Shown here: in pieces, positions 1-64,000 of the stretch
Layout of the letters: the number at the start of each line of letters is the position of its first letter
How positions within the stretch are numbered: the first letter of the stretch is position 1
DNA from: Guillardia theta CCMP2712
Taxonomy: Eukaryota > Protista > Cryptophyta
Direction of reading: 5' to 3'
Assembly (NCBI RefSeq): GCF_000315625.1
Contig: NW_005434666.1
Span: forward strand, 419,877 to 483,876
Length of the DNA: 64,000 bases
The notes under the pieces: generated by a model
The model's database searches: none
What the model was told of the DNA's origin: nothing
What the model saw: the letters and a program-made list of their open reading frames with translations, nothing else
Made by a program: the position numbers and the translations under genes

Positions 1-1228
1 CAGGGGGAGGAGGAGGAGGAGGAGGAGGAGGAGGAGGAGGAGGAGGAGGGAGGAAACGTCAGGTCAGCAGTGAGAGCTGGCAAGGAAAGACGTACGAATA
101 GAATTTACATGTCTAGTCAAAATTGACATGAACCTTGTCTTCCCCGTTCCTTTCTCTCCCTGGTTTCCCCTGTTTGGCTTCTTCCCCTCCCCCTCCCCCT
201 CCATCTCTTCCCTTCCTTCCCGCAGAAGCGATCGGGTGGAGCCGGAGACACTGCACTCAGGGGACCTGAGGAAAGAAGACTCGCTGACAGTGAGGAGGAA
301 TAGAAGGGCGAAGGCAGGACCTGACGGGCAGTGAAGAAATATTACGAGGCGATGAAGGATAACAAGTGGAGGTTCGGAGAGACGCCTGAGTTCACGTGCG
401 GAGTAAAGGGAGGAGGGAGGGAGGGGATGAGACTGTTGGGCAGGCACGAGCTTGAGGGAAGGTTTGAATCTCCGATGCCATGGGGTGAGTATCTGTCGAC
501 CATGTCTTCTGTTCCCTGCTCTATTCCCTCCCCTTCTCTCTCACTTCCTGTCGTTCTTCTTGCCTCCTTGCCTGTCATCTTTCATCATCTTCACCAACGT
601 TGTTGTCCGTCTTGTCTGTCTGCTGTCATGGAGCTCATGATTTCGTTAGTTCCGCTCACTCGCTATGCAGGAACCATCGATGTCTGCATCAACAGCAAGA
701 AAGGTCAGATCCTCGAGGCGAAGGTGAGCCAATGAAGTCGTATACGACGACGAGGAGGAGGGGGGAGGGAGGAGGGGAAGGAGTTAGACAGACAGACGTA
801 ACGGACGGACCACGAGGAGCAAGAAGGGTCCGCAAGGTTAATGTGCGCACAGGTCTACAGTGACTCTCTCTTCCCCAATCTCGTCGAGGCGCTTGCTGAG
901 GTTCCTGCCGCTCCCGCTCCCGCTCCCGCTCCCGCTCCCGCTCCCGCTCCCGCTCCCGCTCCCGCTCCCGCTCCCGCTCCTGTCTCCCTTCCTTCGCCCG
1001 CTCTTCCTCACTCGTCTCCATTCTTCCTTACGAGCCAGCAGTCGCTCCATGAAGTCTCCTATGACGCGCAAGGCATCGACCTCGCCATGACGCGGCTGAG
1101 GACGGCGGCAGAGCAGAGAGGAGAACAGCTGGAGCAGACGTGCTGTCCCTGCCCACCTGCTTCCCAGCTGACGATACATTCGCAGACACGTGGAGGCTCT
1201 TGCAAAGTGGCTCAAAGACTCGCTATGA
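1..1228 (+). CDS. lplA: Lipoate-protein ligase A, C-terminal part (multi-exon; gene starts before the window)
   Basis: Spliced exons give KWRFGETPEFT-HELEGRFESPMPWG-TIDVCINSKKGQILEAK-VYSDSLFPNLVEALAE-SLHEVSY...ALAKWLKDSL*. This parallels the LplA C-terminal domain ([43 protein letters not shown]). Stop TGA at 1226-1228. Confidence 0.85.
908..980. repeat. (CTCCCG)n intronic microsatellite
   Basis: Perfect hexamer array inside an lplA intron; it produces spurious PA/ER/GS-repeat ORFs. Confidence 0.9.
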
Positions 1229-1330
1229 GACGCATGCTGCTAGACCTTCTTATTTACAAGCCTTTCCTCCCCTCCCCCGCCCCCCCCCCCGCCCCCTCCT
1301 ACTCCTCTTCGACTATATCACTCTCCGATA

Positions 1331-4300
1331 TCATGCAAGCCCGATAAACGGCTGCTCCATCCCTGATGCTCTCCCCTGCCTTCCTTCATCCTCCTCCTCC
1401 ATGGCTCTCATCCCTTGTTCGATCATCTGCACTTCCTGGAAGACCAGCTCCGCGTAGACCTCCGGCAGCTCGGGGGCTGTCGGGTGAGGGATAGTCTGCA
1501 TCTCTACAAGCCCGTCAGTTGCTCCCTCACATCAAACCTCCTCCTCCTCCTCCTCCTCACCCACGGCTCCGCGTAGGTGGACCTGTACGGCTGTTAGTTG
1601 TGCCTCCTCCCTCTCTAACTTCTGCTACTCCTCCCCACTCCCTCACCCGCTCGCCCGTCGAGACTTCTTTTCGCCAGTACCTGATCGTTTGTCAACCCTA
1701 AGGTTGTATAGATAGGCAAGGGAGGAGCAAGGGAGGAAGAGCCAGAGCCAGAGCCAGAGGATAGGGGAAGGAGGGAGGAGAAAGACTGACCTGAGAAGCC
1801 AAAAGGAAGCGAAGGAGCAGATAAAGATAGCGACTCCTACGATTATCTCGACTATCAAGGGCACAGGAAGTTTATTTGACGGGTCCTGAGCCAATGTGAA
1901 GAGTTGAAGGATCGAGAGACGGGCGAGGAAGTGGATAAGGGAGGAAGAGGCAAGCAATCGAGAAGGATAATCAAGAGATGGGAAAAGGGGAAGACACAAC
2001 GAGGATGAGAAGCAATCGGAACAGGACAAGGAGCGGCAAGACAAGAACGATGAAGACTAGGACAAGGAGGAGAAGTAGAAGGCTGGCAACGAGAAAGAGA
2101 AGGAGAAAAATTGAAACAAAGAGAAAACTTGAAGTGTTGTTGGTGAGGAGCAGGAGACCGGAGTCGTAGTCACGACGGGAGTTCCTGTCTCCTCCGGGAA
2201 GACGATCTTCAAGAACGGGCTGACAAGAAGCCGGACAGGAGGAAAGCCCTGTGAACGCGGGGAGACGGTCAGTGAGGGAGAGGGAGAGGGAGAGGGAGAG
2301 GGAGAGGGAGAGGGAGAGGGAGAGGGAGAGGGAGAGGGAGAGAGAGAGAGGGAGAGGGAGAGGTGGACCTGCTGTGCCAGAGCATCGTTAATCCTTTGAA
2401 GAGAAAGAAGTGGGATCAAGTCTAGGCGCTCCTTGCCCAAGAGAACAGCAACGACGACCTGCGTCCTGTCGTTGTTGGCCGGGTCTGTGCTCGGGTCCAG
2501 AGAGCGACGAGGAGAGGAGGGGGAAGGGGAAAACGCTGTGGTGGCGATGGAAGAGACAGACGAGCTCTCCAGCAGCCTGCTGGCTGTCAGAAGAGAGGAG
2601 GACGGCAAGGATGAGAAACTCACAGGATCTTGTCGAGGGGCCAGGATGCGACTTGAGAGATAGCGGAGCGGAAGGTGAGAGAAGAATTCAGGAATTTGGA
2701 GAGGGGCATTTCCATCGAGACTACGAAGACGATTGTGTTCTCCTGCAGCTGCTGCATCGCTGAGCCCAAGCAGGAGGACACATCCTCCTGACAAGCATGA
2801 CAGTCACCTTCGCTCTGGTCCCTGCAGTCCGTCCGGAACATCCCCTCCGGACAGTCGTCGCACTTCCTGCACTCTCCCTCGCTCGCTCCCCCACACCCGT
2901 CCCGGTGCTCTCCTGGAGGACAGCTGGCGCATGCCTGGCAAGTAGCACCTGCCTTGCAGGAGGAGGCAAACTGCCCAGCTGGGCAGGGGGAGCAATTGAG
3001 AGGCCGCCGATCGAGCTCGACGAGGATGCTGCAGTTGGAGGCACCAACAGAAGCCACTGCGAGGACCCACGCTCCTGTGCCGGGGAGGGTCACGCTGGAG
3101 AAAGTGAGAAGGGGAGAGGAGGAGAGGAGCTCGATCTTAGCACTGAAGTCGTTCGGGGACGGCACCTTGTCGCGATGCAGGAAGACCCGACACACCTGGC
3201 GGCCTTGCGGAGGGTTGACGGTGAGGAACCAGTCTCTCTGCTGACTTGTCGTGTTCCACCAGGAGAAGGATCGGGAAGTTTGAAGGACGGAGATTTGGTT
3301 GACTCCCTCCTGCAGCAGAGGTATCCGGCCGCTGCAGTCCGAACCCAAGTAGGGGAAGTCGCAAACGCAGATCCCCTTCCGACAATCCCCATGACCGTGG
3401 CAGCCAGACGGGCAGGAGGGATAAGGACAGGGAGAAACCTCAGTCAAGTTCCCAGAGACAACAAGCGAGAAGTTCTGCCGCGGAGTCCGCATCCTGAGGG
3501 CAGAGACCATCACCTTGTAGGTAGCCGACACTTGAGGGGAGGAGACGACAACCTGTCAAACACAACAAACAGTGAGCTCGCCTCCTCCCCTTTCCACCTC
3601 CAAGCTATCTCTTCCATTGCTCTCACTCCACCTCCCGTTGCAACTCGCATTCCTCCTACGTCACCTTCTCGTTGTTGTTCACGTCGTCTTGCGCCCGAAG
3701 GACGTCTCCGCCCTCTTCCTTCCACATGATTCCATTCCCGCACATCTCCTCTCCGCCATGTCGCACAATTAGGTCGAGATCGCTCACGAGGAGGTTCTCA
3801 GCTGATGGCGGGTCTGTCCACACCAGCGTCACAGTAAGCGGCTCGTTGGCTCCCTTGACAAAGAAGCATCGAATCGCCACTCCTCCTCGGTCGATGGTGA
3901 CGTCATCAAGGAGGAAGAGCGAGGGTCCATCCCGCGCTCGGTACATGCTGAAGACGTTGACTGCCCCGTGTCCCTGACGACAGTTGGGAGGACAGGCGCT
4001 GAGAGCTTGCGCGTCATCTTGGAAGTCTTGTGCTGCATGAAGGAGGATGGCCTTGACGAGTGAAGCGCTCCCCGTAAACTTCTCATCTTTGACTTGCTGT
4101 CGTATCAGGGCAGCGGTGGCAGAAACGAGCGCAGCTGACAGATGCGCTCCATCGTCCTCCACGACCGCGTCTTTCCCGCACTCGAACGATGTCAAATCGG
4201 CGTCTGACTCCGCTGCCTCGATGGAGATGCCAGGAGCAAAGACTTCTGGCTTGATCTGCCCGTCCCCCACAGGGCCAGTGGAAGAGAACGGAGCGATCTG

Positions 4301-6257
4301 CTTGTCGAAGGAGGCAGTGAAGGGGAGAGAGGCAGTCACTCCTGTGCTCTCCTCCAACAGGCTTATGTCATTTTGACGGAGGTCAACCGTCGCCAAGAGG
4401 AAGCTCGAGTTTGTCAGCAGAGCAGTGACCAGGGAGCAAGGGACCTGCCCCATCCGCCGATCCAGCAGGACAGCATCAGGTCTTGCTGCTTTCAGGCTTC
4501 CCAATAGAACCTTCCAGTATTCCAGCGTCGCAGCACAATGACCTGAGAACCCGACGACAACCACGGACCCTGAAATCGCAGTAACATGCTCATCCGGACA
4601 GAACACTTCGTCCTCTAGAAAGGCTACCCTCCCCGTTATCTGGAGATCGGAGGTTGACTCCGGCAAGGGAAAACACGCAGCCATCCACATCGTGACCATC
4701 AGGTGGAAGTCAGGGGAAGAGAAGTGGACTTGGAAGACATCCTGTTGAGGCTGGATCACCTCGGTAAATTGATAAGCTCCAATTGTCAAGGCATTTTTGG
4801 CGAGGCCAAGGGGGTTGTTTTTCAGTTTGTTCCCAGCGCCAGCCACCACCACCAGGTAATCAGGGTGCGAGAACACGAAAGCATCTAGATCAGTGACATT
4901 GACTTGCTTTGCAAGATTGATGTCATCCCAGGCAATCACATGCACACGGGCTCCAATCTCATGGGAGGTCTGCAACAGACTCGCTCCCACATGCAAAGGG
5001 TAGTGATAGGTTATAGGTGAAGTATCGTCGGATATGTCCTGAATGAACAATCTGCTTGCGGGAGCCAGCCCGATATTGATCACTGGAGCCTCGGGACCCT
5101 CAACTAAGGAACTACCGCTGATGCATCCGCACATCTCTGTCCCTCTCCCCTGGAAGCTGTCTCCTATTTTGGCATTGGGCAAGAGCTCGTACCCAACTAC
5201 TTTGCGATGATCTCGGTTGATTTGTTTGATGCAAGAAGCGTGCGAAGTGCAAGCAGAGACGTCGCTTGTAGGGTCTTTGAACAGACAGTTGTCATAGTCC
5301 AGCCCTGAGTCAGATACGGTGATGATTTCTTCCTGGCCGAACCGCTCCATCGTGTACATTCCCTGAAGCCCCAATAATAAGATCTCCGTTGCGACTAGAT
5401 CTTCTAGGAAGCGACCTGCACTTCTCGATCTTCTCGAGCCAGAAACTGCCTGCGAATCTACTTTGACGTTGCGGTTCAGCTTTCTCATTGAAATCACATC
5501 GTTGAAGCCTGCAACCTCCTTCAGAAACTGCGTGCTATGACTTGTGCAAACTATTGCCCGAACCTGGAGAGGACTGGTTAGGCTTTTGCTACACAGGCAG
5601 TTTCAACCACATTCATAAGATCACCTCATGATTGGATATGTGCTCTAGCGTGAGCTGTCTTTCGAGTGACAAGCTTTCAACGATTTTCTGACTCCATGCG
5701 AGCACAGTCTCTTTGGCGTACGAATGACCGAGGGAAACCACAAACTGATCAATGTCTGGCTGTTCCGAGGTGCAATGAAGGCTCGTCGCAAGATTGGTCC
5801 GCTCCTCTCGTGAAGAGCTCCTCACTGATTCAGCTGCTTCAACAGGAGTGCTGTATCCTCTGACGGGTGTAGCGCTCACAAAACCGGTGAGCTGTCGCAC
5901 ACGGTCAAGATCAACTGTTGGCATAAAGCAAACCCTGCAATCGCAACGAACATTCAATTCACCATCAAGTTTGGAGAGCTCCTCCTGCAGGCTGGTTTTA
6001 TACTCCTCGTTGCATCGAATCGTGTACATCTTCCAGCCAGGCCATCCGTTCTCGACGAGCGATCTGATGTGATAGTCCGACATTGACATCTTTGCCCCTG
6101 AGCTATGCTCAACGTATACAGCGTTGCCGGACGCAAGTCGCTCTGCACTGGCTGCGACACTTGAAACGGATGCTGCCATGCCGCCCTCAGGCTCGCTGTT
6201 GTCAGCATTACACAGCACCAGCAGCAGCCCCACGATCTGCCATGCCCGCATCTTCAT
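1331..6257 (-). CDS. Type-I membrane subtilisin-like (S8, TagC/Kp43-like) protein, probably inactive: signal peptide, prodomain, S8 with PA-like insert, EGF, TNFR-like Cys repeats, SEA-like domain, TM, PTAP tail
   Basis: Built from ORFs 5613-6332, 3656-5497 and 2620-3531 plus small 3' exons. Motifs: signal MKMRAWQIVGLLLVLC; VSDSGLD; AKNALTIGA; FSSTGPVGDGQIKPEVFAPG; QGHGAVN; VTLVWTDPP..DLDL; NNNEKV; EGF CPSGCHGHGDCRKGICVCDFPYLGSDCS; TM LIVEIIVGVAIFICSFASFWLL; tail ...PHPTAPELP...FIGLA* (stop 1331-1333). Confidence 0.85.
2274..2362. repeat. (GAGAGG)n intronic microsatellite
   Basis: Hexamer array within an intron of the subtilase gene. Confidence 0.85.
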
Positions 6258-6781
6258 AGCGCAGCTGGATCTCCCGGCATCACTGAGCCTACCCCCTACC
6301 CCCCCACGGTTCGGCCCCTGTTCCAACTTCATCGTGAAGTCACCACCCCAGTACGGTCCCCCCCCGAGTATCTCATTCAGTGACCCCCCAACGGGCCGAG
6401 CCTTGGAGGACCACCCTCCCCTCCGAGCCTAGAGTGCCATTCAACGTGACCGTCCCGGGCCCGGAGGCCGCTCCTCAGTGTCAGCCCGGCCCGGGAATCC
6501 TGGCCGCGCGGGGCGGCGACTGACGGCCGGTGTTTTTACTCATTAAAGAGTACCCCTACCCCCGTGCCTCCGACAACTACCTACCCCTTCGACCAACTTG
6601 TATCCTATAACTAATAAAAGCGTCAGGCCGGACGTTAGCGCAAGGGGTAAATTTAGGTTGTTTTGCACGGGCATTTAAAATCGCTGTGAACAATAGAACG
6701 TGGCATTAGCGGCGTATCGAGGCCCCAAGTTTTTTTTCACGGTCTCCATTCAAGTCCAATTTGAACAGGCGGTAGATTGAG

Positions 6782-6838
6782 TGAATTTATATGAATTTAT
6801 ATGATTTTATATGAATTTATATGATTTTATATGAATTT
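6782..6838. repeat. 10-bp tandem repeat (TGA[A/T]TTTATA), about 6 copies
   Basis: tgaatttata tgaatttata tgattttata tgaatttata tgattttata tgaattt, intergenic. Confidence 0.85.
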
Positions 6839-7870
6839 TCACTAAATATGCTGTCACGTCCTTTGAACGTGTTCACATCCAAGCAATGTGTTTCGCTGTA
6901 ATCTGCAGATTTTTACAATCTTCTTTTAGCAGACTCCTAGTACCCTCACCCCCACATTCCATATCAAAAGACCCCCTGCTTGATCGACTTGAACATATAC
7001 ATAGTAAAACCAGTATTTTAAACTGTACCCCACCCCCAGGATACCGCTACCTCTTGTAAGTTGATCAGTACCACCTGGACACCACCGGTCAGTGTTTCCG
7101 ACATTCCCTGCAGAAGTCATTTAAAAACCAAGGTATATCCTGCCTACTTTTATAATAGGTGCCATATGCAAATCAGCCCATCCATTGATCTTCGCCTTTT
7201 CTGGTCACCCCACCCCTATCCACTCATCCCGTCAAAAGAAAACACACCAGACGAACTCCTCAGCAACCACCGGTGCAGGTAAAGTGTAAATCCTCATACC
7301 CCCACCCTACTTGTTGTTAGCTCCCTTACAGAAAATCCAACCTTTACCCCTGAAAATATCATACAAAAAGAGGGGTACTGATGACCCTACCCTTTTTCAT
7401 ATCATTTTCTCCGTCACCCCACCCCTTTCCGAAGCAGCTCGTATCTCAGCGTGAGCTTGCACGTACTACTTTTATTTACATAGCCCGACGAAGGAACCAA
7501 GGAGAGAAGAGAGAGGAGAGAGGAGAGAGGAGAGAGGAGAGGAGGGGAGAGCGGAGACAAACAAACGAGAGATCAGAAACGAGAGAGAAAGAAGACTGAC
7601 CGACCGACCACGTGGCATCCCGCTTTAGGCTCTTGCTTTTGTTTGCCTCTGCACCACCGATGCAATCTTCAATTTAGAAAAGATTTGAGTGAAGAAAGAG
7701 AGTGACATTGAAAACCGGACGGTTCGTTAGATTCTTCTTGGAATAATTCACAGCAAGAAGGTTGAGAAGATTCACGATCCTAATTGCCACTTATTCATCA
7801 AAACAACTTCAATCGGAAACGTTTTTCGTCATTGGCTCAAAAAAAATTCCTGCACGCGATCATTAACTGG

Positions 7871-8179
7871 ATGTCACTCAAACTCAACTCGGAAGAGCTG
7901 AAAAATCTTTTGCTCAACCCAGATCCAGATGTCTTAGACATTGAGAAAGAGGCTTTTGAAAGGTTACAGAAATCTAGTCAAGCCAGGCGAGGCTCACAAC
8001 AACTTACAAGCTTAAACAATCTGGTCCAGCTTTCCCAGATCAAAAAATCAAACAGTTTCAAGGTAAAATCGGAATTTCAACCTGTGAAGAAACAGTACTT
8101 TGTGAGAGCCTGCAGTGAACCTACACAATGCAATCCAAGTGAGCCCGCTTCTCTGGAGGACTTGCTCAAGCTTTTCTGA
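7871..8179 (+). CDS. Small intronless orphan protein (about 102 aa), probable paralog of 8518-8931
   Basis: ATG at 7871 (MSLKLNSEELKNLLLNPDPDVLDIEKEAFERLQK...EPASLEDLLKLF*); resembles the convergent neighbour. Confidence 0.55.
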   Translation: MSLKLNSEELKNLLLNPDPDVLDIEKEAFERLQKSSQARRGSQQLTSLNNLVQLSQIKKSNSFKVKSEFQPVKKQYFVRACSEPTQCNPSEPASLEDLLKLF

Positions 8180-8517
8180 GTCTACTTTCTACATTTTGTT
8201 TCGGGGATCTCCCCGCGTTGCAAGTAGATACAGATGCGAAGGTTTCACAACCCCTTTTTAAATACACTAGGTGAATAAATATTTTTTCGGCTCCGTGGTC
8301 TTGTGTCTTTGAAAACACGTTGTGCCCGCAGACCTTCGGTGTAATCATTGTCGATTCATTTCAACCAGGAACCGTGGTTGAGCTCTCACTGACGTTGCAC
8401 GCCATCCCACGAATACGTCGCTCGTCAATTTCGGGTTTTATTCATTTACAACAACTTTTACTTCACTGTACACGAAACAGATACACCGTCACATGGATAA
8501 GGAGGTGAATCAAGAGA

Positions 8518-8931
8518 TTAAAAAACATTCAAATAGCATTTGAGCAATCTCTCTGGCTCCGTGATAATGCTATTTGATCGCATTGAGGATCTTCTCCTCC
8601 CAGCATTCAACTCAGTGCAGGACGAAGGCGTGCTTTCGTCCTCTCTCGCCTTCATGAATTCCATCACTTTTTTGGTCGTAGCACCCGATGGCGAATCACA
8701 AGAGCTACATCTCAACATCGAGATGGAACAGCATGGGATTTCAGAATCGTTTGTTTTGGCTGACAAAATGACTTCCTCGTCGCTTCTAGTCCGCTGTATC
8801 ATCGCAGACCTTGACATTAACCTTTTTTCGATGAACTCAAAGGCTTTTCTCTCCAATTCTTCAGTTTCAGGAGAAACATCCATAAGCATATCCATAATAA
8901 TCTTCTTTTCTTCGCTCTTCTTCATCCTCAT
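8518..8931 (-). CDS. Small intronless orphan protein (137 aa), probable paralog of 7871-8179
   Basis: MRMKKSEEKKIIMDMLMDVSPETEELERKAFEFIEK...EPERLLKCYLNVF*; ATG start and protein-like composition. Confidence 0.6.
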   Translation of the reverse strand: MRMKKSEEKKIIMDMLMDVSPETEELERKAFEFIEKRLMSRSAMIQRTRSDEEVILSAKTNDSEIPCCSISMLRCSSCDSPSGATTKKVMEFMKAREDESTPSSCTELNAGRRRSSMRSNSIITEPERLLKCYLNVF

Positions 8932-10423
8932 GGCCGAATATCAAGTAGTAACCTTTCCCACTAAATACAGAACAATGAACAATTTTCAACACTGAAAAAC
9001 CTAAATGAAGCTCGCCAACAATGCAACAAGACTTCAACAGCAGTCGATGCAACGTCGCCTTTTCAACACTTGTCACAGATGTTCGAACTTCAAAGATGTT
9101 CGAACAAGTCTTGATCCGATATGCTTCCTTGCGGCCGCTCCGTTGACCTCATATTCCCTCTCCCCCTCGGAGTTAAGAAGCCCAAACGGTGAGGGTTTCC
9201 GCACTCCGCGTTCCCTGGGACCCCTCGTTTTGTCCTCCAAGATAGTACCCCTACCCCCTCTCTGACTCTTTTTGCGTTTAACTTCACCCGGTGTTACTGG
9301 AACCCAGTTATTCCCCACCCCCTGCATCTGCCTCCAATGACTTGATTTGAATGCCCATCTAGTCTATTTCAATGTATACACTTTCCTTAAGTGAGGAACT
9401 AAGTAAAAAGCGCACAGTGTCTGACCTCTCCCTCCTACCTCGCACAGTGCTGAATGCACACTCGTCCGAGGTATTGCCCTTTAGGTGCCCTCTACGTAGG
9501 GCAACCCCTTCCCTTCCGGATGTGAGGAAGGCTGAGGTCGGATGTTAGGCGTTTGAACTATGTACCCGACTTAGAAGAGTCGCGACCTTCAGAAGATGCT
9601 TTAGGAGTTAAATCCAAAAGGACACCCACTGGGCCACGTTTCCCACCCCCTTGATGTCCACCCCTCTTTTTCTCATCTGACTACCCCACCCTAGAAATAA
9701 AATCTCCGTTGCTGATGCTTTTTTTAACGCCAGGCGTTCCAACAACCCTCATATCCACACCCGCCTCAGAGTCAAGAACCCCTTCATACCCTCCCCCTCA
9801 GCCTATTACTTATTATGCTGCGAGGACAGCAAATGACTGACTATCAGATTTGTTGATGCCCGCTATGAAGTTGCATTCACAGCCCGACCCGCTGTGCTGA
9901 CAGTCCGACGGTCGGAGGCCCACTACTGTGACCTCACTGCTGGCACCTGAACTTCACTTGCCAATTTACGCCAATAGTAGAAGGCCATGAGACTGAGGCC
10001 GCTCGGATCATTTGAACTTCAAGGATTGACAGTGTCTCATGTAACTTGCCTCCGGTGACTGTCTCGGAGGGCCGCCCGCCGCGCCGCCCGGCGCACGGCA
10101 CACCGGTCGGACCGCACGGTCCGAACCCGGCGCGGCGTGCCACGCCGGGTGTCCGTCGGACCATGAGACTGTCGGTCATTGCGGCACACTGTGACGCCGT
10201 CCGCCGATCACGGACCGGCGCCCCGGCCGCCCGGCCCGGCGGCGGTCAGCCTGGCCCGGAGTCCCCGGGCCCCGGGCCGCGCCGGACGAGCCCCGGGCCC
10301 GGCGCAGCCCGAACTTGAATCTCGGACAGTGCGGCATCAAGTTGACTTGACTCGAAGCCAACGGTCCGAGCGACCGTACCGGGTCCGGCAGGCTTGAGGC
10401 TCTCAGGCCGGGCCAGATTTTAA

Positions 10424-12839
10424 TCAGTTCGACTTCTTCTGTCTGGCCTCAAGCACGGAGGCATGGGCTGTCATCGCCCTTAACCTCTCCACGAGCGAAG
10501 GATGCGAATTGTTGTATGCACTCCAAAGAGGGTCCGGGTCGAGGTTTGATTTGTTCTGCACAAGAGCAAGCATAGTCAACAACAATCACCAGCCTTGTCA
10601 TGACCATGCTCATCATTGAACGTCAAACAGCAAGAAACCCATCATCGGAACAGTCATCGACAAACCTCCGTGCTGATCTTCACGAGCGCTGCTGCAAGCT
10701 CCTTGCCGTGTCCCTGCTCTACGGCAAACCTGTCGGCCTGATGGCAAATAAGAGCTAACAATGTGAGCAAGAGGACTGAACCTCAAACTCGAACATCCTT
10801 GTCACGAACTGCTGGAAGAACTGCACGAAATGCTCCACAGGGTTGACTGAGTGGAGACGTGAGCAAGACAGGAGGAGGAGGAGGAGGAGGAGGAAACCCA
10901 TGTTGGAGAAGAGAATCAGGCCAATGATGACAGGCCTCTTGCTCTGAAACCCGAAGGCGGCGTACATCTCTTGAGGGGAAGCAGTCAGGTCAGTGGCGGC
11001 GCAGAGGAGGCAAGGACCTTGGTTGTGGAGCATGTAGCCAAACATGTAGAAGAAGATCAGCAGGTGGAGCTCGGCGACGAAGAGCTGAGGCAGGCTCAGA
11101 GTGAGGGACGTCGATTGTCGCGGCAGCATCACTGACCTGTTTGTAGATGTGCGCCTTTGCCCAGTGTCCGAGTTCGTGACCTGACAAGAGATTGAGAGGA
11201 GCGAGTGAGAGCGGGGAGAAGGACCTAAGATCGCAACGATCTCTTCGATCTTACAGCCCGAGCTCTTGCTTTCCTTTGACTTGCCAGTCTCATCCTGACC
11301 ATTCTTCTGTAAGCCAGTCAGGCACTCAAGACATCGTAGAGACGCGATGCTGCCTACTTCTTCTTTCCCCAGGAGAGACAGGTTGAGAGTGTCAAAGAGC
11401 ACAACACGCTTGTTGTTCCCAAAGCCTGTCTGAGTCTCACAGGAGAGAAGCAGGAAGGACGGCAAGTGTCACTTGCCGTAGAAATATGCGTTGCTGTGAC
11501 TTGACCGGGTGGAGCCTGGGAGCCTTTAGATTTCTCCTCTGCCCCAGACAGAAACGTTGCTCACCATCGACCACAAAGAGCTTTTTCAGCGGGAAATTGT
11601 GTGCTCGCGCAAGATCCTCTATTGCCGACTTCAAACTTCCGTCCTGTGGCCTCTAAGATCGTGAGGAAGAGCATGACAAGAGAGTTGCCTTCAAGGGTGT
11701 GAAGGTGTTGAACAAGGGCTGCAGCATCAGCAGCATCAGTCTCCCATCCTCGTCAGATTGGTTGCTACTGCCTGACCTGTATGACTTGAGGATAGATGGT
11801 CTGAAACACCAGCACAAGCACAAGGCAGAAACTCCAGATGTAAAACCAAAAGTCTTTCCCTCCCCAGATGATGATGTGAATTCCTTCAGAAATGTCACGA
11901 TAGCTTCCATGTACTCTTGTAGACGTGAAACACACCGCCAGCAACCGCAGGAAACAGAAGCACTGGCGACGTTCAGTCAGTTTCTATCCTTCATGGCAGG
12001 TGGTGAAAGGATGGGAAGGGCAACTAGAGCAGAACAACAAGGGCAAGAAAGACCAAGAGATTAGAGGAGAGAGATGTGAGAGAGAAGGGACGAGAGATGA
12101 GAGGCAAGACATGCTCATACCGACAACCAGAAAGAAAGTCTTGACTTGATCCATGAACCAAAGGCTGAGAGTCTGCTTGTTGAAACCTCGCTCATCGCGT
12201 CAGTAACATCGAGTGTGCCATCGCCTTAGTCGTTCCACCATGTCGCTCCTCGATCACGAAGGTCTGATAGAGATCCAGGGGCGCGGACTCGATGATTGAC
12301 TTGGCGTAGAGCCTGCGGGTCTTCAGCATCACCCTTGACATCGTCATGGTCCTTACACAATGCAGAAAGAGACGGACTGCCAGATCTCATTCTGCTCAGA
12401 GAAGCCCAAGGGCTTTATGAGGATAAGGGAGACTTCCCACATCCATAACAATCCTCCCATCAGGTAGAAAAAGATGGTCGCTGTTATGTTGACCCCCGAC
12501 GACATCATCTCGAAGCTGATCTTGTCTCTGCTGTATTCGTTCGCCTTCAGGAATTCCTCCTGCATGATCCAGTCAGAGTGCCGGAGGTCGGTCCAGACAC
12601 TGGCATGCAAGAGCTCACCTCTGTCACAATTCCCTGCAGCTCCTGCGGGAGCTTCTTCTGGCAGAGTTTCTTGTGCTGCCGAAGATCGAAGTATAACTCC
12701 ATGGCCCATGAGAGCACCGAGAACAAGAGGAAAAGTTCTGAAGGGACTGTCAGGACACTCTCTTGGCCTCCTCCCTCACTTCCTGCTCCTCCTCTCCCTC
12801 CCCTCCCCTTGCCCTCCCCTTACCAAAAAATGCAACCAT
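10424..12839 (-). CDS. STE24: CAAX prenyl protease 1 (peptidase M48A), multi-exon
   Basis: Spliced motifs: [75 protein letters not shown], zinc site HELGHW, FEFE-ADRFA, HPSLVERL; ends KKSN* (TGA 10424-10426). Confidence 0.93.
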
Positions 12840-13060
12840 GATCCACCTTGTTGGGCACCAATCGCCCCCTCATCCCCCTCACTACCCATCTTGGAAGCCC
12901 GCCCCAGAGTGGCCCCAGAGCTGTCCTGAAATCGCTCAGCGGTACTGATTTTTTAACTTACCACCTTTGAGTAAAAGACTGAGCTGGACTCACGGGCCCC
13001 GGGGTCCGATCCCGGCACTCAGCCGCCCGACACTGAGCGGCCGCGGGCCCTATGGCTAAG

Positions 13061-13165
13061 TTCGGCTGCCACAGTGCCACCGTCATCAGTGCCGTTTAAT
13101 TCGGCTGCCACAGTGCCACTGCTAGCCGCGTCTTGCAGTGCCACTGCTAGCCGCGTCTAGCAGTA
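13061..13165. repeat. Nested short direct repeats (TTCGGCTGCCACAGTGCCAC x2; CAGTGCCACTGCTAGCCGCGTCT x2)
   Basis: Copies at 13061-13080 and 13100-13119; the second unit is duplicated at about 13111-13133 and 13136-13158. Confidence 0.7.
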
Positions 13166-13409
13166 CGGTCATGTACAAAAAAAGTTGAAGTTCCTAATCA
13201 TGAATCATTGAATAATAATAAGACACGAGATGATGAGCTACTATAACGAGAAGAGAGTCGAAGGGCAGCGAGAGAGAGTCTGTAGAAGCTTGAGGAAAAC
13301 TGGGTGGCGACTAAGGGAGAGGACTCGGTCACTGAAAACAAGTTCGTGGGAAGATAGCCGAGAAAAATCCACTGTGGAGGTGAGTGATTTGGCGATCATC
13401 GCCGATGCT

Positions 13410-16400
13410 TCAGAAGATGATGTAGGAGGGCTCGATGTCCGACTGCGGTTCGTTGGCCTCCCTCCTGGGCGAGAGCGCGCCTATTCGGTTCTCCGCCTTG
13501 ACCGACACGAGGGGAGCTCGGTTGCCAATGACGATGCCGTTCCCCTCGCCCTCCTTGTGACTCTCCTCCTCCTCCCCCTTGAGCTGGTTCGACCCATGGC
13601 CAGGACTGCCGCTAGAGCTGCGCCGATCTCCGTTCGACCTCGTCAAGACCGTACCTCGCTTCCCCTTCGCCATCACCGCAGAGTTCTCTGCGACTGCGTC
13701 AGGGGTGAGGGCGAGAGGGAGGGAGAAGCATCACTGGAGAGGAGGAGCTTCAGCGCTGTCAGGGTCACCGCCTTCTCTGAGTCAGGATCGTCGACCTCCA
13801 TCAGGGCCTGGAGTGGGTGAAGTCTCAACTATTTGACAGCCGCGCCCGCAGTGAGCTCACCTTGGTGATCATCCGGTTTGTGTAGTGCTCGAGCTGCGTG
13901 GTGTGTCACTTCTCCGTTGCTCCTCGCATGCTCGCTTGCCTGTCTCTTCATGATCTTGGTGAAGCCCTCATAGTTCACAAGCTTGTCATGGGTGCACCTG
14001 AAGAGACCATGAGCAAGCAACGAAACCAAGGAGGAGGAGCAGGACAGTGAGAAGTGCTCGGTTAGAAAGTCAAAGTCATCGTATGTCAAATGAATCTTGG
14101 GTTTAGTTCCCAGCATCTGTGGCTAAGTCAAGCCCGAAACCCTGAGCTCCTCTACTGGACCTTCAAGCCCAGTTGCAGATCGTCGAAGCTAAGCGCTGGC
14201 TTCTCGTCCAGGTTCACAGCCTGGACAGCATGCGATTAGATAAAGAAAGAGCGAAACACAACAAGCAAGCATGCGTGAGAGGGAGAAGGACACGAGGAAT
14301 CAAGGAAAGGGCTCGAAAAAGCTTAAATGATTGAGTAGGACAAAATCAAAAGTGAAATGGGTGGGAAGAGGATGCTGTGATGAATTCTGCTCCCTCTCCT
14401 CTCCTCTCCTCTCCTCTCCTCTCCTCTCCTCTCTTTCACCTTGAACAACGCAAGCGTCATGTCATGCAAATGCTCTAAGCTCTCGAAGGCTGCCAGCTGT
14501 TGGGCATGGGGTGAGGAGAAAGAGACAAGGAGGGACAGGCAGGAAACCTGATCCATGATCACGTCCAGGCAGAACTCTGAAGCACTGACCACCCGTCAGC
14601 AAGATCATCGAGACCCTCCCGTTATCCCGCTCCTCTCTCCACCTGTGCATGCGAGATCCTTGCTTCTCAGCCTTCTCGTTCTTGACAATCTGAGGGGAGA
14701 TGGTCATTCGCAATTCAGAGAACCGTGTGATGAGCAAGGCGATAATCGCTCTACTTGCCTGATCCTCCTGTGCAACAGATCTGGTGAAGTTGTCGAGCAG
14801 CACGGCAACGACGACGTTCAACAAGACCATCCCCGTGATTATCTGTTGACGTGTCACTTTCACTTCCCTCCCTCCGCCCCGGTGAGAGTGACTGCGACTG
14901 ACCGAGTACGACGTAAAGAAGATCATGACCTTCCCATCGAACTCGTTCTGTCCCACCTGCTCCTAGATCAAACTCCTCCACATAGCGTCGCAATAAGTCC
15001 TCCTCGCATGCTCCCTCGCCTCTCGCCCGCTCAAACTTTCCTGCCACCTTTCCCCTCTCCCTCCTTAGCTGGTGCCTTCCTGCCACTCACATCGCATACG
15101 CCTGCCGGGTCGCCAGGTGGGTTCGGCGTGCCGACCTCCTTGCCGTTCTGGACACAAACGTAGAAGAGAGATCTTGCCAGCACTCTCAGCTCTAGCAGAT
15201 ATCAGTCGCTGCAATTTGTCACCTGGCAAGCATCGATGCCCAGCTATCCCCCGTTGCGACCTGATAATGCACAAAAACATCATGACGAGTATGTGCAAGG
15301 GGAAGGAGGAGAAGGAGGAAGGGTGAGAGAAGGAGCAAGTATGATTTTGAGCAGCAGAGAGAGAACAAAAATCTGAGCAAGCTTGAGGAAGGAAGAGAAC
15401 TGCAACAAGAGGAAGGCAGAGAAAAAGCTGTACGCAAAGGAAATTGAGGAGGAACGAGCGATACCTGATACATGGAGAACATCGACTCGTGAAGGTTCGA
15501 AAACTCTTGAGCTCGGGTCCCGTAGAGTTCAACGGCTAAGATGGCATACCTGAAAGAAGGGACTCAGTTTGAATGTGCTAGAGAGCAACCAAGGACGGGC
15601 GGAAGTCATACGAGAGGAAGGGTAATGATTATGCAATTTTGGGATAGAAAGTTCTCACATGACGATCACTACAACGAGGACAAGGACAGAGTTGAGGACA
15701 GGGATCAACGATCCGATGCTGGGTAAGAATAATCAGTAGGTTCGAGCAGTAGGAAGCAAGTCACATGGCATTGAAGAGGATCCTCAGAGACGTGAGTTTG
15801 CGGAATAATCGAACCTGAAGCAAAGCAAGAGTCGTGTGAAGAAAAGGAGAAAGAATTGAGGAGGGGAAAACTTACAGCTCGAAAGACTCGAAGAAGTCGG
15901 AGGGAGTTTATGATTGGAATATCTGTTGGTTGGATCAGACCTCTTCGTATGGTCTTTCATACACTCACTGACTGACGGGAGAAGTGCAACTATAGAGAAG
16001 GTGACAACAATCTATGCAGGTGTTAGACCTGCACGCTAAAGAAAATGGACAAGACAGATCAAGAAATCAGAGAATGGAGACAATAAACGCACAAAGTCAA
16101 AAATGTTCCATCCGTCCGTCACAAACTGCCAGAAGAAGTGGATCGCTATGTTCCACAACAACTCGAAAGCTAAGAAGGAGGTGAAAATGATGTCCATATT
16201 GCCGAAAAACTGCGAATGTTTGATCAGGCATCCAATCTTCTTGGAAGCTAGCCTATACATTATCCCAGTAGGAATTGGGCGTTGGGACCACCTGAGCGTA
16301 AAACACGGCATTGAGTGACATCAACACGAAGGGCAAACAACTCACTTGAGCCTCAGCGATATTGAGAATGAAATTGAGTGCGATGACTGAGGCCACGACA

Positions 16401-17667
16401 CCCTGAAAAGCCGCATCGTCACTTCATGATCAGATGGTCAAGTTGTTCTATGCAACATCGCATATAAACAAAGAATGTCAACAGCCTGAGATAATCTCAA
16501 GCACAGAGGAAAGTCATGGCAAGGCAGGTCAAAGGAAATCGTTCGGTTGCGTTAATTTCAATCATTGAGAGATACCTGAAACAATTTCGAATGGTACATT
16601 CTCGCCGACTTGTCTCGTATCAGTTTGAGCTGTAAGACCCATCAAAAGAGCTGAATGGTACACAAGAGATGAATACTGTCGACTTAGTCTCCCTCTCCTT
16701 CTTACTAGCAGCAGCTTTGGAGGCCTTGGTTGGAACAAGGTGTCATTATTCCTGCAAGTGAACCGGTCCATCTCTATTTCTGTACCTGACGAATGAAATT
16801 CATCCATTCTTCTGCCTTTTCCTTATTCTCTACTCTGAGCACAATGGTCCTGCCTGCATTACTTCCCTCCTCTGATGTTGTGATCCAGAAGCAGTCGTCC
16901 TCGCTGAGACCTTTGTTTCCCGATTGCCTTGTGCTTTGCCTTCCATTCGCCGCATCCACATCTGAGTTAGTCTGAACAGCAAAGTTAAAGCATTCCAGAG
17001 AAAGTCTTCTTGCATCAGGATTAAAAACATTGATACGGACAGCACCATCTCCACATACAATTTGCACGAATGAAGCACAAATGTTTCAGGAAAGGTGCAC
17101 ACGAATCTTGTGGTTCGATGGACTCACCGACATGAAAGCCAACGTGCTGGCTAACTTTGCGCCCGCAAGGGACACACTCTGATCTACCTTTAGCTAGAGA
17201 AAGCAAGTCAAGGTCATCAATAAGGCAGTCTGTCTTATCATTACTGCTGTCCTGACATTGACGATCTCATGCAGAGGGACTACATCTCGTGCCTGTCCTC
17301 AACCAATTCAACGAGATCTCATCCCATGTCAATGGCTTACGCTCTTATTTCCTTGCTTGGCAAGATAAAGATGCGTTGTTGTCACCACCAACGTCCTGGA
17401 CAAGCATCAAATCCACATAGATAAAGTGTAGAGAAACAAGAGGATGATGTACCTCTCTTGCCAGTCGTGCCTTCCACCCGAGCACAGTTTCCACACGCTT
17501 CCTGATTTCACGACATCTCCCTCAAACACCATTTCGCTGTCCTCGTCATCTTTATTGTTCAGGATGCCATGCAGGGCATTTGAAGACTCATTGGATGAAC
17601 GGGGTTGGGTTGCATACTGTTCTTGGTTCTGCACGCTGGCGAACACAATCGCTGCACGTTGAGCCAT
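13410..17667 (-). CDS. Single-repeat (6TM) voltage-gated cation channel with N-terminal PH domain and C-terminal EF-hand-like region; multi-exon, 5' end may extend further
   Basis: PH: VVKSGSVWKLCSGGRHDWQERYIIL ... CFWITTSEEGSNAGRTIVLRVENKEKAEEWMNFIRQV. S2-S3: DIIFTSFLAFELLWN...DGWNIFDF. S4: LRLLRVFRAVRLFRKLTSLR. Pore: QVATGDSWASMLAR. S6: IITGMVLLNVVVAVLLDNF. C-term: VNLDEKPALSFDDL, LTYDDFDFLTE, VNYEGFTKIMK. Confidence 0.85.
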
Positions 17668-18314
17668 CACACTGAAGCAGGCAGACTTGTTGGTTTACAC
17701 GACAGCTCGTGTAGCAACAGATGCAGGAGAGAGAGCTCCACTCTTGATGGATGATCCTCCTCCTGCTTTTTACGACCAAAAATGGACCACAGGTTTCTAG
17801 GCCTTGCAGGGAGCAGCTGGCACCATCCTGTGGATTCAAGGCAGTCAAATAGCAGAAGAAGGATCCTGAACGTTCAAGTGAAGACAAATGAGGCTGCAAT
17901 ATGGTCGATCAGGGACTATGTTCTTTGAACCTCTCAAGTTGTTGTTGCCACTGTGAAAGCTTCTTTACCCCCAAGCATCGGATTCAAGATTTCAGCTCTA
18001 GGAGTGGGGAAAGGAGCCTGCTTGTAGTTCAACAAGGCAAGTGCAAGGCAAGCTACAATGAAACAAAGAAATAAGCTCGAACAAGCTTGCATGCATATGT
18101 GAAGTTAACAGTTGATCAGTGTGCGGTGTGCAAAGAGACGATCGATCAGGAGAGATTGGAGTGGGCGAGAAGAGACAACAAGGATCAAGATGGTGAAAGA
18201 ACAAGTGCCGTGCTAACGAGATCACGACAAACGGGTGAGATCAGCGACGGGAAACGCTTATCAACCCCGGCATAGCGCTATGTCCCCCATAATTTTGTGC
18301 CTCTCCATCCCGAA

Positions 18315-18373
18315 CCCAATAGAACCCACCCAATAGGACCCACCCAATAGGACCCACCCAATAGGACCCACCC
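18315..18373. repeat. 14-bp tandem repeat (CCCAATAGGACCCA), about 4 copies
   Basis: cccaatagaaccca cccaataggaccca cccaataggaccca cccaataggaccca ccc, intergenic. Confidence 0.85.
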
Positions 18374-20472
18374 TTGGGCATTTACATACCCAAAAGCCCT
18401 TACAATAATGCCCGACTTTTCCACCCCTGTAGGAAAAACCCTAGTACCCCACCACCCTCTGACCGCCCACCACCCATACATATACTAGAATCAGCCCACC
18501 CCCCACCCCCTTTCTTGATTTTTTTGACCGCACCCTTCCATACTTACGAGGATCACCAGGGTAATAATACCAAGTACAGAATACGCCTATGAATAATAAA
18601 AAACCTAGCCTGCCTATCTCCGACAACCACCCCCATGTAGAGATCCCACCCCCACCCCCTGACGGTCCAGCCGGGGAACTCAGTGCCTTCCGCCGCAGGG
18701 CCCGGGGGGCTGCTCCGGGGGGCGGCCCCGGGGGCCCGGGGCCGGCCCAGCCTGCCCGGCACTGCGGCAAGTTCCGGCGGGCCGAGTCACCGACTCACTA
18801 AACTTGAAACTTGCCAAGTTGATCATTCTTGACCCATCGGCGAGCGGCCCCAGGCTGCCAACCGTGTTGTCCCGGTTGGCTCAGTACTTCACTTAACCGC
18901 CGGCCGGGCCGTAGTAACCTGAGCGGCCCGGACAGGACCCGGCATTCCGAGTTCCGAACTCCGACGAAGCCTTCCGCGGCCGCGTGACCAACTTCCGCCA
19001 GCGTCGAAAGATCGCTGTGCGGCGCGGCCGCCGCCGAAGGAACGGGGGCCGTTTAGTACGGAATGAGCCGCTGTGACGGGCCCTGCATACGGCGGCCCGA
19101 ACTTCGGTCGGAATGCACCCGCGATGGCATGCCATGATGGCAGCGAAGCCGGGACCGTCCGACACTGAGGCCGGGCCCCGGCAGTGAGGCCTTGCCAGTC
19201 CCAGTCCGTGACTGACTCCCGAGCTGAGTCACTCGGACTGTCCGCCTCCAGCCTGGCTCCCGGCGGGCCCGGCGCCGGGGGGCCGCAAGGAAAAGTATAG
19301 TACCGGTACTTTTGATACCAAGTCCTCGTTATGAAGGGGGTAGATGCTGTGGGTTTTGAGGGGTGGGTCCTGGGGTGGGGTACGAAAGGAACCTTGAAAG
19401 GGGGGTGAAGGGGTGGGGTAAAGTTACAAAATGGAAAGTTGGAAGTTTGAAAGTTGATTTTTGGTTGGAAAATGATTGCAAAGTACACGGTTACGACCGT
19501 TACTAATACGAGTCGGTGACCCTCCGCCTGTGAACAATCCGATCCTCGAAAGGCAATAGAAGGACAGCAAAGGATAATTAGTAAGGGATGATCCGGGACA
19601 TATTTGACGTGTCCCGGGCAGCGACCAAGAAGGTATCAGCGGGGGCCGTCGCTGATGCTCACGGATTCCACCGATGACAACCCGATCCTCATCCACAGTT
19701 CCGAGGGGTAGGTTGGTTATACCCGTGATCAGTCCGCAGTGGACCTAGGCATGGGGGGTGGGGGTGGATATTTCAATATCCTATGTCTATGGATACGGGT
19801 TGGTCATAGACGGGGTCAGAGGAAAGGACGTCACGTCCATATGTCTGCCGTGAGTCGGGGGACCGAATCGAGCCGGAAGCATATTTTTTTGAAAGGGAGA
19901 TATTTCAATTTTGAAAAATATCACTTTCGTAGTTTGATCACAGTGCAAGGATCCAGATTTATGTCATCAGTGTCATACTTTACTACACATTTCGCATCCT
20001 TTCTATCCTTCACACAACTTACCCGTACAATCCTCTTCTCCGACCCCACCCTTTGCCTTCCCCAAGGATCGCATCTTTTGGTGATGGTCAGCAATCGTCA
20101 GTTACCCCACCCTCGAAAACATCATTAAAAGGGGGGTCCTCCTTTCTGGGGCCGAGCTGCAGGGGATGTCAGGGGTCCTTTCCACTAGTTTCATGGGGGT
20201 TAGGGGGTGGGATCCTCCGCAGCCAAATACAGAGCAAATCGCTCTGCCTTCTGCCCCCTTGCTTCTGCCTTCTTCCTCTACCTCCTTACCAGAATCCTTT
20301 TACCCTGTATCCTTTCTGATTGTACTGTGGACTCTTCCCCCTTTTATCTGCCGGCCTCACCTTGGCTCTTCCTTCTTCGGCAAGCAGATCATTCTTGTTT
20401 CATCTCCTACATTCCTTGTTTCGTTCATCTCCTTTGCCCTGCACGTAAACCTACGACAACGACGAATTACTG

Positions 20473-20868
20473 ATGTGCAATGACAATCTGATTGAATTGA
20501 GGGAGACTGAAACAAAGCTGGCCACTAGAATCAGTGGAATGATTCATATTACAGACTTATATTTCTACGACGAGTTGAGGCGTACAAAAGGACCGCAAGA
20601 AGCTGGAGAATGGCTGCTGAGCCAGACGAAATCCTGCACAACTACGAATAGCACAGCAACTTCTTCACCTACATTAATCGCTGCTCGAGCCGAATGGAAA
20701 GACAGGTGTCATGGCAAGTGCAGGCTTGATTGTGGCGATTTTGACTGCAAGGGTTCATATGCGGCGAATGATATAATCGAGCAAAAGAATGATAGATGTA
20801 TGAAGAAGATAGGATCGAAGATCGGACTTCTGTTCACAGATGCTGCTCACCTGCTATTGCAAGATTGA
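20473..20868 (+). CDS. Hypothetical intronless protein (131 aa) with a small Cys cluster
   Basis: ATG-initiated ORF in otherwise non-coding DNA; contains CHGKCRLDCGDFDC; no family recognised. Confidence 0.4.
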   Translation: MCNDNLIELRETETKLATRISGMIHITDLYFYDELRRTKGPQEAGEWLLSQTKSCTTTNSTATSSPTLIAARAEWKDRCHGKCRLDCGDFDCKGSYAANDIIEQKNDRCMKKIGSKIGLLFTDAAHLLLQD

Positions 20869-21016
20869 ATGTTCTTCTGTATCTTAGAATGTCGTGTTCA
20901 TATACAATTCATTAAATGTACATATAGCAAGTGCCCCTCGTATTCCAGATACTTTCGGAGTGATAGTACTGAATATCTTTTCTGTCACTCTATCCACTTG
21001 ACTGCAACTCAATCAG

Positions 21017-22956
21017 CTATGTCTGACATATGACGACATAGTTTCGAAAGTTGTTAAAACTGAGTTGGGCTTCCAGCTGGGAGCGTAGATTGCTCAATTG
21101 TATCACCAAGCGAAGAAACTGCGATGCCTTCCAGCGTGCCTGACTCTGATGACTATAAGAATACAAAGCAAAAATATGGTTTCGTAGAGCATAACTCCGT
21201 TGCTCACCGAGTCCGAAATCGCTCTTTGTTGTGTTGGCGCTTCGTACCGTAGTTGTCAACATCCAAGGTTTTTTGAACCTAGCGGTTTGAAAATCACACC
21301 CCGAGGTCTTACCCTCGAACAGGCTTACTCCATGGTTTCAAATCTTTGCGATGACAAATCTCGCGTGAGGTTTCTGACTTTGTCTCTCTCCTACAAATCT
21401 GGTCAGTAAGAGCATTTGCCTTGATGTTTACTGAGAGTACCTTCTCGATAGCCTCGTCAAACAAAGTCTCCTGATCCTTCAACTTCTTCTCCAACACTTG
21501 AGCTCGTTGTATTCTATATGAAAAAAATGAATAGAATGTTTCAAAATGCATGTTTCGAAATTCATACTCTTTCTTGATTCGATTTTGTAGCGTGAGCTCA
21601 TACCCACCCGACAAGCCATGGATTGCCTGTTCGAGAAAGGATGACTTCGCCTGCGGACATTATTACTTCAAGAGCCCTTGTACGTTTGTGCAGAGCAGCC
21701 AATACTAATCTACCTCTGCTGCCTCTGCTCTGTCACGTAGCTCCAGTACAGATCGTTGAAGGGTGTACTCGGCTGTTGCAAGAGCATTCGCTGATTTGTT
21801 GAGAACAGCTTGAACTCGTTCCATCTTATCTTGTAAGTCATCATGAAGCATTGAGGCGATATTCTCATCCACTGACACCTGAGCCTGCAGTCAAATTGAG
21901 GAATGTAACATAGTTGTAGGTAGAAGCTGTACATTTCCTCTCATCATCATCTCTTGAATTTTCTTCATGCTTGGGGCTTTGTTGCCCGAAGTATCCAGCA
22001 ATTTCGTCACCTGCCGCATTGACATCAGCAAAGTCGATAGCTGTAACACCAACCTCCTGCAAACATTCTTGAATTTCTTTGGTTTTCATGTCATATTGAG
22101 TCCAAGTTTCTTCCATCTTTCGAAACGCAAGTAAAGCTCGTCCGTGCTCATGTGCATTTTGTAACACGGGCCAATCATTTCTTCTCACTGTCACAACAGG
22201 AACGTCGTATTCCGGCAAGGAAGATGCAAAAAGAAATCTGCATAGAAAAAAGCAATGTCACAGGCCTCACAGGTTCATACAAGTGATGGCGAATACTTCT
22301 CATTCCAGGAGACCAGGACGATTGCAGATGCGCCCGCACTGATTCCATTCTTGACCTGATCGCCGACATACGTTGAGCCTTCTGAACCATCACTGTTGAG
22401 GATAACGCAGATGTTGCTGCTCACTTTCATCCTGTTCCGTAGCCTCACATCCGCTGCTGGAGGATCGGCCACAACGATCGAGCCTTCCAAATCTGAGCAA
22501 GGTGACGAGTTCAGGCCGAAAAGACAGATCTTCTCTACTTTGCCCTCGCTGAGAACGTATAGATATCCCGGAACATTCAAGGCAGAATCTTCAGGCGCCG
22601 TGAAAGGAAAGGTTTGCAGCGCCGGTCGATCAGTTTTGCCTCCATTTCGCAAGCTCTGCATGCTTCTACCAGCCTTGTCGCTCTGCAACATGCTGCTCCC
22701 TTGCAACTTCTCCTTTGGTTTTGGGCCACGGATGAGTTTTGCAGGCTCCCTTCCCGCAGATCTCGTAGGTTCTGCCATAGGATCCCAGGGGTTGTGTGGC
22801 AGGGGTGGAGAGTAAGGGGCTGGGAGGGGTGGAGGATCAAATGGTTGTACTCCAGCCTCCTCTCAGCATCTTTGCTCTAGAGCCTCCCGTCCAGCTCGAT
22901 GTTCCACCCTCCCTCCCTTGACCCCAACTACCCGCTCCCATCAACTGCCAGGACAT
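21017..22956 (-). CDS. PA (protease-associated) domain plus coiled-coil protein, multi-exon
   Basis: LEGSIVVADPPAADVRLRNRMKVSSNICVIL...DQVKNGISAGASAIVLVSW...DVPVVTVRRND fits a PA fold; downstream helical/coiled-coil exons (IQRAQVLEKKLKDQETLFDEAIEK). Ends approximate. Confidence 0.6.
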
Positions 22957-23572
22957 GGCGGGTCCGCCTCCGGATCAAAAGGAATGATGGATGACCGGAG
23001 GGGGAAGATTCGAGAAGGGACACATCCCCGCTCTTACCCCAGTTTACCTGACGGTGGAGAGCGCGTGCGCCATGCGGTAAGGAGGAGACAGGGAGGAGGA
23101 GGAGGAGGAGGAGAGGACGGCAGAGGGAGCTTTCATGCCGTCTTTTCATGCAGCAGACTTGTATGTGGAGGCCAAGAGCGAGGAAGCGAGTGATGGAGGG
23201 AGGTAGGGTACAGGAAAGAGGGGCAGCGGTACTGGTTAGCTTCGAAGGTGATGTAGCAACAGGAGCACGGACAGAGAGGAACGAAAAGCTTACATGTCAG
23301 AAGATTGCGTCGGTGATGATGAATTCATGTGGGAAGATGTAGTTGCTCGTGAAATGTAGAAGTCGAACTATTAGATGCAAGGACCTGAGAAAGATGGGGT
23401 GAATCCTTCGGACAGAAAGGGCAGGACATGAAGCTTTCCATCTTGGTCATGAGGACTGGGACCGCCGCATCTCTTTTGAGCTGCTTGCACTTATGAGCCC
23501 TGAGTTGAACGGGATAGCAGCGGAGGGGTAGACACGATAGTCGCCCTGGCATCTAGAGGATTAGCCCGTATT

Positions 23573-26050
23573 ATGACGAAGTTTTGGTGCCTGGGTGGCT
23601 TTACCTTGCTGTGACAAGAGACTTGTCAGGGATCCAGCAGCGAGGCGAGCTCTGCAACTTATCTTGGTCTCCACGTGCTGGTGTCTCGTGTCTTCGAACG
23701 CGATCGAGTTGACATCAACCAACTTCGAATCGACACTATCATCGGTCCGACTCCCCTCCCTCCCTCCCTCCCTCCCTCACTCACTCACTCACTCACTCAC
23801 TCACTCACTCACTCACTCACTCCTGCCCAGCCAACCTCTTTTTCTCACTCCTCGTTGCGACCTTCGTTGGATCCCTTCTTCGGCATGACATGACTGCACC
23901 CTCTGTGATGCTTCTGCTGCAGAAAGAAGGAATCTGGCTCGTCGACCTCTTCGCTCCTTGGTGCGGACACTGCAAACGTTTGGCACCCGAGTGGGACAGA
24001 GCTGCTGCACTTGCGGTTGGCAAGATGCCGATCCTCGACTCGAAGTGATCATTGGCTTCAGGAGAGCGAGAACTTACCTGTTTTCTTTGCCAAAGTCGAT
24101 TGCACCTCGTACGTTCATCGATACTTTGACTACGGCTTGTCTCTTTTTCCATGTTGTACCTTGTTGCGGGAGGCCTTTTCCGGCTCCTTTGGATGCTTGT
24201 CTTGACTACCTCTGACATTCGCTGTGTTTCCAACGCGCGACAGACACTCCAAAGTCTGTGACAAGTATGTAGCTAGCTGGGATGCTTGCTGTGCTGATGA
24301 AAGAACGCGAAGGTACGAAGTCGACGGCTACCCGAGTCTTCGCGTCCTCTCTTCCGACGGCAAGGTTTTGAAACCGTTCCGAGGTGAAGTCTGGATATCA
24401 GTCCATTGAGTGTTGAAATCCCCCCCAAAGGAGGAAGGACTGCAGATGCCCTCGTTGAGTACGCCCGCAAGCTTTCAAGTCCAGCGACTGTGAAGCTCAA
24501 CACAGCCAAGGTTCGCGCGTGAAAGGATCCTGCTCACGAGTTTGATCGAGTGAATTGATTGCAGGAGGTCAAGGAATTCATCGAGAAGAACACCGCCTCT
24601 TTCATTCTGTTCGAGCCTGAGAATGTCGAAGTGAGTTGAAGTACGGCTTTCACTCGCCCTGATGTTGGAGGAGGGGGAGGAGGCCTCCATGTTCAAGCAA
24701 GAGTTCCTCAAGGCTGCCACCATGCAGTCGGATGTCGCCAGCATCGCAGTCGCACCAGGTGGATGAGATGACATCTGTTGACGTGGCATGACGAGTTTCT
24801 TCCCTTCTGCAGAGTACACAGGAGATGACTTGGAGTTCCGAATCATGCTGGACGGACGGACAGTGCAGGTGAATGAGTGGATGTTGCTTGTCTGTCCTCA
24901 TCCTCATTGCCAGGAGGATGTCGGTCTCGGAGGAAAGCTCGTTGTCTTCAGAGAGAAAGAGGCGAAGTGAGTTAGAGCGAAGAAGGGGAAGGGGAGGGGG
25001 GGGGCGCTGATTTTCATGCTCACGTCTGCTCTCAGGTGCCTCTCCTCCTCCATCAACAGGACGGCGGAGGCTCTCAGCCACTGGATCGATGGGCACAGGT
25101 TGGCGTGCGATGATGTGCTGGGCGATCATACGATGAATGACTTCTCCTCCTCCCTTCCTCCTCTCCTCCTCCCTTCCTCCTCTCCTCCTCTCTTCCTCCT
25201 CTCCTCCTCCTTCTCGACAGGTTCCCGATGCTGTCCAAGGTGGACGCATCCAACTACAGAGCCCTGGGGGAGAGGAACAAGCCGCTTGTGATCGCTGTGC
25301 TGCGGGGGAAGGCGAGGCCCGCGGGCCAGGAAGGGCAAGCTGAAGGAGAGGAGGACGACTCGTTTGAGAGTATCCCCATCAACATCGAGTTCCTGCAGAC
25401 TGTGCGGGGGCTCGCGCGAGAGTTGGAGGATGACTTCGGGTTCGGGTACCTCAACGGGAAGCAGTGGGAGCAGTTTGTGGTGAAGTTCGGCATCAGCACA
25501 AGGGTGCTGCCTCGCCTCCTCATCATCGACGTGCAGAAGGAACACTTCCTGCCTGTCCCCGTCGATGTCAAGGGGCATCACGGATTCTCTGAGTACCTTG
25601 GGAAGGTGAAGAGCGGAGAGATCAAGGTGAGAGAGCTGGTGCAGGATGTTTTGAAAGTGAGTGCTATGCAACCCAGATGTCGAGGAACTTCAAGACCATG
25701 GTGAAAGAGTTCGTCAAAGAGAACAAGTGAGTTGGAGGATGAGTAGGGAGGGAGGAGGAGGAGGAAGAGGATTGAAGATGAAGGTGAAAATCAACAAAGA
25801 AGAAAAGGCTAGATATAGATAGTGTAGATGGTTGAAGAGGAGGAGGATGGGAGGCGGGCGGAGGAGATGGTGGTGATGGAGGAAGGTGGAGACGTTGGAG
25901 GTGGTCAGGGAGGAGGAGGACTGCAGCCTATCTGACAGCGGCGGCAGGACTCTTCTCATGCAGGGCGGAGGAGTGCTGGGAGTCTTGATCGTCCTGGTGG
26001 TCGTGGTGTGGAGCATCATGAGCTCTAGAGGGAAGAAGAAGGAGGAATGA
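23573..26050 (+). CDS. Membrane-anchored protein disulfide isomerase (TMX3-like)
   Basis: Signal peptide ...[29 protein letters not shown]; [24 protein letters not shown]; FFAKVDCT; YEVDGYPSL; b/b' thioredoxin-like exons ([27 protein letters not shown]); [19 protein letters not shown]; di-lysine ER-retrieval tail GKKKEE*. Confidence 0.88.
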
Positions 26051-26135
26051 AGGGCTGACAAACATGTAGAGGATAAAATTTCTGATAGGAGACCAAGTTT
26101 TTTTGAGTGAGTGTAATGAAGATTCTAGATTACAG

Positions 26136-27061
26136 TCAGACTTTTGACGACCTGCTCACCTCGTCCGACTCTTCTCCTGTCTGGCTGTAAAACTTCATCT
26201 CGCCGTCTTGAAAGATCGCCGTCTGCTCCCCTTCCGAGAACACCTGCCAGTCGCTCTCACGTCTCCTCTCCCGCTCTCTTCCCCTTCCTCCCTCCTCTCT
26301 CCTTCCCACCCGCGCCCACCATCTCCTCCCCATTCCCTTCCCGCCCCCCCTCCCTCTGCTCTCCTACAGCTCACCTGCACATCCGTCGCTGTCCTCAGAG
26401 AGGCGGAGAGCGACAAGTCTGTCTTCTTCGTCCATTCCAACGACATGACCATCATCCCATCCTCATACCTGCGAGCTGAGGTGAACCAACAGCTCCTTCC
26501 CCCCCACCGCCCCTCCCCTCCCCTCCCTCCCCTCCCCTTCCTCCCCTCCCCTTCCTCCCCTCCCCTTCCTCGACACTCACATCTTTCCGTCGAAAAGAGA
26601 AGCATCCAGCTCCGCCTGTCGCTTTCCTTCGCTCTCTTCCACCTCATCCAAGTGAACCTTTGGCGACCAGTCAGCGAGCAGGACAGGAAGGAGCGCTCAG
26701 ACCTCAGGGGGCGGAACTGTCTCCTCCTTCTTTTTCTCCTCCTTCACCGTCCTGGACAAGGTCTGCAGGACCTTGAGCTGGTCCTCCGACTCCCTCCACT
26801 TCCTTTCAGCTTCCTTGACCTGCACCATCGATCCTTTCAGTCGGGTCTCCTCGCCTCCTCGCCTCAACCTTCTCCTCCAGCTCTGCTCGCATCTTGTCGG
26901 CCTTCTGTCTCTCCTCCTCGATCGCTTTCTTTCGGCTCTCTTCTGCAATCTTGTGCTGCAAATCAGAACATCCGCTGCCCTCTCCTCCTCCTCCTCCTCC
27001 TCCTCCTCCTCCTCCTCCTCCTCCTCCTCCTCCTCCTCCTCCTCATGATCATGATCATGAT

Positions 27062-27093
<32 letters not shown>

Positions 27094-27503
27094 TCACCAC
27101 CACCACCATCAATCCGCATGCCCAAGTCCCCCGCCCCCTACTTCTCTTTCCGTTATTGCCCCACCTTGTGCACATCCTCCCTTACAGATTCTCCGACAAT
27201 TTCTGTTCTGATGCCATCGCGAGACTGGGGAAAAGGAAGAGTGTCGAGGAAAGCATCAGGTAGGTCGGGGAACCTGAAAAGTTTGATGAGAGTTCGAGGA
27301 GCAAGTACGAAAGTGTGGGGGGTGCTGAGGAGGAAGATGATGAGGAACAGAAGGGGGCGGATTGGAAGGAGAAGGTGTAGCAGCAGCAGTTTTGTTCGAG
27401 GTTCTTACTTTCTTCTTCTCCGCAGCTCTTCGTCAAGAACAATGTGTTCTTTCCTCGCCCGATCGAGAGCTCGAACTGCCTCCTCGCTCCTGGTGGAACT
27501 TCG

Positions 27504-27539
<36 letters not shown>

Positions 27540-30500
27540 CTCTTTGTCCTCAACCCCCAACATCCCACTCACACCAATCAACCCGCCATCATCTGCATCC
27601 CACCCATCTCTTCAACCTTTGCTGAGCCTCAGCGACTCGCTTCCTCCTTCGCTCGATCTCCAACCTCATCTTCTCCTCCTGCGCGCTGTCCCACGAGCTC
27701 TTGAGCACCTGCCGCAGATCGTCACGGCAAGAGCGCCTAATCTTGTTCCTCTTCCTCTTCCGTAATCTCCCGTGGCCGAATGTCGAGCGTCATTCTTGAA
27801 GCAAAGAGTCAGAGGACAGCTGAGGCAAAGGCGAAAGAGAGAGGAAGATAAGGCGAGGAAGGAGCAAGAGGACGAAGACGTGACGATAATGATGATGATG
27901 ATGGTGGAGGAGGAGGAGGAGGAGGAGGATCAGGAGGAGGATCAGGAGGAGGAGGAGGCTGTGGAGAAAGGGGAAACGGAGCAGGGCAACCTGCGGCATC
28001 TTATCAACGCTGTCTCAATGGCTGCGATCCACTTGTCGACCGACTGAAGTCTCTCGATCAGCATCTGCTACAGGATAAGCATGAGCTACCTGAGAGGAGC
28101 CGAGGTCCCACTCGCACGAGCTCGAATCTGAGGAGGGGATGAGAGCGATAAGAATGTGCTCCGAGCCGAGAGTTGAGCACGAAAAAGGACGAGGACGAGG
28201 ATGTAGATGGGGGGGGGAAGAGAGGGGGAGAGAAAGGGGAGGACAGAATGGAGACGAAGTGACGTCTGGGGTTGTTCGCGGTTGCCTCGAACACGAACTC
28301 TTCTCCCACCAATCAGAACCCCTACCTTGAAACTTCACCTCCACACAGGTGCCTTTCTTCCTTGCGATGCTAGCAGATCAACTTCAGGGCCACGAGAACG
28401 AGGACGAGGATTGCGGGGATTTACCTGCTTACTATCTCGAGGCCGAATGCGTTGGAACATCCTCCACTCCGACTGGAAGAGAAGATCAGAAGAGAAGCCG
28501 AGGAGCGATCCGAGCTACTTCTCGTCGTTGAAGAGGAGGAGGCCAGTTGATCGCAGCACCAGCATCTTGCGCTGCCGCATTGCTTCACATAGCAGCGCAC
28601 ACGACAGGGATGTTTGACAGGGGAGAGAGGATGGAGGAAGGAGGAACAGGAAAGGAGAAGGAGAAACCTGCCATCCCCCAAGAGGTCCTTCTCGTTTCAC
28701 TTTGATCCATCCTTCCTGCCCTCGTCGTCAGCTCTTGGGTACATGAGAGAGGGACGGGAAAGACCATCAGCTCAGGCTCTGCCCCTCTTCTCTTGTCTGC
28801 CTTCTTGATGCTCTCCTGCTGGGACTTGGCGCAAGGTAAGGGATCGCGCTCCCTCTCAAGCTTCGCCCTACCTCCTTGCGCTGCTGTGCTCGAAAAGCTT
28901 CCAGACGGATCTTCAAGATCGTTTTGAGTAACAGAAGAGGAGAGATGGAACGCGGGACGAAGCAGAGGGGAGGGAGGGGAGGAGGAAGATGTAGAGGAAA
29001 GGAGGGGCGGGAGAGCGGGGAGGAGAATGACCTCTGCTTTTGCTGCCTCAAAGCTGCCAAAAGTCTCACAGGAGGAGCGACCCCGTCAGCTCTCACCGGA
29101 ACTCTTCCTCAGCTGCTTCTCTCCTTGCTCGCTCCACCTCCTGCTCCAAACCTCAGACGAGCAGACGAGCAGGCCCAACATACCTGAGCTGCTTCCTCGG
29201 CCTTTCGTCGTGATTCATCAGCTTCTCGCTGCGAGAGGAGGAGAGGCAAAAGAGAGATCAAGTGAGGATGTGCGGGACAGTGAGGAGGAGAAAGTGAGAT
29301 AAGCTCCTTGCCGTTCGCCCTCCCTCGCACCTTCATCTTCAACAACTCTTCATCCTGCAGCGACAAACAGTTGTATTGATAGTCGGCACTCCTGCTCTCC
29401 AAGTTAACATGGGTTCGTGAAGTCACAACCTTCAAGCACTTGGTCCCATCTGCATGCAGAATCTCCATGACGCGGATGACAGGAAGATGCTTGAGCTGCT
29501 GCTGGAGGCTCTCGACCTCTCTTTCCTTCTCCAACAGCGAGATCTTGAGCCCCTGCACTGCCTCCTGCAGCTCTTGGATGCTCCTGCTCATCTGATGCAC
29601 AACCGACATCAACCCTGAGGGGAGTGACCTCGCGACCTTTCTCGCCTGGAGGAAGATCTCGTCGAGCCTCTGATGGAATGAAGCGAGGGAGAGATCTGAA
29701 GGAAAAGGAGAAAGACAAGTCAGAGAAGAGAAGACTGGAGAGTCAGAGGTTCAACAGGAAGACATGTGACAGGCCGTCATCACAGCAGAAGATCAAGTTC
29801 AAGTATGAGATCGAAGGATTTACCTCCGTCAGTTATGATTTCATTGTCTGGATCCTCTTGCAGTCTTCCTGCGATGTATCTTTGATTGATCTGGTGGCGA
29901 ACAGCGCGGCATAGGGGACTTTGACCATGTTTGATCCCCTCCACGAGAATACGAGCATAGCTCTCAGGCAGCTTCTCCATCATGCTGCTGCTTGCTGCTT
30001 CAAGCTCATCGAGTAGATTCTGGCTGTTGCTAATGCCAAGGTTATCATCAAACTCTTGCACAGAATCTCGTTTGTCCTTCAGTATGTGCGATCTCAGGAA
30101 GATGGCAAGCTCGCTTTTTCCTTCGCAGAGATCTTGCAAGATCACTTGTGCATGAGCTTGCGGCAAGCCATCCAACATTGAGTTAGCCTCATGAAACGCG
30201 TTGGAAACCAGACGTTCTGCTTCCTTCAACTCCGAGCTTGATATCTGTGACATTTCGGGTAAGCGAGTTGCACTTGTCGCGTTGGAGACAGCATGCTGAT
30301 AGATCATTCCTGCAAGACCATCGTTGTGAGCTACAACTTCCTTCATGAGCGAATCTGCCTGCTCCTTTGGCAGTTTATCGACCATCACAGTGGCTTCATC
30401 GACGAACTCGGAAAAGAGTCTCTCAATCTCTTGTAGTTCAGCTACAAGTGGGTTTCAGTATCATTCTCAAGGGCATCACCCCCCTGCTCACCTTCCGTGG

Positions 30501-30540
30501 CAAAATTTGCATCGTCTTGCTCCGGCTTAATTTCCATCAT
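26136..30540 (-). CDS. Multi-exon coiled-coil protein with a possible PH-like domain (possibly two genes)
   Basis: Exons 29780-30388 (helical repeats, e.g. MMEKLPESYARILVE / MLDGLPQAHAQVILQ), 29400-29612 (coiled coil SRSIQELQEAVQGLKISLLEKERE), PH-like KMLVLRSTGLLLFNDEK...GEEFVFEA, and coiled coil 26700-26970. Introns are filled with microsatellites. Confidence 0.5.
26981..27110. repeat. Compound trinucleotide microsatellite (TCC)n-(TGATCA)n-(TCA)n-(GCA)n-(CCA)n
   Basis: Directly visible; generates homopolymer ORFs in all six frames. Confidence 0.9.
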
Positions 30541-31204
30541 CCTTGGACTAATGAGGATCAAGTCCTCGAGGTCCTCAGTGGCAATCTTCTTGGAATGACA
30601 CGATCCTTCAAGTCAAAGGAGCTCGATGTGCATCTCCTGCTCCTATCAAGACTAGAGCCTCCCCCGCTCTACTGTCCTTCCCCTCGCCATCCGCATTCTT
30701 CAACTGCAAGTCGGAGACCTGGCTCTGCTGTGAGCCTGCCTCAGGATCATGCCGGGCCTCCGGCCGGGCCCGGCCGGCCCAGGGCAACTTGGACTGATAA
30801 GGACCAGAAGAGAAGAACCGTTCCGAGATTAAGATTTACAGGAGATTCATTGATAGAGGACAATCTGTGCTCAAAATTCATAGCAATGGAAAAACAAAAG
30901 TGGAACTATGGTACACTTCTAAAGATGTTTTTTTTTTGCCTGCACTGCTTCCATTCTAGGATGCACCTACCCAAATCCCCTCCAAGGATTCCAAGAATGG
31001 AGGCAGTTGTGCATGTGCAACAAATAATATAAAGCTGCGCAAAAGAATTTCTACCTATATTTCTACCAAGACAGTTATTAAAAAAGTTTTAAAATATTTT
31101 TCCTGTTCCCAATATATTTATACCCTGTTGTACAACATATCATCAATGTTTGGTCCTTTGTACCAATCAGTATATATTTATAATATTTTATATGTGAATT
31201 TATC

Positions 31205-32531
31205 ATGGCGACGTTCAAGATGAGGAATGCCTGCGCCTTTCCCTCCTCCTCCTCCCTCCTCCTCCTCCTTCTCCTCCTCCTTACGTCATCAACATTTATC
31301 GAGTGCTCTCAAGCACCTGCTAGACATCTAAAGCACTTGAACACAGGCAACGTTTTAAAGCGAAGAAGTTCATTTGCAGTGTTGGACAGCTATGATCACG
31401 ACGATGATCACGACGATGATCACGACGATGATCACGACGATGACGATGATGACATAGATCACGATCATGGAGGAACAGGAGGGTCGGATGATGACGATGT
31501 ACCAGCTTCACCAGCTCCATCACCAGCTCCATCACCAGCTCCATCACCAGCACCCACTCCAGCTTCACCGGCACCCACTCCAGCTTCGCCAGCACCTACT
31601 CCAGCTTCGCCAGCACCTACTCCAGCTTCGCCAGCACCCACTCCAGCTTCGCCAGCACCCACTCCAGCTTCGCCAGCTCCAACGCCAGCAACGCCAGCTC
31701 CCTCGCCAACAACCTCAACTCCAGGTCCTAATCAAATAAGCACACAAAGCACAAGTTCGAACGTAGCGAACCTAGCTGTTTCTTTGCCGCTGACTTTGAA
31801 CGACTTCAATTCTGATGCTCAATCAAACTTCAAAAAAGCCGTCGCTGCATCGGCTGGCACATCCATCTCCTCTGTGATCATAACTGGCATCACCGTCCTG
31901 ACAACACGTCGCCGATTGTTATCTGCATCGATTCTTGTCCATTTCAGCATTTTAGCAAAGGATGCGCAGCAGGCGACAGACATCAAAAATAGTTTTTCTG
32001 TGGACTCGTTGAATAAGGAGCTCATCAAGAATGGATTGCCTCAGGCTTCGATACAGATTGTGAAGCCAAGTACAGGAGCATCCGACAACACATACTTGGT
32101 GAGCCGCCTTACATGTCTATTTTGAACTCTGATATAGAACAGTACGTCGGAATTGGTGGAGGGATACTCTTTGCTGGAATTATGGGAATGGGTCTATGGA
32201 GAAGACTGAGGAAGAATCGGGTAGAGCTTTTCTTGTATTGCTATTCCCTCTCATCTTGGGCGAGTTTCCTGGCCTTGCTCTTATTGTAACTTTGCAGGTA
32301 AAGACTCTTGCAAGAGAAGTGAGACCCGAGACCTTCGGCTCAGGAATTTGTGAGTGGCAAATTACTGTGAACGAAAGTTCATCAGAAACTGACTTGAGTT
32401 GCCATGGTTTTCCAGTGGTCATTCCCACAGATGGAAAGTTGCCTACTCCCAGCGCCCCTCCCTTGACTGTTCTGCATGGAGAATATGATCCTGAAGACAG
32501 AGACGAGTATTTCGCCAATTATTTTCCTTAA
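31205..32531 (+). CDS. Mucin-like type-I membrane protein 1: signal peptide, (DHDD)n, (PASPAPT)n, SEA-like RRRLL domain, TM, PSAP tail
   Basis: ORF 31205-32125, then intron to TM YVGIGGGILFAGIMGMGLWRR; last exon LVIPTDGKLPTPSAPPL...EYFANYFP* (32531). Confidence 0.85.
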
Positions 32532-32984
32532 GAGTGATGCGGCCAAGTAACTATGATGGCTTGGGCCGCCACTGATGTCCCCGCCAGCCCAATCATGTTG
32601 CGGGTTCAAGTAGTGAGTAGAGAATGTCGTTCCGTTTCCGTACTGTGAATGTATATTATCATATAGTAGTGTAGACCTGCCAGTAGATTTACTTGTCCCT
32701 CTCACCACCAGAGCACAAATCCTTCAAGTGATACGATTGCAAGATGCCGTCTGTAGTTTTAAATGCTATTAGAAATTGTACCTGAGTTTTATTTTAAAAA
32801 GAGTCTATTACATTATTATGTTTTATCTCTATCAGTGACAGTCACAGGTACCCTGCTTCCTACCCATCGATGACCCCCCAACTTCTCTACATTCGGACCC
32901 CACCAATCGAGAGGTATACCTACCTACTGTTTGCAGGTGTCGTAGACCCCACCACAGCGTGGTTCACCCCGCCAGGAAGACTGG

Positions 32985-34665
32985 ATGCAGATGGGCGCTA
33001 AGGCAGGGCGTCAACGCCGCTTGAGTATCCTCATCCTCGCCGTGATTGCCATCACGAACAGCTCCTACCTTGTTGGTCAGGCCTCGGCTTCTCTCACCTT
33101 GCGTTTGCCACATAGATCACACTTTTCTCCTCCATTTTCAGTCCGCGACTCCGGTAAGAACGCCTGAGCCGTCTTGATCGTTTGATGCAAAATCTCACCG
33201 TTGGTGCAAATTCAGACTCCGAGGAGTCAGAGGAAGACGAGGCGTCAGAGGCAGAGTCTACATACAGTACTTCCCCTGCTGATACCGCTGTTGCCACGAC
33301 CCCTCTTCCCCAAGGTTTTTAAAGTACCTGTTTCGGCGTTGTTTGACAGAGTTGTTTTAGAATCGGATAATGCTGACACGAACCATGAGCAACAAAACAA
33401 TGTTGTTCAGTCGTCTAAACCAGCTGAAGGGAGATCAACCACTTCTCAGATGACGTCAAGCACTTCCCCAATGCTACAACACACAGCTTCGATTCAGGCT
33501 GAAAGCACTCGAGGAAAGCTAGATGAGGTCGGTACCAGTACACCGTCACCATCCTCGCAAGAACCAACAACAGGTGTGTGGTGAAGAAGTGCGGATTAAC
33601 CACAGAGAAGTTGAATCTTTGACGATCCTTTGTCAGATTCAGTGCCGGATAACGGAGACAAGCAAGACGGGATCGATTCCTCTACTTCTGTAGGGTCAAG
33701 CCAGCCCATGGGAGGTGATAACAATAAATTACCAGGCAGCACATCAAGCCCAGGTGCACTCGTTTCTTAATTGTTCGATAGTTTCTGATAGGAGGCTTGA
33801 CAGATGGCGCAGGGAAGAAGCAAACTCAAGCACCTTCAAATCTCATTTCCACCACGCCAGTGATGCAACAGAATCAAGTTTACTTGTATGATGTAAAGCT
33901 GGAAGTGACGCTGCCGATGTCTGCCCAACAATTTGGAGCTCAAGAAAGGAGAGCATTCATGGATGCAGTTGCTCGGACTGCTAAAGTTCAACCATCGCAG
34001 GTTTCGATTACAAATGTGATCTCGAATCGACGAGGGTCTAGAAAGCTGCTGGCAACAAATTCACTTACCATTGAATGCACTATCAAAGTGTCAGAACCGA
34101 ATGCAGTCACACGGATAACAAAGGACATGACAATCGCTTCACTGAACCAAGAGCTAGCCCGTGGTGGTTTACCTCAGTCCTCGTCAGTTGCCGTCGTTTC
34201 CAAGAGCTCGACCTCGAACGGGTCCTCAGATACTTACTTGCTGGTTATTCAGAATTTATACAATGTTGCCTATCTGACTCTTTTTGACAGATCGGATGCT
34301 GCATTGGGGGAGGATTCTCCCTGATTTTGTTTTGTTTGATCACCAGGAAAATGCAAAGATGCACGAAGGTTTGTCTTGTCTCGTTTTCGTTTTTGTGAAA
34401 AATTCTGATGATTGGGATTCAAGGCACGTAGAGACACTTTCACGTACTTAGGTACGATCTATAGCTATGTATTTCTTGTTCGTCTCCTCACAGGTACGCA
34501 GGTACACCCGACCCTCCACCTACGGCTCCGCCAATGCCACTCAGCAATGAATCCACCGTCGATAGCATCGAAGAGGAAGAAGACATTCCACCTCCCCCCC
34601 CACTACCATCAAATGATTCTCATCTCTGCTTCGTGCAAGATGGCAAACAGAAACATTATTACTAG
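32985..34665 (+). CDS. Mucin-like type-I membrane protein 2: signal peptide, S/T-rich stalk, SEA-like RKLL domain, TM, PTAP tail
   Basis: Signal LSILILAVIAITNSS; VKLEVTLPMSAQQFGAQERRAFMDAVARTA...SRKLLATNSLTIE...LNQELARGGLP; TM IGCCIGGGFSLILFCLI; tail DPPPTAPPMP...KHYY* (TAG 34663-34665). Confidence 0.82.
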
Positions 34666-34806
34666 GCATGTTTGGAACGTGCTCTGGTAGTCGGATAAGC
34701 CTGTATTTTTAATCCCGGCTCATTGTACGGTCCCGCCGCCGGTCACTCTGAGCCGGTCGGCCTGGCGGGCCCCGCTCCGCACATATTTCGATCATCACGA
34801 ACTTGT

Positions 34807-34845
34807 AAGTAGTAGTAGCAGTAGTAGTAGTAGTAGTAGTAGTAG
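34807..34845. repeat. (AGT)n microsatellite
   Basis: agtagtagtagcagtagtagtagt... between convergent paralogs 2 and 3. Confidence 0.85.
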
Positions 34846-35138
34846 AGCTAGAACGGCCAATGGTAAGCTCTTTGGATAGCAACCCTCTTTGATTCAGTTT
34901 GAAATAAATTCTCCTCCCCGAAGTTGTAAATAAAGTATAGTGTTACTTGAGACTCGAAGGAGACAACAGTACCGCGCAGGAATTCATACAGTGCACTAGT
35001 TTGTTCCAGAGTATAGGTTCCAGAGTATAGTTTGTGTACGTACAAAAGTGACGAGCAAGATAAAAATATGTGACAACTTTTGGATAACAAAAGGAATTTC
35101 ATTAAGAAAAATAGACTAGACATACTACATGGAGTTCC

Positions 35139-36372
35139 TCATGGGCAAACAGTTGCGAGAGGAATTTGCGGTTGTCCATATCGCTGGAACACAGGCGGAG
35201 GAGGAGGAGGTGCTGTCGGTTGAGGGAATTTCGAATCCAAAGTCACCACTGCAGCAGTGTAAGACGGTGTTTTAAAGTCATTTTGATCTTACAAGAGGCA
35301 TGGCCGTTACTCGAGATGTGCACATCATCGTTTGACTTCCGCTGCCGAAGGTAATCAGACGAAATCTTACATGCGATCAGTATTTTTCTCACCTTCTTGC
35401 GCGAGAGCATGCAAATAACACAAATCATAAAGCCGAGCAAGACTACTCCACCGGCAATAATGCCAATCTGGCAACATATCAGTCCTTGGATATTCGCAGC
35501 GCTTTAGAAATACCAATATTGGTGTTGTAATTGTGAAAGGCGATGAAGATGAGTTTGGGTTCGAAACTGATGGAAGATTCTGCAGAATCAGCTCTTCATT
35601 GAGCTTCTTCAAGGGGAAATTCGTTGCAATCTCCTGTTGGAGAGAAGAATTTTGAAATTGAATCGAGAAATCTACCAAGCTAGATGTGCTGCTGCGTCTT
35701 GCCAACATGGCACGTACAGAGGTGATATTCACGTCAGACACTGAGGTGCCAGTTGACAAGGCAACAGCCTGTTTGAAGCTCATCCTCTTTGCTGCACCAA
35801 AGTTCTGGGGTGGAATCTGCATGAGCACCGCAAACTCGAGCACATCAGCTGAGACTTTTTTCGGTTGCAACGGAGTACTGGATGTTTGACTTGAACTGGA
35901 CGAGGTAGTTGATGGGCTCGGAGAGTTGGATTGAGTTGCTGGAGAGCCAGTCGAAGCGGAAGATGTGGGAGAGGAAGGCGAGTAAGAGGGTGAGGTAGGA
36001 GCTGGAGCTGGAGCTGGAGGAGCTGGAGCAGGTGAAGGAGGAGCTGGAGCAGGTGCGGGAGGAGAGGAAGAATGGTCGCCATGATCACTGTCACTGGAAA
36101 CATGCGATGAGTCGTTGGATTCGTAACTCTCTCCGCTGTCTCTGAGTCTAGTCACTCGTGCGATCTTCTTGCGTTCCAAGCTACCTGCTCAACAGATTCA
36201 ACAAAGTGTTGAAGTTGTGAATAACAATCTCACCGTTGAAAATGAGGTTTCCTAATCTCCGCTGCTTTGTTAACCCAAGCGTCCGGTCTGCTGGTTGACA
36301 TACACCCAGAAGGAAATGAAGAAGGATCATGACCATTGCAACTTCTGATCTGACTGTCAAAGATTGTGCCAT
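35139..36372 (-). CDS. Mucin-like type-I membrane protein 3: signal peptide, D/H/S-rich segment, (PA)n/S-T stalk, SEA-like domain, TM, PTAP tail
   Basis: Signal VAMVMILLHFLLGVC; LEFAVLMQIPPQNFGAAKRMSFKQAVALSTGTSVSDVNITSVRAMLARRSSTSSLVDFSI...LNEELILQNLP; TM IGIIAGGVVLLGFMICVICML; tail LVTLDSKFPQPTAPPPPP...TVCP* (35139-35141). Confidence 0.85.
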
Positions 36373-36783
36373 GTTTGCTCACGTTTTGCCTTAGGTTTTC
36401 CTGATCTTGAGTTCGGCGGGGGGGGGGGGGGGGGGACTGAGGGGGCAACTCGGAATCGATGGGACAGGTGTGGGAGCGCCGTAGAGTAAGCCGGGGCCCC
36501 TACTTGAAGCTTAGACGGTCACCGAAGGAGGTAGAGGAGGGAGGAGGGGAGGGAGGGAGTATGAGGATGGGAGGGCGCTTCAACGGCGTGTGATTATATC
36601 GGGTCTTCTGCGAGCCCTGGTCACCTACCGTACTGGGGATGTCACGGCGGCCGCCCCCCAGTAGCAGGGGACAAAGGCTTAAGGGGGTACTTTGAAGTGA
36701 ATGTAACCGGTACTATGATCAGTTTCATGTTGTATATGGGGGTGGGGTGAGGGTTGAGATAAGGGTGTACGTTACTACCAAAT

Positions 36784-36826
36784 GCCTCCATAATTGGAGT
36801 CGACTGATCGGACTCCAATTATAGGC
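36784..36826. other. Perfect 12-bp inverted repeat (hairpin/cruciform)
   Basis: ATAATTGGAGTC (36790-36801), 9-nt spacer, GACTCCAATTAT (36811-36822), flanked by GCCT/AGGC. Confidence 0.75.
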
Positions 36827-36988
36827 GAGTTTTGTGAAACAGCGTTACGGACCGTTGCAAACTTGTTCTAACAGTTACAAAGCGTTATTCGGAAAAATCT
36901 CTCTAGGACACACACTATGGCCAACCCCTTATATTTGTGTGCTAGGAGTCCTAAGGTGCCGCATTTGGGAGATAGCGATTGAACGGCC

Positions 36989-37237
36989 ATGTTCGCGTTG
37001 GCAGCGAAATTGAAAGGAGAATCATGGGATAAGGACCCTGAAAGGGCAGAGAAGGCGATGGATGCCCACAAGCACCCCTTCTCAGCTTTTTCTGCGCAAT
37101 TCTATGCAACAGGTGCATATCATCAAACTCCTGGAGCATCGTACAAGGCCATGGGTGTCTCCAATCTCAACAAGAACAGCAACGTCGTGGACTCTGACGC
37201 CATCTCGGCTTTCAATGACTCCTTCAAAGGACATTAG
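36989..37237 (+). CDS. Small intronless orphan protein (82 aa)
   Basis: Good ATG context (gccATG) and C-ending codon bias in the 3' half (AAC/TTC/GAC/GCC) against AT-rich flanks; MFALAAKLKGESW...SFKGH*. Confidence 0.65.
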   Translation: MFALAAKLKGESWDKDPERAEKAMDAHKHPFSAFSAQFYATGAYHQTPGASYKAMGVSNLNKNSNVVDSDAISAFNDSFKGH

Positions 37238-38037
37238 AATATCTTCCTCACAATTTTGCTTGGGGGGTGGATCTTTCCTTGGAGTTGATGGTGTTTGATT
37301 TTATAGAGTGTTTGCCTACTAAGAAAAAATGCTCTTTTCCTCTGCGGTTTAGAGCGTGAAAAATGAATGGGATGACTTTTGTTTGTTGTTTTCCAATTTT
37401 TGTTGTGAGTTTGAATGGTTTGAGTTGGCTCCTATTCATGACTAAATATTGATCTTCTCTCTGTAACACACTTCTCATCTGCTTTTGGGGCATATTAATT
37501 TCACTTCGATGGCACGAAGTACTGAACCTGTATGGAAATGTCCACATAGTTGAGGATAAATTTTGTGCACAAAAGAGTGTACAGTTGAATTGATCACGAA
37601 GAGAAGAAGTAATGGTGTGCGAGAAGAGCAAGCACAACTTAATATCTTGTGCATGGGGCTTACATGCAGATTGGCAAAAGAAGGTCCATGCTGGCAGAAG
37701 CTTCTTCTGTGCTTCAAACGGTAAGCGAGAACGTCAAAGATACATCGTCAATCCTTGCTCGCGATTACTATTGACTCACCTCTAAGCTGTCCATGTATAC
37801 TCGAACTTGTGTTCTATGTAGAGTTTTGGTCTAGGGCATCCACCATATCATACTGAGAAATCATCCATACAACAAACGACAGAACCGGCTGCTCTCGCAG
37901 GATACTCAAAGTATGCAACATGTGATGCCCTTGTTGCGAGCTCAAGCCATATTTCCCTCTTATCAAATCCCGCCCAACGCCCCGTCCACTATTTATATCA
38001 TAGTAATTGCGCCCGACAAGACCTTGCTAGGTTCAAA

Positions 38038-38839
38038 ATGCGGGGGAAGGTGGCGGGGAGGTTCCGGTCCGCCATGATCAGCATTTATGTCCTGCATTCA
38101 GCTTTCTTGCAAATAGCAGAATCTCGTCCCCTTCCACTTCACTGCAAGCTCCTCCGCGACGTTGAGTTTCTCCCTTACCTCCTGCGATTGAGGGGAGGAG
38201 AGGACCAAACCCAAGCTGAAGACTTGAGCGTGAGGAATGAACAGAAGGACCCACAGGCGTCAGAGGACAATCGCAGCACTCCTGCCGTCGATGTCAATGC
38301 TTCGAATCCGACAGATGCTGCTGTCAATGAGACGGAAACAACAAGCAAGAAAAGGAGGTTGGAAACTGACGAAGCTGCAAAGAATGCAGCTACAGATTCT
38401 CAGTTGCCAACCTGCATGCAGACTTCCAATGGGGAATATTACTTTGAGGTTTGCTATTGCTTGTTTGATCTTGCTTCTTGATACGGAGTGTGACAGCTCG
38501 AAGCACCAAAACAGTACAAATCAGGAGCGAGAGAAGAAATTACACAGAGAAGGCTCACAGTGAGCAAGTATCGGGATCAGACTTATGTTTCCATCAGAGA
38601 ATTTTATGCCAAAGATGGACAAATGCTTCCGGGCAAGAAAGGCAGATAGTTCATCACAGCTACAATTGCATTGTGATTCTTTCTCGACAGGGATTTCTTT
38701 GCACCTAGATCAATGGAGAACAATTCTCAAGCTTGAAAAGTGACGATACATGCTCAACGTTTGTGTTTTGTGTGCCCTAACTTTGCTTCACAGATCCGTT
38801 GAAGATGTTCTCTCTCGACTGGACGTAGGATCAGAATAG
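38038..38839 (+). CDS. SUB1: PC4/Sub1 transcriptional coactivator with N-terminal signal peptide and LRLRGG motif
   Basis: Spliced PC4 domain: EYYFE-L...RRLTVSKYRDQTYVSIREFYAKDGQMLPGKKGISLHLDQWRTILKL. GC-AG intron at 38642-38690; stop TAG 38837-38839. N-term hydrophobic ISIYVLHSAFLQIAES, then LLRLRGG and KKRR. Confidence 0.88.
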
Positions 38840-38907
38840 CACACGAAATTATCAAAAAATGTTGGATGTTTAATTTCAGCATGTTCACAGCGAGCATTCT
38901 TTGAACT

Positions 38908-40763
38908 TTAGTCTGCGAAAGATTGCAATTCATGTGAATTGTCTGCATGCTTATTCTTGTCATCAATGTCAAATATCAGATGATAACCTGTCACTCTCTG
39001 TATACCCGCCAGTAAGTAAAAGTCAGTTTGACACCATCGGTAAAGGTTTGACCTCTTGACTCTTCCCCATGATCGGATACACTGCCGTGTCGATGGTGTC
39101 ATGAAGGATTTCTCGAGCCACGTCCTGCCACCTTGTATCGAATACCTTCAAGTCCTGTGGCAAGCATGTCACTGCATGCTATTCTCCGAGCGATCACTTA
39201 CCGGATCACAATTGATTTCAAGGAGCCAAACTTTGCCGTCCTCGTCCACCATGGCGTCTAGCCCGAAAAGCTTCCCTTGCTATTAAAAACTGCACATCAC
39301 ACGTTCCTGGAAAGACCTCGAAAGAGCAAGGAAGAGGCTTGAACACTCGTGACAAGAGGTTGGGATCTGAAGCAGAGTTGAAGATCTTCCACACCATCTT
39401 GCTCATCTTTCATCGGCATCAGCAGTCGCACAACAGTTGAGATCAAGGTGCCTGATGCCATATCTTGGTTGACCATACACCACCAATCTTCACCTCCATC
39501 GCAGATCCGATCTCTTGCAAGACTTGAAATCAGTTGCTTTGACAGGACAGGACAAGAATTGTGCGAGAGAAACAACACCTGCACTGGACTCTCGGATATC
39601 GGGAGTAGAGTCGACATGTTTTTCAAGGTCATGCAGTAGATGCGAACAAGGACCTTGTACTCCAGCTCTCTCCTGCCACAAAAGTGAGCGATCAACTCTA
39701 AATGAAATCATAAATACCTGAACACTATGATTGCTGGCATGAATACAAAGATCGTCGAGATCATTCACAGCGTATGGTTTTGAAGCCATGAGGGCGATCA
39801 CCTGCGCTTGCATGTGACGAGGTTTCTTCACAGGTAATGTGGTTCCTTCTCGTGCAAGTATACTTTGAGGTTTCCGACAGCAAGAACCCAAGCTCTGCGA
39901 GTTGAGTCAAATTTGCAAGAATTGATTGACACGTGAAATCTTCGCGATGTTCACCTCAGATGAAATTTGAATCCATTTATCAGTAAAGGCCGTTCGATAT
40001 ATTTCTACACAAGAATTTCATCGACAGTGGAAAACTTGAACGGGCAGACACCTGGACTTTCCAAGAATTCCGACTGCTGGACATCAATACTTTCTCAATC
40101 TGTGATCCGATTCACAATCTATCCAATATTGTTAGAAATAGTCTGATATGAACCTTTCCGACACAGGATCGATTGAAAACATGCATTTCATTTGCATTAC
40201 TTGAATCACCTATGTTCATAGTGTTTTCAAAAGGTTCTGCCATGATATTTGATTCGATATCTACCTGGCTTTAAAATCCAGATTCCATCATCTTGAACCA
40301 GCTTATGGACGAGCCGGATAAATTCATCTAGGTGCCTTTGAGATGCAAGGCTCCATACATAAGATTCCGGCATTGTATCTTGATACTTTTCTTGAATCAG
40401 TTGCGCAAGGTCTGCCTTTCTGATGATACCACTTCTCATGAAGTAGTGGTTTGTGATCAACTGACCCGTCATCACTGCTTCCCATGCAGCCTTCGTATAG
40501 CTGCACCACTGGACATTTGGGATTAAGAAATCCTCCTCTTGTTCTGTCCGACACATTTGCAAACCTGTTCTGATCACCTCCCAACCCCGTGCATGAAAGG
40601 CATCTTCAAGCCCAATATAGTCAACGTAATCTTGCTCGAGAAGTATCTGGCATACCAGCTTCTGTTCAACAAGTTTCTTCGGTCGCTTTGCCTTGAACAT
40701 TTGCAGCCTCTGCTTCAAGATTGCACCCTTCTCTGAGGCATCGTCACTATCACTCGAAGGCAT
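38908..40763 (-). CDS. Tubulin-tyrosine ligase family protein (TTL/TTLL), multi-exon
   Basis: NHYFMRSGIIRKADL, WILKP, KYIERPLLING-FKFHLR, VLAVGNLKVYL, HASNHSVQ, FGLDAMVDEDGKVWLLEIN. Confidence 0.88.
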
Positions 40764-41059
40764 GTCAAGGTATTCAAGGAGACAAGAAACAAATGTCTGG
40801 CTGAGGTTCTCTCAGTGATCGTCAAGCCTTCTTCTTCCCTTGCTCCGCCTGGCCATGCCACATGCTCGTCTGCCAGTCGGGGCGAAGGAGGAGGCGGGCT
40901 CGCTTTACTTCTGTCCTCGAAATGCTCGACCCGTAGCAACGGCCCAGTCCGTCAGTCGAGCATCCCACATGCAGCTGCACTGGCTGACAAGCTGAGAGGA
41001 GGAGAGGACGAGATGCAGGTCGTCACAAGTCATGCTGGCGAGGAGCAGGACAAGCCAGC

Positions 41060-44000
41060 ATGAGTGAAGCTGAACGAGAGCTGGAGACAGCAATCCGTTT
41101 GCTGTCTCAAAAGCGAGGCAGGGTCGAGTTTGGCGATGCAGGGGTAGCTCGAGCGCATGGGATCCTACAAGATCTGTCAAGGAGGATGCTAAACTCATCA
41201 GCCGTCTTGTTGGCCCTGTCAGACGCGAACATAATGCAAGGAAAACTTGAATCCGGACTACAGGTTCTTGAAGGGTTGACGGGGGACTTGTTCTCAAGAA
41301 CATCAAGTTCCAATCTATTCGCAAGAACAAGCAGCTCTGCATCAGCGAATGTGAAGAATGACCTGTGGATCAAGATTGCTTCCAGGAAACGAAAAGCTTC
41401 ACCTGATCTCCCGAACCTCGATTCAGAAGATACAGATGACCTTCCGTTTTCTGCTGGTGCCCTCAGGCGAGCACAATTAGTCTATTCGGAGCTTGTCAAG
41501 GAAGGATTCCTTGATCTGCGACTGCGGCTGTACATTGCCTTTATCATGAAATACTTGGGCGACTTCACCTTGTTCGAGAGCTTGCTGCGGCATCCAGATA
41601 TCGACGATCATTTCTATTTCCGTTACGTAGCCGACTCGCAGCACTGTGATTGGTTTGACTACAAGTCGAGGTGTTGGTTTCAGCTTCCATACCTAAAGTG
41701 GTTGACATCCAATCCTCAAGAAACAGACATGAACAAATTGAAGATACAGTATTTCTCATCTTTACTTTCCTGCGGGAACACTAACCAGTCGAAACAGCAT
41801 GGAGAATCATTTGAATCGTTTGTGCAAGAGGAAAACTTGATTGACACTTTCTTGAAAGAAATCAATGAAGAATTCACGCAATGGAGAGTCTTCAGGGGCC
41901 ATCTACTCATTCGATATGGAAAGTTAAAAGCTGCATACGGCGATTTGGAGCAAGCGAGTGGAAGTCATTGCATTGGTAACCTCGAATTCAGTCGACTGCT
42001 TGGTATCGCGCACATACACTTGAGAAAGCTAGAGATAGAGAAAGCTCAGACTCATTACGAATCTATACTCTCTTCCTCGTCGCTGGATGTCCATGAGAAA
42101 TATGCAGACTTTCAAATGATGGACAGCGAAATCCTTGGAATGTCAGCAAGAGTGGGAAGAGCGATCTGCTTGAGACTCAAAGGCAAAACAAATGAACAGA
42201 AGAACGAGCTGACACAAATCATTGCACGCAACACGCAACTTTTTGATCCTAGCTACCTGACTCTGATGTTTCAGATGTTTGATAACAATCTCGACGCTGC
42301 GAAAGATTTGTTGAACAACCTTCATAAGCTCACAGATGGGAAAACGTACTGCTATCACTACACGCTAAAACCCATACTGCTAGAACATGATTTAAGAGAT
42401 GATTCCGAAATCGTGAAATTGAAAGACGACTCTATGTACATGGATCGAATTCTAGATCTAGTTTACAATCAGTCCGTACAAGCAGACAACGCCGAACTTA
42501 TATGGATCGCAGTCCTCGATCTTATTGTTGAGGGTCAGTTTGCAGGCGCATTGAACATTCTGGAACACATGATGCACTGCGAAAGCACTGCCAACACATC
42601 GATACAACATGTTGAATTTCATTTTGATAAATACCAAGAATATTGCAAAAGCATGGATAATCAAGTTCTGAAAATCTCACCCACGAACGATTATTTGGAT
42701 AATGAGCTGAGAGCTATTTTTCATCTACGGAGGGGGCGATGGCTGGAGAAGAATTTAAAGATGACTTTCGAAGCCTTCGGCGAGTATTCCATGGCACTTG
42801 AACTGTTGAATCTCTCGACCAGGAAAAATTCTATCAATGTCAAGCGAAAAGCTTTCTTTAAACGATTTCGTCTATTTCTACACAAGGGAAATTATTCCGA
42901 TGCCATGATGGATCTTAAGTCGTGCATAGACTTTGCAAACATACTTGTGCAGACAACGTCGTCTAGAAATGACTATGCCAAGGCTTCATTGAACAGAAGT
43001 CTTCAGAAGTATCATTTCAATTTGGGGTTTGTGTCCTTTTGTGTTGGACAGCACGAACAGGCGGAGATGTCATTCACTATCTCTCTAGGCCATGACGACT
43101 TTGTCTCTCGATCTCACGCCTACCTCGGACTCATTTATTCTAAGCAGCCATCAAAGGCTGCGGAAGCCATAAAGAGCCTCAAGCAGAGTTTGAAGGGCGC
43201 GGATGAGTTAAAAGAGAACGAAAGAGAAGTCAGATTGGCCCTGGCAGGGTTGTTAATGCAACATACAGTTGAATACAAAGGTGCAATACAGCAGTATTCT
43301 CAAGTCGTGAAATCTCACCCTACAGATCTGCTTACGCGCTCACTGAGAGCGAACTTGTATTTCCTGCAGGGAATGTTTCAAGAAGCACTTGAGGATTATT
43401 CTCATTGCTTGAAACTTCCTGGGGAAGGCACTGGCAATAATTCATTGGACTTGAGCTCCTTGCGCTATTTTCGAGGATGCTGTTATCAGAAATTGGAAAA
43501 GTTCTCGGAAGCAAAGAAGGATTTCGAGATGATACATTCAGAAAAGAAGAATGATTCCGATTTTCTTCAGAGCCTTGCTGCTGTTTATGAAGCTTGTGGT
43601 CAGATAGAATCATCAATAGAAACCTATTCCTCCCTCGTTGAGATTCTGGGGAAGCGTGACAAGACGGAGGAATACATTCGAATTCTAAGGCATCGGGCGA
43701 AGTTGTGCACAATTTGTGATCAAGAGACATGGGCAATCAAAGACCTAAGTAAAATCATTGCGATGAGACCGAAGGATGCAGAAGCACATTACGAGAGAGG
43801 TTCGTTGATCAAAGTCACTCACTTGGACGCACCCACAGCTTCCGATGAACCACACCATGTCCAGCTACGCATGGCAATCGATGATTTTGCTTGCATAGAA
43901 AGTGGTCACCCCCTCTACGTGAAGGCTCGGATCAAATTGAAGGCTGTTTGTAACGCATTGGGTATTCCAACTGAGGAAGAGTTCAAAGAGCAGCTCATTA

Positions 44001-46555
44001 AGATTGAGAAAAATCGCATTGATGGAATCGATCCCGATTACGTCATGGAATATGTTCTGAAGATGTCACAAGAAATCCAACAAGATGCTGCAAGTGGACT
44101 GAGAAAGTTCAATGTTCGATGGAACAAAAGTGTAGTGAACCATGAAACAAAGAATGAAAACGCACGACAAGTGGACATTATTGCAAGTTTAGATGGAACT
44201 TACTGCATTTCAGAACATAGAAGAATAATCTACGGGGGCATCAAATCCAAGTATTGCGTGTTTGAGAGGGAACTATCTCAACAAGATCATTACCCTTTCA
44301 AGATGCGCTTCAAAGTCTCAGGAGATTCACATGAAGTGCATTTCATCTGCCAAGACCAGGAATCTAGAGATACGATATTCAGGACTCATCATCGATTGTC
44401 ATACACCTCCGATACCGGCTCGATGTACAGGACACCAATTCACTTGATGAAAGAGCTTTCTCTCAAACATAGTAAAGATGAGAAGCTTCAATATCATTTG
44501 GCAAGGTTACAAGAAGAAGATGGAGACTTTGAATCTTCGATCAGATCCTACTTGAACTCTTTGAGACTTGTCTCTCCTTCTTCTCTTCTCAAAGATTCCT
44601 ACTCAGATGAGTTTCAGCGCTATCACCATACTCTGCTCCAGTACATCCCAGAGCTCTCGCTTGCTATGTTATTGCCTTGGAATGGAAACTCAAGTGCCAA
44701 TAGAATGAAGTCAAAGGTTTTCTACAGACTTGGCTCGATTGAAATCAAGCGTTCAGCCCTTTCCGATTCCCCCAGCACTTTGAACGAGTTTTCCAAAAAT
44801 GTTCTGGAGGTTTCAATGCTACTAGACCGAAATTTGCTTCAGCCCAATATTCTGCTTGGAAAACATTTCATGCAGGAGAAAAAGTTTGAAACCGCCATTC
44901 AATATTTTCAGAATGTGATAAGAATCAACAAAGATATGCCGGAAGCTTACAATAACCTGGGAGTTGCGCTGGACTGTGTTGGTAGAGAGTCAGAAGCTCT
45001 GGAAGCATTCGGAAAGGCACTGAGAGACAAATCAAACTTATATGTGGCTGAGTGCAACATCATTATGATTAAGTTGCGACAAGTAATCTCGAGACAAGAG
45101 GCATCAAGTGTGAACAACCGGCTCGACCAATTGATAAACACTAAAAGCTTATCGAATTCATTCATCTTTACATTGCGAGGTTTGAGCAAACGAAAACTGA
45201 TAACTTTATTGCAAGACGATGCAGAAGCAAAGACAAAACTGACGAGTGAAATGCGAAAAGATTTCAAGACAGCTTTGAAACTAGATCCTATGAAACAGCA
45301 AGCAAGGATGGGACTGATCTTGTCTTATCTTGAAGAATTTGAGGTGCAGTCAGCCATTGAGTTGCTCGGGAGTTTTCAAGATCCATCAGGACAGCCTGGT
45401 AGCAGGAAGGAACTCATCGTGACTGCTCTCAAGCTCAAGTCTTATTTCGTGAAACCCGTCGCTACCTTTCTGCATGTGCTTCGCATGACCCCTGACATAG
45501 AAGAGACCACTCTGCTCCATCCAAGCGCAGAATTTGAAGAATTCCGGATCATAGATCAATATCTTCTCAGATATCTGCAAAACTCTGCATTTTCGGTCCA
45601 GATGACACATCATTCCTTGCAGAAATTCAAGAAGCAGATACAAATTATTGTGTATGGCTTTGAACAAGATCTTTGCGCCAAAGTGATTAAGAGCCTAGAC
45701 AAAATACTGATGATGAGTGAATGCAATGATTACTTGAAGATTCTTTGTTTGATGAAACGAACTTTGGCCCATGAAAGGGTTGGAAACCTGAGACAGGCTG
45801 CTACTGATGCGTTAATGGCCCTCGAAATGTTAGGCCTGAACCTTTCAAAGCAGCAAGACAAGCATCATTCATTTCCGACATGTCAAGGCGACCTGTCTAC
45901 CTCACTGCTATATGCGTTTCTCTGCTATACAGGAAACTTGCATGAAAGTGACAAGATACGCAACTACAAACTAGCGAAACACATATACCGAACAGCAACA
46001 ATCATTGAACCAGACAAAGTGTTGGGATATTTAAACTTAGGAAATTTATACAGGAAACGCTTGAAATTTTTACATTGCATGCAATCCTACCTTGATGCAA
46101 TGAGATGTAATGCCGCAAATGGGAGAAAAACAAACTCTGAGTTTGCTGTCCATCTGGAGCAGACTTACGAATTATGTACAAAGTACTTTGAATCTATGGT
46201 AGCCAAGATGAAGGTAAGAGAAGAACCAATCCAACAGATGATGACGTTATTTGTCATACAGGGCAATGCTGCTGAGCAAGTCATTGAATTATCATCCCTT
46301 GAAGGAGACTTGCTTCTGATTGAGCAACGAATTAATCGAATTCAAGCTCCGTCGAGAAGCGTCCGAATGAGTTTGAAACGTGCCAGTCACGTGTTGCTCC
46401 AAAATGGAGATAGTGTCCTTAAGGAGCTCCATACAAAGGGTGCTACATGCAGAGAGATCACAGAAAAATCCTTTCTATTTGAAGACTTCTATGCAGCATT
46501 CAATTCGTTCTCTGATGTCTTGGAATCGATTGTGAGTGGTAAGGGAAGCGACTGA
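41060..46555 (+). CDS. Large TPR-repeat protein (1831-aa exon; probably has extra small terminal exons to about 46770)
   Basis: Many TPR motifs (EAYNNLGVALDCVGRESEALEAFGKAL; RANLYFLQGMFQEALEDYSHCL; AEAHYERG); a GTGAGT donor just before the stop suggests splicing onward. Confidence 0.9.
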   Translation: MSEAERELETAIRLLSQKRGRVEFGDAGVARAHGILQDLSRRMLNSSAVLLALSDANIMQGKLESGLQVLEGLTGDLFSRTSSSNLFARTSSSASANVKNDLWIKIASRKRKASPDLPNLDSEDTDDLPFSAGALRRAQLVYSELVKEGFLDLRLRLYIAFIMKYLGDFTLFESLLRHPDIDDHFYFRYVADSQHCDWFDYKSRCWFQLPYLKWLTSNPQETDMNKLKIQYFSSLLSCGNTNQSKQHGESFESFVQEENLIDTFLKEINEEFTQWRVFRGHLLIRYGKLKAAYGDLEQASGSHCIGNLEFSRLLGIAHIHLRKLEIEKAQTHYESILSSSSLDVHEKYADFQMMDSEILGMSARVGRAICLRLKGKTNEQKNELTQIIARNTQLFDPSYLTLMFQMFDNNLDAAKDLLNNLHKLTDGKTYCYHYTLKPILLEHDLRDDSEIVKLKDDSMYMDRILDLVYNQSVQADNAELIWIAVLDLIVEGQFAGALNILEHMMHCESTANTSIQHVEFHFDKYQEYCKSMDNQVLKISPTNDYLDNELRAIFHLRRGRWLEKNLKMTFEAFGEYSMALELLNLSTRKNSINVKRKAFFKRFRLFLHKGNYSDAMMDLKSCIDFANILVQTTSSRNDYAKASLNRSLQKYHFNLGFVSFCVGQHEQAEMSFTISLGHDDFVSRSHAYLGLIYSKQPSKAAEAIKSLKQSLKGADELKENEREVRLALAGLLMQHTVEYKGAIQQYSQVVKSHPTDLLTRSLRANLYFLQGMFQEALEDYSHCLKLPGEGTGNNSLDLSSLRYFRGCCYQKLEKFSEAKKDFEMIHSEKKNDSDFLQSLAAVYEACGQIESSIETYSSLVEILGKRDKTEEYIRILRHRAKLCTICDQETWAIKDLSKIIAMRPKDAEAHYERGSLIKVTHLDAPTASDEPHHVQLRMAIDDFACIESGHPLYVKARIKLKAVCNALGIPTEEEFKEQLIKIEKNRIDGIDPDYVMEYVLKMSQEIQQDAASGLRKFNVRWNKSVVNHETKNENARQVDIIASLDGTYCISEHRRIIYGGIKSKYCVFERELSQQDHYPFKMRFKVSGDSHEVHFICQDQESRDTIFRTHHRLSYTSDTGSMYRTPIHLMKELSLKHSKDEKLQYHLARLQEEDGDFESSIRSYLNSLRLVSPSSLLKDSYSDEFQRYHHTLLQYIPELSLAMLLPWNGNSSANRMKSKVFYRLGSIEIKRSALSDSPSTLNEFSKNVLEVSMLLDRNLLQPNILLGKHFMQEKKFETAIQYFQNVIRINKDMPEAYNNLGVALDCVGRESEALEAFGKALRDKSNLYVAECNIIMIKLRQVISRQEASSVNNRLDQLINTKSLSNSFIFTLRGLSKRKLITLLQDDAEAKTKLTSEMRKDFKTALKLDPMKQQARMGLILSYLEEFEVQSAIELLGSFQDPSGQPGSRKELIVTALKLKSYFVKPVATFLHVLRMTPDIEETTLLHPSAEFEEFRIIDQYLLRYLQNSAFSVQMTHHSLQKFKKQIQIIVYGFEQDLCAKVIKSLDKILMMSECNDYLKILCLMKRTLAHERVGNLRQAATDALMALEMLGLNLSKQQDKHHSFPTCQGDLSTSLLYAFLCYTGNLHESDKIRNYKLAKHIYRTATIIEPDKVLGYLNLGNLYRKRLKFLHCMQSYLDAMRCNAANGRKTNSEFAVHLEQTYELCTKYFESMVAKMKVREEPIQQMMTLFVIQGNAAEQVIELSSLEGDLLLIEQRINRIQAPSRSVRMSLKRASHVLLQNGDSVLKELHTKGATCREITEKSFLFEDFYAAFNSFSDVLESIVSGKGSD

Positions 46556-46797
46556 ACAGAATATGAGGGAGACTGATCGAAATCTCAGACGATGACAAGC
46601 AGAAGCTCGACAAAGAATTAGAGGATGACGATGTCCTGAAAAACATCGAGAATGTCTTTGCAAACAAAGAGTATGCCTTCTTGTCGCAGGTCAACATATG
46701 CTGACAGATGTATTGCAGGCTCTGGAATTTTGGTCTCGAGCAAGCATAAGATGGTAATCTTGATTTGAGAGCGACAAAGTTGTCACAGTTGTGAACA

Positions 46798-49700
46798 TTA
46801 AGAGCAGGTGCAAAGCGATGAATTGAATGATGTTCCGTGTGAGCTGATCGTGTCAAAACAAATAAAGAATGAGTGAAATGCCCCCGCTTTGAGCATGCCT
46901 TTCTCAACATCCAGAGGAAGCGTCTCCATGCTCAAAGCATTCCTGGTATGCCCAATGCCCAGCTGACCGTTGCTGTTACATCCACAGCCTATGATGTCTC
47001 CCGTGCTGAGCAGAAGGAGCGTGTGCTCGCCTGCGGCCACCTGAATGACTTTGATGTCTCGGAGTTGCTGGGCAACAGATCAGAAGAGAACAAGAGAACA
47101 CAAGAGGTCACCTCGCGTGTCAGGATGGGAAGAGGAAGAGTCACTTTGACGGTTTCATTTCCGAGCCCCAGCTGACCAAGATCATTCCGTCCACATCCCA
47201 ACAGCTCTCCAGCTACAGTCAGGAAGAGACTGTGACTTGCTCCACAGACAACAGACGAGATCATCTTGAGCTTGGGTAATCGAGACAAGCTGCGGACTTC
47301 TTGAGGGGACGAGACATCAACAGTATCTCCCAAGCCAAGCTGACCGAAGTCGTTCCTGCCGAACGCGTAGACTTTGTCCTTGGAAAGGACCATAGTGTGA
47401 TTGCCCCCGCATACCACTTGTTGGATGCCAACCCTTGTCACCTTGTCGACTGGGGTTGGAATAGCCACATCAGAAGTGTTGCCTAAACCAAGCTGTCCGA
47501 AACCGTTGGCTCCAAAGCCAAGCACGTTCCTTCTTCCTTGAGCACTCACAATCGCAAAGCAATGATCATACCCACAAGACATGTGCACAACGCCTTTGAA
47601 GGAAAGCTTTTCTACCAGCATTGGCGACTTGGACTTTCCTCCGATCTTTCCGCATCCAAGTTGTCCTTTTCCATTGCTTCCCATGGACCACACACTGTTG
47701 TCCGTGCACAGAAAATACGTACTCAGACCTGCACAAAAGATTCTCTTCACAGAGAACTTCATCCCCCACATTCGCGCATCAAGAAATGTAAGTTTCTCTT
47801 GATCAACTGTATGTCCAAGCCCAAGCTGACCTTGTCGATTGTATCCAAAAGCGAAGATAGCTTGTTCGGAATCTTGAGCAAAAACCGGAGCTCCGAAAAT
47901 CTTAGTTCCATCGCCGTAAATATCTCTCCTGTTGATCACAGCAAAAGAATGATACCAACCGCACTCAAAGATGCTGACATCTAGCCCCTTCAAGAACGCA
48001 ATAGGGACAGGAACCTTTGACCCAATTGCCATCTTGTTGATTTCCAAGGATTTCCATCCCAATCCCAGCTCTCCGTGTTTGTTATAGCCCCACGACCAGA
48101 CACTCCTACTCAGACCAGACGATGCTGAGATGCATGGCATCTTTGTCAGCAGGATTGCGTGAAACGCTCCTGAGGTGATCGACATTCTCATTCCTTGCTT
48201 GCTCCACTCCGGCACCTCGGGTCGGGTGACCTTTGACGTGTGTCCCAAGCCCAACTGCCCGCTCTTGTTGAGACCAAATGCGAGCACCTCGCTGTCTTGG
48301 CACAAGACAAACGTGTGTTCATTCGTCACAATATCCAGCACGGACTTGCTTCTGAGACTTTCTACTTCTGACGGTTTTTGTATCGGTTGATCAGTCGAAA
48401 AGATGCCAAGTTGCTTGAAATCGTTGCGACCCCAGGCGAGCACTGTCCCATTGAACAAGACAACAAAATTGTGAGATGCCCCGCAGTGAATCGATCTGAT
48501 CCCTTTCTTGCTCAGCTCGTACACCTCAAACGCACGATGCACACTTTCCTCAAACGACTTGCCCAGACCAAGTTGTCCGAAATCATTCCGACCGCATGCG
48601 AAGATACTGTCATCTGCGCTTGTGAAGAGACTGTGGTTGCCTCCGGCGTGGATAGATGCGACTGAGACTCGAGAAGTTTTGTTTGCTTGCACTACAGGAA
48701 TAGTTGTCGGGCAACACACTGAGTACTTCCAGTTCTTGGGTAACTGACTGATTTCCAAGACCATCTCAGGGTCTAAGGTCAAGGCATCGAGACCGAGCTG
48801 CCCCCATTTGTTGTTGCCCCAGCCCAGAGCCGTTCCATCATCGAGGAGTGCCAGGCTGTGGTCATAACCAGCTGCAATCTGCTTCACCATGACTCTCTGC
48901 TTTAACAAACAGCGACAATATCCGGTGCTGCTCTTGCTGGAGAAATTTGTGTGTGTTGCTGACTTACTGAAGCACGACACAACCAGTGAAGTCTCTGGAG
49001 GAATCGGCAGTTTAATTCGTTTCTCCATGATTTTGGATCGAGCCTCAGCTGCACATAGTTCATCTTGGAAAAATACCAGGATACGCTTCTTGCGAGTAGA
49101 ACGTGAAGATCCAAAGAGAGAAGCATCTTTTTCAAATTCCATGTCAACAAATCCAAACAACGAAGAGAAAGTGTGCCGTAGATCAAGGTTAGAGGTGTGA
49201 TGGGGAATGTCGTCGACCAACAAGATTCGAGAAGGAGCTTCGATGTCGCTGCTGTTCCTTATCTCATCATCCGTGAGGGCCATGACGAACTGAGCAGTCG
49301 AGCACGATTCAAACGTGCCGTTTCCCAGCTGACCATTCTTGTTGTTCCCGAAGGAGATGAGCCCGGATCCATCGCTCAAGAGAAGAGTATGAAATGCACC
49401 GCAAGCGACTTGACGGATGCGAATGCTCGTCAAGTTTTCAATCGGACGCAAGGCAAAGGAATGCTCAACATGTCCTAGACCCAGTTGCCCTGACGTGTTC
49501 ATGCCCCATGCGTAAGTGCTGCATTCTTTCTTAGCGCTGCCGTATGCTCCTGTCTCAACCATTCTCACATACATACCCAGAATTTCATTTCTGCCGAACA
49601 ATGTCGTAATCTGGTCTGCATCATCCGGTAAAACCATTTTCCTTCTAGCCTTTTTCCTATACTCGACCGTAGCCCAATCGATCAGATGCTTTGCTATCGT

Positions 49701-50892
49701 TCTGGTGGGAAATTCTTTTTCATTTCGATACATCTCATCTGAAATGACTGGAGGTAGTCCTACATTCCATTTCTTCTTTGCAACAAGTATTCCGTGATAC
49801 CAACCGGATGAAACTAGGCATATTCGATTATTCAATTCAAGCTTGCTGAGAAGTTTTGGGTCAACTTGAAGAGGTGAAGAGCTTTCTTCGATTCCTGTTT
49901 GCATCAACTGACCATAGAGGTTCTGCCCTACCGATGAGATAGACTCTACTTCAGTTGATATGTACTCCTTGGGCATTTCAATTGAGCTCTCAGAAAGAAT
50001 TCGTCGGGTGACTTCGATTTGTCGTTCCTCTGAGCTGTTTGAAGGACGAAAGAATGAGATCAGCACAGTGCTTCCCGAGGTTCCGCGCAAACACTCGCGG
50101 GCTTGTCGCAAGTTCATCATCTTTGCACTAAAAATCATCAGAGTCATTCACTGCTCTTCGAAACTGTGGAGCACACCTATTCTCGTCAATCTTGCTCACA
50201 ACATCGCCTTTGAAAATCAAGTTTTCAGCTGACATATTACGAGGGTCAAGTTATGAATGAAGAAGATCAAGAAGGACCGGCGCTGCCAGTCATGATGCCT
50301 TCAACTCTGAAACCGTCCGATGTCTTTGACAAGAGAAGACCGGCAGTTGCCTGTGATACATTCTCAGCACACAAAAAGATCTGACTGATGCATCTCTTGC
50401 CGGATTCTTGCCTTGTCTTGTTCCTGGCCTGAAGTCCATTCCGAGTGACAGTGAAACACGCTCGTGGCTCATTTCATTCTCTTCCGCGGCAGTGAGATCA
50501 GCAGGAAGGCTTGAGGATGACTGGCTGAGCTCGAAAAGGGAGTCATCGAGAGAAATGGGCTGGCGGGTCTGACCATGAGCGATTTTGTCATCAAGTGCAA
50601 ATTTGGTGGTGGAAGGACTGGAAAAGTTCTTGATTAGAGTGACTTTTCGGAAGAGAGTTCCGGCCCTTTGAGAAATGAGCTCATGAGGGGTCTCATCGCG
50701 GCTCTCGTCCTCCTCGTTCTTCTCTGAGTCAGCAGCCCATTGATTGGCTTCTTCTGCCTTGTCGTCACTTGTTCCTGCAAGCTTGTTCGAGTCGGCGATG
50801 AATATTCGTTGCGTATGCCCCCACCGCGACATGTCAAGAAGCTGAGCGTTACCGCTGGATATCTGCTCTCATCGCCTTGTGCCATACTCCAT
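46798..50892 (-). CDS. RCC1-repeat protein with a PDZ-like N-terminal segment and an inserted RRM-like domain
   Basis: More than 12 RCC1 blades (AWGMNTSGQLGLG, FGNNKNGQLGNG, ACGRNDFGQLGLG). ARECLRGTSGSTVLISFFR resembles a PDZ C-terminus. RILLVDDIPHHTSNLDLRHTFSSLFGFVD...RILVFFQDELCAAEARSKI is RRM-like. 5' end approximate. Confidence 0.88.
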
Positions 50893-51086
50893 TATCGCTG
50901 CCCGACTGGTGGCGGACCTAAAGTTCTTGTGTACAGGAAAGCCGAGGCAGGCTTGCCATATCCCCGGGCACAGTACGACCCCGAATTACTGCCTCCAAGG
51001 AATCTATTAAGTATTTCCCGTTCAGCGGACAATGTCTTCTACTCAATGAAAAATTTGTCGTGAGGCGGACCGGGAAATTTTGCTTG

Positions 51087-53731
51087 ATGCGAACTATGCG
51101 GAGCCATGGCTTGGCAACCTGCATGCTAGGGCTGACCCTGGCGTTCTGCTCCTCATCGCCAACATTGAACCCTCCATCTCCACAGCCTCTCTCGTCGCTC
51201 GCGCTCAAATGCTTCTCTCTGCGGTCTGAAGTTTGCTCGACTTGCTACAAACTCAAAGGTTGTGGCAGAACGTCGAAAAACAAGTCAACGTTGATTGCTC
51301 GGGCTGGACATCACAACCTTGGAAATGAAGAGCTAACATTACATCCTCCTGTCTCTCTCAGAAGTGATAGGTGTTATATCTGAACCAATATCGAAGAAAT
51401 AACGATTCATGAAGCGAGCATGCCAAGGCAATCCTTCGAACCGAGGGCAACAGAACGTTAGACACCTTCCCGTCCATCCACTTTGCAGATAATCATGGTG
51501 CAGACTTACTCTAAGAGGGACAAACTCTACAACAGAGTCTTCGAGTGCAGATTCGTATGTCACTACGATGGGTTTTCAAAGTTTGGATGGGAATTCCTTA
51601 GGTTTGCATGCATTGCAGAGAACAAGCCTGACATTCTCGCGACTCAGGTGGGCAAACAGACTCTTGTATTAAGGTTTGTGGATCAGAAATGCTATTGGAT
51701 CAAAACCAAACTGATATCATTCGTTCGCGAACAGATATTGCAAGCTTGTGTCAAATTTGATGGTTGCGACATCTTCTCTGACACAGGTTTTGGCATCCAC
51801 GCTGTAGATTCATCAAGGTTCTTCTGATACCTGTTGTTTGTAATTCCAACCACTTCTCAGGATTTCTTGCTATAGTTGTAATATTTCTGGATGCGGTACA
51901 TACATCATGTTCTTCACTTCACTGAATTGCTATCAGGAAGTGCAGGGATAATGCTCGATGGCCGATCTCAAATGCTGTTGAAACAGGTTTTCATGCTCGC
52001 CCCCGTCACGCATGCAAGCCCTTATTGTTTGGAATAGTTTACTTGCACGAGGAACGGAGATGCAGGAATAGTGGTCAAGGGAAATTTCTGCAACGTGTCT
52101 ATTGATTCGTCAGAGTTTTGTGGTAACGAAAAGCAGGTTCACTGAATTCCCTTCTACTCAAAAATTCATACTCACCATGAAATCGATGAAGGGAATCGCC
52201 GTGGAGGGCGTTCATTCAAATGTTCAATTTAGAAATTGCAAAATTTCTCAGAACCGCATGCAAGGCTTAGCGGTACAGTAGGAACAATACAGGTGTGCTG
52301 TTGCTCACTTCGTACAGATTTCAAAGGGCAACTTATTCTGTCAGTTCTCAAACCTCACGTACAATAATCTAGCCAATGCGGCTGTTTTTGGTACGGGGTC
52401 CGTTCTTTATGCAGCAGATTGTCAGGTGTGCATTGAATGTCTGAGTGTTTGCCCACCTAGACCGCATTTCAGATCTTACTTTCGAATCGAAGTGGCGCAA
52501 CAGCTCAAGAAGGTGATCACTTCCGTCTCCTTCTCTCCTCATCTCTTTACAGGAGGAAGCATGATCCTCAAGTCTTGCAATGTCAGCGGGAACTCTGGAG
52601 CAGGTTTCTCAGCAACTCCCTTGACAACGTTCACTCCATGTAGGTGTCTTGTCAGTTCACGAGGGCTCAAGAGCTCTGGTATATTCCAGCACCCTTCTAG
52701 GTCTGTGCCGACGCGCCTGTGCGCCGCACACAATCACTGAGCCGGCAGGAAATTCCCTGGCACCCTTTGCCGAGGTCATGAGTGGAAGGGTAGAAATGGA
52801 GAGGACTTTATGCTCCAACGGCAGCGTTGCACATGCTGATAGGGCAGCCGATGCAGCGGCTGCTCAGCCATCTGATGAAAACGACAACGAAAGGTCGGGC
52901 ACTCCAACGGACAAGCGAACCTCAGGATGCTCAGCACAACTCGGGCACGTGGAAGAGATTGAAGAGGAATCGGAAGATTATGGGATTTTCCCTTTCGGAT
53001 ACCACCAAGCTGCGGTGAAGAGGTGAGGGAGTACCCCGTGTGAAAGTACTTGATACTGTCGCTTGTAGAATACAAGAGGAGGGAATCTCTTTGTCAGCAA
53101 CATCTGAAGCACTGCACGACTTGGCTGTGGAAATGGACTTGCATCGCATGAAAGCAGCATGTCCTTGCCTGTCTAAGCTCGATAAAGAACAGTCGAAATT
53201 CCAAGGTCAAATCAACAGAGACCAAAAAAGGGGTGCAGATGCGGTCAGCCTTTCTTATGTGCTACTCAAATGTGTACTGAGATACGTTGTTCTAGACTAC
53301 AAACGATGCCACTGAGCATTCCGACATTGAGGAACAGGTGAAGATCTGTGTTCTGCATTGCTGTTTGCCAAAGTAACCCTCTCCCCACCAGACCTTTTAT
53401 TTCTCTACGGCTGCCAAAGGGACTCCACCTCCAGGTCGAGAGCCGTCGAGCTGATGCGAATCTCGTCCAGGGAGCCGATGAGGAAGTTGCCCGGGGAGCA
53501 GGCAGATCTGCTACACTCGAAACCCTGTTGCAAGATGAGTATGAACCTTCCGATCAGCAAGGAACGCTGCTCACCATCCCGACGGTCCACCGCCAACCCG
53601 CTACTTTAGGCGACACGAAGGGACAAGAGCCACTAGAGGACTCGCTGCATCCGCTGGTGTCGCCAGCATCTCCCCATCCTGCGAGGTTAGACCATCTGAC
53701 TACAAGGATTTCAGATTCGAGCCTGCAATAG
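51087..53731 (+). CDS. Signal-peptide-bearing right-handed beta-helix (pectin-lyase-fold) protein, multi-exon
   Basis: Signal HGLATCMLGLTLAFCSS; repeats CTRNGDAGIVVKG, SEFCGNEKQGIAVEG, CKISQNRMQGLA, CNVSGNSGAGFSA. 3' end approximate. Confidence 0.7.
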
Positions 53732-56700
53732 GTTTCAAATCGCTTACCTGGAAATGAATCTTCTCTTATCCATCTGAAATTTGACTTTCTTTCGGTTCTC
53801 CCAGTGCTTCTAATCGCAATGATGCATGGATCTAGATTCCCGAAAGAATTGCCCGGAGCTCCGTTGCATGTGCAAAGATCAGAATTCACAATCAACTTCG
53901 GATTTGAAGAATATCCTCGACCAGGGTTTGTGATTTTCACTTGTGAAATTTCACCCAGCGGTCCTACACTAGTCACAACGGCACTGAAATCATATCCCAC
54001 AATGCATTGCCCGTCAACTCCGCAATCCGATGCATTCAAGCACGGTCGATTGTTGATTGTCGCAGATGCTGCTTTGCACTTCCCGCCTCCGACAGCACTG
54101 ATGATCAAGCCTTGTGAGCACCCACTTGTCGTTCCGCTCCTCAACAAGATTCCATCACCAAATCCAGATCCTTGACTTCCTATTGTTCCCGACACATTCC
54201 CTGTCAAACAGACACCGCTGAGACAATCAGATCTTGTGATGGCTGCTCCGCTTGTGTCAAGACGATAGAGGCGAATCTCTCCGGCAATGCCACCGTCATA
54301 AGACACAGCCAAGTGATGCCAGTTCCCGGCACCATATGAATTTCTTCCGAATGCCAACAAGGTTTCGTTTGCAGTCCGCACCTGGAACGCGATATGGTTG
54401 TTTTCATTCTTGAAGAGGCTCATGGAATAGTTTCCAGCAGGATCGTGCCATGATAGTAACGTTTGATTTCCAGAGATGCTCTCGAAGTATACCGAAACCT
54501 CCCATGTGAATGCTCGAAACGTTCTTGAGTTCATTTCTGCATATGTTGTCGTCCTCAGATATTGTGATCCATTGAATACTAGAGCGAATTTATTGTTTTT
54601 GCAAAGCACTGCAAACGTATCATTTTGCGGAGCCCAATTAGTGTACAGTGGGGCGTAGTCGTAGAAAAAGAGGAGATCATTGTTTAGCGATTTTGTAACC
54701 AAATCACTCATTCCCAATGATCCTACTTTTCGAGTGTCTATTGAATATTGTCCACCAAGACGTTTGCTAACATCAGGTATCAAAGACAAGACTTGTTGAG
54801 TATCTAAACCATCTTCAAACCTCCAGAACGCTACGACAAGGGATGTGAATGCTACTACTGGACAGATACATGATGTTCCGTCGCCTTGCCAACCAGCCAT
54901 GCAGCTTTTGCCTTGCGCACGAATCCCAACACTCATTCGTTGACGTGGGGATACTCCATATCCATTCTGATTGAAAGAAACACCTGTGAAATTCACGAAG
55001 GCTCCATCATTTCTGTTTGCCCGCGGCGAGTATGCATGTCTGAAGTATTGAGAGCTGGTATCTCTGCACCAATTTGAGCAGGATTTCCATCCAGTCTCGC
55101 AGACAGATGTTGATGTCAATCCTGACATGAAAAATCCAGTTGTGAATCCATTGGCACAAACGAGAAGCTGATACGGATTTTGTGCAAGATCGTTGTCGAC
55201 CCGAAAGAAGGTCAGATTTCCGTATACATCAGCCACGGGATACATTCCCCAATAATCTGTGGAGGCAATGACAGGCTTGCGATTTACAGCCCAAAAATAT
55301 GCATAATCCTCGCTCTCATAATTTTGGTCATCATTTTGAAGTCGGTAAAGAATTTCATTGAAGGGATAATCCCTACAATCCGATCTATATCCTGCACGTC
55401 CATATGGAAACCCAGCCACGTAGCCATATTCATTTGCGATGTCGACCTCGTTGTCATCAGTATAACACATCAACCATCCACCTCCTTCTGTGACTTGATC
55501 ACAGTATCCGATGAAAACATTACCGTTTACTGGAGATTGGATCCAGTAATAACCTGACTGTGAATATCCGCTTTCTAGTAGAGTTAAGCACGAGCTTGCT
55601 GGTGTTGAGATGTCGTTGATGACGTTGGTTGAACCATACACAAAATCCGATATGGAATAAGTACTAATTCCTGGTTCAATGCTGACGGTGAAGGGAATCT
55701 CAACTGAAACGATACGAGAAGTCCCTGAATAATAGACAATCCTTCTGGACTCGCCACTGATTGTAATCTGAAAGAACTGATAGTAGTTTTCAACAGGTAC
55801 TGCAGATACCTGAATGGCGATGGTGTAATTATCGTAAAATTGCGAAACAAAACCGCTTTCAAAATCTGCTCCATCAAAAGAATTGACCACATTTCTTCTG
55901 TAGATTTGAAACCGATGCACCACACCACCTCGAGTGTCTGAATTTGCATTAGATGAAAAGATCGTGTAGTTCATCTCCCCAAGAGGAGCTCCAGCAAACA
56001 AAACACCAGAGTCTGCAATACTGGCAGACATTCCTACAACACCACCAGCAACTGAATTGAATGGGATGTGAATTCCTCCAAACGTCCATAAGTCTTTTCG
56101 GATGACTTTGATCCTTTTTCCGTTGGAAAGATTTGCAGTTACTGAAAAGACGACTGACCTTGGAGACACATACAGAGTGTTGTTTAAGAAGTTAACATCG
56201 TTCACTTGAATTGCAGGATTTCTTCCTATCGAAAGTGTTCCACATGTGTCTGAAGGAAAAATATCAGAGGCTGTTGAAACAATTATGTATGAAGCATATG
56301 CGTCAAAGCTTTGTACCAAATATGTGTATATTTCGTGGCCAGATTTGAAATATACACCCACACCTCCCGAGCTTGGTAGATATCCTTGAACCTGGCTGAA
56401 TACAAAGTGCGAATTGCTCTGATAGGAATCGACATCGGTGAACGGAGCCCCAGACACGATTGTAGACTCTCGCTGATCTATTTGAACAGATACTCCCAAA
56501 TTTGAACCGAGGTTGCTTTCCCAAAAAGAATCCGAATTCTGAGTCAGAATTTGAGCTATCGTCCATACAGGGTATTCTCGATCTTCCACGATTCCTCTTT
56601 GTCTTTTGAAAACAAAGACTCCACCTGCATCGGTCAGGCGATTCTTCAGTCCATAGAAGGGCATGTCGTATTTCGGCACCCCAACGACTAGAAAGTGAGT

Positions 56701-59700
56701 AGCAACGGAGACTGAGTACCCTGTCAACGTCATCAGAATTAAAACCAAACATCCAATACTTTACCAAAGTGATCTTCAGCTTTAGGAATATTCGAGGTCA
56801 AAGTAGTCCGATAACCCCAATTATTTTGCAAAGTCTTCTCGCAGAAGCTATTGTGGATGAAATACTGGAGACCAGAGATCAAGGTGAATGTGAAAGAACT
56901 TGAAATAGTTACTATTGCGGTGCCACCATCTCCCCATCCTATACCACTTCCACCAGTGATGTGATAGTCTACGATTTGCCTCGATTCTCCATTGATTGTG
57001 ATGATGTAACCGACATAAGAGGATTGATATATCCTTGGTTTGTTCAAGGGATCGCTTGCGCTGATTGTGCCTATGGTAACGCTTGTTCCTGCACACAGTC
57101 CGCAAGAGATGCTGCCTATTTCAATTACCGCGTAATCCTTCATGAAGACATGCACACATCCTATATTGCTCGACCCTGCCCATGGAACTCCAACGTACAA
57201 AACATCATCTTTGAGCGCTACGCTATACCCGAAATGATCGTAATTTGAAGCTGTGAGCTCTGAAGAAGTCAATATGTTGTTTATACTCATAGCGCTAGAA
57301 GCCCCAACTGTGTTCAAGGCAGATGAAGTAGAAGGAGCTTCCAAGATCTTGATTAAGATCCAACGATTTCTGGTAGCGTTTGTTGTCCTTTGAAACAGAT
57401 ATACTCTTCCAGATTGAACTAAGGGAGAATACCAGTTTGCACAACGCCCTTGACCATCAAAGGATGTGCAGTATGTATGCGATCCAGCCCAGGGAGCACC
57501 AACAGCCATCACATGAGTTGAATCCGACATTCTGGAGGTGGACAGGGAATACCCAAAGCCGTCGTTGCCACAATTATTCACACACAAAGGCTTCCCTAAG
57601 ATCACGTATTGGCTCGTGGAGTCCGGCAAAATTGTCCATGATGAGGAAACGGTCGCAATCCGATATCGGCCATCATATGCTGTGATATATCTTGCTTGTC
57701 CGGTTCCCTTCCCTTGGATGATTCTGATCACACACTTTAAGAATATGTTATCAACAGTAGGCGAATCCTTGGAAAGGTCGATCGATTGGTAGTCTTTGAC
57801 TGCCTGTCGAATTTCAGCTCCAACGTATTCTGCAGCTTTGACATTTGAAACTTGAAGGACATTAGTGAAAAAGTTGACGTCATTAACGTAGATTCCGGTA
57901 TTGGAATCGGTGGCCAAGTACCGTTTCCTTTGCCATACGGAGAGAACAAACAATGAATTTGTAGTTGGCAATGAGCTGAAAGTAGATGAAGTAGTCATTG
58001 CTCTTGAGCTTGAATAAGAATCAACCAGCAAAGATTGCACGTCCGATGTCGTACCTATGTTTCCATCAAGGTCTACAGTCAGGCTCCAGCCAACGTAATA
58101 TCCGGAAATATCTGATGCACTGTCAGGTAAAACGAAGCTACTCTGACTATTTACTTGTACAAACGATCCCCAAAGCTCTGCTTGAAAGAGTGAAATAGCA
58201 CTTTTAACGGTCAATGACGAAGATCCAGAGTCTGCAGCATATCCCAGCGCAGCTTGAGTGGTAGATTGTCCAGATATGCTGGCAAGAATTCGAGTTTTTC
58301 CTCCTGGAACTCGAGATGAAGTGACGTACTCGTATTCGAAGCAAGATGTCATTGGAGGATTCACTGAGAACAATGGAGCTTTGTACAAAACTGTCCCTAA
58401 ACCGCAATTTGACGTCACAGTAGATGACACTATGTAGACTGTGTCGCCAGTGCTTGAATATTGATAGCTATTGCCCGCATTTGGGTAGCAAGAACCAATC
58501 GTGTATGAATTCAACACGGCGATCGCAGCGTTAGAGGAGCAAATGATATAAAATCGAACATCTGTTGAATCTCCTTGACTATATGGTTGCGATCCACCGG
58601 CATATTGAGCCCCAAAAAGTGCAGCAGCAGAAGATACACAAATTTGATTGTTTCCAGGGTAAAGTCTGAGCTTCAAGTATGCTCCCGTAGAATAATCAGC
58701 TACATGACTGCTGCCCGAATTCACGAAATCATAATGAACCCCACCTTGACCACAAGACGTGCTTTGTGCAGTCAGCTTTTCAACTTGAGGAACTTCGTAA
58801 GATGTGTCGTTGTTAGATAGTTGAGATATGACTGTTTCGCCGACACCTGCAAAGAAACGTATGCTGGAATTCGCATACAGAGCACCCAAACTAGAATCAA
58901 CATTCACTATTACAATATTTTGGTTTTGACCAACAGATATGATTCCTGATGTTCCAGACCCCAACAAGTTCGTTACAGACTCGACGTAGATTGTAGTGTC
59001 CCCGACGTTTAGGTTGGAAGTCAAATATGTCATCAAATACCCTTTCGGTCGTGCAAAGACATAGACTGCTCCAGCATTGTAATTAGTTTGACCTGAAAAG
59101 GTCTGTCGAGGATACGGGGGATAATTTACGTTGGTTTTGCCAGGAGCTCCGACAACAATTTCCATGGAGGCATACTCTGTTGGATCGTCGGTGCTCAGAT
59201 TTAATGACGATATTGAAGTACCTGTAATAATTTCTCAGCAGCTTCATGTGTAAACCATTCATTCGCATACCAAAAAAATCATTTTCAGAGGGATCATTTG
59301 CCACCAACTTCGTCAATTGTCGGTAGGACAGGTTACGTTGATTCTCAAGTAAGTATGCCGCTCCTGCGTTGGAAGCAGTTGAAACAAGACTGTTTGGTGC
59401 TCCTACTATGCAGAATCCTGAGTCAGAGGTCACATGGACAGAGGTACCTGTTGAATCATCAAATCGTGGCAATGCAAGTTATAGATCACCATATTTATAA
59501 CCAGACTTGACATCAGAAGCAGTGAACGAGGTCTCCAAAGGTTTTGGTGCTGATTGCCTACTAGTTGGATGCACAACAACCAGACTGACTGATCCAATAT
59601 CCGATTGGTCAGAATCTGCAAAAGGAGCTCCTATCAAAACAGTATTTCCATGAATCTTTGCTGAAGCTCCAAAATTTGGAGATGGAGAATTGCTCACGAT

Positions 59701-62700
59701 GGTATTCGCCGTGTAATAAGGAACTTCATGTTGTACCTGAGCACCGTTCTGATGTGAACCATATCCGTCTGACCAATAATTCAGTACATTGAATTGTCCA
59801 ATATTTGTAGGATATTGATAAGGTCCATTGCCAATGGAAGGCTGTTGAAGCTTTTTCAACAGTCCCCAATTGTTCAGTCCACCATAATTTCTCGAAAACA
59901 AAAATCCAGCCCCATCATTTGTTTTCAAATCTGTCACCAAGAGATAAGATTTATCAAGTGCAACTTGGAATCCAAAATAAGTTGCAGGGCTGGCCACTGG
60001 AGGGTCAATCACTTTGGAAACCTGCCAGAGACTTGAAATTGTCCCGTTGAATACATCGTCGAGATATTTCTCGAATATGTAAACCCGTCCAGTTCCTGAA
60101 TTGAACCCAAAAGATCCGACTGCAGCAACATTATTGGAAATATCTACTGAATATCCAAAGTAATCTCCAGCAGTGCTGCTGTATTGATGCTCTGTACATG
60201 AAGGTGGGTTAGAACAGAGTGTAGCTTCTCTGTTGCAAACCCATTGCCACTCTGTGGTATCATGATTTCCATTTGCTTCAGTGCAAGTACCTGCTGAGCA
60301 GTCTATTGGATACCTGTTGAAGAATGATACCACACCATTTGTGGATGGGCTCCCATAACACCCAATTATGATGTCATCTTCAGATATTGCAACACTCCAA
60401 CCTTGAAAAGGAATGCAAGTAAGAAACGAATCACATTTTGAGTTCTATTTTACCACAGTGTTGATATGCAGTATCGACAGGAATCCAGGTTTTGAATAAT
60501 TGATAATTTTCAGATGTATCTTTGTCATACAAAAAAGCTGCTCCACTCTCAATTGAATTAACAGTTCTGCTTTTGTATGCTCCTATGATCAAATAGTCAG
60601 CACTCAATGCAACCGAACAGCCCCACTCATATATCCTCAGTGATGGGACAGCGACTGAAGTACAAGTAGTTAATGGAGAACAGAGATTTTCCCTCCAAAG
60701 ATTCGTGCTGTATTGCCCTGGCCATTCCACAACTTGAAAAAGTCCCCATGCATCTTGTGAAAACGAACCCTGGGAAGTGCAATACTTTCCATTTGAACTT
60801 GAACAGTCGGCGATGTTCTGTCGATGAACATACACATCCCGATTGCCTCGTCTACCCACGACTAGCGTGTCAGCAAGCATCGCTACACTAAATCCATAGA
60901 AGAAATCTTCAGCCCATGATGGTAACACGACAGTGGTTGACAAATTCCATATATCTGTATAATATTTTCCCCCTGACAAGATATTTCTTTCATAGATGTA
61001 GACGTTGTTACTTCGCTGGGAGACATATTGAGGGGAATACTGCATTTTTACAATTCAGACAATGCAAACTTTTCAAACGCTTCAATACCTGAAATAATCC
61101 TTTTTCTGGTTGCCAAGACGAAATACCATACACCTCTGGATATCGAAAGGAATCAGCTCTGTATTCGTGAAGCTTTTCAAAATTACCAATCTCGTCCAGG
61201 TACCAATCAGTAGCGATTCCTGTTGCCCATGATGCATCTCCAAGGCCTGTATAACCATATGTACCAACTAATCCTGATCGATTCGATATATCGATATTCA
61301 AGGCAAAATCTGTATACGGTGGAAACCCCCCTTGACCTAGGGCACCAAAGGCTGGCCCACTCGAACTGAGTTCAATGTAATTAGTCCCAAATCAAATCAT
61401 CAAGATCATTCCAGACCTGCACACATATATTTCTTGGCCTTCACCTGAGTTTGAATATTGATCTGCAACATTTGTTCCATCATACATGAGCCGAAATAAG
61501 CTTGCAAAACTATCTGAAACATGAGCGCATACACTTCTGCAAGTGTTGCTAGCACAACACAAGCAATTACCTGTCAAATCAAAAGTTATCTCCAAAGCTT
61601 CAAAAATCAGACTTTACTTTGAGAGCAATTGCAGGTCTGAGAACAGGATCCAAAACAGTTGGTGCCTCCACAACTTGCGCAACATCCACATTGACTGTAA
61701 CTTGCACAAGAAGCATCTGTAGGAAATGTTCATGGAAAATCGATGCATATCAGCGACAAGAACCTGATGTGCAGGTAGACCACCAGTTACAAGCATACGT
61801 CCCTCCAGACCCACCATTTGAAGAATCAGCACATCGCAAATGGGCAGACTGCAACCAGGATTGGGACGTGTAACCCCCGAAGACATATGTTCCTCTCGGA
61901 GCTCCATTCCAATAATGCCATGAGTACGCCACGACAATCGTAACAGTTGCTGACATCCTGCTCTGGAAAGCTGAATTGCTAAATCCATCCCTTGTTCCCG
62001 AATACAGCAAATTCCATTTGTAATTGCCTGACAAGTCCCTTAACTCTGGAAAAAGGATGCATGCATTACCTACCATACCACTCCACGAGCTGTCCAGCCA
62101 TTCTTGCGTCGAGAATACATCCACCGTTGCATGTTGCTTTGGATCCAAAAGAGCCAACAGCAATTCTGTCCGGGCCAATCGCTAAAGAATGTTGGGATCC
62201 TGAACGAATTAAATCAACTTTCGGACAGACTTAAAATTATGCATACCAAAGTAAGTACTTTCATTTACAGTTGATTGGGACGGAAAGATTATTTTTTCGA
62301 AATCTGAGGTGTCTTCGATTATCTGTCCATCAGAACATTTTAAGCTGATTATGAAGCAAAATACTCTGACTTCAAAGATGAACTTGAGCAAGCTCAGGTT
62401 GCACCTCATTTTAGCTAGACTCAGAGGTGGAAATCATATAACTCGTAGTTCATATCAAAGCAGTGAATCGATCTCAGGCGATTTTTGTATGTTGAGAATC
62501 TTACAGTGATGCTTTCATGAATAATGCAAAACTTTGGTATCGATCCCAAATCTTTTCAATGCTTCTCCCACACCGGATTCTGGCGTCAATAATTCACCTT
62601 ATCAGGGAAGTAGCATTTCCAAGTTGGTGGCTCGGATCAACTGATCGCTTTCTGGATGCCTGACAGTGCTCGTGCGCAAGAAGGGCACCATGCATTGCCT

Positions 62701-62720
62701 CGACATTTTGGAGAGAATGC
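53554..62720 (-). CDS. Giant multidomain protein: TLDc, FG-GAP beta-propeller repeats, phage-structural-like repeats, fibrinogen/NEC-like domain, LamG
   Basis: TLDc WNLLYSGTRDGFSNSAFQSR...YVFGGYTSQSW; FG-GAP YFGYSVDISNNVAAVGS, HFGYSVALKDDVLYVGVP; fibrinogen-like PASSCLTLLESGYSQSGYYWI...YCDQVTEGGGW; LamG FWRFEDG...FTWEVSV...WHHLAVSYDG. ORF breaks correspond to 40-60 bp introns. Both ends uncertain. Confidence 0.88.
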
Positions 62721-62926
62721 CATGACCCGGCCGGTTTTATCGGATCATTGGATAGGGCCGGGAGAAGCCCGCCTCATCAAGCTCTCAGTACCGGGACTCG
62801 GATTCGGAAGCGGGATGTCCGGGCCCGGGCAACAGCAAAGATGAGGGGAGGTTCCTCTTCTTCACCTGCGACCAGTCATGCCAGGTCTGATGGACCATCG
62901 ATAGCAGAGGCGAGTTTCGTGATGGA

Positions 62927-64000
62927 ATGTGGCTGCCTTGTATTCGGAGTTTCATACGGTTTGCCGTGCTCCTTTCAATCCTGGAGGGAATAGCTTGCGT
63001 TTGTTTTGTTAGTCACGACGTAGAAGAATTCAAGATAATTCTCAGCCAACATCCAACGTCTCCAAGAGCGTGGGAGTTTTTGGGTGATGCCTTGATAAGC
63101 CATGAATGCATGACAGAAGCGCTACTAGCATTCGAGATATCAAATCGAATATACAGATCTTGCATGTGCTCCAGATCTGAGATAGCTGACGAGGCAACTG
63201 CAAGGACGGGAAGCAAGTATCTATCATTGTTGCGGGAGTTCCAAAGGACCGCGAACAACTCGTGCTGCAATGCATCAGTCATTATTGAACAGGGAGGTAA
63301 TGATCCCGTTTTGATAGACGGTCACTTCAATGATGGTGGACTAGAACTTGCTAGAATCGAGGCTTCAGATGCATGTCCATTGTATTTCGGCCAGTGCCAA
63401 CAAAAAAATCCGTTTCTGATTGAACAGCAAGACTTTTTTCTCCATCAGATATTTGGGAACAGAAGGAATGGAATTTTTGTTGACGTAGGATCCACAGATG
63501 GGTTTTCTTTCAGCAATACATTTTTCTTCGAGCAACAACTCAACTGGACGGGGTTGTGTTTTGAACCAAACAAGAACACGTATGATACACTAAAAAGAGT
63601 GCGTAGCCGTTCGAAATGCTACAATGCCTGTGTTGGAAACGCAACAGGAGTTAAAAAATTCCTGCAATGCACTGGGTACACGAGGATGCTTTCTGGGTTG
63701 CTTGAATGTATGTCGGATGATCACATTAGAAGGATAAATCGCGAGATCAATACTTTCGGTGGATCGAAAAGCATAGTAGATGTGAATGTAGTGACTCTTG
63801 CAGACATTTTTCGACAGCAAAGTTTGGAGAAAGTTGACCTGTTGAGCATTGATACTGAGGGAGCTGAAATACATGTTTTGCGTGGAATCGACTGGAGTCT
63901 GATAACCATTTCCATAATTATACTGGAAATGCTAGACAGAAATAGCCAAGAATCACAAGAAATTATCGATTTTCTCCTTGAACGCGGATATACACAGGTT
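62927..64000 (+). CDS. FkbM-family (Methyltransf_21) SAM methyltransferase with N-terminal signal/TM and one TPR-like motif; runs off the window
   Basis: Open frame from ATG 62927: FAVLLSILEGIACVCF; PRAWEFLGDAL; GIFVDVGSTDGFSFSNTFFFEQQLNWTGLCFEPN; VDLLSIDTEGAEIHVLRGIDW. Absent from the ORF track because it has no stop in the window. Confidence 0.9.
   Translation, partial: MWLPCIRSFIRFAVLLSILEGIACVCFVSHDVEEFKIILSQHPTSPRAWEFLGDALISHECMTEALLAFEISNRIYRSCMCSRSEIADEATARTGSKYLSLLREFQRTANNSCCNASVIIEQGGNDPVLIDGHFNDGGLELARIEASDACPLYFGQCQQKNPFLIEQQDFFLHQIFGNRRNGIFVDVGSTDGFSFSNTFFFEQQLNWTGLCFEPNKNTYDTLKRVRSRSKCYNACVGNATGVKKFLQCTGYTRMLSGLLECMSDDHIRRINREINTFGGSKSIVDVNVVTLADIFRQQSLEKVDLLSIDTEGAEIHVLRGIDWSLITISIIILEMLDRNSQESQEIIDFLLERGYTQV

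What the first reader, a model, noticed from the sequence alone, without database searches (positions are those of the whole stretch)
1331..2735. The subtilase about 25-30 kb away carries the same SEA-like / TM / PTAP cassette: a shuffled C-terminal module
Seen: after its Cys-rich region the subtilase reads IVFVVSMEMPLSKFLNSSLTFRSAISQVASWPLDKIL...SPRRSL...TQVVVAV...LSLQRINDALAQQGFPP, matching the domain of the three mucins. A TM follows, then a tail spliced through a phase-1 intron to EMQTIPHPTAPELP (PTAP at 1472-1483), the same intron phase and placement as in mucin genes 1 and 3. Inference: the cassette is a portable 'anchor, cleave, ESCRT-sort' module grafted onto unrelated ectodomains by exon shuffling.
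Basis: partly seen in the sequence, partly recalled or inferred. Interest (0 to 1): 0.75.

Follow-up and report, generated by a model that had tools for sequence, protein, structure and literature searches.

The report
Membrane-anchor cassette on an algal pseudo-subtilase
A catalytically dead subtilase gene of the alga Guillardia theta ends in the same kind of membrane-adjacent domain, membrane anchor and PTAP-bearing tail as three nearby mucin-like genes, but it got them from an old family of membrane subtilases, not by a recent graft, and the proposed cleavage and ESCRT sorting are untested.

Summary
The window is Guillardia theta CCMP2712, and the gene is GUITHDRAFT_101694 (XP_005839505.1).

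- **Domain:** its C-terminus is a divergent copy of an unnamed ~95-residue juxtamembrane domain. A profile of 26 genome paralogues gives 22 bits, E 1.7e-4; hhalign gives E 6.7e-6; no shuffle out of 2000 comes near.
- **Anchor and tail:** an in-frame TM exon, two tiny exons and a tail exon follow. The tail exon sits behind a phase-1 intron and carries PTAP at 1472-1483.
- **Public model:** it skips the TM exon. Two paralogous subtilases (contigs C29 and C3) share all seven C-terminal exons with identical intron phases, so the TM path is probably the real one.
- **Fold:** the domain family folds as beta-alpha-beta-beta-alpha-beta and resembles SEA/MAD/FBox domains only at fold level (Z 5-9). It has no Pfam match.
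- **Spread:** the domain follows LRR, Cys-rich, kinase-receptor, mucin and subtilase ectodomains in at least 30 genes, so it is portable.

The graft reading is weak. Subtilase plus domain plus TM also occurs in a fourth G. theta gene and on an environmental contig. The subtilase domain is only 13-17% identical to the mucin domains. No intron marks the module's 5' edge in this gene. Only the tail links subtilases to mucins: the PxP(S/T)AP motif, a 3n+1 micro-exon and a phase-1 intron.

Cleavage and ESCRT docking remain untested. The scan had already described this domain and tail motif for the mucin trio (s1-445537).

The parts
3656..5497 (-). Subtilase (Peptidase_S8) exon, catalytically dead: His to Arg and Ser to His
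   Evidence: Pfam PF00082, E 1.1e-16. The alignment to the active C29 paralogue shows GHGTH against GRGTE and SGTSMAAP against DGAHLSAA. The Hanusia phi orthologue P0002 has the same substitutions.
2734..3546 (-). Upstream part of the large exon: EGF-like module, beta-rich region and Cys-rich (TNFR/ephrin-receptor-like) repeats
   Evidence: Pfam EGF_2, E 0.001. UniRef names the protein 'TNFR-Cys domain-containing'. The region is homologous to the C29 and C3 paralogues.
2624..2733 (-). Juxtamembrane domain, part 1 (beta1-alpha1), ending at a phase-2 intron
   Evidence: HMM positions 2-36; fourth-best fragment of 2778 in the window. Aligned. The paralogues have an intron at the same position and phase.
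2369..2576 (-). Juxtamembrane domain, part 2 (beta2, long Ser/Pro loop with RRSL, beta3, alpha2), ending at a phase-0 intron
   Evidence: HMM positions 45-88. The join is as in the public model P0004.
2498..2509 (-). RRSL: the family's near-invariant Arg-Arg in the beta2-beta3 loop
   Evidence: R48 is at least 90% conserved in A2. hhalign pairs RRSL with the mucin's RRRLL. The loop has lower pLDDT in the model.
2129..2248 (-). Juxtamembrane domain, part 3 (GFPP plus beta4) and a Thr/Ser/Pro linker
   Evidence: HMM positions 87-95. The long form ending at 2129 joins the TM exon in phase 0. The public model instead ends this exon at 2159.
1791..1885 (-). TM exon (a hydrophobic helix of about 22 residues), omitted from the public gene model
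   Evidence: Canonical AG/GT sites, in frame on both sides. The C29 and C3 paralogues have a TM exon at the same place and phase. The mucins and the environmental homologues have a TM right after the domain.
1647..1680 (-). Micro-exon 1 (34 nt): basic stop-transfer stretch (R-YWRKEVSTGER), omitted from the public model
   Evidence: Phase 2 to 0. The paralogues have a basic exon at the same place.
1561..1582 (-). Micro-exon 2 (22 nt = 3n+1), read VHLRGAV
   Evidence: Present in public model P0004. The paralogues have 25-nt exons here; the mucins have 52, 28 and 49 nt, all 3n+1.
1331..1503 (-). Tail exon behind a phase-1 intron: (E)MQ..PHPTAPELPEVYAEL.., acidic end, stop codon
   Evidence: Same frame as the public model. 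The tail exons of C29 and C3 also begin with EMQ and carry PIPTAPPL and PAPSAPPL.
1472..1483 (-). PTAP motif
   Evidence: Pattern search. PxP(S/T)AP is present in all six tails: three subtilases and three mucins.
1445..1456 (-). YAEL, a Yxx-hydrophobic motif five residues after PTAP
   Evidence: Read from the sequence. The sorting-signal reading rests on my own knowledge and is untested.
31205..36372 (.). The three mucin-like genes used for comparison. Each has an unsplit domain, a TM exon, a 3n+1 micro-exon and a phase-1 tail exon with PxP(S/T)APP.

Best explanation
The gene is a type-I membrane pseudo-subtilase of Guillardia theta.

**Shown**
- After the dead S8 domain, an EGF-like module, a beta-rich region and Cys-rich repeats, it carries a divergent member of an unnamed, lineage-specific ~95-residue juxtamembrane domain.
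- In a family representative this domain folds as a beta-alpha-beta-beta-alpha-beta sandwich of the SEA/MAD/FBox kind, with a near-invariant Arg-Arg in the exposed beta2-beta3 loop.
- The same domain precedes the membrane anchor in at least 30 G. theta surface proteins with unrelated ectodomains.
- Three G. theta subtilase paralogues share an identical 7-exon C-terminal layout.

**Inferred from the conserved exon structure in those paralogues**
- A TM helix, a basic stop-transfer stretch and a short cytosolic tail with PxPTAP, YAEL and an acidic end follow the domain. The public model, which skips the TM exon, is then wrong or describes a soluble isoform.

**Inferred history**
- The subtilase-domain-TM arrangement is ancestral to a subfamily of membrane subtilases and reached this gene by whole-gene duplication.
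- Only the anchor-plus-tail part shows a specific tie to the neighbouring mucins: TM, a 3n+1 micro-exon, and a phase-1 tail exon with PxP(S/T)AP. That tie is either a swapped 3' cassette or a shared ancestral state.

**Inferred function, untested**
- The domain acts as a rigid membrane-proximal stalk.
- Its RR(x)L(L) loop may be cut by a kexin-like or S1P-like subtilase, much as furin cuts the SEA-like HD domain of Notch.
- The PxP(S/T)AP tail may dock the UEV domain of the alga's Vps23, sorting the anchored stub or the whole protein into ESCRT-dependent vesicles.
For: - **Identity:** P0004 is XP_005839505.1, GUITHDRAFT_101694.
- **Domain membership:**. The colinear exon hits rank 4 and 8 of 2778 fragments.
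- **Family size and partners:** 32 six-frame matches in the genome. Upstream domains are LRR, Ephrin_rec_like/TNFR and kinase receptors, with S8 again on C26.
- **Paralogues:** C29 is an active subtilase, 28% identical, E 9e-51, with the same NNNE(K/Q)V splice point. C3 was found. All three genes have C-terminal exon phases 2,0,0,2,0,1 and tails that start with EMQ. Paralogue exons hit the domain HMM at E 1e-7 to 1e-3.
- **Old architecture:** environmental proteins P0054, P0111 and P0098 hold EGF, beta-region, domain and TM in one ORF, and P0054 lies directly behind an S8+PA gene call.
- **Fold:** AF2 gives pLDDT 85 and pTM 0.76. Structural matches are CELSR1 FBox Z 8.7, PCDH15 MAD12 7.6, CDH23 MAD28 7.0, IA-2 6.6, Notch2 HD 5.8, ADGRG6 5.6, MUC16 SEA 5.3 and TMPRSS6 5.2. 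The FBox authors themselves relate FBox to MAD and SEA domains (PMC12038025).
- **Tail:** PxP(S/T)AP occurs in six of six tails but in almost none of the other family loci.
- **A reader for the motif exists:** UEV and Vps23_core lie on one strand at C109:78.1-79.4 kb.
- **RRLL precedent:** RRLL is a known S1P recognition site (PMC2685025).
Against: - I found no RNA or cDNA evidence for the C-terminal exons. The public model omits the TM exon, and the Hanusia transcript P0002 stops just after the catalytic domain.
- The window's copy is the most divergent family member. Exon by exon it is not significant, and significance rests on the public spliced protein.
- The fold was predicted for the mucin-1 domain, not for the subtilase's own copy.
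- Foldseek found nothing at E <= 0.001. Z values of 5-9 for a ferredoxin-like sandwich can reflect a common arrangement, and mitoribosomal and other unrelated chains score alongside.
- The window's loop reads RRSL, not RxLL. No cleavage and no Vps23 binding has been shown for any member.
- Matching two intron phases between the mucin and subtilase tails has a chance probability of about 1 in 9.
Confidence: 0.65

Rival explanations
1. A true 3' cassette swap (exon shuffling). The TM, micro-exon and PxP(S/T)AP tail, with or without the domain, moved between a mucin-type gene and the ancestor of the C8/C29/C3 subtilases, replacing an older anchor.
For: - The 3n+1 micro-exon followed by a phase-1 tail exon with PxP(S/T)AP occurs in both gene classes and in no other family locus examined.
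- A fourth subtilase (C26) has the domain but a different anchor, a TM2-domain ORF downstream. Anchors therefore differ within the subtilase group.
- The C29 and C3 paralogues have a phase-0 intron just before the domain exon.
- The mucins lie 25-30 kb from the window's subtilase.
Against: - The domains of the two classes are only 13-17% identical, lower than to other members.
- The introns inside the domain are not shared.
- The subtilases split the TM and basic stretch with an extra phase-2 intron.
- Beyond the 6-residue motif the tails are not alignable: tblastn and genome searches with the tail return only the query itself.
- The direction and timing of any transfer cannot be inferred.
Confidence: 0.2
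2. Convergence. The domain is simply the generic stalk of G. theta type-I proteins, and the short proline-rich PxP(S/T)AP motif arose independently in subtilases and mucins, or is a generic SH3/WW-type or unrelated proline motif. There is then no common cassette and no ESCRT role.
For: - The motif is only 6 residues long and sits in Pro-rich tails.
- Most family members lack it.
- Domain identity between the two classes is low.
- Nothing ties the motif to Vps23 beyond its resemblance to PTAP late domains.
Against: - Six of six tails carry PxP(S/T)AP, while the chance expectation per tail is below 1e-3 (my estimate from residue frequencies).
- The motif is kept across subtilase paralogues that are only about 28-47% identical.
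- The exon pattern around it is shared.
Confidence: 0.15
3. The public gene model is right. The protein is secreted without a TM helix, so the 'tail' is extracellular and its PTAP has no sorting role.
For: P0004 (XP_005839505.1) joins 2159 to 1582 in frame, skipping the TM exon. I found no RNA that contradicts it.
Against: - The skipped TM exon and basic micro-exon are open, flanked by canonical sites, and in frame on both sides.
- Both exons are matched, position and phase, in two paralogues.
- Environmental homologues have a TM directly after the domain within one ORF.
- The model is an automatic prediction.
Confidence: 0.1

Closest known systems
SEA domain and its divergent relatives (MAD of PCDH15/CDH23, Flamingo box of CELSR1, IA-2 ectodomain, Notch HD); Pei & Grishin 2017, as cited in PMC10327162; PMC12038025
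   Same: - A membrane-adjacent extracellular beta-alpha-beta-beta-alpha-beta sandwich of about 100 residues, placed just before a TM helix.
- Found on mucins, receptors and membrane proteases.
- The conserved loop lies between beta2 and beta3, where SEA domains autocleave.
- Some SEA domains, and the Notch HD, carry basic protease sites.
- These domains are the top structural matches.
   Different: - No sequence match to Pfam SEA or to any PDB chain.
- No G/SVVV autoproteolysis motif; an RR(x)L(L) loop sits there instead.
- Z is only 5-9, and Foldseek is not significant.
- Homology is not established.
Type II transmembrane serine proteases (enteropeptidase, matriptase, TMPRSS6)
   Same: A protease tethered to the membrane through a SEA-type juxtamembrane domain. 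TMPRSS6 appears among the structural matches (Z 5.2).
   Different: - Those are S1 (trypsin-like) proteases with type II orientation and an N-terminal anchor.
- Here the protease is an S8 subtilase with type I orientation and a C-terminal anchor.
- The window's copy lacks the catalytic His and Ser.
Membrane-bound subtilases: furin/PC5B, SKI-1/S1P, apicomplexan SUB2
   Same: Type-I S8 proteases with a Cys-rich or other spacer, one TM helix, and a short cytosolic tail carrying sorting motifs (my own knowledge).
   Different: - None of them is known to have this juxtamembrane domain or a PTAP tail.
- The G. theta genes add an EGF-like module and, in C29 and on the environmental contig, a PA domain.
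- Orthology to any of these was not tested.
P(T/S)AP late-domain motif read by Tsg101/Vps23 UEV (HIV-1 Gag p6, HRS, ARRDC1)
   Same: The PxP(S/T)APP core matches the PEPTAPP context of HIV-1 p6. The motif lies in a short, probably cytosolic tail. The genome encodes a Vps23 with a UEV domain.
   Different: Known carriers are viral structural proteins or soluble adaptors. A direct PTAP on the tail of surface cargo in an alga is not described in the papers I searched. Binding is untested.
The mucin-like trio of the same window (earlier finding s1-445537)
   Same: Same domain family, TM, 3n+1 micro-exon, and phase-1 tail exon with PxP(S/T)AP.
   Different: - The ectodomain differs.
- The mucin domains are unsplit, and 13-17% identical to the subtilase's.
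- The subtilases have two introns inside the domain and one more after the TM helix.

Membership tests
Unnamed G. theta juxtamembrane 'RR-loop' domain family (profile A2 / fam.hmm) | End-to-end match to the family profile | tested here: met
   HMM positions 2-95 of 103, 22.0 bits, E 1.7e-4 at Z=25000. hhalign E 6.7e-6. A segment scores 28.2 bits against at most 8.2 in 2000 shuffles.
Unnamed G. theta juxtamembrane 'RR-loop' domain family (profile A2 / fam.hmm) | Arg-Arg in the beta2-beta3 loop, and the C-terminal LN..L...G(L/F)P motif | tested here: met
   PRRSL and INDALAQQGFPP align to the conserved columns. The LL after RR, seen in about 40% of members, is absent here.
Unnamed G. theta juxtamembrane 'RR-loop' domain family (profile A2 / fam.hmm) | Lies directly N-terminal to a TM helix | tested here: inconclusive
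   An in-frame TM exon at 1885-1791, with conserved position and phase in two paralogues. The public model omits it, and no RNA was found.
SEA domain (Pfam PF01390) | Match to the Pfam SEA profile | tested here: not met
   No SEA hit at E <= 1 for the exons or for any of the 26 family members. The protein atlas lists a SEA cluster only at rank 10, score 0.78.
SEA domain (Pfam PF01390) | G/SVVV-type autoproteolysis motif in the beta2-beta3 turn | tested here: not met
   That loop holds RR(x)L(L) and, in the subtilase, a long Ser/Pro insert.
SEA domain (Pfam PF01390) | Alpha/beta sandwich fold similar to solved SEA domains | tested here: inconclusive
   The model (pLDDT 85) has beta-alpha-beta-beta-alpha-beta topology. 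Z is 8.7 to the CELSR1 FBox and 5.2-6.6 to IA-2, ADGRG6, MUC16 and TMPRSS6 SEA domains. Foldseek is not significant. The model is of the mucin-1 copy, not the subtilase's.
ESCRT-I P(T/S)AP docking motif | P-(T/S)-A-P core conserved among relatives | tested here: met
   PxP(S/T)AP is present in the three subtilase paralogues and the three mucins.
ESCRT-I P(T/S)AP docking motif | A UEV-bearing Vps23/Tsg101 in the same organism | tested here: met
   PF05743 at 108.7 bits and PF09454 at 36.4 bits, on the same strand of C109 within 1.2 kb.
ESCRT-I P(T/S)AP docking motif | Physical binding to UEV and ESCRT-dependent sorting | not testable with these tools
   Needs a binding assay and cell biology.
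Exon-shuffled module | Introns of compatible phase bounding the module in both donor and recipient | tested here: not met
   The window's gene has no intron at the 5' edge of the domain; it lies in one exon with the Cys-rich repeats. The mucins have none either. Only the C29 and C3 paralogues have a phase-0 intron there.
Exon-shuffled module | Shared intron positions and phases inside the module | tested here: inconclusive
   The phase-0 and phase-1 introns around the 3n+1 micro-exon are shared. The two introns inside the domain and the one after the TM helix are specific to the subtilases.
Peptidase S8 (subtilase) | Profile match and the Asp-His-Ser catalytic triad | tested here: not met
   The profile is matched (PF00082), but His is replaced by Arg and Ser by His. 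The protein has the S8 fold and is probably inactive.

The most novel reading that the evidence does not exclude
PxP(S/T)AP tails on cryptophyte surface proteins are genuine docking sites for the alga's Vps23 UEV domain. The RR(x)L(L) loop of the SEA-like stalk is a site for a membrane subtilase of the S1P or kexin type. Together they would form a 'cut the ectodomain, then ESCRT-sort the stub or bud it off' system, in which membrane subtilases (including a dead, decoy-like one) carry the same stalk and tail as their likely substrates. That would be a cellular use of the late-domain motif directly on cargo, outside animals and fungi.
Probability: 0.12. Interest if true: 0.75.

Novelty: new variant of a known kind. 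Interest (0 to 1): 0.42.

Why it matters
- **Gene model:** the public model GUITHDRAFT_101694 very probably lacks its membrane anchor.
- **Domain family:** the work helps define an unnamed, Pfam-less juxtamembrane domain that serves as the standard stalk of at least 30 G. theta surface proteins. The atlas lead suggests it also occurs in haptophytes and diatoms.
- **New architecture:** a subfamily of type-I membrane subtilases is tethered through a SEA-like stalk. This is a convergent counterpart of the animal type II serine proteases.
- **Testable biology:** if the RR loop and the PxP(S/T)AP tail work as proposed, regulated shedding and ESCRT-I cargo recognition become directly testable in a cryptophyte.

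As it stands, this is careful annotation plus an untested hypothesis, and the scan had already described the core of it (domain plus motif) for the mucin trio.

Tried and rejected
- **tblastn of the five C-terminal exon translations against the window:** no hit to the mucins below E 0.01.
- **Genome searches with single small exons (tail, domain part 2):** each returned only itself.
- **Word-index protein searches:**
  - The 303-aa exon found only an unrelated Cys-rich Hanusia protein, P0001.
  - The 613-aa exon found the Hanusia orthologue P0002, which stops just after the catalytic domain.
  - P0004 residues 850-1317 found only itself and a fish tenascin.
  - So there is no RNA-derived C-terminus and no public models of the paralogues.
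- **Cluster look-up of P0004:** a singleton cluster with no alternative isoform.
- **Annotation and structure searches:** Pfam on the exons and on all 26 family members, PDB by sequence, and Foldseek against PDB all gave nothing significant.
- **P(S/T)AP near L017 and L035:** rejected as out-of-frame noise.
- **My first reading of the 22-nt micro-exon (STYAEPW):** wrong. The in-frame reading is VHLRGAV.
  - Splicing was analysed exon by exon, by reference.
  - The only spliced sequence used was the public protein P0004.
  - The subtilase's own domain could not be folded: it is split over three exons, and P0004 exceeds the 1200-residue limit.
Full report
**Where we are.** The window is G000:C8:419877-483876 of an 87.1-Mb, 669-contig assembly. 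The gene's public protein, P0004, is EKX52525.1 / XP_005839505.1, 'hypothetical protein GUITHDRAFT_101694 [Guillardia theta CCMP2712]'. The organism is therefore the cryptophyte alga Guillardia theta. The gene lies on the minus strand from about 6332 to 1331.

**The observation.**
- My exon reading of the C-terminus:
  - domain part 1, 2733-2624, at the end of the large exon that also holds the EGF-like and Cys-rich regions;
  - part 2, 2576-2369;
  - part 3 plus linker, 2248-2129;
  - TM exon, 1885-1791;
  - basic micro-exon, 1680-1647;
  - 22-nt micro-exon, 1582-1561;
  - tail exon, 1503-1334, with the stop at 1333-1331.
- All sites are GT-AG, and the intron phases are 2,0,0,2,0,1.
- PTAP is at 1483-1472. 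The intron before the tail is phase 1, as claimed.
- The public model makes the same joins inside the domain and uses the same tail frame. It jumps from 2159 to 1582, dropping the TM exon and the basic micro-exon.

**Is the domain the mucins' domain?**
- Simple comparison fails: tblastn of the exons against the window finds nothing.
- I collected paralogues of the mucin-1 domain from the genome. There were 11 at first and then 32 six-frame matches. I built profiles from them: A1 with 11 sequences, and fam.hmm / A2 with 26.
- Exon by exon, the subtilase's part 1 is the best non-mucin fragment of 2778 in the window (7.7 bits, HMM 2-36). Part 2 ranks eighth (5.3 bits, HMM 45-88). The two hits are colinear but not significant alone.
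- On the public spliced protein the match is end to end and significant:
  - 22.0 bits, E 1.7e-4 for a proteome-sized search;
  - hhalign probability 85%, E 6.7e-6 over 92 columns;
  - 28.2 bits for the 150-residue segment, against a maximum of 8.2 in 2000 shuffles and 0.0 for the reversed sequence.
- The conserved RR, LN..L and G(L/F)P positions are kept. The beta2-beta3 loop is about 20 residues longer than usual.
- The domain claim stands. This copy is the most divergent one found.

**What the domain is.**
- No Pfam family matches any of the 26 members, and no PDB sequence does either.
- AlphaFold2 on the mucin-1 copy with the 26-row alignment gives pLDDT 85 and pTM 0.76. The topology is beta-alpha-beta-beta-alpha-beta, with the RR loop between beta2 and beta3.
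- Foldseek finds nothing at E <= 0.001.
- The exhaustive aligner puts membrane-adjacent ferredoxin-like domains at or near the top:
  - CELSR1 Flamingo box, Z 8.7;
  - a dystrophin-glycoprotein-complex chain, 8.1;
  - PCDH15 MAD12, 7.6;
  - a nuclear-pore chain, 7.4;
  - CDH23 MAD28, 7.0;
  - IA-2, 6.6;
  - Notch2 HD, 5.8;
  - ADGRG6, 5.6;
  - MUC16 SEA, 5.3;
  - TMPRSS6, 5.2.
- The CELSR1 authors relate the FBox to MAD, nucleoporin and SEA domains, and note that some SEA domains carry furin sites (PMC12038025). The 'divergent SEA' grouping is that of Pei & Grishin 2017, seen only as a citation in PMC10327162.
- Unrelated chains score similarly, and the tool warns that Z below 8 can mean only a common arrangement.
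- 'SEA-like' is therefore fair as a description of fold and position. It is not shown as homology, and the SEA autocleavage motif is absent.
- A protein-atlas look-up gives unnamed haptophyte and diatom clusters as the nearest look-alikes (0.92 and 0.85) and a SEA cluster only at 0.78. This is a lead, not evidence.

**Portability.** In G. theta the domain sits just before the membrane anchor, behind several kinds of ectodomain:
- LRR ectodomains (L022-L025);
- ephrin-receptor-like/TNFR Cys-rich ectodomains (L028, L031, L032, L035, L038);
- Cys-rich receptor kinases (L027, L029);
- EGF-bearing and unannotated proteins;
- the mucin trio;
- subtilases.

This supports 'portable module' for the domain. 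In nearly all these genes the domain shares an ORF with its ectodomain, so present-day introns do not mark the joins.

**The key result: the subtilase did not get the cassette alone.**
- One weak, split family hit (L040) turned out to belong to a second subtilase at C29:~700.6-705.5 kb (L043). It is an active one (GHGTH, SGTSMAAP), 28% identical to the window's, E 9e-51, and shares the splice point after NNNE(K/Q)V.
- A third subtilase lies on C3 (L056).
- All three share seven C-terminal exons with identical phases: domain A | B | C | TM | basic exon | 22- or 25-nt exon | tail. The tail begins (E)MQ and carries PHPTAPEL, PIPTAPPL or PAPSAPPL.
- The paralogues' domain exons hit the family HMM at E 1e-7 to 1e-3.
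- This conservation is the best available evidence that the TM exon and the first micro-exon of the window's gene are real.
- A fourth subtilase on C26 has an unsplit copy of the domain (E 9e-21), followed by an ORF with a TM2 domain instead of a PTAP tail.
- Among relatives from metagenomes, P0054, P0111 and P0098 hold EGF, beta-region, domain, TM and tail in one ORF. P0054 lies directly behind an S8+PA gene call on its contig.
- Subtilase-domain-TM is therefore an old architecture that reached this gene by duplication.

**What links subtilases and mucins specifically.**
- It is not the domain. The subtilase's copy is 13-17% identical to the three mucin copies and 24-28% identical to copies behind Cys-rich or LRR ectodomains.
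- The link is the anchor and tail. By my reading, each mucin has a TM-plus-basic exon (78, 78 or 75 nt, phase 0 to 0), then a 3n+1 micro-exon (52, 28 or 49 nt), then a phase-1 tail exon with PTPSAPPL, PPPTAPPM or PQPTAPPP.
- The subtilases have the same last two steps, plus one extra phase-2 intron after the TM helix.
- Of about 30 family loci, only these six have P(S/T)AP in a plausible tail within 1.5 kb.
- The tail evidence fits either a swapped 3' cassette or an ancestral state lost elsewhere. Matching two phases has a chance probability of about 1 in 9, and the motif is short, so I rate the swap at about 0.2.

**Mechanism.**
- Shown: the domain, its fold class in a representative, the conserved RR loop, and the conserved PxP(S/T)AP.
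- Also shown: the genome encodes Vps23 with UEV and core domains.
- Inferred: type-I topology, from a signal-like N-terminus in P0004, the TM exon and the basic stretch after it.
- Inferred: the tail is cytosolic.
- Speculative: cleavage at the RR loop. About 40% of members read R-x-L-L, and RRLL is a known site-1-protease motif (PMC2685025). The window's copy reads RRSL.
- Speculative: ESCRT-I docking. I found no paper on such motifs in cryptophytes.

**Limits.**
- There is no RNA for the C-terminus.
The TM-including model was neither searched nor folded, and the only spliced sequence used is the public protein.
- The subtilase's own domain was not folded.
- The genome survey is a lower bound, because split or divergent copies escape six-frame search.

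**Verdict.** A graft onto this gene by exon shuffling is unlikely, and cleavage and ESCRT sorting remain hypotheses. The scan had already reported the domain and the tail motif for the mucins (s1-445537). New here are:
- the subtilase subfamily with the conserved 7-exon cassette;
- the probable error in the public gene model;
- the evidence that the architecture is old.

Noticed in passing
window 3656-5497 (-): The subtilase is a pseudo-enzyme. The catalytic His is replaced by Arg (GRGTE) and the Ser by His (GAHLSAA), while Asp and the oxyanion Asn are kept. The Hanusia phi orthologue P0002 (62% identical) has the same changes, so the dead form is conserved and expressed in a sister genus.
   Followed up: partly
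window 1647-1885 (-): The public model XP_005839505.1 (GUITHDRAFT_101694) skips a TM exon and a 34-nt basic micro-exon that are conserved in two paralogues. It therefore predicts a soluble protein.
   Followed up: yes
G000:C29:671-705 kb (L027, L029, L043): The active paralogous subtilase on C29 lies within about 30 kb of two Cys-rich receptor kinases that carry the same juxtamembrane domain. This echoes the subtilase-mucin neighbourhood in the window.
   Followed up: no
L057 (G000:C26:11500-21400), minus strand 2667-6117: A fourth subtilase has an unsplit copy of the domain. It is followed by an ORF with a TM2 domain (PF05154) instead of a single TM helix plus PTAP tail.
   Followed up: partly
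L043:2551 (-): In my reading, domain exon B of the C29 paralogue ends at a GC donor (cag|gcaact), whereas the other two paralogues use GT there.
   Followed up: no
window 2290-2365 and about 905-965: A (CTCCCT)n microsatellite fills the intron between domain parts 2 and 3. A (GAGCGG)n run, about 905-965 and just downstream of the gene, reads as a Gly-Ser or Glu-Arg repeat.
   Followed up: no
L059 (ENA ERZ19395517, scaffold_14769) 1321-4484: An environmental contig carries an S8+PA gene call directly followed by an intron-free ORF with EGF, beta-region, the same juxtamembrane domain, a TM helix and a tail. The organism is unknown.
   Followed up: partly
window 1445-1456 (-): A YAEL (Yxx-hydrophobic) motif and an acidic stretch follow PTAP in the tail. 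They may be additional sorting signals.
   Followed up: no

What the first reader, a model, noticed from the sequence alone, without database searches (positions are those of the whole stretch)
13410..17667. PH-domain plus single-repeat voltage-gated channel with TGDSW filter and EF-hand-like tail
Seen: an N-terminal PH domain and one 6TM repeat with a full S4 (five Arg at every third position). The pore motif T-G-D-S-W resembles bacterial Nav/CatSper/EukCat-type filters (T-x-E/D-x-W), not the K-channel GYG. An EF-hand-like C-terminus follows. Known: single-domain Na/Ca channels occur in algae; a fused PH domain is not part of the familiar architecture. Inference: a homotetrameric Ca/Na channel (DDDD ring) gated or localised by phosphoinositides with Ca feedback.
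Basis: partly seen in the sequence, partly recalled or inferred. Interest (0 to 1): 0.7.

Follow-up and report, generated by a model that had tools for sequence, protein, structure and literature searches.

The report
PH-domain-fused single-repeat voltage-gated channel
This gene of the cryptophyte alga Guillardia theta encodes a one-repeat, bacterial-style voltage-gated cation channel with a PH domain fused in front and a decayed calcium-sensor tail; it is one ordinary member of a family of more than 50 such genes in this genome, a design I found in no paper.

Summary
On the minus strand, 17667-13410, 26 exons join in frame into one 690-residue protein (23 GT-AG and 2 GC-AG introns). [quoted passage not shown] S4 carries R293, R296, R299, R302 and R305; the pore filter is T-G-D-S-W.

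PH and channel belong together. The chain has no frame break. The model aligns end to end with a transcript-derived protein of Hemiselmis andersenii (E 8e-85). Several paralogs carry PH plus channel in one uninterrupted ORF. In this genome, 52 of 54 PH-profile loci sit just upstream of a channel-profile hit on the same strand.

The closest characterised relative is NavEh/EhEUKCATB1 of Emiliania huxleyi (EukCatB). Its Glu-to-Asp filter mutant, with the same T-G-D-S-W core, lost Na+ selectivity and passed Ca2+. I therefore expect a homotetrameric, depolarisation-activated Na+/Ca2+-permeable channel.

Lipid control through the PH domain is plausible but untested. Ca2+ feedback is doubtful in this copy, because its EF loop has lost most ligand positions.

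No RNA evidence for this gene could be obtained. The scan has already reported this family at least eight times on other DNA of this genome.

The parts
13410..17667 (-). Whole gene: 26 exons, 690-residue protein, ATG at 17667-17665, TGA at 13412-13410
   Evidence: Exon chain assembled from coordinates. There is no frame break. All 25 acceptors are AG; 23 donors are GT and 2 are GC. An in-frame stop lies upstream at 17697-17695.
17453..17667 (-). Exon 1: N-terminal tail (a hydrophobic/small first 12 residues, then a polar stretch) and PH strand beta1 up to the start of beta2 (K60, W69, R72 completed at the splice)
   Evidence: Matches the closest paralog on contig C4 and the W-x-x-R motif of the family.
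17341..17395 (-). Exon 2: PH beta2-beta3
17245..17292 (-). Exon 3: PH beta4-beta5 (family motif D-x-(I/V)-P-L-x-E-I)
16786..16971 (-). Exon 4: long PH loop, beta6-beta7 (G146, R147) and the C-terminal PH helix (W162)
   Evidence: Pfam PH 20.9 bits. Family PH profile E 1e-12 at window 16777-16938. The acceptor at 16972 was chosen by phase and by loop length in paralogs. An open frame continues upstream to 17085, but no in-phase acceptor was found there.
16576..16724 (-). Exons 5 (16724-16677) and 6 (16629-16576): linker from the PH helix to S1
   Evidence: Both exons are phase 0 with GT-AG introns. With both included, the distance from the PH-helix Trp to S1 is 41 residues, the same as in the intron-free paralogs (39-47). 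Exon 5 rests on phase and length only.
16346..16402 (-). Exon 7: S1
16093..16239 (-). Exon 8: S1-S2 loop, S2 (E247, N251) and first half of S3 (D263, D269)
   Evidence: Pfam Ion_trans 26.6 bits. 22 paralogous matches in the same genome.
15765..16011 (-). Exons 9-11 (16011-15969, 15922-15876, 15814-15765): end of S3 and S4 with R293, R296, R299, R302, R305, K306
   Evidence: R1-R4 are invariant in 21 of 21 family proteins. Position 305 is Gly in 12 of 21. Position 306 is Arg in 21 of 21, but Lys here.
15465..15718 (-). Exons 12 (15718-15659) and 13 (15549-15465): S4-S5 linker, S5 and first pore helix
15223..15260 (-). Exon 14: selectivity filter T-G-D-S-W (15254-15240)
   Evidence: Asp at this position in 16 of 21 family proteins.
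14903..15172 (-). Exons 15 (15172-15091) and 16 (14956-14903): Pro-rich extracellular loop with two Cys (C384, C404) between filter and S6
   Evidence: 69% identical to the C4 paralog over 36 residues. It appears as an insertion relative to most of the family.
14759..14842 (-). Exon 17: S6, followed by a GC-AG intron
14440..14689 (-). Exons 18-20 (14689-14643, 14584-14548, 14496-14440): post-S6 linker and entering helix of the EF-hand-like domain
   Evidence: The exon 18/19 junction is the least certain in the model.
14161..14220 (-). Exon 21: degenerate EF-hand loop N501-D512 (14214-14179)
   Evidence: Aligned to canonical loops of the family. Positions 1, 5, 6 and 12 depart from the consensus.
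13410..14116 (-). Exons 22-26 (14116-14046, 13997-13940, 13893-13861, 13807-13735, 13693-13410): second half of the EF-hand-like domain, a conserved helical region, and a low-complexity tail
   Evidence: Junctions were chosen where short motifs match intron-free paralogs. The last about 85 residues have no homolog support.

Best explanation
This is a Guillardia theta gene for one subunit of a EukCatB/NavEh-type single-repeat voltage-gated cation channel. It carries a PH domain between a short N-terminal tail and S1, and an EF-hand-like domain after S6.

Shown here by computation:
- an intact 26-exon reading frame;
- a PH-fold N-terminal domain, shown at family level;
- a complete voltage sensor, with five in-register S4 arginines and the conserved S2/S3 acidic and polar partners;
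- an Asp at the filter's high-field-strength site;
- membership of a family of more than 50 genes with the same layout.

Inferred:
- Four subunits form the pore, as in NavEh and bacterial Nav channels.
- Depolarisation opens it.
- The ring of four Asp lets both Na+ and Ca2+ through rather than Na+ alone.
- The PH domain, tethered about 45 residues from S1 and so close to the inner leaflet, docks on anionic lipid or a partner protein. It thereby sets where the channel sits or how readily it opens.
- The C-terminal domain keeps a structural or regulatory role, but in this copy probably no longer binds Ca2+ at its first loop.
For: Gene structure:
- The exon chain has no frame break and all splice sites are consensus.
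- Every exon from PH to tail lies in the same order as in the closest paralog on contig C4.

One protein, not two:
- The model aligns over residues 26-655 with the 698-residue Hemiselmis andersenii transcript protein, E 8e-85. It aligns with 20 further family proteins at E 1e-35 to 1e-76.
- Paralogs on C1, C19, C75, C64 and others encode PH end plus channel in one uninterrupted ORF.
- Pfam finds PH + Ion_trans + EF-hand in family members.
- 52 of 54 PH-profile loci in the genome have a channel-profile hit just downstream on the same strand.

PH domain:
- The family PH profile hits only PH domains in the PDB, best E 2.2e-8.
- The AlphaFold model of a paralog's domain (mean pLDDT 81) has seven strands plus a C-terminal helix. 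It matches the Btk, TAPP1 and Slm1 PH domains.

Channel type:
- Among solved single-repeat channels, the family channel profile scores highest on 7x5v (207 bits). NaChBac and NavAb constructs score 145-167 bits.
- 7X5V is NavEh of E. huxleyi.
- EhEUKCATB1 E305D, with the same T-G-D-S-W core, became Ca2+/Ba2+-permeable.
Against:
- Neither its annotated protein nor an ortholog could be retrieved.
- The Pfam PH score of the one searchable exon is below the curated cut-off.
- The classic phosphoinositide motif is incomplete: Q70 stands where K or R is expected.
- The EF loop is degenerate.
- Ion selectivity is extrapolated from a mutant of a relative. That relative shares only about 27% identity with bacterial Nav channels, and its identity to this protein was not measured.
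- Exon 5, the exon 18/19 junction and the last exon's tail rest on phase and length only.
Confidence: 0.8

Rival explanations
1. The PH domain is not a lipid sensor. It is a protein-binding or sorting tag that sends each of the 50-plus paralogs to a different membrane or partner, and it does not affect gating.
For: Only the outer two residues of the K-Xn-(K/R)-X-R motif are kept, and they are conserved in only about two thirds of aligned family members. From general knowledge of PH domains, most do not bind phosphoinositides specifically. The very large paralog number and the highly variable beta5-beta6 loop would suit diversified targeting.
Against: The best sequence matches of the family profile are phosphoinositide-binding PH domains: PLEKHA6/7, TAPP1, Grp1/cytohesin and DAPP1. 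The short tether to S1 places the domain at the membrane surface.
Confidence: 0.3
2. This copy is a redundant, unexpressed or decaying paralog with no function of its own.
For: The family has more than 50 members, and some loci show stops inside matches. An earlier follow-up reported one copy with a broken frame. This copy has a decayed EF loop and replaces the family-invariant Arg at position 306 by Lys. No expression data were obtained.
Against: All 26 exons stay in frame with consensus splice sites. All four invariant S4 arginines, the filter, S6 and the PH core residues G146, R147 and W162 are intact. The unusual features are shared with the C4 paralog at 55-72% identity, which points to a maintained subfamily rather than decay.
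Confidence: 0.1
3. The channel is Na+-selective like NavEh/EhEUKCATB1, or is otherwise not Ca2+-permeable, despite the Asp.
For: The residues flanking the Asp (T-G before, S-W after) are those of the Na+-selective coccolithophore filter. There is no second acidic residue after the Trp: A-S stands here where EhEUKCATB1 has S-E.
Against: The single E-to-D change was enough to abolish Na+ selectivity in EhEUKCATB1. Diatom EukCatA channels with Asp at this position pass both ions.
Confidence: 0.15
4. PH exons and channel exons are two adjacent genes, joined only in my model.
For: There is no RNA evidence for this locus. 384 bases separate the last PH exon from S1. Exon 5 has no homology support.
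Against: The two linker exons join in phase and restore exactly the family's linker length. The fusion lies in one ORF in several paralogs and in transcripts of three other cryptophyte genera. No stop or alternative start sits between the two parts in the spliced frame.
Confidence: 0.03

Closest known systems
NavEh / EhEUKCATB1 of Emiliania huxleyi (EukCatB; PDB 7X5V; PMC9114117; bioRxiv 10.1101/2020.04.29.068528)
   Same: [quoted passage not shown] It is the best-scoring single-repeat solved structure for the family profile.
   Different: NavEh has Glu in the filter and is Na+-selective; this gene has Asp. NavEh has only a short N-terminal helix that plugs the gate; here a whole PH domain sits between the N-terminus and S1. 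NavEh's large extracellular loop is between S5 and the pore helix; here the extra loop is between the filter and S6. The EF loop here is degenerate.
Guillardia theta paralogs (e.g. GUITHDRAFT_114473, _98923, _109050) and the cryptophyte transcript proteins of Hemiselmis andersenii, Hanusia phi and Rhodomonas abbreviata
   Same: Same PH + 6TM + EF-hand-like layout, collinear over the whole length. Most have Asp in the filter.
   Different: 28-34% identity to the family proteins retrieved. This copy and its C4 paralog have a fifth in-register S4 arginine, a Cys/Pro-rich loop before S6 and a decayed EF loop. This copy has 26 exons, whereas several paralogs are nearly intron-free.
Diatom EukCatA channels (PtEUKCATA1, OsEUKCATA1; PMC6509283)
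   Same: Single-repeat eukaryotic voltage-gated channels. Some have Asp at the filter's position 0, and those tested pass Na+ and Ca2+.
   Different: A different clade in the published tree. They have a C-terminal coiled coil rather than an EF-hand-like domain, and no PH domain is reported.
Bacterial Nav channels (NaChBac, NavAb) and the engineered CavAb
   Same: Same fold and filter type. They are homotetramers. The family profile scores 145-167 bits on them.
   Different: Bacterial proteins of about 270 residues with no cytoplasmic PH or EF-hand-like domains. Ca2+ selectivity in CavAb needs extra acidic residues, which are absent here.

Membership tests
EukCatB / NavEh-type eukaryotic single-repeat voltage-gated channel | One S1-S6 repeat of the Ion_trans superfamily in a eukaryote of the cryptophyte/haptophyte/pelagophyte group | tested here: met
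   Ion_trans on the S2-S3 exon. Collinear alignment to family proteins with full Ion_trans hits. The organism is named Guillardia theta by the database.
EukCatB / NavEh-type eukaryotic single-repeat voltage-gated channel | Arg-rich S4 with conserved S2/S3 counter-charges | tested here: met
   R293, R296, R299, R302 and R305, plus E247, N251 and D269.
EukCatB / NavEh-type eukaryotic single-repeat voltage-gated channel | Filter T-G-E-S-W with Glu at position 0 (coccolithophore members) | tested here: not met
   Asp replaces Glu. The same holds for 16 of 21 cryptophyte-type relatives. The flanking T-G and S-W are kept.
EukCatB / NavEh-type eukaryotic single-repeat voltage-gated channel | [quoted passage not shown] | tested here: met
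   The homologous region aligns over about 130 residues with family members that have Pfam EF-hand hits. The ligand residues are decayed in this copy.
EukCatB / NavEh-type eukaryotic single-repeat voltage-gated channel | Placement inside clade B in a tree with named EukCatA, B, C, CatSper and BacNav sequences | not tested
   No named reference sequences could be fetched: the papers' supplements are not held. The only proxy is that the family profile scores NavEh above the bacterial channels. The published papers place cryptophyte single-repeat channels in clade B.
PH domain (Pfam PF00169) | Significant match to the PH profile | tested here: inconclusive
   The one exon long enough to search scores 20.9 bits against a cut-off of 25.1. 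The domain is split over four exons, and the joined model was not sent to Pfam. Family members score 26-46 bits, and the family profile hits this exon at E 1e-12.
PH domain (Pfam PF00169) | Seven-stranded beta sandwich capped by a C-terminal helix | tested here: met
   Met for the paralog P0008 residues 30-175. It is carried over to this gene by alignment, not by a model of this gene itself.
PH domain (Pfam PF00169) | Phosphoinositide-binding signature K-Xn-(K/R)-X-R in beta1-beta2 | tested here: inconclusive
   K60 and R72 are present; the middle position is Q70. Lipid binding cannot be tested with these tools.
Canonical Ca2+-binding EF-hand | 12-residue loop with ligands at positions 1, 3, 5 and 12 (D, D/N, D/S/N, E) and Gly at position 6 | tested here: not met
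   The loop reads N, D, K, D at positions 1, 3, 5 and 12, with Pro at 6. The family has D in 19/21, D in 14/21, S/N/D in 16/21, E in 14/21 and Gly in 14/21.
Bacterial Nav (BacNav) | Bacterial protein of about 270 residues with a C-terminal coiled coil and no other domains | tested here: not met
   A 690-residue eukaryotic gene with 25 introns and extra PH and EF-hand-like domains.
CatSper | Sequence kinship to sperm cation channel subunits | tested here: not met
   Only a chance-level match of the S2-S3 exon to CatSper4, E 0.19.

The most novel reading that the evidence does not exclude
Cryptophytes run a lipid-addressed excitability system. Each of more than 50 PH-tagged single-repeat channels is held at, or switched by, a particular inner-leaflet lipid state. 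In this picture the PH domain acts as a membrane-docking hinge between an N-terminal pore-plugging peptide and the voltage sensor, so that phosphoinositide levels would set inactivation or availability of Ca2+-permeable action-potential channels.
Probability: 0.15. Interest if true: 0.75.

Novelty: new variant of a known kind. Interest (0 to 1): 0.45.

Why it matters
Single-repeat eukaryotic voltage-gated channels (EukCats) are a recent discovery. They bear on how fast Na+/Ca2+ signalling evolved outside animals. A lipid-binding-type domain wired directly to the voltage sensor would be a built-in link between membrane lipid signalling and electrical excitability. Animal channels achieve that link only through loose PIP2 sites.

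The architecture is visible in database auto-annotation, but I found it in none of the papers searched. Cryptophytes have amplified it to more than 50 genes.

This particular copy adds little beyond the family. Its own points of interest are a fifth in-register gating charge, a natural T-G-D-S-W filter identical in core to a mutant already shown to pass Ca2+, and a decayed EF loop. Together these make it a natural control for Ca2+ dependence.

Tried and rejected
- **RNA evidence:** No reads could be laid.
- **PH exon against 1.8 billion representatives:** only low-complexity or repeat junk came back.
- **PH exon in the search for homologous proteins:** no candidate, because the length window excludes full-length kin.
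- **Wrong frame:** one own-genome search used the wrong reading frame for S6 and is void.
- **Mixed alignment:** I aligned one full-length relative with all exons given by reference, hoping to pull out this gene's annotated protein or its Hanusia ortholog. MAFFT scattered the fragments and the profile found nothing.
- **Supplements:** those of the two EukCat papers are not held.
- **Cluster look-up:** it gave no haptophyte names.
- **S2-S3 exon alone against the PDB:** too short to discriminate.
- I redid it with coordinates only.
- **Rejected splice alternatives:**
  - extending exon 4 upstream to 17085, because no in-phase acceptor exists;
  - a possible extra 17-codon exon near 17180-17130, which has no homology and makes the loop too long;
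  - reading 14116-13940 without an intron, because the paralog has a stop there and the spliced form restores an L-C motif.
- **Joined model:** the joined 690-residue model was not sent to any search or folding tool. It was built only inside scripts, from window coordinates, for the frame check and for local alignment to proteins already fetched.
Full report
**What is there**

The window belongs to a genome of 87.1 Mb in 669 contigs. The protein database names that genome's proteins as Guillardia theta CCMP2712.

The finding lies on the minus strand. Stop-to-stop frames and the sequence itself show many short coding pieces separated by short introns. I fixed exon ends by three criteria:
- reading phase;
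- consensus splice sites;
- comparison with the closest paralog on contig C4, with intron-free paralogs and with family proteins.

The resulting chain has 26 exons from the ATG at 17667 to the TGA at 13410 and gives 690 residues without a frame break. It has 23 GT-AG and 2 GC-AG introns of 41 to 273 bases. An in-frame stop lies just upstream of the ATG.

**Handling of the spliced model**

The joined protein was never sent to a search or folding tool. It exists only inside scripts built from coordinates, for the frame check and for local alignment to proteins already fetched.

**Domains**

- **Exon-level Pfam.** The last PH exon scores 20.9 bits (E 5.5e-4) on PH, below the curated 25.1. The S2-S3 exon scores 26.6 bits on Ion_trans.
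- **Alignment to relatives.** The model lines up, in order, as follows:
  - a PH domain (residues about 50-167);
  - a 41-residue stretch from the PH-helix Trp to S1;
  - S1 to S6;
  - a conserved C-terminal domain of about 130 residues;
  - a low-complexity tail.
- **S4.** It reads R293, R296, R299, R302, R305, K306.
  - The first four Arg are invariant in 21 of 21 relatives.
  - Position 305 is Gly in 12 of 21.
  - Position 306 is Arg in all 21, but Lys here.
  - The 'five Arg at every third position' is therefore real. It is a trait of this copy and its C4 paralog rather than of the family.
- **Filter.** It is T-G-D-S-W at 15254-15240. Asp stands at that site in 16 of 21 relatives.

**Are PH and channel one gene?**

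The case rests on four lines.
1. The PH exons join to S1 through two phase-0 exons. These restore exactly the linker length seen in intron-free paralogs.
2. Paralogs on C1, C19, C75, C64, C97, C63 and C4 carry the end of the PH domain and S1 to S5 or S6 in a single uninterrupted ORF. The C1 gene is one 984-codon ORF with PH, EF-hand and Ion_trans hits.
3. The model aligns over residues 26-655 with a 698-residue transcript-derived protein of Hemiselmis andersenii, E 8e-85. UniProt names that protein 'PH domain-containing protein'. Hanusia phi and Rhodomonas abbreviata transcripts have the same layout.
4. A profile of the family's PH regions finds 54 loci in this genome. By eye, 52 of them lie within about 1.6 kb upstream of a channel-profile hit on the same strand, this locus included.

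**Is the N-terminal domain truly a PH domain?**

- The family profile matches only PH domains among solved structures: PLEKHA6, TAPP1, PLEKHA7, Grp1 and others, best E 2.2e-8.
- An AlphaFold model of the paralog P0008 residues 30-175 has mean pLDDT 81, with the core above 90. It shows seven strands and a C-terminal helix.
- Its fold matches are all PH domains.
- This gene keeps the core residues G146, R147 and W162.
- Of the phosphoinositide motif it keeps K60 and R72, but it has Q70 where the middle basic residue should be.

**What kind of channel?**

The family channel profile scores far above threshold on animal four-repeat Cav and Nav channels, summed over their four repeats. Among single-repeat solved channels it scores highest on 7x5v (207 bits). 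NaChBac and NavAb constructs follow at 145-167 bits.

7X5V is NavEh of Emiliania huxleyi. [quoted passage not shown] It is the same protein family that Helliwell and colleagues call EukCatB, a clade that in their trees includes cryptophyte sequences.

Their EhEUKCATB1 has the filter TGESWSE and is Na+-selective. Its E305D mutant, TGDSWSE, passes Ca2+ and Ba2+. This gene carries that Asp naturally. The best reading is therefore a homotetrameric, depolarisation-activated channel permeable to both Na+ and Ca2+. This is inference by analogy, not measurement.

**The tail**

Most relatives have a canonical first EF loop: D in 19/21 at position 1, S/N/D in 16/21 at position 5, G in 14/21 at position 6 and E in 14/21 at position 12. 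Here the loop has N, K, P and D at those four positions. The C4 paralog is similar. The domain is homologous to an EF-hand pair, but Ca2+ binding at this loop is unlikely.

**Novelty**

The two EukCat papers do not mention a PH domain. Full-text searches for pleckstrin or PH domain together with EukCat, or with cryptophyte voltage-gated channels, found nothing. Databases already carry the automatic PH label.

The scan itself has reported this family at least eight times on other pieces of this genome, with the same conclusions. I read those notes only after reaching my own conclusions.

I rate the family as a new variant of a known kind, and this locus as an ordinary, intact member of it.

**Uncertain parts of the model**

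- Exon 5 rests on phase and length only.
- The exon 18/19 junction is the least certain.
- The acceptor of exon 4 is a choice, because an open frame runs further upstream.
- The last about 85 residues have no homolog support.

Noticed in passing
L015:2207-5158 (G000 contig C1, GUITHDRAFT_98923): In this intron-free paralog a canonical EF-hand pair (Pfam EF-hand_7, residues 108-169) is inserted inside the PH domain, between its N-terminal strands and its last strands and helix. It is a split PH domain carrying a Ca2+ sensor.
   Followed up: partly
P0009, P0016, P0018 (Logan and JGI assemblies): These relatives match the single-repeat model twice along their length. They look like tandem two-repeat versions of this channel type.
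   Followed up: no
P0030, P0034, P0035: More distant relatives carry SAM domains (PF00536, PF07647) plus EF-hands with the same channel core. This is a second kind of cytoplasmic add-on in the wider family.
   Followed up: no
G000 contigs C140 (about 21-39 kb), C292, C166, C53, C47: PH-channel genes occur in local clusters: three on C140 within 18 kb, several on the short contig C292, and an inverted pair on C53. This points to recent tandem duplication. Some matches carry internal stops, which may be introns or broken copies.
   Followed up: no
window 14385-14435, minus strand: The intron after exon 20 begins with a run of GGAGA-type pentanucleotide repeats.
   Followed up: no
window 14758-14757 and 13939-13938, minus strand: Two of the 25 introns use GC-AG with the donor context G-C-A-A-G. 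Eleven introns are 50 bases or shorter.
   Followed up: partly
window 17667-17630, minus strand; P0011 residues 1-14: The first dozen residues are small and hydrophobic. In the Hemiselmis relative a similar start is followed by K-R-R-R, which recalls the published NavEh N-helix (a hydrophobic turn plus an Arg cluster) that plugs the open gate. This copy lacks the basic cluster.
   Followed up: no

Follow-up and report, generated by a model that had tools for sequence, protein, structure and literature searches.

Three adjoining Guillardia theta genes for probable type-I surface proteins with a membrane-adjacent domain, a candidate RRLL cleavage loop and a PSAP/PTAP tail motif that may bind ESCRT-I

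Results

Three adjoining expressed genes and their likely type-I products

The stretch of Guillardia theta DNA analysed here (the window, 64,000 nucleotides) carries three adjoining paralogous genes, all of them expressed, with predicted products of 379, 435 and 347 residues for genes 1, 2 and 3, respectively.

31205-32531, forward strand: gene 1, 379 residues; exons 31205-32098, 32143-32220, 32298-32349 and 32416-32531, from transcript joints and an open frame
32143-32199, forward strand: transmembrane helix of gene 1, from the translation; its exon begins at the joint 32098/32143, and the basic stretch RRLRKNR follows the helix
32985-34665, forward strand: gene 2, 435 residues; exons 32985-33153, 33216-33314, 33361-33573, 33637-33753, 33804-34243, 34291-34368, 34424-34451 and 34502-34665
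34291-34341, forward strand: transmembrane helix of gene 2, from the translation
35139-36372, reverse strand: gene 3, 347 residues; exons 36372-36234, 36184-35514, 35467-35393, 35341-35293 and 35248-35139, with four joints, one of them covered by 15 raw reads
35405-35467, reverse strand: transmembrane helix of gene 3, from the translation

A preliminary description of this DNA, made from the sequence, had left its exon joins to be checked by RNA-seq. Every intron is borne out at the proposed site, with GT..AG ends, by transcript contigs from runs X1, X2 and X5 (three studies), and raw RNA reads of run X22 span two of the joints, 35248/35293 (15 reads) and 32349/32416 (2 reads, below the listing threshold of the table). 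The exons, spliced in silico, yield complete open frames in all three genes, and the spliced orthologue of gene 1, P0002 (JGI), is continuous over all three gene 1 joints. For gene 2, all seven joints are found in transcript contigs of three runs; its final acceptor in transcripts is 34501, a competing AG at 34493 being unused, and the PTAP motif described below is in frame because this acceptor is used, since only 34501 gives that frame. The claim that a PSAP or PTAP motif is encoded thus holds for the transcribed frame of all three genes.

The intron that precedes the transmembrane helix is in phase 0 in each gene and the final intron is in phase 1, where it interrupts a Leu codon in gene 1 and likewise in gene 3. 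In an alignment of the three membrane-adjacent domains, identity is 33-38% and 24 columns are invariant. The type-I architecture, the paralogy and the common intron positions that had been proposed are supported. Gene 1 runs from a signal-peptide-like N-terminus through an Asp/His-rich block and a (PAPT/PASP)n stalk to the domain, the transmembrane helix and the tail; the signal peptides of all three products were judged solely from N-terminal hydrophobic runs. The stalks are acidic or Pro/Ser/Thr-rich, and also Asp/His-rich, and the cytosolic tails are 55-70 residues long. Overall, expression and a type-I surface architecture are very likely for all three genes, whose products are probably plasma-membrane or endomembrane glycoproteins with, again probably, glycosylated stalks.

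A pedestal domain widespread among protist surface proteins

Each product has one copy of a domain of about 100 residues that adjoins the transmembrane helix.

31754-32095, forward strand: domain of gene 1, profile match 3e-36, with RRLL at 31910-31921
33878-34243, forward strand: domain of gene 2, E 1.2e-28, with RKLL at 34040-34051
35523-35852, reverse strand: domain of gene 3, with the loop shortened to ARRSS and no RRxL

No Pfam model covers this domain, either in genes 1-3 or in 108 family members. The family comprises 891 clusters at E<=1e-3 and 157 at 1e-10, and includes named cryptophytes along with haptophytes, diatoms and green algae, these last according to sparse atlas taxon labels. 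Its members are uncharacterised protist surface proteins, among them mucin-like proteins, subtilases and giant Cys-rich proteins that bear Ephrin_rec_like repeats (Pfam), and in 88 of the 149 top matches a transmembrane helix follows directly C-terminal to the domain. The domain is a generic juxtamembrane pedestal of a large protist surface-protein family. By eye, the tails of some members resemble kinase or RING domains. The nearest protein, from Hanusia phi, is 79% identical. A domain tree does not recover genes 1-3 as a single clade, and between the gene 1 and gene 3 domains it places more than 2 substitutions per site, a divergence far deeper than the split between gene 1 and its orthologue.

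An AlphaFold2 model of the gene 1 domain (pLDDT 82) has a ferredoxin-like beta-alpha-beta-beta-alpha-beta fold. Its top structural match (Z 9.5) is region 1216-1326 of CELSR1, the segment that follows cadherin repeat 9, and further neighbours are the dystroglycan complex (Z 8.5 and 7.4), PCDH15 MAD12 (7.5-7.6), CDH23 MAD28 (7.2-7.5), the IA-2 ectodomain (6.9) and Notch2 HD (5.5), Z values of 7-9.5 being barely over the typical background of the tool. Unrelated intracellular ferredoxin-like domains are also among the top fold matches, and an atlas fold search returned plant ALE2_N (TM 0.67-0.68) and FAT4 among its matches. From the model, the domain is likely to be of a ferredoxin-like fold that is SEA/MAD-class in shape.

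The domain had been described as a SEA-like module for which a SEA fold was expected. The juxtamembrane alpha/beta class is retained in the AlphaFold2 model, which matches SEA-like and MAD chains at Z 6.9-9.5, but membership of the SEA family is not: SEA (PF01390) gives no match at E<=1 in genes 1-3 or in any of the 108 family members, the autoproteolysis motif G-S-[VI]-V-V is absent from the beta2-beta3 turn, where the family profile has R-R-L-L-A, and the best 50 fold matches contain no classical SEA chain. All three results speak against a true SEA domain with autoproteolysis, a reading we regard as extremely improbable even with the similar fold class, a conserved motif in the equivalent hairpin and a weak language-model similarity (0.78) to a SEA cluster. 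What the protist domain has in common with SEA and SEA-like modules (dystroglycan, the IA-2 ectodomain, Notch HD) is a juxtamembrane alpha/beta sandwich with a mucin-like stalk N-terminal to it, and a conserved motif at the beta2-beta3 turn, the site at which SEA domains are cut. The GSVVV motif is missing, and any cut here would have to be made by a protease, in the way that furin acts at Notch S1. The cadherin MADs (PCDH15 MAD12, CDH23 MAD28 and the CELSR1 region, Z 7.2-9.5) are alike in their length of about 100 residues, their fold and their position before the transmembrane helix of type-I proteins. They differ in being animal domains that lack the RRLL loop and show no sequence similarity (5-18% identity), whereas the protist domain is joined to many other ectodomain types. 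Plant ALE2_N (PF23180) of receptor-like kinases, also an ectodomain that precedes the membrane, has weak sequence matches in 2 of the 108 family members (E 0.007, below the Pfam threshold).

A conserved RRLL loop as a candidate cleavage site

Conservation in the family is highest at RRLL, which the AlphaFold2 model places in the beta2-beta3 hairpin. Across 108 members the loop begins with R in 102, followed by a variable position (R in 69, H in 9, M in 6), then L (92), L (89) and A (68). An RRxL motif had been attributed to all three genes; this holds for gene 1 (RRLL) and gene 2 (RKLL) but not for gene 3, whose ARRSS loop carries a two-residue deletion. RLL is absent from roughly half of the Guillardia paralogues, and in some the loop is extended to LRR..R[RS]LLA; since loop residues are gained and lost among paralogues in this way, the fold does not depend on the motif. 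A structural pairing of the conserved R51 with the acidic residue at position 61 is conceivable, a point against the explanation favoured below.

The suggested fit to site-1 protease (S1P) is borne out, in that the loop profile agrees position by position with the published consensus R-(R/K/H)-L-(A/L/S/T/F) (PMC2685025). The same lumen-facing R-(R/K/H)-L-L occurs in substrates of S1P (SKI-1, plant SBT6.1), including RRLL in Lassa GP-C and RRLL/RKLL in plant pro-PME; the difference is that here the motif lies within a folded domain, and cleavage is putative. Judged from its sequence, RRLL is a possible cleavage site, though we rate this as somewhat less likely than not. The variable second position of the loop speaks against a dibasic kexin site. 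With the MBTP1_N and MBTPS1_4th models, an exon-wise six-frame search of the genome found no S1P orthologue; at least 20 subtilase loci are present, and the six that were compared are all KP-43/SubHal-like, unlike S1P.

RXL sites have also been reported in type-I silicalemma proteins of diatoms (PMC5647440). The diatom SAPs have a conserved cytoplasmic domain of 28 residues just after the transmembrane helix and a Ser-rich lumenal region (PMC5647440), whereas genes 1-3 have their conserved block on the lumenal side, and PTAP is all that their tails have in common. SAP membership was accordingly rejected on the published SAP description (PMC5647440), as genes 1-3 lack a conserved cytoplasmic domain of that type.

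A PxP(S/T)APP motif in the cytosolic tails

C-terminal to the transmembrane helix and its basic residues, in a disordered, cytosol-facing segment, all three products keep a P(S/T)AP motif while their stalks diverge, as first described. A further copy lies in the C-terminal part of a subtilase-type gene in the same window.

32448-32459, forward strand: PSAP of gene 1, in LPTPSAPPL of the final exon (PSPSAPPL in the orthologue P0002)
34519-34530, forward strand: PTAP of gene 2, in PPPPTAPPM, kept in the orthologue P0005
35208-35219, reverse strand: PTAP of gene 3, in the context FPQPTAPPPPPP
1340-2733, reverse strand: C-terminal part of the subtilase-type gene, with a divergent, intron-split domain copy whose first exon is at about 2620-2733 (predicted splicing)
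About 1790-1855, reverse strand: transmembrane helix of the subtilase-type gene (predicted splicing)
1472-1483, reverse strand: PTAP of the subtilase-type gene, in IPHPTAPEL (predicted splicing)

The subtilase-type gene matches the domain profile over positions 4-41 (E 0.002), with a Pfam S8 match on the upstream ORF, and a second subtilase, on contig 29, carries MPIPTAPPL C-terminal to domain and transmembrane helix, which brings the Guillardia carriers to five: genes 1-3 and two subtilase-type genes. In six frames the 64-kb window holds 11 P[ST]AP motifs in total, and tails of the present gene family account for four. When each tail was shuffled with its composition preserved, P[ST]AP arose in 0.5%, 1.1% and 1.8% of trials, so that the motif stands above the expectation from composition in tails with 8-13 prolines each; polyproline is also present outside the motif, as PPPPPLP in gene 2 and PPPPPP in gene 3. 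Two close orthologues keep the motif, P0002 as well as P0005; they stand for a single very close relative, and just one of the two sequences is labelled Hanusia phi. Searching with the tail turned up no orthologue at greater distance.

The idea that a transmembrane helix plus P[ST]AP is a general property of the domain failed the genome-wide comparison, with a possible downstream PSAP in only 1 of 20 other Guillardia family loci and P[ST]AP in 4 of 72 tails of the wider family (0.87 expected). PxP(S/T)APP is a mark of a subfamily and not of the family as a whole. Other Guillardia paralogues have quite different conserved tail motifs.

A Vps23 UEV domain as candidate reader

The Guillardia genome (87.1 Mb) encodes a Vps23 UEV domain (profile match, 108.7 bits). 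Of the 12 residues of its PTAP pocket, compared through published UEV contact residues (PMC11670305), eight are identical (Y63, Y68, N69, P71, T92, M95, P139 and V141), two are conservatively changed (F142Y, R144K) and two differ (I70C, S143A); the xP pocket is mostly conserved. Binding of the tail motif by Vps23 UEV is, on this sequence comparison, a candidate interaction that we rate as somewhat less likely than not. The tails resemble the late domains of HIV-1 p6, Ebola VP40, Hrs and ARRDC1 in having P-(S/T)-A-P followed by Pro within a disordered cytosolic segment, and differ from them in that the transmembrane protein itself, rather than an adaptor, bears the motif. PTAP carriers are usually adaptors or viral Gag proteins and rarely cargo, and we know of no ESCRT-I ligand that has been studied in cryptophytes.

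Discussion

The best explanation as a whole, which we judge to fall just short of an even chance, is that the locus encodes three type-I membrane glycoproteins with an RRLL cut and an ESCRT-I-docking tail. The R-(R/K/H)-L-L sequence on the beta2-beta3 hairpin would be a site for a secretory-pathway endoprotease, of S1P-like or diatom-RXL-like specificity, in genes 1 and 2 and not in gene 3, and a cut there would release the stalk piece or leave it held non-covalently. PxP(S/T)APP would be a short linear motif under selection, with Vps23 UEV of ESCRT-I as the best candidate reader; binding could take the protein or its membrane stub to multivesicular bodies with no need of ubiquitin or, less probably, into outward-budding vesicles. 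Cleavage and ESCRT sorting are plausible, and shedding and multivesicular-body or ectosome sorting of the products are putative.

A purely structural or adhesive role is a real, if not the leading, possibility: the proteins would be mucin- or extensin-like anchors between plasma membrane and periplast, RRLL an uncut structural or ligand loop, and PxPTAPP just one among several polyproline ligands in the proline-rich tails, read by cortical SH3, WW, EVH1 or profilin-type proteins instead of ESCRT-I. The Pro/Ser/Thr- and Asp/His-rich stalks fit such anchors, as do the additional polyproline runs in the tails of genes 2 and 3, the mechanical membrane-adjacent domains of cadherins as top fold neighbours and the failure of the MBTP1_N and MBTPS1_4th search to find S1P in the genome. 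The differing tail motifs of other Guillardia paralogues count on the same side, since they make the tails look like exchangeable adaptor-binding pieces. However, five paralogues and two orthologues preserve the exact P-(S/T)-A-P with its Ala, and not prolines alone, the RRLL profile equals a protease consensus at each position, and the fold stands without the motif. That P[ST]AP might have no function and merely reflect the proline-rich composition of the tails and their common ancestry is improbable: each tail does contain 8-13 prolines, and because the genes are paralogues the occurrences are not independent, yet the shuffle probabilities are low (0.5-1.8% per tail), the PxP[ST]AP core persists with varying flanks across deep paralogues and the subtilase-type genes on two contigs, and at most 1 of 20 other family loci has the motif.

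Regulated intramembrane proteolysis, in which a lumenal RRLL cut followed by an intramembrane cut would free a tail signal as in S1P/S2P or Notch, could draw on the RRLL/RKLL consensus and the likeness to Notch2 HD (Z 5.5), but we rate it as very improbable, given that the tails are short and of low complexity with no recognisable signalling or DNA-binding domain, that the same genome search found no S1P, and that the cut would leave about 45 residues of the folded domain on its membrane side rather than fall next to the membrane. The most far-reaching form of the favoured explanation, in which the domain is a protist counterpart of SEA/Notch-HD that is cut by a subtilase at RRLL and held together non-covalently, leaving, in the subfamily that bears PTAP, a stub that directly recruits ESCRT-I for ubiquitin-independent multivesicular-body sorting or ectosome release, is in our view unlikely. 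If true, it would mean an ancient, non-viral use of PTAP-UEV recognition beyond plants, fungi and animals, with the late domain borne by the cargo itself.

Gene models of the three paralogues

The observation of three paralogous putative type-I surface proteins at this locus is real, and the architecture of genes 1-3 is well supported. The window, nuclear DNA from a Guillardia-type cryptophyte, corresponds to contig 8, 419877-483876, of the genome searched, which comprises 87.1 Mb in 669 contigs, and the RNA evidence, one raw read run (X22) and three transcript-contig sets (X1, X2, X5) from different studies, was compared over window positions 31100-36500. This interval contains 14 splice joints, all GT..AG (CT..AC for the minus-strand gene) and each found in contigs of three runs, while raw reads cross two of them (15 reads at 35248/35293, and two at 32349/32416, which is under the listing threshold of the table). 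Joining the exons yields full-length frames of 379, 435 and 347 aa for genes 1, 2 and 3, and the last intron of each is in phase 1. The joints that define the membrane-proximal part are as follows.

32098/32143 (+), phase-0 intron right before the transmembrane exon of gene 1
34243/34291 (+), phase-0 intron right before the transmembrane exon of gene 2
35514/35467 (-), phase-0 intron right before the transmembrane exon of gene 3
34500-34501 (+), the AG that gene 2 transcripts use out of two possible acceptors, which brings PTAP into frame

The transcript joints reproduce the splice joins proposed in the preliminary description, including the intron directly before each transmembrane segment, and the positions it assigned to the PSAP and PTAP motifs are correct. 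In a spliced JGI orthologue (P0002) the sequence runs uninterrupted over all three joints in the C-terminal part of gene 1. P0001, from Hanusia phi, corresponds to gene 1 and retains two introns, and Hanusia phi supplies the nearest database protein to gene 1, sharing 79% identity across the domain. Raw reads are 3'-biased, and their first mates fall on the plus strand for genes 1 and 2 and on the minus strand for gene 3, consistent with the orientations of the three genes. Since most other Guillardia paralogues have the transmembrane segment in the same exon as the domain, the intron before it is a shared derived feature of genes 1-3.

Contigs from X1 and X2 cover window 31648-34922, fully spliced, from gene 1 across the 450-nt spacer to gene 2; the two genes thus overlap at the 3' end of the first and the 5' end of the second, or are read through, although such a contig cannot prove a single transcript. 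Relative to the window, contigs of two runs each carry an extra C after 32966 and after 32971, both 14-19 nt ahead of the start codon of gene 2; this could be a C-run assembly error or a strain difference. Transcript contigs stop at a run of about 20 G (36417-36440) shortly before the start codon of gene 3. Residues ~60-90 of gene 1 (31385-31470), ahead of the Pro-rich stalk, consist of Asp/His repeats with several DHDDD units that could bind divalent metal ions.

A PxP(S/T)APP motif in the tails

The tails of genes 1-3 are predicted to be cytosolic from the basic residues that follow each transmembrane segment, and all three carry a short proline-rich motif that is improbable in shuffled tails and is kept in close orthologues.

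Tail motifs, with the shuffle probability per tail for genes 1-3
Gene 1: LPTPSAPPL, 0.5%
Gene 2: PPPPTAPPM, 1.1%
Gene 3: FPQPTAPPP, 1.8%
P0002, close orthologue: PSPSAPPL
P0005, close orthologue: PPPTAPPM

The domain tree joins genes 1 and 3 (support 86/91) without placing gene 2. Genes 1 and 3 lie more than 2 substitutions per site apart, and gene 1 lies 0.28 from its orthologue in Hanusia; having been kept across this deep split, the motif has outlasted far more divergence than the flanking tail sequence. The preliminary description had suggested counting, genome-wide, how often a transmembrane segment and P[ST]AP follow the domain, and this combination did not turn out to be family-wide: one of 20 other Guillardia family loci has a possible downstream PSAP, in a putative frame, and 4 of 72 tails in the wider family carry the motif, against 0.87 expected from shuffles (P ~0.01). 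PxP(S/T)APP is the mark of a small subfamily in Guillardia and Hanusia, with subtilase-type proteins among its members. A tail search aimed at orthologues farther away matched nothing but the query.

Other tails carry motifs of their own. Those of the Guillardia loci L001, L002 and L007 have [VI]xPR[LI]S[VI][VI][QH] shortly after the transmembrane segment, and those of L003 and L006 an (I/L)PLD(G/N) motif followed by an acidic run; it appears that tails can be swapped within the family as sorting or adaptor modules. Two metagenomic proteins, P0072 and P0083, which form an independent clade of the family (support 99/100), have tail repeats of PSAPPY(Y/H), an overlap of PSAP with a PPxY-like motif that resembles the overlapping late domains of Ebola VP40. 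At window 32463, 3 of 17 raw reads of X22 have G for T, so that in gene 1 Val replaces the Leu directly after PSAPP; strains or alleles probably differ here.

The Guillardia genome encodes one UEV domain (108.7 bits against PF05743), which aligns with the human TSG101 UEV at E 3e-21. Among the TSG101 contact residues listed in PMC11670305, Y63, Y68, N69, P71, T92, M95, P139 and V141 are retained and four are altered (I70 to C, F142 to Y, S143 to A, R144 to K). With eight contacts retained and four altered, the pocket for the second proline is largely intact, which, read from sequence, shows apparent competence and not binding. PxP(S/T)APP is a credible candidate ligand of ESCRT-I. A literature search on Guillardia theta and ESCRT found nothing relevant.

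The membrane-adjacent domain and its predicted fold

The domains of genes 1-3 align pairwise at 33-38% identity. Pfam returned no match for these three copies in an exon scan and no family above threshold for 108 aligned family members, two of which matched plant ALE2_N weakly. A profile built from the three copies and searched against 1.84 billion representative proteins matched 891 proteins at a cut-off of E<=1e-3, of which 157 reach E<=1e-10. At least 31 matches lie in the Guillardia genome. The domain occurs singly behind low-complexity stalks, in several copies within proteins of 1,400-6,000 aa that have Ephrin_rec_like Cys-rich repeats, and ahead of tails that resemble kinase or RING domains when the sequences are read by eye; 88 of the 149 top matches have a hydrophobic helix no more than a few residues after the domain. 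Among cryptophytes, Baffinella, Teleaulax and Hanusia supply the named members, each annotated 'hypothetical', and haptophytes, diatoms and green algae are indicated by atlas clusters with very few taxon-labelled members. The domain is an undescribed, widespread protist membrane-adjacent module. Membership in the diatom SAPs was rejected: these are defined, by description, by a conserved cytoplasmic domain that genes 1-3 lack.

AlphaFold2, given the 108-sequence alignment, produced a model with mean pLDDT 82 and pTM 0.71, comprising a strand (2-9), a helix (18-32), a strand (39-47), a loop (48-56), a strand (57-65), helices (69-90) and a short final strand. Foldseek found no PDB match at E<=1e-3, and matches were ranked with an exhaustive structural aligner.

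Structural matches of the domain model (the aligner cautions that a Z under 8 may reflect a common arrangement)
CELSR1 residues 1216-1326, top match: Z 9.5, 101 residues aligned, rmsd 3.4
Dystrophin-glycoprotein complex, two chains: Z 8.5 and 7.4
PCDH15 MAD12: Z 7.5-7.6
CDH23 MAD28: Z 7.2-7.5
IA-2 and phogrin ectodomains: Z 6.7-6.9
Notch2 HD: Z 5.5

The top match is to what we take to be the membrane-adjacent domain of CELSR1, and an atlas structure search adds plant ALE2_N (TM 0.67), FAT4 and KIAA0319L. Intracellular ferredoxin-like domains, from a trypanosome mitoribosomal protein, Nup54 and the PheRS beta subunit, score equally (Z 7-8.8). On an honest reading of the model, the domain is predicted to fold as a ferredoxin-like sandwich, which would place it in one class with SEA-like and membrane-adjacent domains. 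The SEA fold anticipated in the preliminary description holds at the level of structural class, by AlphaFold2 and the aligner, and membership in the SEA family is rejected.

The RRLL loop as a candidate processing site

The most conserved columns of the 108-member alignment form the loop between strands 2 and 3.

Residues of the RRLL loop (n=108)
Position 1: R 102
Position 2: R 69, H 9, M 6
Position 3: L 92
Position 4: L 89
Position 5: A 68

The likeness of RRLL and RKLL to a site-1-protease (S1P) site, proposed from the window alone, agrees with the published consensus R-(R/K/H)-L-(A/L/S/T/F), as does the family loop profile, and RRLL is the site in Lassa GP-C (PMC2685025). This most conserved element of the family, a match to a protease recognition motif, occupies the place corresponding to the cut site of SEA domains. 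RRLL and RKLL are also processing motifs of plant pro-pectin-methylesterases, handled by subtilases. A dibasic kexin site, by comparison, requires an invariant second Arg, and the variable second position of the loop does not fit it. In about half of the Guillardia paralogues R-L-L is missing and the loop is shorter by four residues, gene 3 being intermediate, and several have a longer loop made up of LRR, a spacer and R[RS]LLA; being dispensable for the fold and placed on a variable hairpin, the motif has the look of a functional site rather than of part of the core. Judged by these sequence features, RRLL is the hallmark of the domain and a credible candidate processing site. Against cleavage at RRLL count the search of the Guillardia genome with two S1P accessory-domain models, which gave no match, and the PDB best matches of six subtilases checked, among at least 20 subtilase loci, which are all KP-43/SubHal-like. 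A literature search joining RRLL with the SEA domain found nothing.

The domain also occurs in subtilase-type genes of this genome, one of them within the window.

1472-1483 (-), IPHPTAPEL of the subtilase-type gene of the window, after a divergent, intron-split domain and a transmembrane segment, in predicted exons
G000:C29:700500-704900 (-), second subtilase gene (L022), domain in three exons, transmembrane segment and MPIPTAPPL end
G000:C26:13800-18900 (-), third subtilase gene (L027), domain and transmembrane segment at the C-terminus

In the window gene the first domain exon alone matches the family profile; in L022 the domain is split at profile positions 42/43 and 94/95, and in L027 the motif is absent from the stretch examined. 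A long (CT)n/(CTCTCC)n microsatellite at 2200-2400 (-) lies in an apparent intron of the domain-coding part of the window gene. Membrane-anchored subtilases bearing a domain whose hallmark is a motif of subtilase type could process themselves or each other.

Implications

Shedding of the products of genes 1-3, and their sorting to multivesicular bodies or ectosomes, are hypotheses; the gene models and the conservation of the motif are firm, and usable for annotation even if both mechanistic ideas fail. We know of no endosomal sorting signals in the cryptophyte lineage, for which the PxP(S/T)APP tails provide a concrete candidate endogenous ligand of ESCRT-I. The domain itself represents a large family on protist surfaces, with hundreds of sequence clusters and so far without a name, and giving it a name and testing it would bring annotation to many algal surface proteins in one step.
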